A stretch of 64,000 bases of DNA from Eledone cirrhosa (Eukaryota): positions 28,334,001 to 28,398,000 of the forward strand of contig OZ024753.1 of NCBI GenBank assembly GCA_964016885.1, written 5' to 3'. Below the pieces are notes generated by a model. The model was not told the DNA's origin, searched no databases, and saw only the letters and a list, made by a program, of their open reading frames with translations. Numbering within the stretch: the first letter of the stretch is position 1; every line of letters starts with the position of its first letter. The translations under genes and the position numbers were made by a program. Shown piece by piece: positions 1-64,000 of this stretch.

Positions 1-404
1 TCTCCCTCTTGTTACTTTGGCTATCATTCTATTTCATTATACAATCATTTAAATCAGTTACAATAATTTTCTTCCATATTGGGCCTGCATGCTACAGAGT
101 GCCTTAAGTGTATTTTCTTGGCAACAATACAAGGGAGGTTGTCATGCCTTTGGCACAACTGAAGAGTCACCTGTACACTTTGTTTGGCAAGTTTTCTACA
201 GTTGAATGCCCTTCCTGTTGCCAACCACTGTTATCTAGATCTCACCATTACTAGAGAAGTTGTTACTTCCTTGACACTATAGAAGAGTTCTCTTGACCCT
301 TTCTTTGGAATATTTTATATGGGTGGAATCCCTTCCTAACACCAACTTGTCTAATGTATGCAAGCATGGAAAATAGAGGTTAAGCAGTGATGATACACAC
401 ATAC

Positions 405-427
405 ACATGCACGCACACACGCACACA

Positions 428-493
<66 letters not shown>

Positions 494-565
494 TGCACAT
501 GTGCACATAAATCATACACACATTCACACACACATTCACACAAACACACACATTCACACACACAC
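405..565. repeat. (CA)n microsatellite
   Basis: Long CA/CACG dinucleotide run; explains the spurious CV/HT ORFs. Confidence 0.95.
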
Positions 566-1004
566 CCAGACATATATATAAATCAATAACCCTAATGCTC
601 AACACCACATGAAATTTCAGATTTTACTGCCGCAAGATACAGCAAGCAGAAACATAAAAATCTGTATGCCTCATAACACTACAGTTTTTTAAGGATGTCA
701 GGCAAAGGTTGCAAAAGGTAACTTATTTTTATATTTTTCTCTGCTGATTTAGAAGGTAGTTTCTCATTTAATGTTCTTCCAATATTCATGAAACCATTTT
801 TCAAACATGGTTGACTGTCTTTGACTTAGTAACATCACTTGTTAATCAATTCCAGTTCATATGGATCTTGTTTGAGAAGGTTTTCTTTCTCGATAGAATG
901 TTTGCATAATTTCATAAATAATCAATGGGAATATATAGAAAGTCACAGTTATCTACGAGAATCTATAGAAAGATAGTTATCTATGAGAATATATAGAAAG
1001 TCAC

Positions 1005-2120
1005 ATAGTATAGGGAATATAGAAAGGTACATAGTATAGGGAGTATATAGAAAGACAGTTATCCATGAGAATATATAGAAAGTGTATAGAAAAGTACATA
1101 GTATAGGGAATATACAGTATAAGGAATATATAGAGAGGTACATAGTATAGGGAATATATAGAAAAGTACATAGTATAGGGAATATATAGAAAGGTACATA
1201 GTATAGTGAATATATAGAAAGGTACATAGTATAGTGAATATTTAGAAAGGTACATAGTATAGGGATTATATAGAAAGGTACATAGTATAGGGAATATATA
1301 GAAAGGTACATAGTATAGGGAATATATAGAGAGGTACATAGTATAGGGAATATATAGAGAGGTACATAGTATAGGGATTATATAGAAGGTACATAGTATA
1401 GGGAATATATAGAGAGGTACATAGTATAGGGAATATATAGAGAGGTACATAGTATAGGGAATATATAGAGAGGTACATAGTATAGTGAATATATAGAGAG
1501 GTACATAGTATAGGGAATATATAGAGTGGTACATAGTATAGGGAATATATAGAGAGGTACATAGTATAGTGAATATATAGAGAGGTACATAGTATAGGGA
1601 ATATATAGAGAGGTACATAGTATAGGAAATATATAGACAGGTACATAGTGTAGGGATTATATAGAAGGTACATAGTATAGGGATTATATAGAGAGGTACA
1701 TAATATAGGAAATAAAAAGAGAGGTACATAGTATAGGGAATATATAGAGAGGTATATAGTATAGGGAATATATAGACAGGTACATAGTGTAGGGATTATA
1801 TAGAAGGTACATAGTATAGGGAATATATAGAGAGGTACATAGTATAAGGAATATATAGAGAGGTACATAGTATAGGGATTATATAGAAAGGTACATAGTA
1901 ATGGGATTATATAGAGAGGTACATAGTATAGGGAATATATAGAGAGGTACATAGTATAAGGAATATATAGAGAGGTACATAGTATAGGGATTATATAGAA
2001 AGGTACATAGTATAGGGAATATATAGAGAGGTACATAGTATAAGGAATATATAGAGAGGTACATAGTATAGGGATTATATAGAAAGGTACATAGTAATGG
2101 GATTATATAGAGAGGTACGT
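1005..2120. repeat. 28-bp minisatellite, about 40 copies
   Basis: Unit GTACATAGTATAGGGAATATATAGAGAG repeated head-to-tail with point variants; explains the repetitive MYLSIYSLYY ORFs. Confidence 0.95.
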
Positions 2121-2273
2121 AGTTATCTACGGTTTTGTTGCTCTGCATACATCTTAGACAGGCTACTCTGATAGCATTTCTGTTTCAAACTGGCTGTGGT
2201 CCCCGGTAGCAGTGTTAGATCAGGGATTTCTGGAAATTAACCATAGTTCCTTGGACTTTCAGCCCAGTTCATT

Positions 2274-2880
2274 CTGATCAATTCAACCTGATCAATTCAA
2301 CCTGATCAATTCACTGATCAATTCAACCTGATCAATTCAACCTGATCAATTCACTGATCAATTCAACCTGATAAATTCAACCTGATCAATTCAACCTGAT
2401 CAATTCACTGATCAATTCAACCTGATCAATTCAACCTGATCAATTCACTGATCAATTCAACCTGATCAATTCAACCTGATCAATTCAACCTGATCAATTC
2501 ACTGATCAATTCAACCTGATCAATTCAACCTGATCAATTCACTGATCAATTCAACCTGATCAATTCACTGATCAATTCAACCTGATCAATTCAACCTGAT
2601 CAATTCACTGATCAATTCAACCTGATCAATTCAACCTGATCAATTCACTGATCAATTCACTGATCAATTCAACCTGATCAATTCAATGATCAATTCAACC
2701 TGATCAATTCAACCTGATCAATTCACTGATCAATTCACTGATCAATTCAACCTGATCAATTCAATGATCAATTCAACCTGATCAATTCAACCTGATCAAT
2801 TCACTGATCAATTCACTGATCAATTCAACCTGATCAATTCAACCTGATCAATTCACTGATCAATTCACTGATCAATTCAA
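2274..2880. repeat. Mixed 14/12-bp minisatellite
   Basis: Units CTGATCAATTCAAC (14 bp) and CTGATCAATTCA (12 bp) interspersed over ~600 bp. Confidence 0.95.
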
Positions 2881-2973
2881 TCTGTCCCACCCAGTCTAAT
2901 CAATACTTTCTGGTCGATGTCTAGAATTTCTTCAAGAAAGTCACCCTACTTCTCCATCACTAATCCTCTATAC

Positions 2974-3158
2974 CACTGGTTCCCAAAGTGGGTTCTGCAG
3001 AATCCAAGGGTTCTGCAAAAGCGTGTCTGGGGTTCTGTGAAAAAAGGTAGAGGAGTATATTTATATTACGACCATATAACAGTATTAGACTTTGGGGATC
3101 CCCCAAAAGTTTCTGAACCAAAAAGGGTTCTGTGTTTGAAAAACTTTGGGAAACCCTG
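2974..3158. mobile_element. hAT (Charlie/Buster-like) MITE
   Basis: Termini CACTGGTTCCCAAA...TTTGGGAAACCCTG; 8-bp TSD CTCTATAC/CTCTGTAC (1 mismatch). Confidence 0.8.
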
Positions 3159-3921
3159 CTCTGTACAATGCCGACATTGAATTTCTACTGACTACATTGG
3201 ACAACTAATAGAAGGCTGTGGGTGCCTGACAACAATCCAGATTCCAGGTGCTGAGTTTCAGTCTTCACTTGACCCAAGACTGTAGCTCAGCCAAAGAGAT
3301 GAGCTGTAGAAAATGGTGATCAGTTATCGGCCAGGAATTTTCAATTATTTATGTCTCTATTGTTCCTCGTCTATATTACTACTCCTGAGCTTACAGAATT
3401 AAGAATTCTCCTGTTCTGCTGCCAGTTGCAGTAAACAGCTGTGAGGACATTGGCAAAGATGCCTGATATATCTATGTAAATCTTGTAGGGCAGACTAGCC
3501 AAACCAGACAATCTGTACCTTGTACAACCACTTATGGGTGTTTGTATGTAAGCTGTTGCTATTGGTCTTTTGCAATATTTGGAATGCTCTTGAAGCCAAA
3601 TGGCCAATCAGACAATTACGACATGTGTGTTATCTGCACACCATCATCGTCATCATCATCATTATTTAATGTCTATTTTCCACGCTAGCATGGGTAGGAC
3701 AGGCTGTCCCTTTGTGAGAGATCAGGTTGGAGGACTGTGTTTTGCTCACACAGAACTGTCCAATGTCACAATAATTAATTCACAGGACTATGTAGCTCAG
3801 AAAATAATATTTACCATAACATTCAGTTAACGTGCAAGATTTACACACTTTGTATGTGGTTAATGTACCGACCTCCAGAGATATATAACTTCCATACACT
3901 ATTTTAGTAATAACAGCTTAA

Positions 3922-4145
3922 CCCATTACCATTTACATTACTCTATATATACTATTGTATTTTCACAGTAAAGGCTTTATCTCACATAGTTATCTCACAG
4001 AATATCGAAACTATGAGATTTTGATGATTTTATTTATTTTGAGAACAATACCTTAACATCGGTATGAGTGGCTGGTTACGGCTGGTTTGAACAAAAAGAG
4101 GTGAGAGAATTCTGGCTGGATACTGCCGGTTTAAATGCTAAAGGG
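3922..4145. mobile_element. piggyBac-like MITE
   Basis: TTAA-CCC...GGG-TTAA ends with TIR ~CCCTTTAGCATTTA; same family at 16864, 26845 and 34649. Confidence 0.8.
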
Positions 4146-4732
4146 TTAATGACAAATGATAGCTGTTGATAGAATATAGACACATTCGCATTATTACTAT
4201 ATTCATTGTTAGAGTTTTTAAATGTTGCTTAAAAATATTTTTTATTGACAATTAAAATCTTAGATAAGATATTGTAATTGTAAAACCTTAACTCATAAAT
4301 ATCTTAAAATTTTAACTCTAATTATGCCTGAATGCTATATTTTATTGATAATAAAACATGTCTGATTAAATTTTGAAATCTTTGAAAATTTTGTTGTAAA
4401 TAGTGTTTATCATTTGATGGAAAGTAATCAATATCAGATCTAAACCATTGGAAGTTCTCATTCCTCCTTTGGAGTCTTTTCTACTATTCTCCTGACTTTC
4501 TTGCACCTTTGATAAGTTGTAGTGTGCCTGAGCACTGTACACAATAATTTTCATCATTATTATTATAAATTGTCTTCTTTTACAGCAGTTTTGATATGAG
4601 CACTTTTCATGGCCTGTACTTTTATTATTTTTATTTGAATAATTTTAAAAAATGCTTTTTTAATATATATATATATATATATACACATACATACATACAT
4701 ATATATATACATATATATATATATATATTTTT

Positions 4733-7700
4733 TAATGACCATGCTGTAAAATGGAGGGGTAGAGAGGGCCCTTGAGTCTAGTAAGACATCCTCTCTAGTG
4801 CTGGTGGCACAAATAAAAGCACCCAGTCCATGCCGTAAAGTGGAGCTGCTGTTAGGAAGGGCATCCAACCAGTGTATCAATGCCAAAACGCTTATCAGCA
4901 CAGCAACAAATAGGAACGACAACAAAATATGAAGACATCGCATCTCAGAGTTGCAACACTTAATGTTGGCACTCTCAGAGGTAGATCTGCAGAAATAGCA
5001 GAGATGCTGGAGAGAAGGCATGTAGATGTGTGCTGCGTGCAAGAGGTGAGATGGAGAGGTGCCTCTGCGAGACTAGTCGTAGGCAAGCGTCTTAGCTATA
5101 AGCTATTCTGGGTAGGTAAGGATGATGGGTTAGGGGGAGTAGGCATTTTCCTGGCTGAGAAATGGATCAATAAGACAATAGAGGTAGTTCGAGTTAGTAA
5201 TCGAATAATTAAGCTTAGATTAGTTGTAGGCAGGAGACTACTGACAATCATCTCGGCCTATGCTCCCCAAGCAGGCCTAGGCAAATATGAGAAAGACTGC
5301 TTTTACGAGCAACTTTTACAAACAACCGCAATGACAGAGGACGGAGACATCGTTATGCTAGTGGGAGACTTCAATGGTCATGTTGGACAGCTCCAGGATG
5401 GTTACACTGGGGTACATGGTTGGCACGGTTACGGCTCAAGAAATGAAGAAGGAGTGAGACTTCTTGAATTTTGTGATGCAGGTACATTGACTATTTGCAA
5501 CACAAACTTCCAGAAACCTGCCAATCACCTAATAACCTACAAATCTGGTGACCACATAAGCCAGATTGACTTCTTACTAGTTAGGCAGATAGTGTCTAAT
5601 ACCAAGGCATACCCTGGGGAGAATGTACCCCACAGCATAGGCTAGTCGTTAGTGATATCTCAGTTAGCAAGAGATGGAATGAGACATACAGGAAGGTGTG
5701 GAGAAGAAAGGTCTGGAAGCTAAAAGACCTTTCACTAAAATACAAATTTAGGAAAGCCCTTCAAGATGTATATGATGAAAAAGAAGTCGATTTAGAGACA
5801 TATGACATAGATAATAACTGGAATTTCTTACGTGACAACTTGCTGCAGGCTACTGATGAAACTTGTGGCTGGAGCAGAGCTCCAACCAGACAGAGAGTGA
5901 CCTGGTGGTGGAACAGCACAGTAGATAAGGCCATTAGAGCAAAAGACTAGCATGGAAGGCTTGGAAAAAAGGATGGGAGTAGGGAAGAATATACAGCCAC
6001 TAAGAGAGAAGCTAGACGTCAGGTGTACTTAGCACACAGGGAGGTGGAGAGTAGGAGGTTTGCCAATGTTCTGCGACGGGAAGATCAGAGGCGTGCGGTG
6101 TTCCACATTGCAAGGCAGTGTGTCAATGCAAATCAGGATGTTGTTGGAGATAAATGTGTCCGGGATGATGCCGGTGTACTTAGTGTCACGAATGATCAGA
6201 AAAAGGAGGCCTGGAAATGTCATTATGAGAGACTGATGAATTTGGAGAACGAATGGGAGAGAGAGAAATTACCCTTAGTAGATCCGACAGAGGGACCAGC
6301 TATTGAGATTGATGAATATAGGGTCCAAGAGGCGATTAGGGAAATGAAAAATGGTAAGGTTGCTGGACCATCGGGAATAGTTGCTGAGATGCTGAAGGCA
6401 TCAGGGGACGTAGGCACTAAACTGGTTGCACGCATCATCAATCAGGCTATATATGGTGGTGTCATACCCAAAGACTGGTGCAGCAGTATTCTCATAAATT
6501 GCTACAAAGGTAAAGGGGATGCTCTGGAGAGGAGCAATTATAGGAGTATAAAACTGATGGATCAGGTTATGAAAGTGGCAGAAAAGATATTAGCACAACT
6601 AATTAGAGAAAGGGTCAAACTAGATGAGATGCAGTTTGGTTTTGTGCCTGGGAAGAGTACAACAGATGCCCTCTTCTTGGTGAGACAATTGCAAGCGAGG
6701 TTCTTAGAGAAAAATAAGCCACTATACTTAGCCTTTGTTGACCTAGAGAAAGCCTTTGATAGGGTACCCCGATCTGTCATCTGGTGGTCTCTAAGGAAGC
6801 TAGGTGTTGAGGAATGGCTTGTGAGGACAGTGCAAACTTTGTACAGAGGTACTCTCAGTAAAGTCAGGGTAGGAATGGAGTTTAGTGAGGAATTCCAGAT
6901 ACAAGTAGGAGTACATCAGGGTTCGGTCCTCAGCCCGCTCTTGTTCATTATAGTCCTCCAAGCCATAACAGAGGAGTTTAAGACTGGCTGTCCATGGGAA
7001 CTTCTCTATGCTGACGATCTGGTTCTTATAGCAGAATCAGTAGAGGAGCTAGAGAATAAATTATGGCTATGGAAACAGCAGTTGGAATCAAGAGGACTGA
7101 GAGTGAACCTAGCTAAGACAAAAGTGTTGATGAGTAGAAAAGAGGACTAAACCCTGATTCCGTCAGGGAAATGGCCATGTTCGATATGCAGAAAAGGAAC
7201 TGGCATAAATTCTATAAAATGCACACAATGCAGATCCTGGGTACACAAGAGATGTAGCGGGATAGCAGGCAAACTAACAGGTAGGGAGAAATATGTATGC
7301 AGTAGATGTACAGGGAAATTAGACAGAAGAAGTCGCATTGATAGACACATTTTTCAGATGCAGGAGGGCGCTATAGAAGTGGTGGATAGCTTCCGGTACC
7401 TAGGAGATCAGATTAGCATGGGAGGAGGGTGTTCTGAGGCCATAGTATCTAGAATAAGGACGGGTTTGAAGAAGTTTAGGGAGCTGCTTCCTCTGTTGAC
7501 GAAGAAGGGTTTCTCCCTGCGTACGAAAGGCCGGTTGTATGATGCCTGTGTGAGGAGCGCGATGCTGCATGGTTGTGAGACATGGGCAGCAACTGCAGAG
7601 GATATGCGACGGCTGGAGAGAAATGAGGCAAGCATGCTCTGTTGGATGTGCAGTGTAAATGTGCGTGAACGACCCAGCATGAATGTCTTGAGAGAGAAAC

Positions 7701-8006
7701 TGTGTCTGAGAGGGATAGAATGTAGTGTATGGGAGAGGAGACTGAGGTGGTATGGACATATGATGCGCATGGAGGATGACCGATGGGTGAAGAAGTGCCA
7801 GGAAATGCCAGTTGAAAGAAGATGTGGTAGAGGTAGACCACGAAAAACATGGGCGGAGGTGGTGAGAACAGACCTCAGATCATTGAAGCTCACGGTGGAA
7901 ATGACGAAGGACCGTGACGAGTGGAGAGATGCTGTGCTGAATAAGACCTGTCCCACCCTTGCAAGCAGGGAAAAGTGGACGTAAAATGATGATGAGGATG
8001 ATGATG
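4733..8006 (+). mobile_element. Near full-length RTE-clade LINE (family A), inactivated
   Basis: About 195-bp 5' UTR, then APE endonuclease (ATLNVGTL, VQEVRW, GDFNGHVG, SQIDF) and RT (FVDLEKAFDRVP, HQGSVLSPLLF, LYADD), ending in a (GAT)n tail. Confidence 0.95.
4929..7984 (+). pseudogene. Disrupted APE-RT polyprotein ORF of RTE LINE
   Basis: Four consecutive ORF fragments (4929-5645, 5696-5950, 6023-7150, 7358-7984) broken by frameshifts and stops. Confidence 0.9.
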
Positions 8007-8228
8007 ATATATATAGAAGGAAATTGTAGTTTACTTGAAGCATTGCATAGTGAGGTATAAACGTACGTTTGGAGTTAGAAGGCCAGAACAATGCAGGTAT
8101 GGATATAGAATATAAATACAAATGCAAAAGATATCGCTGACAATTAGTCTTTTACCTTAAATTTATTTGAATATACATACATACATACATATATATACAT
8201 ATATATATGTATATATATATATATATAT

Positions 8229-8970
8229 AAACGGAAAAAAATGAAACGAAATTTCATTTCCGACTCTTAGTACGGCTGTTACTTAAATATAAGTATGTAC
8301 ACGTACATACATATATGTATACAGACGTACAGTAGTATGTATATATATATACATACATGCACACATATATATATGCACGTATGGATTCACCGAACATTTA
8401 TTATAATGCTTTGGTGTGTTTGTAAAAAAACAAACATCCCGTATTAAGCCGTAGTGTCTAGCAACCATCGTTGCTCGTTTGTTCAACACTGACAAAGGAA
8501 CGCTGTACTAGTTTCAAGCTTATTAGCTATCGTCAGCAACGTATACCTTCCTGCCAGATTGTTGAACGTATATACTTACCTTATGCATATTAACGGCTGA
8601 GTAGCCCAATTTGCATATCGAGTGGGTTAATCGGCCGGGTGCACCGAAAACAATAAACGGAAAAAATGAAACAAAATTTCATTTCCCACTCTTAGTACGG
8701 CTGTTACTTAAATATAAGTATGTACACGTACATACATATATGTATACAGACGTACAGTAGTATGTATATATATATACATACATGCACACATATATATATG
8801 TAGTGTTGAACAAACGAGCAACGATGGTTGCTAGACACTACGGCTTGATACGGGCTGTTTGTTTACAAGCACACCGAGCATTATAATAAATGTTCGGTGA
8901 ATCCATACGTGCATATATATATGTGTGCATGTATGTATATATATATACATACTACTGTACGTCTGTATAT
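8229..8970 (-). mobile_element. Retrozyme-like element, locus 1 (~1.35 tandem units plus inverted segment)
   Basis: AACGGAAAAAATGAAAC recurs at ~8230 and ~8657 (period ~427). 8802-8970 is the reverse complement of ~8320-8490. Homologous to 42981-44033; (TA)n flanks. Confidence 0.8.
8495..8552 (-). ncRNA. Type I hammerhead ribozyme
   Basis: Minus strand reads AGGAAGGTAT-ACGTTG-CTGACGA-TAGCT-AATA-AGCTT-GAAAC-TA-GTA-CAGCGT-TCCTT; conserved core, stems I-III pair. Confidence 0.8.
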
Positions 8971-8976
8971 ATATAT

Positions 8977-9050
8977 TGCCTTGTCCGACGAACGAATGAG
9001 GACGTTTCTTTCGTATTCGTCTTATTCGGGAAATCTCTGGTAATGAGGTA
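8977..9050 (+). ncRNA. Hammerhead-like ribozyme, U4C core variant (PLE-type)
   Basis: TGCCTTGT-CCGACGA, long stem II (CGAATGAGGACG/CGTCTTATTCG), GAAA-TCTCTG-GTA-ATGAGGTA; 8-bp stem I with G-U pairs. Confidence 0.55.
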
Positions 9051-9097
9051 ATTATATTGTATTGTTTATTATACATTATATATATATATATGTCAAA

Positions 9098-9250
9098 CAG
9101 GTGGTGAATTGGCAGAGTCATTAAAACGTCAGATAGAATGCTTTATGGTATTCATTCCACCCCACTGCTCTTGGAGTTCAAATCCTGCTGAGGTCAACTT
9201 TGCCTTTCATCCTTTCAAGGTTGATAAAAAAGATACTTGTTAAGTACTCT
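9098..9250 (+). mobile_element. tRNA-derived SINE (family 1)
   Basis: A-box TGGCAGAGTCATT, B-box GTTCAAATCC, conserved body GAGGTCAACTTTGCCTTTCATCC. Confidence 0.75.
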
Positions 9251-10109
9251 ATATTTCTGTCTCAATTCGTAGGAACTACTACTTCCTCTCTCTCTCCTTC
9301 AGACTTGATGAGATGGGCTCCACCTGGTTTAAAATTGTATCTCTTTCTCATTTCCTCTCTCTCATTTTCTATCTTTCTCTGGAAGAGATCTATTGTACTC
9401 AGACCTGGAGAGGGATGGGCTCCACCAGGCTTAAAATGCCCAAGAAATATTGTATGCCCCTATGATTCTATCAGGAGTTACGGGACCATACGTACATATG
9501 ATAAACATAGGTTTGGGAGGGCTCTTCAGTTGTGTCAAGGACATGAAAACCTCCGTAGTGCTAGAGATAGAAAGGGTATCCAAACTATGACAACCTTTCT
9601 AGTGGTGGTGTCACGATAAAATGCAGTCAGTTAAATGTGGGAGTGCATGTAAGTGAAATACTGACCCCCTCCCCTGCCTGTCTGGGATGTCAGTAGCCTC
9701 ACTTCAGTACTGACTTGGTCTGTAATGACCCATCCAACCCTTCTTAGCAGGGGAAAAAGACATTAAATGATGATGATGATATATAAGAAAGAGTTGGGAT
9801 CCTGATGTCTGAGCTCTTGCTGGAACTAGCTGTAGCTGTTGAAATGGCAAGAGCTCAGCTGTCAGGGTTCCGCCTCTTTCATATAATCATGCTCTATTAC
9901 CCCAAGTACCAAGTACTCGGGTGATTAATGGTCTAACCAGTTTCTTACTATAGCCATCTTGATTTATATATATATTTATATATATATATAAAAGGAGGTT
10001 TCATGAAAATTATCATTCTAAATTTGTGGGCAACTGTATTTTTCTCTCTCGATGTAATGGTATCATCCTCATCCTCCTTATCATCATCACCATCATCACG
10101 ATCAACTCT

Positions 10110-10578
10110 ACTAGCAAGGTTTGGATATGTCTGGGGAATTTGTAATTTCTTTTTTTATTCAAGGTGACCTGGGGACTTTCTGTGCAATTTTTGTTTTCTG
10201 TTACAATACCAAATATTTCCCTTTCCTAAAGCAAAAATACCAGTTTACTGCTGCTCTGAAATCTTTGCTTTCATTCAGATGTTTTTGGTCACTTAAGTGC
10301 TTGAGTATGTATGCTAGTTTGGTTAACTGTATAATCATTTTGTCAGATTTCATTGATCCAAACTTTTAAGTAATTCTTCACTTTAGGCTACTGACAGATG
10401 CTAGTTCTTGCATCATCTTCAGAGAGGCTTCACATTTCTTTTAATCATGCACCAATTTTATTTATTTATTTATTCTGCAATTCTTTACAGTTGCATACTC
10501 TTTTGAAGTGATCACAAATGCAACAACTCTTACATTGTAAGTAGCATCATATTTCATTAGTTTTGATGGTGAAGGCAT
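10110..10578 (-). pseudogene. Degenerate pogo/Tigger (POGK-like) transposase N-terminus
   Basis: Manual minus-strand translation gives MKYDATYNVRVVAF...KLVHD*KK (Brinker-like DBD) and LKVWINEI...FRAAVNW...LVL*QKTKIAQKVP (CENP-B HTH), with stops and frameshifts. Confidence 0.65.
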
Positions 10579-10617
10579 GGGAGTAAAATATCTTCAGCTA
10601 TGATTATAGAAAACTGA

Positions 10618-11090
10618 ATATAATGAGAGCTGGAGACTGCTACAGATGTAACAGATATAATGAGAGCTGGATACAACTACAGTTGTAACAGATATAATGA
10701 GAGCTGGAGACAGCTACAGATGTAACAGATATAATGAACAGATGTAATAGATATAATGAGAGCTGGATACAGCTGAGAGCTGGATACAGCTACAGATGTA
10801 ACAGATATAATTGTTTCTACATTAGGCACAAGGCCAGCAATTACCCACTGGTACTTTATTTTATCGACCCCGTAAGGATGAAAGGCAAAGTTAACCTCGG
10901 CGGGATTTGAACTCAGAATGGCAAGGGCCATAACTCTATGCGTCAAAGCATGGCGTCCGACCGTCTACCGATACTGCCAATCCACAGATGTAACAGATAT
11001 AATGAGAGCTAGAGACAGCTATAGTTGTAACAGATATAATGAACAGATGTAACAGATATAATGAGAACTGGAGACAGCTACAGATGTAAT
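10618..11090. repeat. ~37-bp minisatellite interrupted by a SINE
   Basis: Unit AGATATAATGAGAGCTGGAGACAGCTACAGATGTAAC with variants, on both sides of the SINE. Confidence 0.85.
10812..10984 (-). mobile_element. SINE family 1 copy
   Basis: Reverse complement of the 47018-type SINE, flanked by the direct repeat CAGATGTAACAGATATAAT. Confidence 0.8.
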
Positions 11091-11617
11091 AGACAAACAG
11101 TTTGACAGCTGTTTGTTAACAACATTGATACAAATGGCTGAGAGCAGTAGTAAGTGCAGTTTATATAGGTACTATGTAGAAGATGTAGTTACTGTAGTGG
11201 GGAATTGATTGACAAGATTCCAGGCCTCATTCAAATGAAGTAGAACTTGCCTAATTGGTCCAAGGAGACAATGTTTCCATTGATCTTCCCATTGCTGATA
11301 CTATCCACCAGTTTTAACTCCTTGCAGAAAGAGCAACATGAAACAAAGTGTCTTGCTCAAGGAATAGCACATCATCCAGTCCAGGAATCGAACTCGCAAC
11401 CATATGATTGCGAATCCAATTCTCTTTAGTCTTTCCTTTACTGATACTATTTATCCGTCGCAACTCTTGGCAAGGATATTTCAGTTCTGACCATTCTGTG
11501 TAAGAAACTCTGAACCTCATTATCCAATGTGATAGCGGTGTGATCTGAGGTTAGATCCTATTGTTGTTATTAGTAGGTCAACTAACCAAGTAGCAGTTCC
11601 CATTATTGACTAATCAC

Positions 11618-14432
11618 CTATAGATCGGGGGAACACACAAGCCAGGTAGATTATATCCTTACCAGGAGACGTGACAGAGTGTCTGTTGTAAACACTAAAT
11701 CCCTCCCCCATGAAGAATGCACCTCTCAACATAGACTCATAATTAGCGACCTCATAGTCAGGATGAGATGTACTCGACAACAGAAGAGGACTATCCTCAG
11801 GAGAAAAATATGAAAGTTAAAAGACCCCACAGCCAGTAATAAATTTAAAAGCATATTACTTGATGCTTTTGATAGTAAGGAAGAGCAATTAGAGTCGTAC
11901 AATATAGAGGAACAGTGGGAATTCCTGAAAGCTAACTTGCTGAAGGCGACACATGAAACCTGTGGCTGGAGCAGACCTATAGGCAGGAGGAGAGTAACTT
12001 GGTGGTGGAACAGTAAGGTGGAGGGGTCAATCAAGGCCAAAAAGCAGGCTTGGAAAGTATGGCGGGATGGGGGAAGTAGAGAATACTATCAAGTGGCCAG
12101 GAGGGAAGCTAGGAGACAAGTGTACTTCGCAAGAAGGGGAGCAGAGGAAAGAAAGTTCAAGCATGTTCTACAACGCGAGGACCAAAAACGTGAGGTGTTC
12201 AGGATTGCTAGGCAATGTGTCAAGGAAAACAGTGATATTGTCGGGGAGAAGTGTGTCCTTAATGATGATGGTGTACTTGCCATCGCTGACGCTGATAAGA
12301 AGGTACCTTGGAAGTGTCACTACGAAAGGCTACTAAATGGGGAGAATAATTGGGAGAAAGACAGTCTCCCCCACATCGAACCAATAGAGGGACCAGCAGT
12401 GCAAGTTGAAGGTAGTATAATAAGTAAGGCTATCAAAGACATGAAGACGGGCAAGGCGGCCGGGCCTTCGGAAATAGTTGCTGAAATGCTGAAAGCATCT
12501 GGAATGGCGGGGCACACTATGGTCACTCGGATAGTAAACCAAGTCATACAGAATGGGGTCATTCTGAAGGACTGGCGCAGCAGCATCATCATTAACTGCT
12601 ACAAGGGTAAAGGTGATGCCCTAGATAGGGGAAACTATAGAGGCATTAAACTAATTGACCAGGTCATAAAGGTCACAGAAAAAGTAATAGCGCAACTAAT
12701 CAGAGAGAGAATTGATCTAGACGAAATGCAGTTCAGGTTTGTGTCAGGTAAAAGTACAACAGACGCTCTCTTCATTGTATGACAACTACAGGAGGAGTAC
12801 CTAGCTAAAAGTAAACCCCTATACTTAGCCTTTGTTGACTTGGAGAAAGCCTTTGACAGAGTACCCCGCTCAATTATCTGGTGGGCCCTTAGAAAACTAG
12901 GTGTTGATGAATGGCTTGTGAGAGCTATACAAGCCATGTATAAAGAAACAGTCAACAAGGTTAGAATTAACAACGAATATAGTGAAGAGCGTAAAAGTTG
13001 GTGTTCATCAGGGCTCCGTCCTTAGCCCCCTACTATTTATTATTGCCCTTCAGGCTATAACAGAGGAGTTCAAGACCGGCTGCCCATGGGAACTCCTATA
13101 TGCAGATGATCTAATGCTCATAGCTGAATCAATGGCTGAACTAGAGAAGAAATTCCAAACATGGAAGCATGTCCTAGAATCAAAAGGCCTTAAAGTTTAC
13201 TTTTCTAAGACTAAAGTTCTAGTTTGTAGGAAGGAAAATAGGGCACCGGTCCCATCTGGGAAATGGCCATGCTCAGTGGAAAGAAGTAGGCAGAAACTCC
13301 ATTTTATGTCCCAAATGCAAAGTATGGGTGCATAAAAGATGTAGTGGGATCACAGGTAAGCTAACTAAGAATATAGATTTTATATGTGGCCGGTGCTCTG
13401 GTGCAATAAGTAGCAGCAAGTGCCCACAGAATACTAGCTCATTCCATTGCACAGATGGTTCTATAGAAATAGTGGACAGCTTCCGTTACCTGGGTGACAA
13501 AATCAGCAGTGGGGGAGGGTGCTCTGAAAGTACAGTAGCTAGAGTCAGAACGGGATGGAAAAAGTTCAGAGAGCTTATACTACTATTGGCCGCTAAAGGG
13601 TTCTCTCTAAAAATGAAAGGCAGGCTGTATGATGCCTGCATTCGAACAGCAATGTTACAGGGCAGTGAGACCTGGGCAGTGTGCAGAGGATATACGCAGA
13701 CTGGAGAGAAACGAAGCTTGCATACTCCGCTGGATGTGTAATAGTAATATACGTGAACGGCAAAGCATAAACGAACTAAGGGAGAATTTAGGAATAAGAG
13801 GGATCAGATGTTGTTTACTCGAGAGAAGACTACGTTGGTACGGTCACGTGATGCGCATGAAAGACGACAGCTGTATAAAAAAGTGCAGGGCGATAAAAAT
13901 AGACGGTAGCCATGGAGTAGGCAGACCCAGAAAAACCTGGGACGACCTGATAAATTCCGACCTCACACACTTACACCTCTCCAAGACAATGTCACTGGAC
14001 CGAGATCTTTGGCGCTACACAATAATACAGAAGACCCGCCTTACCAAAGTACAAAGTGAAACCTACTACAGTCAGTAGGCACCTCTAACAAAATACACCT
14101 CCATCCCACTACCCCCACCCCATCCACACCACCCCCTTAAATGTGAAGTTATGTTGGTACCACAACCTCCAGTCCGAAACAAATGAGGTCGTGTAGGTGT
14201 TACGACAAAAAAACACACAGTCCACGCTGTAATGTGGCCGTGTAGGTAACACGGTAAAAACCTCCCAGTACACACTGTAAACGTGGTTGGTGTTGGGAAG
14301 GGCACCCAGCCGTAGAAAACCCGCCAGACAGTCCTGAGCAAGACAACCAATCTTGCCTCAAGTGGGACAATTCCCGTCTAGACCCATGCTAGCGTGGAAA
14401 ATAGACGTTAAATGATGATGATGATGATGATA
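11618..14432 (+). mobile_element. 5'-truncated RTE LINE (family B, copy 1), degenerate
   Basis: Begins in the end of the APE domain (YRSGEHTSQVDYIL); RT motifs DLEKAFDRVP, HQGSVLSP, YADD; ~350-bp 3' UTR; (GAT)n tail; multiple stops and frameshifts. Confidence 0.95.
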
Positions 14433-14510
14433 ATGGTTGATGTAATGTGTAGATACCTTTCATCCTTTCAAGGTTGACAAAAAAGTACCAGTCTAGTACT
14501 GGGGTCGATT

Positions 14511-14677
14511 CAGTGCTGGATGTACTATTGTGCTTAGATGTGCTTAAGCACAGGCCCCCATTGGCCAGGGGTTGCCCATATTCCTACCCAAAAACTTTTT
14601 TACGATGAATTTTTCAATTGTAAGTGACCTCATAACTTAACTAGCGCAGGGCCTCATTTGTCCTAAATCCAGTAATG
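14511..14677. mobile_element. hAT-like MITE nested in a SINE
   Basis: CAGTGCTGGAT...ATCCAGTAATG termini; 8-bp TSD GGTCGATT/GGTTGATT; sister copy inverted at 22508-22678. Confidence 0.75.
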
Positions 14678-15035
14678 GGTTGATTCTTTCTCTATATCTC
14701 TTTCTTACTTGCTCTTTAACACTCTCTTTGGAAGAAATCTGCTATGTTTAGACCTAGAGAGAGATGGGCTCTGCCAAGCTTAAAATGCCCAAGAAATGCT
14801 GTATGGCTCTACATTGCTCCTACGGTTCCACCAGGATTTACAGGACGATACTGTACGAAGTAGAGAAAGTAGGAAAGTTGGGGGATAGATTTTGAGGGTT
14901 GATGGAAAAATAAATATGTAGCATCTAAGATGGTGCTAAGTCATATAGATGGGTAATCAGCTAGCTGAGCTGGTTGTTAAGTAGGCTGGAAAGTTGGCTG
15001 TAATGAGCAACTGGCTAGTTAAACTGATACATACA

Positions 15036-15069
<34 letters not shown>

Positions 15070-15087
15070 CATACATACATACATACC

Positions 15088-15513
15088 AACCGGCCTGATA
15101 TTGTTGTTTGGGACCACACATTGAAAACGTGTTCTGTTGTGGAGATCAGCTGCCCACTTGATGTAAACATTGTCAGAAAAATACAGGAGAAGGAGGACAT
15201 CTACGGACCATTGATGAGGAGTCTACAAATCCAGTATCCAAGATACACCTTTAGCTTCATACCCATCATTATTGGAGCTACGAGTTATATACCAACACAC
15301 TTGGACCAAAGTATGACTGAACTTGGATTTGCGGACAAAAAGCGCAGCTCCCTAATTCATAGTCTACAAATGGCTGCGATAGCTGGCACCTTCAAAATTT
15401 GCAAAACGTTCTTGCGATTCAAGGGATGACAATTTCTTTTCTTTTACAACATTGCCACCAGGAAGGTGGCTGGTCAAAAAAATATACTCTAAATTAAGAG
15501 AAAGAGATAATAA
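15088..15513 (+). mobile_element. 3' fragment of RLE-type (R2 superfamily, R4/NeSL-like) non-LTR retrotransposon
   Basis: In-frame NRPDIVVWD...VVEISCP...EKEDIY...PIIIGA (restriction-like endonuclease) to the stop at 15429; embedded in (TACA)n on both sides. Confidence 0.8.
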
Positions 15514-16034
15514 CATACATATACATACATATACATACATACATAATACATACATACATACATAATACATACATACATACATACATATATACATATATAC
15601 ATAATTACATGCATAATACATACATATATACATACATAATACATACATACATAATTACATACATACATATATACATACACATACATAATTACATACATAT
15701 ATACATACACACATACATAATTACATAGATACATACATGCATACATACTGACTTACATACATACTGATATACATACATACATATATACATACACACATAC
15801 ATACATGCATACATACATATTGAATTCTCTTGCTTTTAGAAGTTGTAGTATGAAGTACAACCTACTCATTATCATCATCATCATGTACCGTTACGATATA
15901 TATATGCATATATATATATATACATGCACACATACACATCACACACCACCACATATATATGAGAAATATACACACTCATTCATGTGTGCATACATCTATA
16001 CACAAATAGAAATGAATTATACAAAAGAAACAAA

Positions 16035-16312
16035 ACACCACCAATCCATCACCAATCCCCCCATCACTAATGCAGCCACCACCATCACCATCACCACCAC
16101 CACCACCAACTCAATCACTGTCACCACCACCACTACAATCACCACTATTGCTCCCACCACCACCACCACCACCACCACCACTACCACAACCATAGCCACC
16201 AGCACAACCACCACCACCACTACCACAACCACCACCACCACTACTACAATCATCACCACCACAATCACCACTACCACCAGCACCACTTCCATCACCTACA
16301 ACAACAACAATG
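16035..16312. repeat. (CAC/ACC)n degenerate trinucleotide tract
   Basis: Low-complexity poly-Thr/Val ORFs; similar tracts at 33500-34220 and 35385-35720. Confidence 0.9.
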
Positions 16313-16863
16313 ACTAAATAAACCAATCTACTCCACTATTAAAGCAGGTTTTATGAAGCACCACCTTTCAATAGTAGAATCTGTAATTCTATGGTATTGA
16401 TTGGCAAATTTCAGTAATCAATACTGCACTGCATACATAATTTTCTTTTGAGCAATGATTATCATTTAAGTGAGAGCTTGTTGATCCGATTATGATTTCT
16501 GTAGGATTCTTGGCTCACTTGAAACAGGCAGGAGACATGTATATATGCACATGGTTATCATATCAAATTTATTTTTGTTGTTCAAGTTTAGCTTCAGGTC
16601 AGCTCTGATCAAGCAGAACTTTCATCAAAGCTATAGCCATGTTCAACCCATCTTTTTTCCAATGTGCCCAAAACCAGCCAACAACCATATCATCCAATGT
16701 GTCTGTTTCTAAAGTGAAGGTACAACTTGAGGGAGATTTAGCTACTATTTAAAGCAGGTTTGGTGACTACATTGAGGCTAACTCGCTATAGCTTGCAAAA
16801 TTTATTGTTGCTATTGTTGCTGTTGTTTTTATTGTTGTTTAAATCTTGTTCGGCCTTGATTAA

Positions 16864-17229
16864 CCCTTTAGCATTTAAACCGGCCATATCCGACCAGAAT
16901 TCTCTCACCCCTTTCTGTTCAAACCGGCCATAACTGGCCAGTCATACTTATACTAGGGTATTGTTCTCTTCTTCTTCGCCCATTTATTCCTGAGATGGTT
17001 GTTGGAACAGAGTCCTCAAAGGACTCCTTCCAATGGGTCCTGTCAGAAGCAACTGTCTCCAACTAATCCAGCTGGATCCCCAAGCAAGACCAGCCAAGTT
17101 CATGGATGTTATCAAAATAAATAATATCAAAATCTCATAGATTCTATATAATGTGAGATAGTTTTGTAAGATAAATCCTTTACCACAAAAATACAATAGT
17201 ATATATAGAGTAATGTAAATGTTAAAGGG
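16864..17229. mobile_element. piggyBac-like MITE with nested RTE-type 3' fragment (~16968-17110, minus)
   Basis: TTAA/CCC...GGG/TTAA ends; the MITE consensus GGTATTGTTCT|CAAAATAAAT is split by a sequence matching 18490-18635. Confidence 0.75.
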
Positions 17230-18319
17230 TTAAGCAGACATATTCACCCAGCTGTTACAATTCCAATATTGTAAAGTTACAAAATTCATATCGAAATACA
17301 TATTGCGAGCTTAATTTTGTCTATACCTGATATTCCCCTTCCGTACTTATGCACACATGTATCTCTGTGCATATCATGATTCCTGATATTTGTACATTAT
17401 TCTATGTACTATACATACACCTTTGATGAGTTGTAGTGCACCTGAACAATGTACACGATAATTTTCATTTCATTATTTAAATCAACCATTTTAAATTAAA
17501 AACAAACTATTATTAATTTAAAAAAAATTGATATTGAAAGATAGAAATTAGTTATTTCTTCTCCTTAATAGCATAATAAATCTCAAGAGTTATAAAGAAG
17601 AAATCCATACTTTTTAAGATACACTGTAGAATTCAGGGGAAATAACTCATTTCTTCCAAGAGTCAGCTTCACAGAACTAGAAACTGTAGGAAAAAAACAA
17701 AACAAAAAAAAACAACAAATTTGCTTTAGAAAATAAAGTTGGATTACATATAAAAATGAGAAAACTCATCGCTGTCACTCACGTTGTGGATTGTCTCTCT
17801 GTTGACCACTAGTTTCTGTCCACTGAGGCATTTTTGCTCATTGCTGTCTTTGACAGCATTTAGCTGTTTTAATGGCTGTTCTTAGTGATAAGTTTTCTCA
17901 TTTTTATATGTATTCAAATACACTCGCTTTATCTCGATCAGAGACAACATTATTTTAAAGTTGGATTAGTGTGTGTATGTGTGTGTGTGTGTGTCAAAGC
18001 AAACTAAATCAAAAAGAGATTTCAGACGTAAATACAAAAAACTAAAAGGCAAATCATATAAAACCCAGTCAGTTGAAAATGGTTCTTTCATCAAAGAATT
18101 TAGTATTTTTTTTATAATCTCTTTATAGAAAATAATAATGAAATAGAAAAAAAAAACCAATTAAAAACAAATAAACTGTGCTGTAGTTACATTGATAGGA
18201 ATTCAAGTAGTGAAACTATACAAAAATGTATATGGACAGTGTAGGTGTGAAGTAGTAAGAGAATTCTGGTTGAATGGTTGGGGTGAGGGTGGCATATATT
18301 ATCACTGTTATATCATCAG

Positions 18320-18470
18320 TGAAGGCGTGTGGCTTAGTGGTTAGGGAGTTTGATTCGCAATTGTGAGGCTACAAGTTCAATTTTTGGACTGGGTGATGTG
18401 TTATGTCTTTGAGCAAGACACATTATTTCATGTTGCTCCTTCTGCCAGGAGTTGCGACCGGTAGATAGTA
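18320..18470 (+). mobile_element. tRNA-derived SINE head (family 2)
   Basis: GGCGTGTGGCTTAGTGGTTAG A-box, GTTCAATT B-box, CTTTGAGCAAGACAC core. Confidence 0.7.
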
Positions 18471-18489
18471 TCAACAATGAGAAGACCAT

Positions 18490-18880
18490 TCTTCTTCTTC
18501 TCCCACTTATTCCTGAAAGGGTTGTGGGGGCAAATTCCTCAAACACTCTTTCCAGCTGGGTCCTGTCAGAAGCAACTGTCTCCAACTGACCCGGCTGGAT
18601 TCCCAAGCGTGACCAGCCAAGCTCATGGATATTATCCAACCATTTTGCTCGGGGTCTACCTCTGGGTCTCTTGCCAGTTAGTTTTGCCCATAAAATCTGT
18701 CCAGCAATTCTTTCCTGAGACATTCTAACCACATGCCCATAGTATCGGAGCTGTGATCTCTCAATTAGGAGAAGTAGTGGCGCTACCTGGAGTGACTCTC
18801 TGATCTCCAAGCTACACACTTTATTGAGTAACATTATTCCAAAGATCCTTCGGAGGAATCCCATTTCAGCTGCTTGCAAA
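18490..18880 (-). mobile_element. RTE-type LINE 3' fragment
   Basis: AAEMGFLRRI...ERSQLRYYGHVVRM...GKRPRGRPRAKW; (GAA)n tail. Confidence 0.85.
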
Positions 18881-19227
18881 TATTCAAACCTATAACTGCA
18901 TAGAAAAAATGGACAAGGAGTCAATTCAGAACTACTTTATTTTCCTTTTATGTAAAGGAATGAACATCACAATTTCCTATTCTTACATAAAAAAGAAACT
19001 GTTATCTTGATATTTTCTTTGTCTTTCTGCATTGTTAGTTTAATGCAATAATACATTTTCATTGCAATAATCTTTATGTAATGATGTTAAATTGATGTTT
19101 TGTGAGTTGAATTATTAATGGTTTTGTGTCTAGTTCCCGTGTGGTTAGAAAGTTGTCCAGAAAAAGGCGGGGAAAAAGTAACTAATACAAATGAGAATAG
19201 TAACAACATTAATAACGGCGATAACAA

Positions 19228-19775
19228 TAATTGTTTTTATTTTTGGCACAAGGCCAGCAATTATTCCAGTGCATTACTGGTACTTTATTTTATCAACTCT
19301 GTAAGAATGAAAGGCAAAGCTAACCTTGGCGGGATTTGAAATTAGACCATAAAGGGCCGTAACTCTATGCTGCAAAGCCTGGTGTCTGACCCTCTACTGA
19401 TACTGCTAGGCCAGCAATAACCCCAGTGCATCACTGGTGCTTTATTTTATCAACCCCATAAGAATGAAAGGCAAAGCTAACGAATAATGATTTCTACTTT
19501 AGGCACAAGGCCAGCAATTTGGAGAGAGGGGGGAAAGTTGATTAAATTGACCCCCAGTGCATTACTGGTACTTTAGGCACAATGCCAGCAATTTGGGGAG
19601 AGGGGGAAAGTTGATTAAATTGAACCCCCAGTACATTACTGGTACTTTATTTTATCGACTCCGTAAGGATGAAAGGCAAAGTTAACCTCGGTGGGATTTT
19701 AACCCAGAGCATAAAGGGATGTAACTCTATGCTACAAAGTATGGCGTCTGTCCCTCTACCGATACTGTCAATCCA
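19228..19775 (-). mobile_element. Cluster of 3-4 partial, tandem SINE family 1 copies
   Basis: Repeated GGCACAAGGCCAGCAAT, CATTACTGGTAC and GATGAAAGGCAAAG blocks. Confidence 0.75.
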
Positions 19776-20377
19776 CCATAACAACAACAACATCAACAAC
19801 AACAATAATGAAGCTGCTGCTGATGATGATGTTGATGATGATGATGTTGATGATGATAATGATGATGATGATGATGATAATAGAATAATCCTAAATATCT
19901 CCCAATACTTTGAGTTATTCTCACCTCCACTGATTGTTCACACCTAGACTGTTACTATACATTTATAAATATTATTTCCCTTCTTATTCTCTGTTATTAT
20001 CAACTTAATTACAAAATTATTGTTTTTCATCCATTATTATTTCCCTTTAGGATTTATGGAGAGAAATTATAAAAAAATAAAATATTAGATGCCTCAATCT
20101 GAATCATAATTTTCAATGCTCTCTCTCTTTCTCTCTCTCTTTTTCTTTCTCTTTCTCTTTCTTTCTCTCACACTCTCTCTCCTGCCCCTCCCCCTCTCTT
20201 ATTTATATTTTATGTTTGTATTTGTTTTGCTAAGATAATTAGTTCAAGAGATGGTTGCTATAGTGATAACAGTGACTATGAGCTAATTACGCAATCATTC
20301 AAAATGTTAGAAATAATAGTTAAATCACTTTTACTAAGAATATATTGGTCAATGTAGTGCCTGATATATATATATAT

Positions 20378-20580
20378 ATCATCATCATCATCATCATTTT
20401 ACGTCCGCTTTTCCCTGCTTGCAAGAGTGGGACGGGTCCTATTCAGCACAGCATCTCTCCACTTGTCACGGTCCTTCGTCATCTCCACTGTGAGCTTCAG
20501 CGATCTGAGGTCTGCTCTCACCACCTCTGCCCATATTTTTCAAGATCTACCTCTACCACGTCTTCCTTCAACTGGCATTT
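20378..20580 (-). mobile_element. RTE family A 3' fragment
   Basis: Reverse complement matches 7805-8000, including the tail. Confidence 0.85.
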
Positions 20581-20602
20581 ATTTATATATATATATATAT
20601 AT

Positions 20603-20940
20603 GGTTGTGAGTTCAATTCTCAAAGCGGGTGATGTGTTGTTTCCTTGAGCAAGACACTTTATTTCACATTGCTCCAGTTACTCAGCAGTAGAAATAAGAT
20701 GATAGGACTGGGTTCCCTATCATTCCACTGCAAAGTGGTTGTGGAGGTGCCACAGCAAAAAAGCACTCAGCCCACACTGTAAAGTGGATGTGTAGGCGCC
20801 ATGGAAAAAAAAAAAGCACCCAGCACTCACTGTAAATGAGGTTGGTGTTAGGAAGGGCATTCAGCTGTGGAAATCAAGCCAGAATCAGTTCTCGTCCCAC
20901 CCTTGCAAGCAGGGAGAAGTGGACGTAAAATGATGATGAT
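20603..20940 (+). mobile_element. SINE family 2 (tRNA head plus RTE-derived tail), 5'-truncated
   Basis: Matches 40650-40975 and ends in GTCCCACCCTTGCAAGCAGGGAGAAGTGGACGTAAAATGATG. Confidence 0.85.
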
Positions 20941-21816
20941 ATACTCAGCAACGCCATATAATAACCATATTTACTTGTGTGACGCCTGTGCCTTTGTGAT
21001 ACCTTTCTATATACTTGTGAACACCAATTGGCTATCTAGTTCGGGTACCTACTGATATACCTTGTGTATGTATATTATGGTAGTCATTCGGATTACTGTG
21101 GTCTTTTGGGATGTACCAAAAAGATCTCTTCATGCCTGTATATAGACTACTGAGATCGTACTCCCTTGTGTTGCTAGGAACTGCGTTTGTAATATCTTGC
21201 TTTTTCTAAGTGCTCATAACATATAACTTTTTCTCAATTTATTAAATATTTTTAATCCTTTTTAATTTAGTTTTATCATATTATTATATTATTTTATTAT
21301 TTTATTATCATTTATTATTATTTTAATATACTTTTTATATTACTTTATTGTATTTTAATTTATTTTTAGTATTTTTTATTTAATTATTTTACTTTATTTT
21401 ATTTTATTTTATTTTACTTTATTTCATTTTATTCTATTATCTTTATTATTATTTTTTATCTTTATTTTTATATTTTTTATTACTTTAATATAATTTATAT
21501 TATGTTTTAACATTTGCCTGTATTTCTTTATGTATTTTTTATGTATTTTTATGTATTTTTTATGTATTTTTTATGTATTTTTATGTATTTATTATGTACT
21601 TTTTAATGCTTTCACACTTTTTGATTTTACATTCTGCATTTTTGAGTGCCATCTACTGTGTCTTCATCTTGTTGAATCCAATTGTGCCTTGGTATTTTGC
21701 AGTGATGCTTAGTAACCCAAGCATGAACCTCTTTCTTAGCTATCTCCAATCCCCCTATTATTTTTTCTGATTGTTCGTGCGACTAAGTGTTTGTGGAGCT
21801 TATACTCTACACTGTA

Positions 21817-21876
21817 TTTATTAAGCTCTGATGATTCCTGCCAAAAGGTGAGGATGAAACATTGTTAGTGAATAAA
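21817..21876 (+). ncRNA. PLE-type hammerhead ribozyme motif
   Basis: TTTATTAAGCT-CTGATGA-TTCCT...AGGAT-GAAAC-ATT-GTT-AGTGAATAAA. Confidence 0.55.
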
Positions 21877-22507
21877 GACTGTTTGAGTATGTAAGCGTTC
21901 TTTGGTTTCTTTTGCATATAATGGCTCTGTCCAAGTACATTGAGCTAACACAATACTGCAATAGTACGGTGAGTACAGTACGGTGAGTAGGTGTTTATGC
22001 ACATATGCTCCACACTTTACATAAATAAATATATATATATATATATATAAATATATATAAAGTGTGCATGTTAGAAAATATTCTATATAGATCATGTTAT
22101 ATAAAGAAAATGATAAAAAAAAAGGTTCCGAAAAAAGGTTCCGAAAAAAGGTTCCGAAAAGCACATCTGGTATGTACATGACTAAGACAATCAGCAATAT
22201 ACTTTACATAACTTGGTTTCTATCTAACCTCTGCTTCTTGGCCCATGTTGTGGGATGTACAGACTGCATTGCTGAATCAAATATTCCTTGTTGCTTTTAA
22301 TAAACTGTCCAATGAACAATAACTACTGATAAACCACTGTGTTAACTAGTAGGTAGGTACTTGTTTACTTGTATATATATATATATTGATTAGTGATATG
22401 GTCTGTTCTGCTGATGTTAAGTATGATTCTCCTGATGGGTGACTGTGTGTGGTAGATGTCAACTAAAACTCATATGGTGGTGAAACAGTGTTTATCTCAC
22501 TTCAGAG

Positions 22508-22678
22508 CAGAGCTGGATTTAAGACAAATGAGGCCCTGTGCTAGTTAAGCTATGAGGCCCCTTACTTGGGTTCGGAAGGAGGTAAAAAAATTATTTTGGC
22601 AGGAAGTTGGGCGCCCCTCCCCTGGTCAACGAGGCCTTGTGCTTAAGCACAGCTAAGCACAATGGTAAATCCAGCTTG
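22508..22678. mobile_element. hAT-like MITE (same family as 14511)
   Basis: CAGAGCTGGATTT...AAATCCAGCTTG; reverse-complement similarity to 14511-14677. Confidence 0.7.
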
Positions 22679-22726
22679 CTTCATTAATGTGATGGCAATG
22701 TACTGAAACTGATGGATTAATTTGTC

Positions 22727-22729
<3 letters not shown>

Positions 22730-22762
<33 letters not shown>

Positions 22763-23100
22763 AATTATTGTGTACAGGGCTCAGGTGCACTACAACTTAT
22801 CAAATGTGCATGTATAGTACATAGAGTAATGTACAAATGTCAGGAAAACGAACAGTGTACGAGTCACGAAATACATTTGTGCGTGTGTATGGAGGAGGAG
22901 GGGGGCATCAGGTGTAGTGGTCAAGGAGCATGGAGGTTTTAAAGGATGCAGTGCCTCGACAGCTAATAACTGATGCAGGTAGTTTGTTCCATGCTTCAGC
23001 AACTCTGAGCGTGAAAAAATGTTTCTGAAAGTCATGGGAGCTGTGCTGTTTTCTGGCGTTGTAGGCATGCCCATGTGTGTTAGACAATGTTCTAGTTTAC
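22730..23100 (-). mobile_element. CR1/L2-group LINE 3' end
   Basis: Minus strand FFTLRVAEAWNKLPASVISC; (ATT)n tail; the same tail recurs at ~4505-4563 and ~17418-17475. Confidence 0.75.
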
Positions 23101-23387
23101 ACCGGCTGACACACTGCTTTGCTATGCAAAACACCTCATGTCTCTAGTCATCACATTACATAATGTTAGTAAACCTCATGCTTTTAGCTTCTCACATGCT
23201 ATGTAAACCTGTTGTTTAGCTTCTCTTTTAACTATTTGCCAGTGTTCTTTACTGCCCCCAATAAATATCAAAATAGGCTTGATATGATTGATTAAAATCC
23301 CTTGGAAGTGGTGCTTCAGCATCGCCACATTCTAATAACTAGTAAAAGAATTTAAAAAATAAAGAAAAATAAAGAACCAATTTGATA

Positions 23388-23425
<38 letters not shown>

Positions 23426-24146
23426 CATGGGAAGAAAGAGGAAAACTGCGTGGTTGCACATGGGTTACATATTATAAAATTAGTCCCTCATCAGTGATTT
23501 GCCAACCATCATTGGTATTTCATCGCATTAAAAATCATATACCTCAGGTTGGTGCGAGCAATAACTAAAATAAGCTATTGGGACAAGTGAATCGCGTAAA
23601 GCGAGTGAGACAAGTAAACAACATAGAAGGAAAAGCAAACCGAAGGTAGGAAAAAAGCAAGCAACATGATGGTTATCCGATCAGCTTATATATAAAAACA
23701 ATATCCATTTTATTTCTATCACATCTCATGTCTTCTATTTTTATTCAGTAGACTCTGTAGTTGGTAGTGAAAGCTCCCCAGTTTGGTAAACAGAAATATG
23801 TATTCTCAAAGGGATAGTTAGTATTAGTGGAAAATAGAATGTGTGGGGGAGAGCAATTGAAAAGAAGAGAAAGAAATGTATGGAATCAAAGGGATAGAAA
23901 AAGAGAGAGAGAGAGAGAGAGAATAAATAGAAAAAAACTACTAACATATTAACTCCCACATGGTGTATAATATATACATATATAATATATATATCGTCAT
24001 TTAATGGACGCTAACCAATGAGATATATATACACATACACATATATATATACACACACACATATATACACATATATATATACATACATACACACATATAT
24101 ATACATATATACATATACATACACACACACACACACACATATATAT

Positions 24147-24219
24147 AGAAGGTGTCCCAAAAATATATACACACTTTAACAGCATTCTAATCAAAATTTG
24201 TATAAATTTTTGGGGATAC

Positions 24220-24223
<4 letters not shown>
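24147..24223. mobile_element. Tiny Tc1/mariner-like MITE in a TA tract
   Basis: TIR ~CAGGGTGTCCCAAAAA; sister copy at 36172-36271. Confidence 0.55.
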
Positions 24224-24282
<59 letters not shown>

Positions 24283-24382
24283 ATATATGTATATACACAT
24301 ATATATGTGTGTGTGTGTGTGTGTATATATGTATATACACATATATATGTGTGTGTGTGTGTGTGTATATATGTATATACAC

Positions 24383-24427
<45 letters not shown>

Positions 24428-24434
24428 TATACAC

Positions 24435-24474
<40 letters not shown>

Positions 24475-24971
24475 ATATACACATATATGTGTGTGTGTGT
24501 ATGTATCTATATACACATACATATGCATATGTGTGTGTGTGTGTATGTATGTATGTACACATATATATGCATATGTGTGTGTATGTGTGTGTATGTATGT
24601 ATGTGTATGTATGTATATACACATATATATGCATATGTGTGTGTATATATGTGTGTGTGCATGTGATTGTGTCACAAATGTGGGATAGTTTTTTTGTGTA
24701 TTTTTAACTGCATGAATCAAAATTCTTTTTCTTTTTTTTGCTCTGTATTATAATAATTTCCTCCTGCTAAAATATATAGGAAAGCTTTTGGAATTTATTT
24801 CTGAAACAACTGCACATTGTCAGAACAATATATTTATTTTTTAGTATTTTTTATTGTTTATTGTTATATTTAGTTACAGGAATGCCTTGTATATACCCAT
24901 GATATTAATAAATAGATGGATATCTTCATATATGCTAAATAAAATTACATATATGAATGTCTATGTATGTA

Positions 24972-25450
24972 TGTTGGGTCGTCGCCGACTAAACCGGCAA
25001 CCCCACCAAGTTTACTTGGTGAGGAGGGTCATTTTGGACACTCTGCAGGACAAAAAACAAAACCTGACAAAAGGCGGAAGAACTCATAAGAGTCAACGGC
25101 CATCTGAAAGTGTGTAAATATGTATATACACATGTACTACGCAGTTAAACCACTGGGAGTGAAGGATCCCTGGCCTTTGTCAGGGCATCCTTCTAGGAGA
25201 AGGCAACTCAGGAAACTGGGATAACTCCAATATAAAACCTGCGGCTCAGTAATTACTGATGATGTTGATCTTTTCTTCTTTTCGAGTTATAGCTACTGTC
25301 GCTCAAAGAGTGGGATTGGCTCAGTGCACAGTCTTTCCTCACTTTAAAAATATCTTCACGCACAGGCATTGCATGATAGAATTAATTAATAATTATTAAT
25401 AATGGTATATCGTGCAATGGCCATACTCGATAACGAGGGGGCAGCCATCA
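24972..25450 (+). mobile_element. Putative bipartite non-autonomous RTE derivative
   Basis: RTE-5'UTR-like GGGCATCCTTCTAGGAGAAGGCAACTC motif and RTE-like 3' end CATACTCGATAACGAGGGGGCAGCC, followed by (TATG)n; no ORF. Confidence 0.5.
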
Positions 25451-25959
25451 TGTATGTATGTATGGTTTCTAAACTACATTATCCAATATGTCCTCTTTTT
25501 TTAAAGGGGGGATGAAAGCCCTTTTACAATATAGTCCTTAATATTTTAAGAAAAGATATTTTATATGCAATGACATGACAAAAAGCACCCAGTCCAACTT
25601 AGTTGGTCATTTTGGGGCCACAATAAAAAGCACCCAGTCCACCCTGTAAAGTGGTTATGTTGGGGATATGATGAAAAAGTACCCAGTCCAACCAGTCAGA
25701 TGGTCAATAAAAAGCACCCAGTCCATACTGTAAATGTAGTTGACATTAGGAAGAGCATCCAGCCATAGAAACCAAACCAGGAACAGTTCTGTATGAGCAA
25801 AACAATGACACGGTTACCTGATCTGACTTATCTCACCATGAGACAACTCATCTAACCCATGGTAGCATGGAAAATGGATGTTAAATGGTGCTGCTGATGA
25901 TGATGATGGTGGTGGTGGTGGTGGTGGTCATGATAGTAATGATGATTAAAAGAATATTA

Positions 25960-26830
25960 TTATAGCAGTTGTAAAATTAGTCATAGAAAATGTTATAAAG
26001 AAAGGCTTTGAAATTATGAAATGGTAAAAAAATTCATAACTTCAACATTGTAAGCTTTTTTTTTTTTAATGAGATAGATGAGTCGCCATTTGGAAGTTTT
26101 AATATTCTTCAGCAGTCCTAGCAAAAAATGCATTGTTGACGAATTTCATTTTGACAAATGTATTAAGATTGGCTTGAAGGGTAAAATGATTTACTTATGT
26201 TTCAAGAAGTATTTGAGAGAAGGATATAGTTATTACTTCTGATGGGGAACCAATCATAATTAGTTACTGTCAAGGTTTTTTCAGCTTTCCTAAAGAAAAA
26301 GGTTTCTTATGTATGTAGTGTATATAGTATTTTACACAAACAGCATCTTGTGGAAAAAAATCTTGATGGAGAACTTCACAAAATTCTTTGGATGTATATT
26401 TCAAATCTATAAATAAGATGAATGAAAACCTGATCAGTTATAAACTTTTTTATTGTACAATATCAATGATGAAAATTTCAAACAGCTATTCTATGTTGAA
26501 ATAGAAAATGCAAATATTGATAATAGCATATCAGAGGAATTGATTAAAATGAATGCAGAATTCGAGGTAATGGCATTGTTCAAATATACAACTTTGGGGA
26601 ATTCTAGAACAACGAAAGTGTTGCAACCAAATCTCTGAATCTAAGGACAGTTTCTGATGTGTTTATATATGGTCAAAACTAAATTTAGCATATAAATACA
26701 CTGTTTAGTAGACCTAGAAACAAACTTAACATCGATGTACCAAGTGATAATCTAACACTTAAAACTCACAGATTTTCATCCTAATATTCATATTATTGTT
26801 ACCAGTCATCCATTTCATTAGGAATGTAAA
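25960..26830 (+). pseudogene. Degenerate hAT (Buster/Charlie-like) transposase fragment
   Basis: Fragments VITSDGEPII, LHKQHLVEKNLDGELHKIL and LKLTDFHPNI match the TDGA, HCxxH and C-terminal hAT motifs. Confidence 0.55.
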
Positions 26831-26844
26831 CATTTTTTAATTTA

Positions 26845-27056
26845 AACATTTAGCATTTACATTACTCTATATATATACTCTTGTATTTTTATGGTAAAAG
26901 CTTTATCTCACATAATATCTTACATAATATCGAATCTATGAGATTTTGATATTATTTATTTTAGAACAATACCTTAACATCAGTATGAGTGGCCAATTAT
27001 GGCCAGTTCGAACAAAAAAGGTGAGAGAATTCTGGTCGGTTTAAATGCTAAATGGT
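26845..27056. mobile_element. piggyBac-like MITE, degenerate
   Basis: Colinear with 3922-4145. Confidence 0.7.
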
Positions 27057-27356
27057 TAAAGGTATCTCATTATTTATTTCTGACTTTGCTGCAGGTATTA
27101 TTAATAACGGAGATATTTGATAAATTCTAAATGAACTAATTTTGCTTGCAAGTTACTCTCTTATAATATTTAATCCCTAATTAAATGTCATTAAACTAGA
27201 AATATGAAAAATGCATTTTATAAAATAAAAAAAAGCGGAAAACGAAAAGCTTATTTGCCAATCTTGTTGTTTAATGGAGTAAATTTGAAGGTGGGTTTCT
27301 GCTATGATTATGTTTATGAAATAAATCAATTATCAATTTTTATCAGCAATAAAGTA

Positions 27357-28392
27357 TCAGATTGTTCTGAAATTAATGCAGGTTTTGAAACATTAACTTT
27401 ACAACAACATATCTCAGCCCAGAATAAACTTTATTGATTGAAATAAAAACCATTAGAATCAACATGTTTGCCAACAAGGTACTCATATATTTGTTCTGTA
27501 GATGATGAATTCTTCGAAGGCATTTTTTGTCGCTGTTTGGTTGTTGTAGAATTTTCCTTGGAAGAGTTGTTGAAATGCTTGCAGAATTGATAGCTAGTTG
27601 GTGAAAGATCTGGTGAACATTGGTTATGTGATGTGTGATCAACTGTTGTCATGCAAGAGGATTCAACCTTTTCTGTTGACAAATGCTGGAGAAATTCTCT
27701 ACAATTTCATGACAACTCATTTCTGATGTGATTGTTTTGATTGGATTCAGAAAACTTTAGGGAATTAAACCAGCTGTGGACTACCAAACAGTCTCCTTAA
27801 CCTTCTTTTGGTGTAATTTCGCCTTTGGGAAGTTTCTAGGAGTTCATCTTCGTCCAGCCACTGTGCTGAATGTCGTTGGTTATTGTATAGGACTTGCTTT
27901 TCATTGCATGACTCAATGCAATAAAAAATGGATTGTTGTACAAAAAATATATTGTTGTACAAAAGAAACAAAGAGCAGACTTCATATGACAATTTTTCTG
28001 GTCCTTGTTCAAGTTGTGTAGCACCTACTTTTCAAGGTTCTTCAATTTTCCAATTTGGTTCAAATGTTCTGTTCAATTATGTGTGGATTTGCTTCCACCA
28101 TTGCTAATGCTAGAAAGATGTCCACGATCTCCCCATATTTTGAAGAGTGAACTAACCAATATTGGATTCACCACTGTGTATTTATTAACACTTCCTTGAT
28201 GTTTCTAACTGTTTGTGTTGCACTGTAGCTAAGTTTAAACTCCTGAAGATAAATTTGATGAAAATCCTGTTTTATATTAGAAACAGATAACACAGAAATT
28301 ATGTATCATAAATGATATATAATTTTACACACTTTTTTTATTCTTACAAATATGTTTACAAAAAAACCTGCATTAACTTCTAAACAATCCAA
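27357..28392 (-). mobile_element. Degenerate mariner transposon with both TIRs
   Basis: ~30-bp TIRs TCAGATTGTTCTGAAATTAATGCAGGTTTT / AAAACCTGCATTAACTTCTAAACAATCCAA with TA TSD; remnants YNNQRHSAQWLDEDE and CSPDLSPTSYQF (YSPDL motif). Confidence 0.85.
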
Positions 28393-29179
28393 TACAATCT
28401 ACCAATGTTTGATATTGTGAGAAAATAAATGGTGATATAACTTTTTAGTATACACTTTATATTGTTAATATTACTAATTTTGAACAAAACTGCAAAGTAT
28501 ATTATCTCTTTTGATTTCTTACAATGGACGATTTTAATATGAAATGTTTGTGTTGCATACATTATCACTGATAAAACTTTTTAATGACTTTTCAATTCCT
28601 GTACATCATTTTTGTTAAACTAGAATATTATTGATAGTAAATTAATTTTATGAATATACATACTATGTAAACTCTCTTTTGACTTCATTCCACTAAACTA
28701 TAAAATCATAATTGTTTCTACTTTTGGACAAGGCCAGCAATTGCCCAGTACATTACTGGTACTTTATTTCATCATAATACAATTTTATTGAGTGTGTAAC
28801 TAAGTGTTGATGAATGCTCTGTAAGTTAATGATGTGGTTGACAGATTCAAAAGTTTGAGAAACTCTGGTGTAGAGGCTCCGTCAGTAGTATCATGGTTAT
28901 ATGTGTGAGAATATATGCACCCATCCAACCAACCACTCATCCATCCATTGATATCGAAACAATTGTAATATGTGAATAAAATGTGTATATGATGCAACCT
29001 TAATACTTAGTTCCTGCTTACTTGTATATAGTTGTCTTTTCAATACAAAGCTTGATTGATCACTTCGGTCTACATGATGCTCAGTTCTGGCATGAGATCT
29101 TATATGCAGACTATATATATATATACATGTATATATGTGTTCTTCTGTGTTGTTTTTCCTAGTTGATTTTTGCCTAAAT

Positions 29180-29375
29180 CAAAGTGGATTGGCAGTAAAG
29201 GTTGAGTGTCAGACACCCTGCTTTGCAGCATAGAGTTATGTCCTTTTACATTCCGAGTAAAAATCCTGCCGAGATTAGCTTTGCCTTTCATCCTTACAGG
29301 ATAAAATAACGCACCAGTCATGCACTTGGGTTGATTTAATTACTGGCCTCATGCCTATACTAGAAATCATTATTA
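29180..29375 (+). mobile_element. SINE family 1 copy
   Basis: GTGGATTGGCAG head and TTTGCCTTTCATCCTTAC body. Confidence 0.7.
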
Positions 29376-30099
29376 TTATTATAATACTGTGACAAAAATC
29401 TCTAAAAACATCATCAACAACAACAAGATAATTCAAAGAATAAGGAAAAGAAATAAAAAAAAAATATTGTTCTTAAGATATGCTTAGATATTTCTGGCCA
29501 GAATGAAATCTAAATAAAATATAAACTAACAATAATATATACTTGAGGATAGAAAAAAGAATCACTTCTCAATGTAAATAGTTTCCTGTCAGCTGAAAGA
29601 GTATATTTTTAACATGAAATGGGGTGTACTGCTAATGAAGCAGATACGGGTCTCTCTCTCTCTATATATATATATCTATATATCTATATATATCTATATA
29701 TACAAATATAAATTAGCGAGAATCATTTTCAGCTCAGGAATTAACGAAAATCAACGTCCGATATGTGTGGCAAGCGCTCGATGAATCATATGAATCAGAG
29801 CTACAACATACGTTAAGGGCCAAACACACTGAGATGATGGTTAAACATATCATCCGCACAGCCAAAACAAAACGACCAAGTAATTCGGGTCAAACAATAG
29901 AAATATATGTGTTGATACTTTCCCTATCTATCTATCTATATATATATATATATATATATATATAATCAGTTCCCGTCCCACCCTTGCAAGCAGGGAAAAA
30001 GCGGACGTAAAATGATGATGATGATGATGATGATATATATGTGCTGTATTAATGAGTGTCTCTGTGTGTACCTGTCTGTCTGGCTGTTTATGTATGTTA

Positions 30100-30560
<461 letters not shown>

Positions 30561-32019
30561 TAAAAGTCATTTGTAAGCAGAATGTGATGCTATGATTCAA
30601 AGTCATTATAAGTCTCCTATTATTATCATTGCTGTCCTCATTATTGCAACACCTACATATACCATTAGATACACAATTTGACAGACATATTAATCTGTGT
30701 ATATTATGTGTGTGGTTTGGCTTGTACTTCATACTTGGAACTAGTTGTAAATGTTTGACAAGTTAAGTGTGCACAGTTCATTGGATATGTGACATGATTC
30801 TCTGAGACAGGCTTTGAGTAGTAATTACATATATACATAGAAAAATATACATTGGATTTTTATATACATTATGTATGTATATAAATGCACACACATACAT
30901 ACATCATATATCCCCCCTTCCCCCCTGTAAGTCTGTACGGTTTTGAAATACAAAAACTGTCAAAATGTCATCTTATTTGTAAACACTCCCAGTATATATA
31001 CAACAATACTTATTTATATATGTAATTCTTATCAAGCAGAGAAAAAGCAAAAGTTATTAGTCACTAATATACTAGACATTTCAATGAAAAGATAGTTGAA
31101 AACATCTAAATCAGATACACATACAGAGATAGTTTAACTTATGCCAGCATCTCCATCAGGTAGAATACAAGTAAAACTATCTAATACAAGAGAATTTCAC
31201 TTACATCTTATCCCTAATTGAAGTTTCTGGAATTATGAAACAATATTGACCATCTTAATAAATTAAGACAACCAGCATTGGAAAAAAATTCCTTCATCAG
31301 AGGGCTTCTTTGGAAGTCATCATCATTATCATCCTTTAACTTCCATCTTCCACGCTAGCCACGGGCTGTCCTTTTGTGAGAGATCAGGTTGGGGGACCAT
31401 AATTCACTCACACAGAACTGATTTTGGCTTGGTTTCTACAGCTGGATGCCCTTCCTAACGCCAACCACATTTACAGTGCGGACTGGGTGCTTTAAACGGA
31501 TGTTATCCTTATTGAACCAGTGTATTGCATATAGTTACACATGCGTGTAGTTCAGCCAACTAAATGAATATTTGTATATCAAGGTCAATATGACTGGTTC
31601 ATAATGATGCTAGAAATAACACCCATGAAGTCTGTCTACAGCAACTCAACTATTAAGAAGTAGTAAATATCAAGCAGAGAAAAAGTTATCTGTCACTAAT
31701 ATACTACCTGATGGAGAATTTTTCATAGGTTTATATGTTTATATGCAATACTTATGTATATATGCATATGCCTATGTTCTACCAATGTATTGAGTACTTT
31801 TTTATAACTGTTATCACCTCTCAATATACATCAAGAATCCCTTAGATATATATATATATCATATATATATACATATGTATATATAAGGGGATTCTTGATG
31901 TATCATATATATATATATCATATATATATATATATTATCATCATTGTTTTTATATGTCTTTCCATGCTTACATGGGTTGAACAGGAAGATTCTCAATCTT
32001 ATGCAAATGGCTCAAGGGC

Positions 32020-32540
32020 ATGTCAGTTGTTTTATGATAAAAAGCTGAAATAAACTGAAAAAGCTACACAACTCCACAAACTTTCTGAAAAAGAGCAGAT
32101 TTCTTCACTCGTCCCCATAACCACAAATTTATCTTAAAGATGTGGAAAATCTATTTTAAACAATAAACTCTAAATACCATAGACCCCACTCACTGACCAC
32201 TGATATTTATCTGCTTTAATATTGACCTTCCTCTTTAAACCTAATCATTACTATTTCTCCTTTTTTTCTTTATGTAGGCCTTTTAATAGTTAGATCCCAT
32301 TATTCTTCATAAATTATATCTAACTATTCTGTTATTAACTAACTTCTTACTTTTCTTTTACCACCCTCTATATCTAAAACATCTCTCCCTATATATTTCT
32401 TACTCTTTCTTTTCTTTTGGAACTCTTTCATGTTTGAAGGAAAGAAAACATAACCATTTTAAAATGGAGTCATAGGCTGAGGATCTAGGGCTTATCTCAA
32501 TGAAAATTGGAAATAGTCAGCCAGAGAAACAGTTGTACGA
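32020..32540 (+). mobile_element. Penelope-like element 3' remnant (GIY-YIG C-terminus plus pseudo-LTR)
   Basis: CQLFYDKKL and ...PHNHKFILKMWK resemble the Neptune-type CxLCxxEK and LNKRxE..CxHxxKF motifs; degenerate CTGAGGA...GAAA...GTC at 32475-32522. Confidence 0.5.
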
Positions 32541-32760
32541 TAAATGACAACATAGGTAGTGTAATGAATATCTATTCATCATAAACCTTCACACAGATTG
32601 AGTGTTCCCCAAACTTTGGACATTCTTGTGTGTGCACATTATATATATATATATATATATATGCCATAGTGGTAGAACACTGGAAGGTAATATCTGTAGT
32701 GGTAGAGCACTCAGTCCCTGGGACGAGTTAGGTAGAAGTGGTTACACAACAGTTAGTTCA

Positions 32761-32810
32761 CCATACCGAGAACAATTGTTTCACCTTAGCGGATCCTCAG
32801 CTCATAATGG
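32761..32810 (-). ncRNA. Hammerhead ribozyme motif
   Basis: Minus strand CCATTATGAG-CTGAGGA-TCCGCTAAGGT-GAAAC-AATT-GTT-CTCGGTATGG; palindromic stem III; lies in a 160-bp insert between (TA)n tracts. Confidence 0.6.
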
Positions 32811-33224
32811 ACATGGTTTTATATATATATATAAACACGTATATATTCATATATATGTGTGCATATATATACATGCATATATTATATATACACATACAGA
32901 CATATATATATATATATATATATCATTATTAAAAATATCAAAGTAGGATTCTTTTTCATTACTTCAAGTATATATATATATATGTGTGGATGTGTTTGTG
33001 CATGTGTGTGTATGCATGTATATGCATGCACGTGTGCATCCATGTGCATGTACATGTATGTGTTCATGTATGTGTATGCATGTATGTGTGTGTATGTGCA
33101 TGTATGTATATGCATGTATGTGTATTTATATATTCAATAATGTTTTCAGTTCATTATAATGTATAGAGATTTCAGAATGTTTGTAACTGGGGTTTGTCAC
33201 TCTATGATATTTATTGTAAAAACA

Positions 33225-33350
33225 AAATGAAGAACATTGCAAAAACAAACAAACCAAAACCCTAAAAAATGAAGAACATTGCAAAAACAAACAAACTAAA
33301 ACCCTAAAAAAATGAAGAACATTGCAAAAACAAACAAACCAAAACCTTAA
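33225..33350. repeat. ~41-bp unit x3
   Basis: AAAATGAAGAACATTGCAAAAACAAACAAACCAAAACCCT in triplicate. Confidence 0.9.
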
Positions 33351-34648
33351 ATAACTACAACTAAAACAACAAACAAACGCAAATGAAGAGACAAATATGG
33401 AAACGAAAAGAGTTACAGAAATAGAAAAAAATTGTTTTACAAATAAATAACAGCAATCCCATTATAGATTCTCTCTATGGTATAGCACAACTGTTGCAGC
33501 CACCACTACCATCACCATCAACCCACCACCACCACCACCATCAACCCACTAACACACCACCACCACCACCACCATCACCATCAACCCACTAACACACCAC
33601 CACCACCACCACCACCACCACCACCACCACCATCAACCGACTAACACACCACCACCACCACCCACCACCACCATCAATCTATTAACACACCACCACCATC
33701 ATCAACATTGCCACCACCGCCATCTCTGCCACTGTTGCTACCACTACTACTACCACAACCACCACTACCAGCAGCACCAGCATCACTGCAACCACCACCA
33801 CCATCAACACCATTACTACCACTGCCACCACTAGCACCAGCACTACTGCAACCACTACCACTGCCACCACCACCAGCACCAGGACCAGGACCACCACACT
33901 CCCCACCACCACCACTGCATCCACCACAGCTTCCACAATCACCACTACCACCACCACCACCACCACCACAATCCACCAACACCACCACCACCTCTACCAC
34001 CAACACAATCCCCACCACCATTGCAACCACCACTATCCCCCCCCCAATCCACCAACACCACCACCACCTCTACCACCAACACAATCCCCACCACCATTGC
34101 AACCACCACTATCCCCCCACCACCATTGCAACCACTACAATCACCACCACAAAGAATCACCACTACCACCACCGACCCCATCACCATCACACCCATCCTT
34201 CTACACCCTACCCCACCACTAGTATCCTATAAAAAAAACAACTGAAGTCTCTTACAGTGTTGCCATAAATTTCAGTCACAATTTACAGTATCTGTAGCAT
34301 TGGTCAATATACCTTGCAGTATTTACTACCAACTCTTTACACTCTTAGTACAAATCCCTACCAGGTATACTTTGACTTTCATTCTTCTGAGGTTGATGAA
34401 ATAAAGTAAAATAAAAATTACCACTATTATTGAAGTCAGATAAGCAGTTTGATGTGAAGCTACCTGAAACCAATTCTGGTTCCATAATATAAAGTAGTTT
34501 ATTTAAAGTGTTTTTCTATGACTTCTTTTACAGCTGCTGTAGTAATTGTTTCTACTTTTAGCACAAGGCCATCAATTTGAAGGGAAGGAGAAAGTCGATT
34601 AAATCAACCCCAGTACATTACTAGTGCTTTATTGTATCGGCCTCTTAA

Positions 34649-34886
34649 CCCTTTATCATTTAAACTGACAATATCCAGCCAGAATTCTCTCACCTCTTAC
34701 TGTTCAAACTGGCTGAAACTGGCTACTCATACTCATGTTAAGGTATTGTTCATGTTAAGGTATTGTTCTCAAAATAAATAATATCAAAATCTCATAGATT
34801 CGATATTATGTGAGATAATTATGTGAAATAAAAACTTTACCACGAAAATATAATACTAAATATAGATTAATGTAAATGCTAAAGGG
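34649..34886. mobile_element. piggyBac-like MITE inserted in a SINE family 1 copy (34545-35000, minus)
   Basis: Duplicated TTAA; the SINE sequence resumes (GGATGAAAAGC) directly after the MITE. Confidence 0.8.
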
Positions 34887-35826
34887 TTAAGGATGAAAAG
34901 CAAAACTAGCATTGGTAGGATTTGAACTCAGAATGTAAAGGGTCGTAACTCTATGCTTCTAAGCATATTGTTCAATGCTCTACTGATTCTGCCATAATAT
35001 TCTCTCTAATCACAATCATCATCTAATGTCCATTTTCTATGCTAGCATGGGTTAGACAAGTTGTCCTGTTGTGAGACAAGTCAGAGCAGGTAACCATGTC
35101 TTGCTCACACAGAGCTATTTTTAGCTTAGTTTCTACAGCTCTATGCCCTTCCTAACACCAATCACATTTAAGCATTTATAACTTATTGAAAAATTATCAA
35201 TCATAATTTTATGTGACAAACTTTGTTAAGTTATGTTCCAAACACCAGCTTAACAATAAAATAAATTAGTTATATTATTAAATCCTTCCAAATTCTTGAT
35301 TATTTTCAAAATAATTTTAAAATCTTAACATCAGAAATATGATAACAAAAGAGTTAATGGACTATGAATTACTCTGCAAAACTACCAATGCCATCACCAT
35401 CACCATCAACATTACCATCATCACCACCACAAACACCAACACCACCACCACCACCACCATTAGTACCAGTGCTACACCACCACCAACACCACCATAACCA
35501 CCATCATAACAGCAACAACCACCACCACTACCACCACTACCACCACCAACACCACCAACAACAATACCAACACCAACACTACCATCACCACACCAATACC
35601 ATCACCACCACTCCACCACTGTCACAACTTGTACCCCTTCCCCCAACCACCAGCACCACTGTAACCACCACCATAACAGCAACAACCACCACTACCAACA
35701 CCACCATCACCATCCCTCCCACTGCTAAAATGCAAAAGAATCATCCATTTAGTTTTCCATAGATCTATAGTCAAAGTAATGCTCAATTATTTTCACTTCT
35801 ATTTTCTTCTTTCACACAATAGTATG

Positions 35827-35860
<34 letters not shown>

Positions 35861-36141
35861 ATATATATATGTGATATATATATGCATATATATATATGTG
35901 TGTGAGCATGGTTGTGTGCGAGCAGAATTCTATTCATTCCTTGTAACAATTCTCATTTGTTAGAAGCAATTTCTATTGTGACAGAACAATCTATCAATGC
36001 TATATTGCACGTGCATATGTATGTTTATGTGAAATTGTGTGTGTATCTATATATACATATATGCACAAACATGCACACACACACATATATATATATGCAC
36101 ACACATGTATATGTGTGTATATGCATATGCATATATATGTC

Positions 36142-36173
<32 letters not shown>

Positions 36174-36415
36174 GGTTGTCTCCAAAATATGTATACACAA
36201 AGGCTGTGCATTCTAATAAATATTGTCTGTACAGGTAATGAAGGTGTGTATACATTTTTGGGACACCCTGTAAAAATATATGGCACTGGCTATTGAAATG
36301 GCAAGAGCTCAGCTGTCGGGTTGACTCTTTCATATTATCACACTCTACTACCCCAGGTATGGTCTAAACAGGTTTTTACTGCATCCATTTTGATTTATAA
36401 ATATATATATATAAA

Positions 36416-36640
36416 TATTGTTATACTTGGGGAGGGTCATATTGTAATACTGCCAGAAATAATAACAGAACACACTCACTGTTTGGTTGGTTTTCGCTTC
36501 TGTATCTTTTATATCTCCATAGTTAATTTATTGGGCAATGAATGTTTATCATTGATTGACCAGCTGTTAGAAATACAGATATAAATATATAGTCTATCAA
36601 AGTTCTTTTGTTGCACATCTGCAACATCATCAGTGGTAAT
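36416..36640 (-). mobile_element. PLE pseudo-LTR-like fragment with degenerate hammerhead
   Basis: Shares its terminus TATTGTTATACTT(G/T)GGGAGGGTCAT with 37852; minus strand CTGATGA-TGTTGCA..TGCAAC-AAAAGAACTTT. Confidence 0.5.
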
Positions 36641-37651
36641 ATCAATTTAGCAATTTATATATTTTTTGTAAATAAAGATATAATCATGCCAAATATACAG
36701 ACCTTTTGTGCATTGAAAAAAAATGCAAAATAATCATTATTCAGTGCAAGTTGTGTCCCCATCAGAAAGATGTATTTTATCTAAACAAAGGAGCCGATCC
36801 TTAAATCAAACCAAAGAAACCATGCTTCCATTGGTTTTTCTATTGCTGATACTATCTACAGGTTGCAGCTCCTGGTAGAAGTATCATTTAATCTTTAACA
36901 CACTGTCAGTAACACAAGGCACCTTAATCTACCCTTAATAGATAATCCAGTTTCAAGGGAATCAGCTCAACACTAAATGTTAAATAACCAGAAAAAAATA
37001 CATAATAGAAGAGCTATATAGTTGTAGTATCTATGAATGGTCATACTAATTTGCATATTATTAGCACTCATGCTGATAGTTAATTGAAACTTATAATAAG
37101 TTGTTCCGCTAAGAAACTAAAATTCATGATAAATTTATCATCATCATCATCATCATCTTCGTTTAACGTCCATCTTCCATGCTAGCATGGATTATATTTG
37201 TATATATACACCATTCAGCTGAGACTGTTTAAATGTGTATATAAATATACACGTTTAGTATATAGACTTGTAAACATGTTAAATATTCGCATTTCCCTGT
37301 AAATAACTTTATTGTAACTTCATCTGATTAAGACACAACTTTGTGTATATGTGTGTACCTGCATATGTATGTGAGGATGTCTATGTGTTTGTATGTATAT
37401 GGCTGACTAAACACACGTGTGCTTTCCGCCTACAAAAAAAAAAAAAAATTCCGTTTATATTTTTACTCTCATCTATCCTATTAATTCTTCTCTCTCTCAT
37501 TCTACTTTCTGATGAAGGACTAATGTCCAAAACATTAAAACTCTTTCTCTAGTATATCAAGTGTTAAACTAATATATATCATCATTGTTCTGCAGTTTTC
37601 TCCTCTGTTGTTTTACCTTGTTAACTTTTCACACACATACTCACACATACA

Positions 37652-37752
<101 letters not shown>

Positions 37753-37851
37753 GTGTGTCTATATATATATATATGTGTATATATATGTGTGTATATATAT
37801 ATATATATATGTGTGTGTGAGTGTATATATATATATATGTGTATATATATA

Positions 37852-38100
37852 TATTGTTATACTTTGGGAGGGTCATGTTGCCAATAAGAAACACACGCAC
37901 CAGTTGCTTTCACTTCAATTTATTATAATAAATTTATAAATTTAGGAATTTATAAATTTCCGGTTGGTTGGTTCCACAACCAGATGGTTGTTTACATATT
38001 GTCAAAGTTCTTTCGTCACACATTCTGTGACCTCTTCAGTGACTGGGGATTCTTTTCTTTGTTTTTGTGCCTCTCCTTTGTTCTGTCCTACGCCATCTTG
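37852..38100 (-). mobile_element. PLE pseudo-LTR-like fragment
   Basis: Abuts (TA)n, carries the hammerhead at 38001-38043, and is homologous to 36416-36640. Confidence 0.55.
38001..38043 (-). ncRNA. Minimal type I hammerhead ribozyme
   Basis: GTCA-CTGAAGA-G-GTCACA-GAATG-TGTGAC-GAAA-GAA-CTT-TGAC; stems I and II fully paired. Confidence 0.7.
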
Positions 38101-38126
38101 TTTCTGAAACAAGATGGCGTAGGACA

Positions 38127-40512
38127 GACGAAGTCTGTGGCTGGAGCAGGCCTATAGGCAGGAGGAGAGTAACGTGGTGGTGAAACAGTAAGGTGGAGGA
38201 GTCAATTAAGGCCAAAAAGTAGGCTTGGAAAGTATGGCGGGATGGGGGAAGTAGAGAAGACTATCAAGTGGCCAGGAGGGAAGCTAGGAGACAAGTGTAC
38301 TTCGCAAGAAGGGAAGCAGAGGAAAGAAAGTTCAATTATGTTCTACAACGCGAGGACCAAAAACGTGAGGAGTTCAGGATTGCTAGGCAATGTGTCAAGG
38401 AACACCGTGATATTGTCGGGGAGAAGTGTGTCCTTAATGATGATGGTGTACTTGCCATCACTGACGCTGATAAGAAGGTAGCTTGGAAGTGTCACTACGA
38501 AATAGAGGGACCAGCATTATTAGTCGAAGGTAGTATAATAAGTAAGGCAATCAAAGACGGGTAAGGCGGCTGGGCCTTCGGAAATAGTTGCTGAAATGCT
38601 GAATGCTTCTGGAACGGTGGGACACACCATGGTCACCCGGATAGTAAACCAAGTCATACAGAATGGGGTTGTTCCGAAGGACTGGCATAGCAGCATCATC
38701 ATTAACTGCTACAAGGGTAAAGGAGATGCCCTAGATAGGGGTAACTACAGAGGCATTAAATTAATCGACCAGGTCATAAAGGTCACAGAAAAAGTAATAG
38801 CGCAACTAATCAGAGAGCGAATTGATCTAGATGAAATGCAGTTCGGGTTTGTGTCCGGCAAAAGTACCACAGACGCTCTTTTTATTGTACGACAACTACA
38901 GGAGAAGTACCTAGCTAAAAGTAAACCCCTATACTTAGCTTTTGTTGACTTGGAGAAAGCCTTTGACAGAGTCCCCCGTTCCATTATCTGGTGGGCTCTT
39001 AGAAAACTAGGTGTTGATGAATGGCTTGTGAGAGCTATACAAGCCATGTATAACAAAACAGTCAGCAAGGTTAGAATTAACAACGAATATAGTGAAGAGC
39101 GTAAAAGTTGGTGTTCATCAGGGCTCCGTTCTTAGCACCCTACTATTTATTATTGCCCTTCAGGCTATAACAGTGGAGTTCAAGACCGGCTGCCCATGGG
39201 AACTCCTATACGCAGATGATCTAACGCTCATAGCTGAATCAATGGCTGAACTAGAGAAGAAATTCCAAACATAGAAGCATGGCCTAGAATCAAAAGGCCT
39301 TAAAATTAACCTGTCTAAGACTAAAGTTCTAGTTTGTAGGAAGGAAAATAGGGCACCGGTCCCATCCAGGAAATGGCCATGCTCAGTATGTCCCAAATGC
39401 AAAGTATGGGTGCATAAAAGATGTAGTGGGATCACAGGTAAGCTAACTAAGAACATAGATTTTATATGTGGCCGGTGCTCTGGTGCAATAAGTAGCAGCA
39501 AGTGCCCACAGAATACTAGCTCATTCCATTGCACAGATGGTTCTATAGAAATAGTGGACGCCTTCCGTTACTTGGGTGACAAAATCAGCAGTGGTGGAGG
39601 GTGCTCTGAAAGTACAGTAGCTAGAGTCAGAACTAGATGGAAAAAGTTCAGAGAGCTTATACCACTATTAGCCGCTAAAAGGTTCTCTCTAAAAATGAAA
39701 GGCAGGCTGTATGATGCCTGCATACGAACAGCAATGTTACATGGCAGTGAGACCTGGGCATTGTGTGCAGAGGATATACGCAGACCGGAGAGGAACGAAG
39801 CTTGCATGCTCCGCTGGATGTGTAATAGTAATATACGTGAACGGCAAAGCATAAACGAACTAAGGGAAAAATTAGAAATAAGAGGGATCAGATGTTGTTT
39901 ACTCGAGAGAAGACTACGTTGGTATGGTCACGTGATGAGCATGAAAGACGACAGCTGTATAAAAAAGTGCAGGGCAATAAAAATAGACGGTAGCCACGGA
40001 GTAGGCAGACCCAGAAAAACCTGGGACGACTTGATAAATTCCGACCTCACACACTTACACCTCTCCAAGACAATGTCACTGGACCGAGATCTTTGGCGCT
40101 ACACAATAATACAGAAGACCCGCCTTACCAAAGTACAAAGTGAAACCTACTACAGTCAGTAGGCACCTCTAACAAAAATACACACCCGTCCCACTACTCC
40201 CACCCCATCCACACCACCCCTTTCAATGTAAAGTTATGTTGGTACCACAACATCCAGCCCGAAACAAATGAGGTCGTGTAGGTGTCACAACAAAAAAACA
40301 CACAGTCCACGCTGTAATGTGGCCGTGTAGGTAACACAGTAAAAACCTCCCAGTCCACACTGTAAACGTGGTTGGTGTTAGGAAGGGCATCAGGCCGTAG
40401 AAAACCCGCCAGACAGTCCTATGCGAGCAAGACAACCACTCTTGCCTCAAGTGGGAAAACTCCCGTCCAAACAAGCGTGGAAGATGGACGTTAAACGATG
40501 ATGATGATGATA
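38127..40512 (+). mobile_element. 5'-truncated RTE LINE (family B, copy 2), degenerate
   Basis: Highly similar to 11955-14432, including the 3' UTR; internal deletions near 38500 and 39387; (GAT)n tail. Confidence 0.95.
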
Positions 40513-40639
40513 TATATATATATGTGCATATATATATATATGTGTGTATATAAATATATATATATATATGTGTGTGTATATATATATGTGTGTATTTATA
40601 TATATATATGTATATATATATGTGTGTTTCATTTTTTTT

Positions 40640-40971
40640 TCGTCATTTCATTTACGTCTGCTTTTTCCCTGCTTGCAAGGGTGGGACGGGAATTGATTCT
40701 GGCTTGATTTCTACAGCTGGATGCCCTTCCTAACACCAACCTCATTTACAGTGAGTGCTAGGTGCTTTTTTGCCGTGGCACCTCCACGACCACTTTGCAG
40801 TGGAATGATAGGGACCGCAGTCCCTGTCATCTCATTTCTACAGCTGAGTAAACTGGAGTAATGTGAAATAAAGTGTCTTGCTCAAGGAAACAACACATCA
40901 CCCGGTCTGAGAATTGAACTTACAACCTTTCGATTGTAAGGCCAATGCTCTAACCACTAAGCCATGTGCCT

Positions 40972-40975
<4 letters not shown>
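40640..40975 (-). mobile_element. Full-length SINE family 2 (tRNA head plus bipartite RTE part)
   Basis: GGAGGCACATGGCTTAGTGGTTAG head, GTTCAATTC B-box, AGGAAGGGCATCCAGC module, and RTE-A 3' tail. Confidence 0.85.
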
Positions 40976-41065
<90 letters not shown>

Positions 41066-41563
41066 TTGTGTGTGTGTGTGTATAAATATATATGTATATT
41101 TATTATTAGTACGCTCTACAGGTTTTTGTATATATATAATCCTTATCGAGTTCTCTTCAGATGCTGGTCTTCATAATTATTATTACTATATATATGTATA
41201 TATACACACACATAACTAGCCATATTTTTGTGCTTTTATAGACACACACATATAGTTGCTAACATATGTATACACATATAATCCAATCACATATGTAAAG
41301 AGATATTTATTAAAATCTAGACATCATTTGATGCTCATGGATTTTTTTCTGCAATTCTAATCTCTTATATCATACACATATTTCATATAAACATACTGGT
41401 GGACAGATATACATATGCACATCAGACATATACAAGCTCACATATTCAACTATACACATATTAATGCACATGCATAAATAAATATATATATATATCATCA
41501 TCATGTATGTCTACAAATATTTCCCCAATCATTTATTGACACACTCACATGCATGCACACATG

Positions 41564-41623
<60 letters not shown>

Positions 41624-41705
41624 TATGCACACACTTTTGGAAAGGAAAGCTATATACAAATGCAATATACAAATATGGATACATAATTCACTAAAACACG
41701 CACTG

Positions 41706-41738
<33 letters not shown>

Positions 41739-41974
41739 CATATGCATCGTCCCACCCTTGCAAGCAGGGAAAAGCGGACGTAAAATGATGATGATGATGA
41801 TGATGATGCATGTATACACACATGTGTACATATATGTATGAACAGACATTTGTATATATATGCACTATGTACATAAGTAGAAGTTTATATGACTCATGGA
41901 GGCATCTTTTGGATGATTCATAGAAACATGTATGCTAGCACACACATTTACATTGAGGAAAATATATATCTATG

Positions 41975-42156
41975 TATTTTGTTGCTGTGCTGATAAATCG
42001 TTTTGGCATTGATACACTGGTTGGATGCCCTTCCTAACACCAGCGCCACTTTACAGCATGGACTGGGTGCATTTATTAGTGCCACCAGCACTAGAGAGGA
42101 TGTCTTACTAGACTCAAGGGCCCTCTCTACTCCTCCATTTTACAGCGTGGTCATAA
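41975..42156 (-). mobile_element. Isolated 5' UTR of RTE family A
   Basis: Reverse complement of 4735-4910 with the same 5' boundary. Confidence 0.85.
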
Positions 42157-42427
42157 AAAAAAACAAAAAAAAAACACTTATTGACACTCACGGCACATAC
42201 ACACACACACACACTCACTCACACACCAACACTCATGCATACAAACTACAAACACACACGTCACTCACACACCAACACTCATGCATACAAACACTCACCA
42301 CTCACACACACAAACACATACATACATATATATATATATATATATTACCGTCAGTACTGATACAAAATCAAAATCATGTCAACTGTTGACTTTTCCAGTC
42401 CAGTTTTTATATAACAATAATAATAAT

Positions 42428-42984
<557 letters not shown>

Positions 42985-43290
42985 AAGTATGTACACGTAC
43001 ATACATATATGTATACCGACGTACAGTAGTATGTATATATATATATACATACATGCACACATATATATATGCACGTATGGATTCACTGTACGTCGGTATA
43101 CATATATGTATGTACGTGTACATACTTATATTTAAGTAACAGCCGTACTAAGAGTGGGAAATGAAATATCGTTTCATTTTTTCCGTTTATCGTTTTCGGT
43201 GCACCCGGCCGATTAACCCACTCGATATGCATATTGGGCTACTCAGCCGTTAATATGCATAAGGTAAGTATATACGTTCAACAATCTGGC

Positions 43291-43348
43291 AGGAAGGTAT
43301 ACGTTGCTGACGATAGCTAACAAGCTTGAAACTAGTACAGCGTTCCTT
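43291..43348 (+). ncRNA. Type I hammerhead ribozyme (unit 1)
   Basis: CTGACGA at 43307-43313, GAAAC at 43328-43332, palindromic ACTAGT stem III, predicted GUA cleavage after 43337, stem I ACGTTG/CAGCGT. Confidence 0.85.
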
Positions 43349-43712
43349 TGTCAGTGTTGAACAAACGAGCAACGGTGGTTGCTAGACACTACGGCTTAAT
43401 ACGGGATGTTTGTTTACAAACACACCGAGCATTATAATAAATGTTCGGTGAATCCATACGTGCATATATATATGTGTGCATGTATGTATATATATATATA
43501 CATACTACTGTACGTCGGTATACATATATGTATGTACGTGTACATACTTATATTTAAGTAACAGCCGTACTAAGAGTGGGAAATGAAATATCGTTTCATT
43601 TTTTCCGTTTATCGTTTTCGGTGCACCCGGCCGATTAACCCACTCGATATGCATATTGGGCTACTCAGCCGTTAATATGCATAAGGTAAGTATATACGTT
43701 CAACAATCTGGC

Positions 43713-43770
43713 AGGAAGGTATACGTTGCTGACGATAGCTAACAAGCTTGAAACTAGTACAGCGTTCCTT
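43713..43770 (+). ncRNA. Type I hammerhead ribozyme (unit 2)
   Basis: Identical motif 422 bp downstream; predicted cleavage after 43759. Confidence 0.85.
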
Positions 43771-44144
43771 TGTCAGTGTTGAACAAACGAGCAACGGTGG
43801 TTGCTAGACACTACGGCTTAATACGGGATGTTTGTTTACAAACACACCGAGCATTATAATAAATGTTCGGTGAATCCATACGTGCATATATATATGTGTG
43901 CATGTATGTATATATATATATACATACTACTGTACGTCGGTATACATATATGTATGTACGTGTACATACTTATATTTAAGTAACAGCCGTACTAAGAGTG
44001 GGAAATGAAATATCGTTTCATTTTTTCCGTTTATATATATATATATATATATATATTGGGAAAATTTGAACAGGAACAAAACAGAGAGGCAGTACAACGA
44101 ATGTTTATTAATTTCACGCTCTGGAGAGTGGGGTGGTGGTGGGG

Positions 44145-44180
44145 AACGACGTTTCGGGCATAAGCCCTTCCTCAGGTGAG
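44145..44180 (-). ncRNA. Minimal PLE-type hammerhead motif in a pseudo-LTR-like fragment (44057-44330)
   Basis: CTGAGGA-A-GGGC-TTAT-GCCC-GAAAC-GTC; ACGT palindromic stem III; downstream AATAAA; stem I weak. Confidence 0.65.
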
Positions 44181-44367
44181 AAGTGTGTGGGAACAGAGTT
44201 CAAAGGGTGTGTAGGGGAGTGGTGGAGAGACATATAGCGAAAGGAAACGGTGCGAATGAAATAAAAAATAAAAATAAAGCATGATCAAAATAAAAGGAAT
44301 GAAATAAAAATAAATATAAAAGCATGATATATATATAAACATATATATTCCTGTTCCTTGTTATTAT

Positions 44368-44802
44368 CATGGCAGTATTGGTAGAGAACTAACAACAAGC
44401 TTCGTGGCATATAGTTACTGCATTTTATGTTCTGAGTTCAAATCCTACCTGGGTTAGCTTTGCCTTTCATCCTTACGAGGTCAATAAAATAATGTACCAG
44501 TAACGTACTGGGTCGATTTAATCGATTTTCCCCCTTCCTTTCAAATTGTTGGCCATGTGCCTATATCAGAAACTATTATTATTATTAACAGTCTGCTTCT
44601 TAAGGATACCGACTATAGCGAAATACCAATAGTGTATCATATTTAAATCGACCCCAGTGCCTTACTGGTGCTTTATTTTATCGACCCCTGTAAGGATGAA
44701 AGGCAACACTAACCTCAGCTGGATTTGAACTCAGAACGTAAAGGACTGTAACTCTATGTCACAAAGCAAGGTGTCCAATGCTCTACCAAATCTGTCAATC
44801 CG
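44368..44802. mobile_element. Two SINE family 1 copies in opposite orientation
   Basis: + copy at 44368-44580 and - copy at 44645-44802. Confidence 0.75.
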
Positions 44803-47017
44803 CAATGTTGCATATAATAGGTGAATTTTCTCTTTTACTTAAATTAAAAATTGAGTTGCAGCATCATTCTGTTTCTAAAGTATTGGCAAACAATTTCTTC
44901 TCTCATTACTTCTTATTTCGGTTAATGCATTAAATCAAATATGGACAAAAGTTCTATGTCCCAAACAACTCAATTCAATCTCCAATCAGTATTTGCAGCT
45001 TCTGAATTCAAATACTGGTTATGCACGTTCAAAACTTTTTGTGACATTAATTCTAGATCTCAGCAGATTATATGACCTCGCAATGCATTCAAATTCATAG
45101 CAGATTGTAACAACAATGAGGATATGATAAATTGCCTGAAGGATATTTACATTAAACTAGTGAAACATCAGTTTGGAACTTGCAAGCAATGCCCAACAGA
45201 ATCTATGAATTAAATTCCTTCAGGCATTAAAGCTTCTAGCTACATAACACAAGATAATGTCATCAGAACAGGATAGATACAAAATATTTAATAGTATTCA
45301 TAGAGTAATGGGAAAAACTCAGTGCAAGGAAGCTGTTAGAACTGTTGTTACAAGCTGTCCTTTTAGTTAAATCATTGAAACCACAGGCAGTCTAAAAGCT
45401 GATGAAAATATTTAATGTTTGTGAGATCTCCTCTCGTCCATTTTATTCCTTTTCTCCTTTCTTCCTATCACTTCTGTGAGTCAACACATTTCTTGCCACT
45501 GATTTCTATCCTTTGAGGTAAATTTTACCTGACGCAGTCATTGATTGCATTTTACTGTTTTAACAGCTTCCTTGTGCTATGTTTCAAACTCGATATTCGA
45601 GATAACTTTGTTTATATTTAATAGTAGATACTTCATTTCTGGAATAAGGTGTCATTATATATAAGTGTCATTTATCATAGCCACAGATCGTCTCATGTCA
45701 TGTGAATGAAATTGGGTGAACCTTACATCGGCAGATCTAAGGTTCAGTCTACTTGAAAAGAGAACACTGGCCTTAGAAACAACAGTATCACAAACCAGAG
45801 AACTAGACTTAGATACTCAAATGAAAAAGGTAATTTTTCTCAAGTATGAAAGTCAGGTAATCTAGTTGAGCAGAAAACCAAATATGGGCAAGAAATCAGC
45901 AGATACTTTCCCACTTTTCATATTTTGTAGAAAAGATCAAAACTACATGAAAACAGTTAGACATTTCAGAATAATATTTTGTCCTTGTTTGCAATAGTTT
46001 TTCTCAAGAGGGTTAATCTGAAATTACTCTGTATGTGTGTGTGTAGGTATGTGTGTGTATGTATGTGTGAATGTATGTTTATGTATGTGTATGTGTGTGT
46101 GTGTTTTTATGTGTGTGTGTATGTTTATGTGTGTGTGTATGTCCATGTGTGTGTGTATGTGTGTGTTTATATGTGTATGTGTATGTGTGTATGTATGTGT
46201 GTATGTCTATGTGCGTGTGTGTGTGTATATGTGTGTGTTTGATTGTGTGTATATGTGCATATGTATGTGTGCATATGCGTGATGGTCCTCCGTACCACCG
46301 GATTCTGGCTTCTGTGGCCGAGTGAGTGGGACCGTTACTGTGCACTGGCCCTCCCACTATAAACCTTTCTCGCACAGGTTTCTTCTTTAGCGTGCACTCC
46401 CAAAGCCCTGCGGCAATCCCCCCACTGTCCCCGGACCTGCAAGTCAAGGATTGGCCTCCACAGCCACCTTCGTGCCCACAGCAGACGGGAACTAAAATAA
46501 ATAAGGTATCATCATCGTTTACGATGGACAACCAAGAAGAAAGAAATATATGTGTGTGAGATGATTTCACTGCCATGACTATTGTTCTTAATGTTAATAT
46601 GTGGCATTCAAAGAGAACTTTCCAGCCACACTTGAAAGATTTAATTTATAACATTATTTCTCATTTACAAGACTTATTAAACATAAATTGAAGAGAGAGA
46701 CGAAGGAATAGATAGTGTCTCACTTTGTGATTCATCCATCCCAATGTCTGATGAATTAACAGGTGAAATATTTAATCTTATGAAATCTGACTTACCGATT
46801 GCTAACTTAATTTCAAATCTTAATAACACTCCCACTTCTCATTCTTAATTCCATCACAGACTATTTCTTAAGAGAGTAACACTTTGATTAACAGCAATAG
46901 CAAGATTATTTTACTATTCCTTGACATTTATTAATGAACATCAAAGTTCAAACAGAACTATCAAATCCCCTGAATTACATATTATTGTTATATATTCACT
47001 GTTATTATATACACACT

Positions 47018-47210
47018 GTTAGGCAGTGAATTAGCAGTATCGGTAGAGCGTCGGACACCGTGCTTTCCAGCATAGAGTTACGTCCCTTTATGGTCTGAGT
47101 TCAAATCCCGCCTAGGTTAACTTTGCCTTTCATCCTTACGAGGTCGATAAAATAAAGTACCAGTAATGCACTGGGATAATTGCTGGCCTTGTGCCAATAA
47201 TAGAAACAAT
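47018..47210 (+). mobile_element. Full-length SINE family 1
   Basis: A-box TAGCAGTATCGG, B-box GTTCAAATCC; flanked by the direct repeat TATATACACACTGTTA. Confidence 0.85.
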
Positions 47211-47269
47211 TATATACACACTGTTATCACTACTATATACAGTTATAGTGTATATTATTATATATACAC

Positions 47270-47540
47270 TCGCTGGATAGAAAAACTCAGTAACAATAAT
47301 GGAGCTAAAGGTGAGAAAAGCATTGCCCCCCACAGCAGATACAAACAATGAAGTGTGGAAATGCCTAAACAGACTAAGATCTGATGTGGGACATGCAAAA
47401 GTCACCCTTGCAAAATGGCGATATTTAAAGGATGAGGACATTGTGTGTGACTGCGGCATTGAACCACAGACTATACAGCACCTCCTGATATTGCCCCTAC
47501 TGGAACACCCCTGCACAGCATTGGACTTGGCAGAAGAGAG
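47270..47540 (+). mobile_element. LINE C-terminal fragment (I-group, Ingi/Vingi-like zinc knuckle)
   Basis: WKCLNRLRSDVG...LAKW...CDCGIEPQTIQHLL..P....CT..DL motif. Confidence 0.7.
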
Positions 47541-47586
47541 AAAGTGTTTCCCTTATTATGTTAAATTGTATGAATATAACGATTCC

Positions 47587-50500
47587 TGCTAAGACAGTCG
47601 CTGATATGTGTACCTTGGTAGTTACAAAAGAGAGCTCTATATAATTATTACTGCCAGACAGTCACTCATGTATGGGCCTTGGTAGTTACAAAAGAGAGCT
47701 CTATATAATTATTACTGCCAGACAGTCACTCATGTATGGGCCTTGGTAGTTACAAAAGACAGCTCTATATAATTATTACTGCCAGACAGTCACTCATGTA
47801 TGGGCCTTGGTAGTTACAAAAGACAGCTCTATATAATTATTACTGCCAGACAGTCACTCATGTATGGGCCTTGGTAGTTACAAAAGAGAGCTCTATATAA
47901 TTATTACTGCCAGACAGTCACTCATGTATGGGCCTTGGTAGTTACAAAAGACAGCTCTATATAATTATTACTGCCAGACAGTCACTCATGTATGGGCCTT
48001 GGTAGTTACAAAAGAGAGCTCTATATAATTATTACTGCCAGACATTCACTCATGTATGGGCCTTGTTAGTTACAAAAGAGAGCTCTATATAATTGTTACT
48101 GCCAGACGGTCACTCATGTATGGGCCTTGGTAGTTACAAAAGAGAGCTCTATATAATTATTACTGCCAGACAGTCACTCATGTATGGGCCTTGGTAGTTA
48201 CAAAAGAGAGCTCTATATAATTGTTACTGCCAGACAGTCACTCATGTATGGGCCTTGGTAGTTACAAAAGAGAGCTCTATATAATTATTACTGCCAGACA
48301 GTCACTCATGTATGGGCCTTGGTAGTTACAAAAGAGAGCTCTATATAATTATTACTGCCAGACAGTCACTCATGTATAGGCCTTGGTAGTTACAAAAGAG
48401 AGCTCTATATAATTATTACTGCCAGACAGTCACTCATGTATAGGCATTGGTAGTTACAAAAGAGAGTTATATATAATTATTACTGCCAGACAGTCACTCA
48501 TGTATGGGCCTTGGTAGTTACAAAAGATAGCACTATATAATTATTACTGCCAGACAGTCACTCATGTATGGGCCTTGGTAGTTACAAAAGACAGTTCTAT
48601 ATAATTATTACTGCCAGACAGTCACTCATGTATAGGCATTGGTAGTTACAAAAGAGAGCTCTATATAATTATTACTGCCAGACAGTCACTCATGTATGAG
48701 CCTTGGTAGTTACAAAAGAGAGCTCTATAAAATTATTACTGCCAGACAGTCACTCATGTATGGGCCTTGGTAGTTAAAAAAGACAGCTCTATATAATTAT
48801 TACTGCCAGACAGTCACTCATGTATGGGCCTTGGTAGTTACAAAAGAGAGCTCTATATAATTATTACTGCCAGACAGTCACTCATGTATAGGCCTTGGTA
48901 GTTACACAAGGGAGCTCTATATAATTATTACTGCCAGACAGTCACTCATGTATAGGCCTTGGTAGTTACAAAAGAGAGCTCTATATAATTATTACTGCCA
49001 GACAGTCACTCATGTATGGGCCTTGGTAGTTACAAAAGAGAGCTCTATATAATTATTACTGCCAGACAGTCACTCATGTATGGGCCTTGGTAGTTACAAA
49101 AGACAGCTCTATATAATTATTACAGCCAGAGAGTCATTCATGTATGGGCCTTGGTAGTTACAAAAGAGAGCTCTATATAATTATTACTGCCAGACAGTCA
49201 CTCATGTATGGGCCTTGGTAGTTACAAAAGACAGCTCTATATAATTATTACTGCCAGACAGTCACTCATGTATGGGCCTTGGTAGTTACAAAAGGGAGCT
49301 CTATATAATTATTACTGCCAGACAGTCACTCATGTATGGGCCTTGGTAGTTACAAAAGAGAGCTCTATATAATTATTACTGCCAGACAGTCACTCATGTA
49401 TGGGCCTTGGTAGTTACAAAAGTGAGCTCTATATAATTATTACTGCCAGACAGTCACTCATGTATGGGCCTTGGTAGTTACAAAAGACAGCACTATATAA
49501 TTATTACTGCCAGACAGTCACTCATGTATGGGCCTTGGTAGTTACAAAAGAGAGCTCTATATAATTATTACTGCCAGACAGTCACTCATGTATAGGCCTT
49601 GGTAGTTACAAAAGGGAGCTCTATATAATTATTACTGCCAGACAGTCACTCATGTATAGGCCTTGGTAATTACAAAAGAGAGCTCTATATAATTATTACT
49701 GCCAGACAGTCACTCATGTATGGGCCTTGGTAGTTACAAAAGAGAGCTCTATATAATTATTACTGCCAGACAGTCACTCATGTATGGGCCTTGGTAGTTA
49801 CAAAAGACAGCTCTATATAATTATTACTGCCAGACAGTCACTCATGTATGGGCCTTGGTAGTTACAAAAGAGAGCTCTATATAATTATTACTGCCAGACA
49901 GTCACTCATGTATGGGCCTTGGTAGTTACAAAAGACAGCTCTATATAATTATTACTGCCAGACAGTCACTCATGTATGGGCCTTGGTAGTTACAAAAGGG
50001 AGCTCTATATAATTATTACTGCCAGACAGTCACTCATGTATGGGTCTTGGTAGTTACAAAAGAGAGCTCTATATAATTATTACTGCCAGACAGTCACTCA
50101 TGTATGGGCCTTGGTAGTTACAAAAGAGAGCTCTATACAATTATTACTGCCAGACAGTCACTCATGTATAGGCATTGGTAGTTACAAAAGAGAGCTCTAT
50201 ATAATTATTACTGCCAGACAGTCACTTATGTATGGGCCTTGGTAGTTACAAAAGAGAGCTCTATTAAATTATTACTGCCAGACAGTCACTCATGTATGGG
50301 CCTTGGTAGTTAAAAAAGAGAGCTCTATATAATTATTACTGCAAGACAGTCACTCATGTATGGGCCTTGGTAGTTACAAAAGAGAGCTCTATATAATTAT
50401 TACTGCCAGACAGTCACTCATGTATGGGCCTTGGTAGTTACAAAAGACAGCTCTATATAATTATTACTGCCAGACAGTCACTCATGTATGGGTCTTGGTA

Positions 50501-53500
50501 GTTACAAAAGAGAGCTCTATATAATTATTACTGCCAGACAGTCACTCATGTATAGGCCTTGGTAGTTACAAAAGGGAGCTCTATATAATTATTACTGCCA
50601 GACAGTCACTCATGTATAGGCATTGGTAGTTACAAAAGAGAGCTCTATATAATTATTACTGCCAGACAGTCACTCATGTATGGGCCTTGGTAGTTACAAA
50701 AGAGAGCTCTATATAATTATTACTGCCAGACAGTCACTCATGTATAGGCATTGGTAGTTACAAAAGAGAGCTCTATATAATTATTACTGCCAGACAGTCA
50801 CTCATGTATGAGCCTTGGTAGTTACAAAAGAGAGCTCTATAAAATTATTACTGCCAGACAGTCACTCATGTATGGGCCTTGGAAGTTAAAAAAGAGAGCT
50901 CTATATAATTATTACTGCAAGACAGTCACTCATGTATGGGCCTTGGTAATTACAAAAGAGAGCTCTATATAATTATTACTGCCAGACAGTCACTCATGTA
51001 TGGGCCTTGGTAGTTACAAAAGACAGCTCTATATAATTATTACTGCCAGACAGTCACTCATGTATGGGCCTTGGTAGTTATAAAAGGGAGCTCTATATAA
51101 TTATTACTGCCAGACAGTCACTCATGTATAGGCGTTGGTAGTTACAAAAGAGAGCTCTATATAATTATTACTGCCACACAGTCACTCATGTATGGGCCTT
51201 GGTAGTTACAAAAGACAGCTCTATATAATTATTACTGCCAGACAGTCACTCATGTAGTGGCCTTGGTAGTTACAAAAGAGAGCTCTATATAATTATTACT
51301 GCCAGACAGTCACTCATGTATGGGCCTTGGTAGTTACAAAAGACAGCTCTATATAATTATTACTGCCAGACAGTCACTCATGTATGAGCCTTGGTAGTTA
51401 CAAAAGAGAGCTCTATATAATTATTACTGCCAGACATTCACTCATGTATAGGCCTTGGTAGTTACAAAAGGGAGCTCTATATAATTATTACTGCCAGACA
51501 GTCACTCATGTATAGGCCTTGGTAGTTACAAAAGAGAGCTCTATATAATTATTACTGCCAGACAGTGACTCATGTATGGGCCTTGGTAGTTACAAAAGAG
51601 AGCTCTATATAATTATTACTGCCAGACAGTCACTCATGTATGGGCCTTGGTAGTTACAAAAGACAGCTCTATATAATTATTACTGCCAGACAGTCACTCA
51701 TGTATGGGCCTTGGTAGTTACAAAAGAGAGCTCTATATAATTATTACTGCCAGACAGTCACTCATGTATGGGCCTTGGTAGTTACAAAAGAGAGCTCTAT
51801 ACAATTATTACTGCCAGACAGTCACTCATGTATAGGCATTGGTAGTTACAAAAGAGAGCTCTATATAATTATTACTGCCAGACAGTCACTCATGTATGGG
51901 CCTTGGTAGTTACAAAAGAGAGTTCTATTAAATTATTACTGCCAGACAGTCACTCATGTATGGGCCTTGGTAGTTAAAAAAGAGAGCTCTATATAATTAT
52001 TACTGCAAGACAGTCACTCATGTATGGGCCTTGGTAGTTACAAAAGAGAGCTCTATATAATTATTACTGCCAGACAGTCACTCATGTATGGGCCTTGGTA
52101 GTTACAAAAGACAGCTCTATATAATTATTACTGCCAGACAGTCACTCATGTATGGGTCTTGGTAGTTACAAAAGAGAGCTCTATATAATTATTACTGCCA
52201 GACAGTCACTCATGTATGGGCCTTGGTAGTCACAAAAGAGAGCTCTATATAATTATTACTGCCAGACAGTCACTCATGTATGGGCCTTGGTAGTTACAAA
52301 AGACAGCTCTATATAATTATTACAGCCAGAGAGTCATTCATGTATGGGCCTTGGTAGTTACAAAAGAGAGCTCTATATAATTATTACTGCCAGACAGTCA
52401 CTCATGTATGGGCCTTGGTAGTTACAAAAGACAGCTCTATATAATTATTACTGCCAGACAGTCACTCATGTATGGGCCTAGGTAGTTACAAAAGGGAGCT
52501 CTATATAATTATTACTGCCAGACAGTCACTCATGTATGGGCCTTGGTAGTTACAAAAGAGAGCTCTATATAATTATTACTGCCAGACAGTCACTCATGTA
52601 TGGGCCTTGGTAGTTACAAAAGTGAGCTCTATATAATTATTACTGCCAGACAGTCACTCATGTATGGGCCTTGGTAGTTACAAAAGACAGCTCTATATAA
52701 TTATTACTGCCAGACAGTCACTCATGTATGGGCCTTGGTAGTTACAAAAGAGAGCTCTATATAATTATTACTGCCAGACAGTCACTCATGTATAGGCCTT
52801 GGTAGTTACAAAAGGGAGCTCTATATAATTATTACTGCCAGACAGTCACTCATGTATAGGCCTTGGTAGTTACAAAAGAGAGCTCTATATAATTATTACT
52901 GCCAGACAGTCACTCATGTATGGGCCTTGGTAGTTACAAAAGAGAGCTCTATATAATTATTACTGCCAGACAGTCACTCATGTATGGGCCTTGGTAGTTA
53001 CAAAAGACAGCTCTATATAATTATTACTGCCAGACAGTCACTCATGTATGGGCCTTGGTAGTTACAAAAGAGAGCTCTATATAATTATTACTGCCAGACA
53101 GTCACTCATGTATGGGCCTTGGTAGTTACAAAAGACAGCTCTATATAATTATTACTGCCAGACAGTCACTCATGTATGGGCCTTGGTAGTTACAAAAGGG
53201 AGCTCTATATAATTATTACTGCCAGACAGTCACTCATGTATGGGTCTTGGTAGTTACAAAAGAGAGCTCTATATAATTATTACTGCCAGACAGTCACTCA
53301 TGTATGGGCCTTGGTAGTTACAAAAGAGAGCTCTATACAATTATTACTGCCAGACAGTCACTCATGTATAGGCATTGGTAGTTACAAAAGAGAGCTCTAT
53401 ATAATTATTACTGCCAGACAGTCACTTATGTATGGGCCTTGGTAGTTACAAAAGAGAGCTCTATTAAATTATTACTGCCAGACAGTCACTCATGTATGGG

Positions 53501-56500
53501 CCTTGGTAGTTAAAAAAGAGAGCTCTATATAATTATTACTGCAAGACAGTCACTCATGTATGGGCCTTGGTAGTTACAAAAGAGAGCTCTATATAATTAT
53601 TACTGCCAGACAGTCACTCATGTATGGGCCTTGGTAGTTACAAAAGACAGCTCTATATAATTATTACTGCCAGACAGTCACTCATGTATGGGTCTTGGTA
53701 GTTACAAAAGAGAGCTCTATATAATTATTACTGCCAGACAGTCACTCATGTATAGGCCTTGGTAGTTACAAAAGGGAGCTCTATATAATTATTACTGCCA
53801 GACAGTCACTCATGTATAGGCATTGGTAGTTACAAAAGAGAGCTCTATATAATTATTACTGCCAGACAGTCACTCATGTATGGGCCTTGGTAGTTACAAA
53901 AGAGAGCTCTATATAATTATTACTGCCAGACAGTCACTCATGTATAGGCATTGGTAGTTACAAAAGAGAGCTCTATATAATTATTACTGCCAGACAGTCA
54001 CTCATGTATGAGCCTTGGTAGTTACAAAAGAGAGCTCTATAAAATTATTACTGCCAGACAGTCACTCATGTATGGGCCTTGGAAGTTAAAAAAGAGAGCT
54101 CTATATAATTATTACTGCAAGACAGTCACTCATGTATGGGCCTTGGTAGTTACAAAAGAGAGCTCTATATAATTATTACTGCCAGACAGTCACTCATGTA
54201 TGGGCCTTGGTAGTTACAAAAGACAGCTCTATATAATTATTACTGCCAGACAGTCACTCATGTATGGGCCTTGGTAGTTATAAAAGGGAGCTCTATATAA
54301 TTATTACTGCCAGACAGTCACTCATGTATAGGCATTGGTAGTTACAAAAGACAGCTCTATATAATTATTACTGCCAGACAGTCACTCATGTAGTGGCCTT
54401 GGTAGTTACAAAAGAGAGCTCTATATAATTATTACTGCCAGACAGTCACTCATGTATGGGCCTTGGTAGTTACAAAAGACAGCTCTATATAATTATTACT
54501 GCCAGACAGTCACTCATGTATGAGCCTTGGTAGTTACAAAAGAGAGCTCTATATAATTATTACTGCCAGACATTCACTCATGTATAGGCCTTGGTAGTTA
54601 CAAAAGGGAGCTCTATATAATTATTACTGCCAGACAGTCACTCATGTATAGGCCTTGGTAGTTACAAAAGAGAGCTCTATATAATTATTACTGCCAGACA
54701 GTGACTCATGTATGGGCCTTGGTAGTTACAAAAGAGAGCTCTATATAATTATTACTGCCAGACAGTCACTCATGTATGGGCCTTGGTAGTTACAAAAGAC
54801 AGCTCTATATAATTATTACTGCCAGACAGTCACTCATGTATGGGCCTTGGTAGTTACAAAAGAGAGCTCTATATAATTATTACTGCCAGACAGTCACTCA
54901 TGTATGGGCCTTGGTAGTTACAAAAGAGAGCTCTATACAATTATTACTGCCAGATAGTCACTCATGTATAGGCATTGGTAGTTACAAAAGAGAGCTCTAT
55001 ATAATTATTACTGCCAGACAGTCACTCATGTATGGGCCTTGGTAGTTACAAAAGAGAGTTCTATTAAATTATTACTGCCAGACAGTTACTCATGTATGGG
55101 CCTTGGTAGTTAAAAAAGAGAGCTCTATATAATTATTACTGCAAGACAGTCACTCATGTATGGGCCTTGGTAGTTACAAAAGAGAGCTCTATATAATTAT
55201 TACTGCCAGACAGTCACTCATGTATGGGCCTTGGTAGTTACAAAAGACAGCTCTATATAATTATTACTGCCAGACAGTCACTCATGTATGGGTCTTGGTA
55301 GTTACAAAAGAGAGCTCTATATAATTATTACTGCCAGACAGTCACTCATGTGTAGGCCTTGGTAGTTACAAAAGACAGCTCTATATAATTATTACTGCAA
55401 GACAATCACTCATGTATAGGCATTGGTAGTTACAAAAGAGAGTTCTATATAATTATTACTGCCAGACAGTCACTCATGTATGGGCCTTGGTAGTTACAAA
55501 AGAGAGCTCTATATAATTATTACTGCCAGACAGTCACTCATGTATAGGCATTGGTAGTTACAAAAGAGAGCTCTATATAATTATTACTGCCAGACAGTCA
55601 CTCATGTATGAGCCTTGGTAGTTACAAAAGAGAGCTCTATAAAATTATTACTGCCAGACAGTCACTCATGTATGGGCCTTGGTAGTTAAAAAAGAGAGCT
55701 CTATATAATTATTACTGCAAGACAGTCACTCATGTATGGGCCTTTTGTAGTTACAAAAGAGAGCTCTATATAATTATTACTGCCAGACAGTCACTCATGT
55801 ATGGGCCTTGGTAGTTACAAAAGACAGCTCTATATAATTATTACTGCCAGACAGTCACTCATGTATGGGCCTTGGTAGTTACAAAAGAGAGCTCTATATA
55901 ATTATTACTGCCAGACAGTCACTCATGTATAGGCCTTGGTAGTTACAAAAGGGAGCTCTATATAATTATTACTGCCAGACAGTCACTCATGTATAGGCCT
56001 TGGTAGTTACAAAAGAGAGCTCTATATAATTATTACTGCCACACAGTCACTCATGTATGGGCCTTGGTAGTTACAAAAGACAGCTCTATATAATTATTAC
56101 TGCCAGACAGTCACTCATGTAGTGGCCTTGGTAGTTACAAAAGAGAGCTCTATATAATTATTACTGCCAGACAGTCACTCATGTATGGGCCTTGGTAGTT
56201 ACAAAAGAGAGCTCTATATAATTATTACTGCCAGACAGTCACTCATGTATGGGCCTTGGTAGTTACAAAAGACAGCTCTATATAATTATTACTGCCAGAC
56301 AGTCACTCATGTATGGGCCTTGGTAGTTACAAAAGAGAGCTCTATATAATTATTACTGCCAGACAGTCACTCATGTATGGGCCTTGGTAGTTACAAAAGA
56401 CAGCTCTATATAATTATTACTGCCAGACAGTCACTCATGTATGGGCCTTGGTAGTTACAAAAGAGAGCTCTATATAATTATTACTGCCAGACAGTCACTC

Positions 56501-59500
56501 ATGTATGGGCCTTGGTAGTTACAAAAGAGAGCTCTATATAATTATTACTGCCAGACAGTCACTCATGTATGGGCCTTGGTAGTTACAAAAGACAGCTCTA
56601 TATAATTATTACTGCCAGACAGTCACTCATGTATGGGCCTTGGTAGTTACAAAAGAGAGCTCTATATAATTATTACTGCCAGACAGTCACTCATGTATGG
56701 GCCTTGGTAGTTACAAAAGACAGCTCTATATAATTATTACTGCCAGACAGTCACTCATGTATAGGCCTTGGTAGTTACAAAAGGGAGCTCTATATAATTA
56801 TTACTGCCAGACAGTCACTCATGTATAGGCCTTGGTAGTTACAAAAGAGAGCTCTATATAATTATTACTGCCAGGCAGTCACTCATGTATGGGCCTTGGT
56901 AGTTACAAAAGAGAGCTCTATATAATTATTACTGCCAGACAGTCACTCATGTATGGGCCTTGGTAGTTACAAAAGAGAGCTCTATATAATTATTACTGCC
57001 AGACAGTCACTCATGTATGGGCCTTGGTAGTTACAAAAGAGAGCTCTATATAATTATTACTGCCAGACAGTCACTCATGTATGGGCCTTGGTAGTTACAA
57101 AAGACAGCTCTATATAATTATTACTGCAAGACAGTCACTCATGAAAGGGCCTTGGTAGTTACAAAAGAGAGCTCTATATAATTATTACTGCCAGACAGTC
57201 ACTCATGTATGGGCCTTGGTAGTTACAAAAGACAGCTCTATATAATTATTACTGCCAGACGGTCACTCATGTATGGGCCTTGGTAGTTACAAAAGAGAGC
57301 TCTATATAATTATTACTGCCAGACAGTCACTCATGTATAGGCCTTGGTAGTTATAAAAGGGAGCTCTATATAATTATTACTGCCAGACAGTCACTCATGC
57401 ATGGGCCTTGGTAGTTACAAAAGACAGCTCTATATAATTATTACTGCCAGACAGTCACTCATGTATGGGCCTTGGTAGTTACAAAAGAGAGCTCTATATA
57501 ATTATTACTGCCAGACAGTCACTCATGTATAGGCCTTGGTAGTTACAAAAGGGAGCTCTATATAATTATTACTGCCAGACAGTCACTCATGTATAGGCCT
57601 TGGTAGTTACAAAAGAGAGCTCTGTATAATTATTACTGCCAGACAGTCACTCATGTATGGGCCTTGGTAGTTACAAAAGAGAGCTCTATATAATTATTAC
57701 TGCCAGACAGTCACTCATGTATGGGCCTTGGTAGTTACAAAAGACAGCTCTATATAATTATTACTGCCAGACAGTCACTCATGTATAGGCCTTGGTAGTT
57801 ACAAAAGAGAGCTCTATATAATTATTACTGCCACACAGTCACTCATGTATGGGCCTTGGTAGTTACAAAAGACAGCTCTATATAATTATTACTGCCAGAC
57901 AGTCACTCATGTATGGGCCTTGGTAGTTACAAAAGACAGCTCTATATAATTATTACTGCCAGACAGTCACTCATGTATAGGCCTTGGTAGTTACAAAAGA
58001 GAGCTCTATATAATTATTACTGCCACACAGTCACTCATGTATGGGCCTTGGTAGTTACAAAAGACAGCACTATATAATTATTACTGCCAGACAGTCACTC
58101 ATGTAGTGGCCTTGGTAGTTACAAAAGAGAGCTCTATATAATTATTACTGCCAGACAGTCACTCATGTATGGGCCTTGGTAGTTACAAAAGAGAGCTCTA
58201 TATAATTATTACTGCCAGACAGTCACTCATGTATGGGCCTTGGTAGTTACAAAAGACAGCTCTATATAATTATTACTGCCAGACAGTCACTCATGTATGG
58301 GCCTTGGTAGTTACAAAAGAGAGCTCTATATAATTATTACTGCCAGACAGTCACTCATGTATGGGCCTTGGTAGTTACAAAAGACAGCTCTATATAATTA
58401 TTACTGCCAGACAGTCACTCATGTATGGGCCTTGGTAGTTACAAAAGAGAGCTCTATATAATTATTACTGCCAGACAGTCACTCATGTATGGGCCTTGGT
58501 AGTTACAAAAGAGAGCTCTATATAATTATTACTGCCAGACAGTCACTCATGTATGGGCCTTGGTAGTTACAAAAGACAGCTCTATATAATTATTACTGCC
58601 AGACAGTCACTCATGTATGGGCCTTGGTAGTTACAAAAGAGAGCTCTATATAATTATTACTGCCAGACAGTCACTCATGTATGGGCCTTGGTAGTTACAA
58701 AAGACAGCTCTATATAATTATTACTGCCAGACAGTCACTCATGTATAGGCCTTGGTAGTTACAAAAGGGAGCTCTATATAATTATTACTGCCAGACAGTC
58801 ACTCATGTATAGGCCTTGGTAGTTACAAAAGAGAGCTCTATATAATTATTACTGCCAGACAGTCACTCATGTATGGGCCTTGGTAGTTACAAAAGACAGC
58901 TCTATATAATTATTACTGCCAGACAGTCACTCATGTATGGGCCTTGGTAGTTACAAAAGAGAGCTCTATATAATTATTACTGCCAGACAGTCACTCATGT
59001 ATGGGCCTTGGTAGTTACAAAAGAGAGCTCTATATAATTATTACTGCCAGACAGTCACTCATGTATGGGCCTTGGTAGTTACAAAAGACAGCTCTATATA
59101 ATTATTACTGCCAGACAGTCACTCATGTATGGGCCTTGGTAGTTACAAAAGAGAGCTCTATATAATTATTACTGCCAGACAGTCACTCATGTATGGGCCT
59201 TGGTAGTTACAAAAGACAGCTCTATATAATTATTACTGCCAGACAGTCACTCATGTATAGGCCTTGGTAGTTACAAAAGGGAGCTCTATATAATTATTAC
59301 TGCCAGACAGTCACTCATGTATAGGCCTTGGTAGTTACAAAAGAGAGCTCTATATAATTATTACTGCCAGACAGTCACTCATGTATGGGCCTTGGTAGTT
59401 ACAAAAGAGAGCTCTATATAATTATTACTGCCAGACAGTCACTCATGTATGGGCCTTGGTAGTTACAAAAGAGAGCTCTATATAATTATTACTGCCAGAC

Positions 59501-62500
59501 AGTCACTCATGTATGGGCCTTGGTAGTTACAAAAGAGAGCTCTATATAATTATTACTGCCAGACAGTCACTCATGTATGGGCCTTGGTAGTTACAAAAGA
59601 CAGCTCTATATAATTATTACTGCAAGACAGTCACTCATGAATGGGCCTTGGTAGTTACAAAAGAGAGCTCTATATAATTATTACTGCCAGACAGTCACTC
59701 ATGTATGGGCCTTGGTAGTTACAAAAGACAGCTCTATATAATTATTACTGCCAGACAGTCACTCATGTATGGGCCTTGGTAGTTACAAAAGAGAGCTCTA
59801 TATAATTATTACTGCCAGACAGTCACTCATGTATAGGCCTTGGTAGTTATAAAAGGGAGCTCTATATAATTATTACTGCCAGACAGTCACTCATGCATGG
59901 GCCTTGGTAGTTACAAAAGACAGCTCTATATAATTATTACTGCCAGACAGTCACTCATGTATGGGCCTTGGTAGTTACAAAAGACAGCTCTATATAATTA
60001 TTACTGCCAGACAGTCACTCATGTATGGGCCTTGGTAGTAACAAAAGAGAGCTCTATATAATTATTACTGCCAGACAGTCACTCATGTATGGGCCTTGGT
60101 AGTTACAAAAGACAGCTCTATATAATTATTACTGCCAGACAGTCACTCATGTATGGGCCTTGGTAGTTACAAAAGGGAGCTCTATATAATTATTACTGCC
60201 AGACAGTCACTCATGTATGGGCCTTGGTAGTTACAAAAGAGAGCTCTATATAATTATTACTGCCAGACAGTCACTCATGTATGGGCCTTGGTAGTTACAA
60301 AAGAGAGCTCTATACAATTATTACTGCCAGACAGTCACTCATGTATAGGCATTGGTAGTTACAAAAGAGAGCTCTATATAATTATTACTGCCAGACAGTC
60401 ACTCATGTATGGGCCTTGGTAGTTACAAAAGAGAGCTCTATTAAATTATTACTGCCAGACAGTCACTCATGTATGGGCCTTGGTAGTTAAAAAAGAGAGC
60501 TCTATATAATTATTACTGCAAGACAGTCACTCATGTATGGGCCTTGGTAGTTACAAAAGAGAGCTCTATATAATTATTACTGCCAGACAGTCACTCATGT
60601 ATGGGCCTTGGTAGTTACAAAAGACAGCTCTATATAATTATTACTGCCAGACAGTCACTCATGTATGGGTCTTGGTAGTTACAAAAGAGAGCTCTATATA
60701 ATTATTACTGCCAGACAGTCACTCATGTATAGGCCTTGGTAGTTACAAAAGGGAGCTCTATATAATTATTACTGCCAGACAGTCACTCATGTATAGGCAT
60801 TGGTAGTTACAAAAGAGAGCTCTATATAATTATTACTGCCAGACAGTCACTCATGTATGGGCCTTGGTAGTTACAAAAGAGAGCTCTATATAATTATTAC
60901 TGCCAGACAGTCACTCATGTATAGGCATTGGTAGTTACAAAAGAGAGCTCTATATAATTATTACTGCCAGACAGTCACTCATGTATGAGCCTTGGTAGTT
61001 ACAAAAGAGAGCTCTATAAAATTATTACTGCCAGACAGTCACTCATGTATGGGCATTGGTAGTTAAAAAAGAGAGCTCTATATAATTATTACTGCAAGAC
61101 AGTCACTCATGTATGGGCCTTGGTAGTTACAAAAGAGAGCTCTATATAATTATTACTGCCAGACAGTCACTCATGTATGGGCCTTGGTAGTTACAAAAGA
61201 GAGCTCTATATAATTATTACTGCCAGACAGTCACTCATGTATGGGTCTTGGTAGTTACAAAAGAGAGCTCTATATAATTATTACTGCCAGACAGTCACTC
61301 ATGTGTAGGCCTTGGTAGTTACAAAAGACAGCTCTATATAATTATTACTGCAAGACAATCACTCATGTATAGGCATTGGTAGTTACAAAAGAGAGTTCTA
61401 TATAATTATTACTGCCAGACAGTCACTCATGTATGGGCCTTGGTAGTTACAAAAGAGAGCTCTATATAATTATTACTGCCAGACAGTCACTCATGTATAG
61501 GCATTGGTAGTTACAAAAGAGAGCTCTATATAATTATTACTGCCAGACAGTCACTCATGTATGAGCCTTGGTAGTTACAAAAGAGAGCTCTATAAAATTA
61601 TTACTGCCAGACAGTCACTCATGTATGGGCCTTGGTAGTTAAAAAAGAGAGCTCTATATAATTATTACTGCAAGACAGTCACTCATGTATGGGCCTTTTG
61701 TAGTTACAAAAGAGAGCTCTATATAATTATTACTGCCAGACAGTCACTCATGTATGGGCCTTGGTAGTTACAAAAGACAGCTCTATATAATTATTACTGC
61801 CAGACAGTCACTCATGTATGGGCCTTGGTAGTTACAAAAGAGAGCTCTATATAATTATTACTGCCAGACAGTCACTCATGTATAGGCCTTGGTAGTTACA
61901 AAAGGGAGCTCTATATAATTATTACTGCCAGACAGTCACTCATGTATAGGCCTTGGTAGTTACAAAAGAGAGCTCTATATAATTATTACTGCCACACAGT
62001 CACTCATGTATGGGCCTTGGTAGTTACAAAAGACAGCTCTATATAATTATTACTGCCAGACAGTCACTCATGTAGTGGCCTTGGTAGTTACAAAAGAGAG
62101 CTCTATATAATTATTACTGCCAGACAGTCACTCATGTATGGGCCTTGGTAGTTACAAAAGAGAGCTCTATATAATTATTACTGCCAGACAGTCACTCATG
62201 TATGGGCCTTGGTAGTTACAAAAGACAGCTCTATATAATTATTACTGCCAGACAGTCACTCATGTATGGGCCTTGGTAGTTACAAAAGAGAGCTCTATAT
62301 AATTATTACTGCCAGACAGTCACTCATGTATGGGCCTTGGTAGTTACAAAAGAGAGCTCTATATAATTATTACTGCCAGACAGTCACTCATGTATGGGCC
62401 TTGGTAGTTACAAAAGAGAGCTCTATATAATTATTACTGCCAGACAGTCACTCATGTATGGGCCTTGGTAGTTACAAAAGAGAGCTCTATATAATTATTA

Positions 62501-64000
62501 CTGCCAGACAGTCACTCATGTATGGGCCTTGGTAGTTACAAAAGACAGCTCTATATAATTATTACTGCCAGACAGTCACTCATGTATGGGCCTTGGTAGT
62601 TACAAAAGAGAGCTCTATATAATTATTACTGCCAGACAGTCACTCATGTATGGGCCTTGGTAGTTACAAAAGACAGCTCTATATAATTATTACTGCCAGA
62701 CAGTCACTCATGTATAGGCCTTGGTAGTTACAAAAGGGAGCTCTATATAATTATTACTGCCAGACAGTCACTCATGTATAGGCCTTGGTAGTTACAAAAG
62801 AGAGCTCTATATAATTATTACTGCCAGGCAGTCACTCATGTATGGGCCTTGGTAGTTACAAAAGAGAGCTCTATATAATTATTACTGCCAGACAGTCACT
62901 CATGTATGGGCCTTGGTAGTTACAAAAGAGAGCTCTATATAATTATTACTGCCAGACAGTCACTCATGTATGGGCCTTGGTAGTTACAAAAGAGAGCTCT
63001 ATATAATTATTACTGCCAGACAGTCACTCATGTATGGGCCTTGGTAGTTACAAAAGACAGCTCTATATAATTATTACTGCAAGACAGTCACTCATGAAAG
63101 GGCCTTGGTAGTTACAAAAGAGAGCTCTATATAATTATTACTGCCAGACAGTCACTCATGTATGGGCCTTGGTAGTTACAAAAGACAGCTCTATATAATT
63201 ATTACTGCCAGACAGTCACTCATGTATGGGCCTTGGTAGTTACAAAAGAGAGCTCTATATAATTATTACTGCCAGACAGTCACTCATGTATAGGCCTTGG
63301 TAGTTATAAAAGGGAGCTCTATATAATTATTACTGCCAGACAGTCACTCATGCATGGGCCTTGGTAGTTACAAAAGACAGCTCTATATAATTATTACTGC
63401 CAGACAGTCACTCATGTATGGGCCTTGGTAGTTACAAAAGAGAGCTCTATATAATTATTACTGCCAGACAGTCACTCATGTATAGGCCTTGGTAGTTACA
63501 AAAGGGAGCTCTATATAATTATTACTGCCAGACAGTCACTCATGTATGGGCCTTGGTAGTTACAAAAGACAGCTCTATATAATTATTACTGCCAGACAGT
63601 CACTCATGTATGGGCCTTGGTAGTTACAAAAGAGAGCTCTATATAATTATTACTGCCAGACAGTCACTCATGTGTAGGCCTTGGTAGTTACAAAAGACAG
63701 CTCTATATAATTATTACTGCAAGACAATCACTCATGTATAGGCATTGGTAGTTACAAAAGAGAGTTCTATATAATTATTACTGCCAGACAGTCACTCATG
63801 TATGGGCCTTGGTAGTTACAAAAGAGAGCTCTATATAATTATTACTGCCAGACAGTCACTCATGTATAGGCATTGGTAGTTACAAAAGAGAGCTCTATAT
63901 AATTATTACTGCCAGACAGTCACTCATGTATGAGCCTTGGTAGTTACAAAAGAGAGCTCTATAAAATTATTACTGCCAGACAGTCACTCATGTATGGGCC
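47587..64000. repeat. 64-bp satellite array, >16 kb (~256 units), continuing past the window end
   Basis: Unit CTGCCAGACAGTCACTCATGTATGGGCCTTGGTAGTTACAAAAGAGAGCTCTATATAATTATTA (starts at 47651, 47715, ...); no long ORF in any frame. Confidence 0.98.

Follow-up and report, generated by a model that had tools for sequence, protein, structure and literature searches.

Animal non-LTR retrozymes are described as non-coding tandem repeats with a unit of 150–450 bp, a GC content below 50% and one type I hammerhead ribozyme per unit (PMC7229834; 10.64898/2026.07.22.740005). They occur as dimers to large multimers and have been proposed to ride on Penelope-like elements (PLEs), and in the available text of the 2026 preprint the mechanism of their mobilisation is left open (10.64898/2026.07.22.740005). 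The repeat described here resembles them in its unit, its predicted hammerhead, its multimers and the proposed link to PLEs. Xenopus retrozymes match PLE terminal repeats (10.64898/2026.07.22.740005), a match that was not found for our repeat in the loci examined. Conversely, the available descriptions of animal non-LTR retrozymes do not include fixed ends at two sites, head-to-head arms or a (TA)n target, all of which were found here. Circular RNA and cleavage have been demonstrated for known animal retrozymes, whereas the present repeat is known from genomic sequence.

PLEs of the Hydra clade insert in (TA)n and carry hammerheads, and their partial tandems include an inverted copy that is 5'-truncated, together with a tail that is often found at one end only (PMC8557442), in all of which they agree with our repeat. 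The differences are that no protein is encoded here, and that the tail measures 57 nt, as compared to 30–40 nt in the Hydra clade. In the available text of PMC8557442 the tail is attributed to endonuclease resolution, and no rule is given by which one end is long and the other short. Inverted arms and a one-ended tail were already in print (PMC3846280, PMC8557442), and the origin of the tandem and inverted structures of PLEs is named as an open problem (PMC8557442, section 15). The closest biochemical work concerns the Poseidon PLE of Anolis carolinensis, for which it was found in vitro that both target strands are cut and extended, and that two internal start sites bound the tail (PMC11167929). 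Like the present repeat, Poseidon combines two internal starts bounding a tail with an AT-rich target, and a dimer is predicted for it; in contrast, the available text describes neither homology to the target where synthesis starts nor a difference between strands, whereas in our repeat TA microhomology is present at both sites and the two ends of an insertion use different ones.

The window analysed here is a stretch of 64,000 nucleotides of Eledone cirrhosa (assembly GCA_964016885.1, contig OZ024753.1, positions 28,334,001 to 28,398,000), and all window positions below refer to this stretch. It contains two loci that are both copies of one 422-bp non-coding repeat with a type I hammerhead motif. 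As unit reference we used window 43338–43759 (422 bp), in which position 1 is the first base past the predicted hammerhead cut. At locus 1, the A arm (8229–8800 or 8227–8800, minus strand) consists of unit positions 126–422 followed by 1–273, i.e. 1.35 units with 96% identity to the 422-bp unit, and its end defines site A; it reaches unit position 275 if the AT common to the microsatellite is counted. This end adjoins an interrupted (TA)n tract (8171–8229) with a pure 19-nt run at the junction. The tail, which extends from site B to site A and includes the terminal hairpin, occupies 8229–8286 (minus strand), and a type I hammerhead motif is located at 8499–8543 (minus strand), with its predicted cut between 8506 and 8505. 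The inverted arm (8802 to about 8968, plus strand) corresponds to unit positions 16–184 and ends about 32 nt before site B. Beyond it lies a 110-nt stub (8972–9081, plus strand) of the terminal repeat of a Hydra-clade PLE, family H4, which has a hammerhead-like core and ends on (TA)n.

At locus 2, an interrupted (TA)n tract of 369 bp (42617–42985) adjoins the B arm (42981–43086, minus strand; unit 111–216), which ends at site B and shares 2 nt with the A arm where the two meet head-to-head. The A arm (43085–44034, plus strand) runs from unit position 170 to 275 through 2.25 units that are 100% identical, and ends at site A next to (TA)12 (44032–44056). It includes two copies of the type I hammerhead on the plus strand, at 43301–43343 (predicted cut after 43337) and 43723–43765 (predicted cut after 43759), the latter with a palindromic helix III and with U-U rather than G-C at the base of helix II. 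The 57-nt tail from site B to site A is located at 43976–44032 (plus strand); a small predicted hairpin has site B in its loop, and site A is just 3' of a larger one.

Both direct arms end at unit position 273, or 275 when the AT common to the (TA)n microsatellite is counted. This agrees with an earlier reading of the window from its sequence only, in which both loci were said to share a fixed 3' end on (TA)n, about 274 nt downstream of the predicted cut. The coordinates given in that reading for the ends are correct, but the terminal run is not, locus 1 having seven T rather than six. The two loci were also rightly seen to have differing inversions, while the fixed outer end of the inverted segments themselves, site B, was missed; it is visible at locus 2 and absent at locus 1. 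The two loci are not a segmental duplication, since their flanks have only matches of 40–177 bp in common, at unrelated offsets, which we read as other repeats.

In the hammerhead core of each unit, helix I has 6 bp, helix II has 4 bp and is closed by U-U, and helix III is a palindrome of 2 bp. The form with a short palindromic helix III works as a dimer, and the pair G10.1-C11.1 is highly conserved in hammerheads (PMC4209133); in the retrozyme hammerhead U-U stands where this pair is expected. Among Xenopus retrozyme dimers, eight of nine failed to cleave in vitro (10.64898/2026.07.22.740005). The catalytic core is conserved in three sister families that are about 65–80% alike, the sister repeats measuring 496 bp and 469 bp. 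In an alignment of six rows of the sister families, five of the 14 helix pairs change on both sides, a number reached in none of 500 shuffles, with the restriction that this covariation rests nearly wholly on one divergent row, the 469-bp sister repeat. An Rfam scan gave no hammerhead among the 150 of 208 rows listed; the microRNA-precursor matches among these rows were sub-threshold, located on TA-rich hairpins, and were rejected. With its low-GC tandem unit, predicted hammerhead and dispersed copies, the repeat has the testable marks of an animal non-LTR retrozyme. The 496-bp sister is present in an array of about 14 near-identical units (L152, contig C2 at about 346.806–346.813 Mb) and has both fixed ends too. 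The 469-bp sister (L191:1–895) has G-C at the base of helix II, and the position of its A end is the same.

Genome-wide, the exact A junction was found 4,127 times, as compared to 0 for a reversed-pattern control, and the exact B junction 4,755 times, as compared to 1 for the control. Site B is at about unit position 216, with 57 nt between B and A. For a detailed tally we took the 63 loci that lie behind the first 100 listed matches, out of 12,707 in the genome, of an internal 19-mer; they are on contig C1, in its first 42 Mb. A further 11 young loci and six others were also fetched. The 63 loci were selected by the internal 19-mer and not by arm ends; as this 19-mer sits between B and A, short arms with only a B end are under-sampled. 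In these loci, 48 of the 106 arms end at A (within an 8-nt window), 45 of them running into TA, and 35 end at B, of which 33 are in TA. The other 23 arms end elsewhere, five into TA. Together 83 of the 106 arms end at A or B, where 4.5% would be expected under uniform ends. The ends are clearly not random, the possibility on which the sequence-only reading had suggested that its proposal could fail, and the proposed targeting of (TA)n and the defined internal start beside a hairpin are likewise supported, site A being just past the larger predicted hairpin. The fold of the hairpin tail has z = -1.9, which is weak by itself. Both sites have 3–5 nt of TA microhomology matching the target, UAU at A and UAUAU at B. 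The median length of the TA run is 24 beside A ends and 30 beside B ends, values near the length-weighted background of 25 in the same loci, so that they speak neither for nor against an addition of TA by the enzyme.

The copies are dispersed and mobile, as they have differing flanks and young copies are 100% identical, and tandem arrays of the 422-bp unit reach at least 15 units. Across the young arrays no open frame of 170 aa or more was found. No public contig bridges an empty site at locus 1, and a target-site duplication would not be readable within (TA)n. A short non-coding palindromic element, also TA-targeted and with two fixed ends about 78 nt apart, was observed at L055:3685–3920, and also at L032, L046 and L079.

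The two ends are not combined at random. A first pass over the 63 loci gave 22 head-to-head pairs of an A arm with a B arm (A+B), one B+B pair and no A+A pair, with another 11 pairs in which at least one end was of another kind. The single B+B pair (L074) runs on to A beyond an expanded TA tract, and was reassigned by hand to A+B. The final numbers, obtained from the BLAST-based tally once this pair had been reassigned and very short arms had been rescued by an exact motif, are 26 A+B pairs, no A+A and no B+B pairs, 12 pairs with at least one end elsewhere, and 33 solo arms (about 19 A, five B and nine with other ends). The rescue motif had no background matches in 370,712 bp. One locus (L060) contributes four of the 26 A+B pairs, in the form of two duplicated pairs. 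An end caller based on a fuzzy motif had been discarded, as it produced 32 background B calls and four apparent B+B pairs. In the 11 young loci there are nine A+B pairs, and again no A+A or B+B pairs. Decay or single-primer insertions would explain the solo arms and the pairs with other ends. At L053:3721 and L079:3335 a retrozyme A arm is found head-to-head with an arm of a different TA-targeted family.

In a set of 150 arms, the 5' ends are scattered across the unit; an enrichment of these ends at the ribozyme cut was not seen, only three of the 150 lying within 2 nt of it. At the 17 joints of high identity, ten have an overlap of 1–4 nt, five have 1–3 extra nt, two have a palindromic centre and none is blunt, while random joining would be expected to leave 54% without overlap. 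Either arm can be the longer one: among the 22 first-pass A+B pairs it is the B arm in 13 and the A arm in nine, and at L039, L062 and L106 an A arm of 40–72 nt is next to a B arm of 225–442 nt.

These arm lengths bear directly on the explanation that a single cDNA, primed at A, folds back or switches template, the inverted arm being a by-product that stops by chance at the TATAT patch; a related self-priming model has been proposed in PMC3846280. The palindromic centres of two of the 17 young joints, the 5 nt of TA homology at site B, and the inverted arm of locus 1, which is chimeric with the Hydra stub, would all fit such a process. However, an A arm of 40–72 nt cannot template a B arm of 225–442 nt; a fold-back of the A cDNA is thereby excluded as a general route, and the longer B arm in the majority of the pairs points the same way. 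Moreover, the long TA-rich tract at unit positions 126–166 has far more homology than site B; nevertheless, B is the end of 35 arms, only a few arms stop at other places in TA, and B also ends solo arms. We consider this explanation improbable. The proposal in the sequence-only reading that insertion is finished by template switching is not supported as a general rule, since the inverted arm has a fixed, TA-abutting end of its own and is so often the longer one. Given this fixed end and a length that reaches 442 nt beside a short A arm, the most suitable reading of the inverted arm is that of a second cDNA with target priming of its own.

If the second arm is target-primed, the two arms could also be two independent insertions in one microsatellite, or copies of two unrelated RNAs made by uncoupled complexes. 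TA tracts in this genome gather many elements, in three joints (L053, L079 and locus 1) the partner of a retrozyme A arm belongs to another family, and the arms of L045 and L059 differ in haplotype. But independent events predict that about half of the pairs are A+A or B+B, and pairs of the same type number 0 of 35; they also predict TA between the arms, which abut directly, and the arms share subfamily variants. These results refute uncoupled events, and we hold the explanation as a whole to be even less probable than fold-back. A variant in which one complex binds two RNAs asymmetrically may apply, and falls within our best explanation. That the palindromes are artefacts of assembly or inverted duplications born in replication would fit one locus of the Hydra-clade family H7 (L208, see below), whose two halves mirror each other perfectly and both end at B. 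As the arms differ in length, stop at two sites defined by their sequence and, in old copies, have become different from each other, and as opposite-strand joints are also present in contigs of the public runs X6, X3 and X8, this is refuted for the family, and we regard it as hardly credible. Paired target priming remains our preferred reading.

The candidate source of the enzyme is present in the same genome. The fetched loci are rich in proteins with the marks of the Hydra clade, which are RWK-type and DKT motifs, a CxCX5C linker and, at the C-terminus, a GIY-YIG-like domain (PMC8557442). Family H7 is represented by dozens of identical-scoring copies with an open frame of 821 aa, and H8 by many copies with an open frame of 785 aa; the H7 protein has RWT, DKT, CxCX5C, CxxC and CxH motifs, and H8 and H4 have RWK. 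Pfam gave no match for H7; in its Atlas neighbours, HTH_animal, GIY-YIG and RVT_1 domains were found in part of the members. These two young Hydra-clade families, with frames of 821 and 785 aa, are located at L209, L201–L220 and L221–L232, and H7 has a unit of 3.9 kb with ends 88 nt apart. H7 has its fixed ends at +46 and +134, counted from the cut of its own hammerhead, and (TA)n adjoins them in every case; of the 12 scorable pairs in 17 loci 11 are A+B, one is B+B (the mirror locus L208) and none is A+A. When 282–4,126 sites are compared, the same-locus arms of H7 differ by 0–0.28%; for nine of the 11 overlapping pairs the median difference from other loci is 0.18–1.6%, and for the remaining two, which are short, it is close to 0. 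The partner arm is strictly closest in six of these 11 pairs, one being the mirror. H1 and H4 also have two fixed ends.

A Penelope-like mode of insertion, as had been suggested from the window, is supported by the target in (TA)n, the partial tandem, the inverted 5' arm and the one-ended tail. The autonomous PLE with the same terminal hairpin that was also suggested was not found: among H1, H3, H4, H7, H8 and the other fetched loci, no element has sequence in common with the tail or ribozyme of the retrozyme. The enzyme can for this reason be assigned by target and architecture only. One locus (L091) was rejected as an autonomous partner, as here the retrozyme abuts and is nested in a copy of the Hydra element H1, which has different ends of its own. 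Judged from these comparisons, the repeat inserts like a Hydra PLE and has no sequence in common with the autonomous terminal repeats examined.

The two arms of a locus share subfamily variants. At 22 sites diagnostic for subfamilies, same-locus arms differ at 9.8%, as compared to 24.0% for identity-matched arms elsewhere, and among 25 older pairs the same-locus value is the lower one in 23. If overall distance is used, only two of 42 retrozyme pairs have the partner as the strictly closest arm, and a test with rare variants was uninformative as to the relation between arms, with 23 variants shared and 311 in one arm only. At L045 one variant is present in six of the seven units of the A arm and missing from the B arm, and at L045 and L059 the two arms are of different haplotype. 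Gene conversion at a later time, or a single source locus that supplied two RNAs, could alternatively account for the shared variants.

With respect to the form of the template, the sequence-only reading had left the choice between a circular and a multimeric RNA, and in that joint form it is supported. A narrower explanation is that the template is an uncleaved linear read-through of tandem master arrays, with an inert hammerhead and no circle, twin priming being otherwise unchanged. The U-U at the base of helix II is in line with this, as is the variation of units inside some arms (L045, L059, L100 and L109), which suits tandem transcripts or later conversion, and hammerhead mutants were still inserted in vitro (PMC11167929). 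On the other hand, the array of at least 15 near-identical 424-bp units at L091 and the private variant present in four of four units at L098 suit rolling-circle copying, and together with the two overlapping multi-unit arms per locus at L093 and L100 they would be simpler to explain on a circle; the catalytic core, moreover, is conserved across the three sister families. We take the linear template to be a real possibility, with somewhat less than even odds. At L058:2693–4623 units of two haplotypes follow each other in turn (X Y X Y X), with 14–16 differences between types and 0–4 within, a period of two that could reflect a dimer circle or a later tandem duplication. In two presumed RNA runs, coverage was confined to a TA-rich patch of 35 nt of the repeat.

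On the basis of the paired ends, we consider it likely that the window loci are insertions of a 422-bp animal retrozyme, and that a Hydra-clade Penelope enzyme primes from both ends of a break in (TA)n, at sites A and B. The unit, both fixed ends, the flanking TA, the A+B pairing, the variable 5' ends, the joints, the variants shared between arms, and the same rule in an intact Hydra element are visible in the genomic sequence, and the proposal builds on them. We propose that a Hydra-clade endonuclease would open both strands of a TA microsatellite, after which each target 3' end would anneal to 3–5 nt of UA on the RNA, UAU at A and UAUAU at B, and reverse transcription would start from both strands, using A for one of them and B for the other. 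Protein binding may take place at the hairpin tail that lies between B and A, and the two priming events are presumably coupled, probably within a protein dimer. Each cDNA could then extend over several units on a circular or tandem RNA; finally, the 3' ends of the cDNAs would be joined, often via 1–4 nt of microhomology, and repair would fill in the second strands.

This proposal is related to the twin priming of LINE-1, in which both target strands prime on the RNA and a 5' inversion is joined by microhomology. In LINE-1 the position of the second priming varies, and the two pieces represent adjacent stretches of the RNA, whereas the present repeat has a fixed second site and arms that overlap, in many cases over several units. 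In a more specific form, Penelope-type insertion would be an asymmetric twin priming by a dimer on one circular ribozyme RNA, with two reverse transcriptases starting at fixed sites that flank the hairpin and each displacing the cDNA of the other. This form is tentative, and we hold it to be rather unlikely in all its details; if true, it would bring the inversions of pseudo-LTRs, the one-sided tail and the retrozyme arrays under one rule, and locus 1 would record a retrozyme RNA that was copied inside a Hydra complex.

The one-ended tail, the two start sites and the extension of both strands were each known separately. The strict A+B rule, or its use for retrozymes, was not found stated in the literature searched, which largely excludes subscription journals and of which parts were available. 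The pairing of a long end with a short end in a protein-free RNA of 422 nt, and also in intact Hydra elements of the same genome, makes the repeat a minimal substrate. It leads to a sharp prediction for the existing in vitro system, namely that one target strand should start at A and the other at B.

Locus 1 is atypical. Its inverted arm stops at unit position 184, crosses an 11-nt TATA patch and enters the stub of the H4 terminal repeat, which ends on (TA)n at the upstream fixed site (B) of H4 itself. The H4 terminal repeat leads to a reading frame with RWK and DKT motifs in L267, L272 and L273. Nine of the 19 other top matches, in eight loci, break just upstream of the H4 stub. A template switch may have taken place at this locus, in which case the cDNA of the B side would have begun on Hydra H4 RNA and then switched onto the retrozyme RNA, so that a retrozyme A end is combined with an H4 B end; a deletion between two neighbouring elements is about equally likely. 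In L246–L263, the 5' joint of the H4 stubs frequently falls on a single position just upstream of the hammerhead, which might correspond to the 5' terminus of the H4 RNA.

Some further features of the window were observed. Penelope elements are known to carry an intron near the ribozyme. At window 43264–43272, about 45 nt upstream of the hammerhead, the unit of the young subfamily has a canonical 9-mer resembling a splice donor, which is altered in older copies. An additional hammerhead-like motif, of the H2 Hydra type, is present elsewhere in the window. Minisatellites with units of 28 bp and 13–14 bp are located at 927–2123 and 2274–2884, respectively, and the final 16.4 kb (47592–64000) is occupied by a 64-bp satellite with 256 copies of 96% identity.
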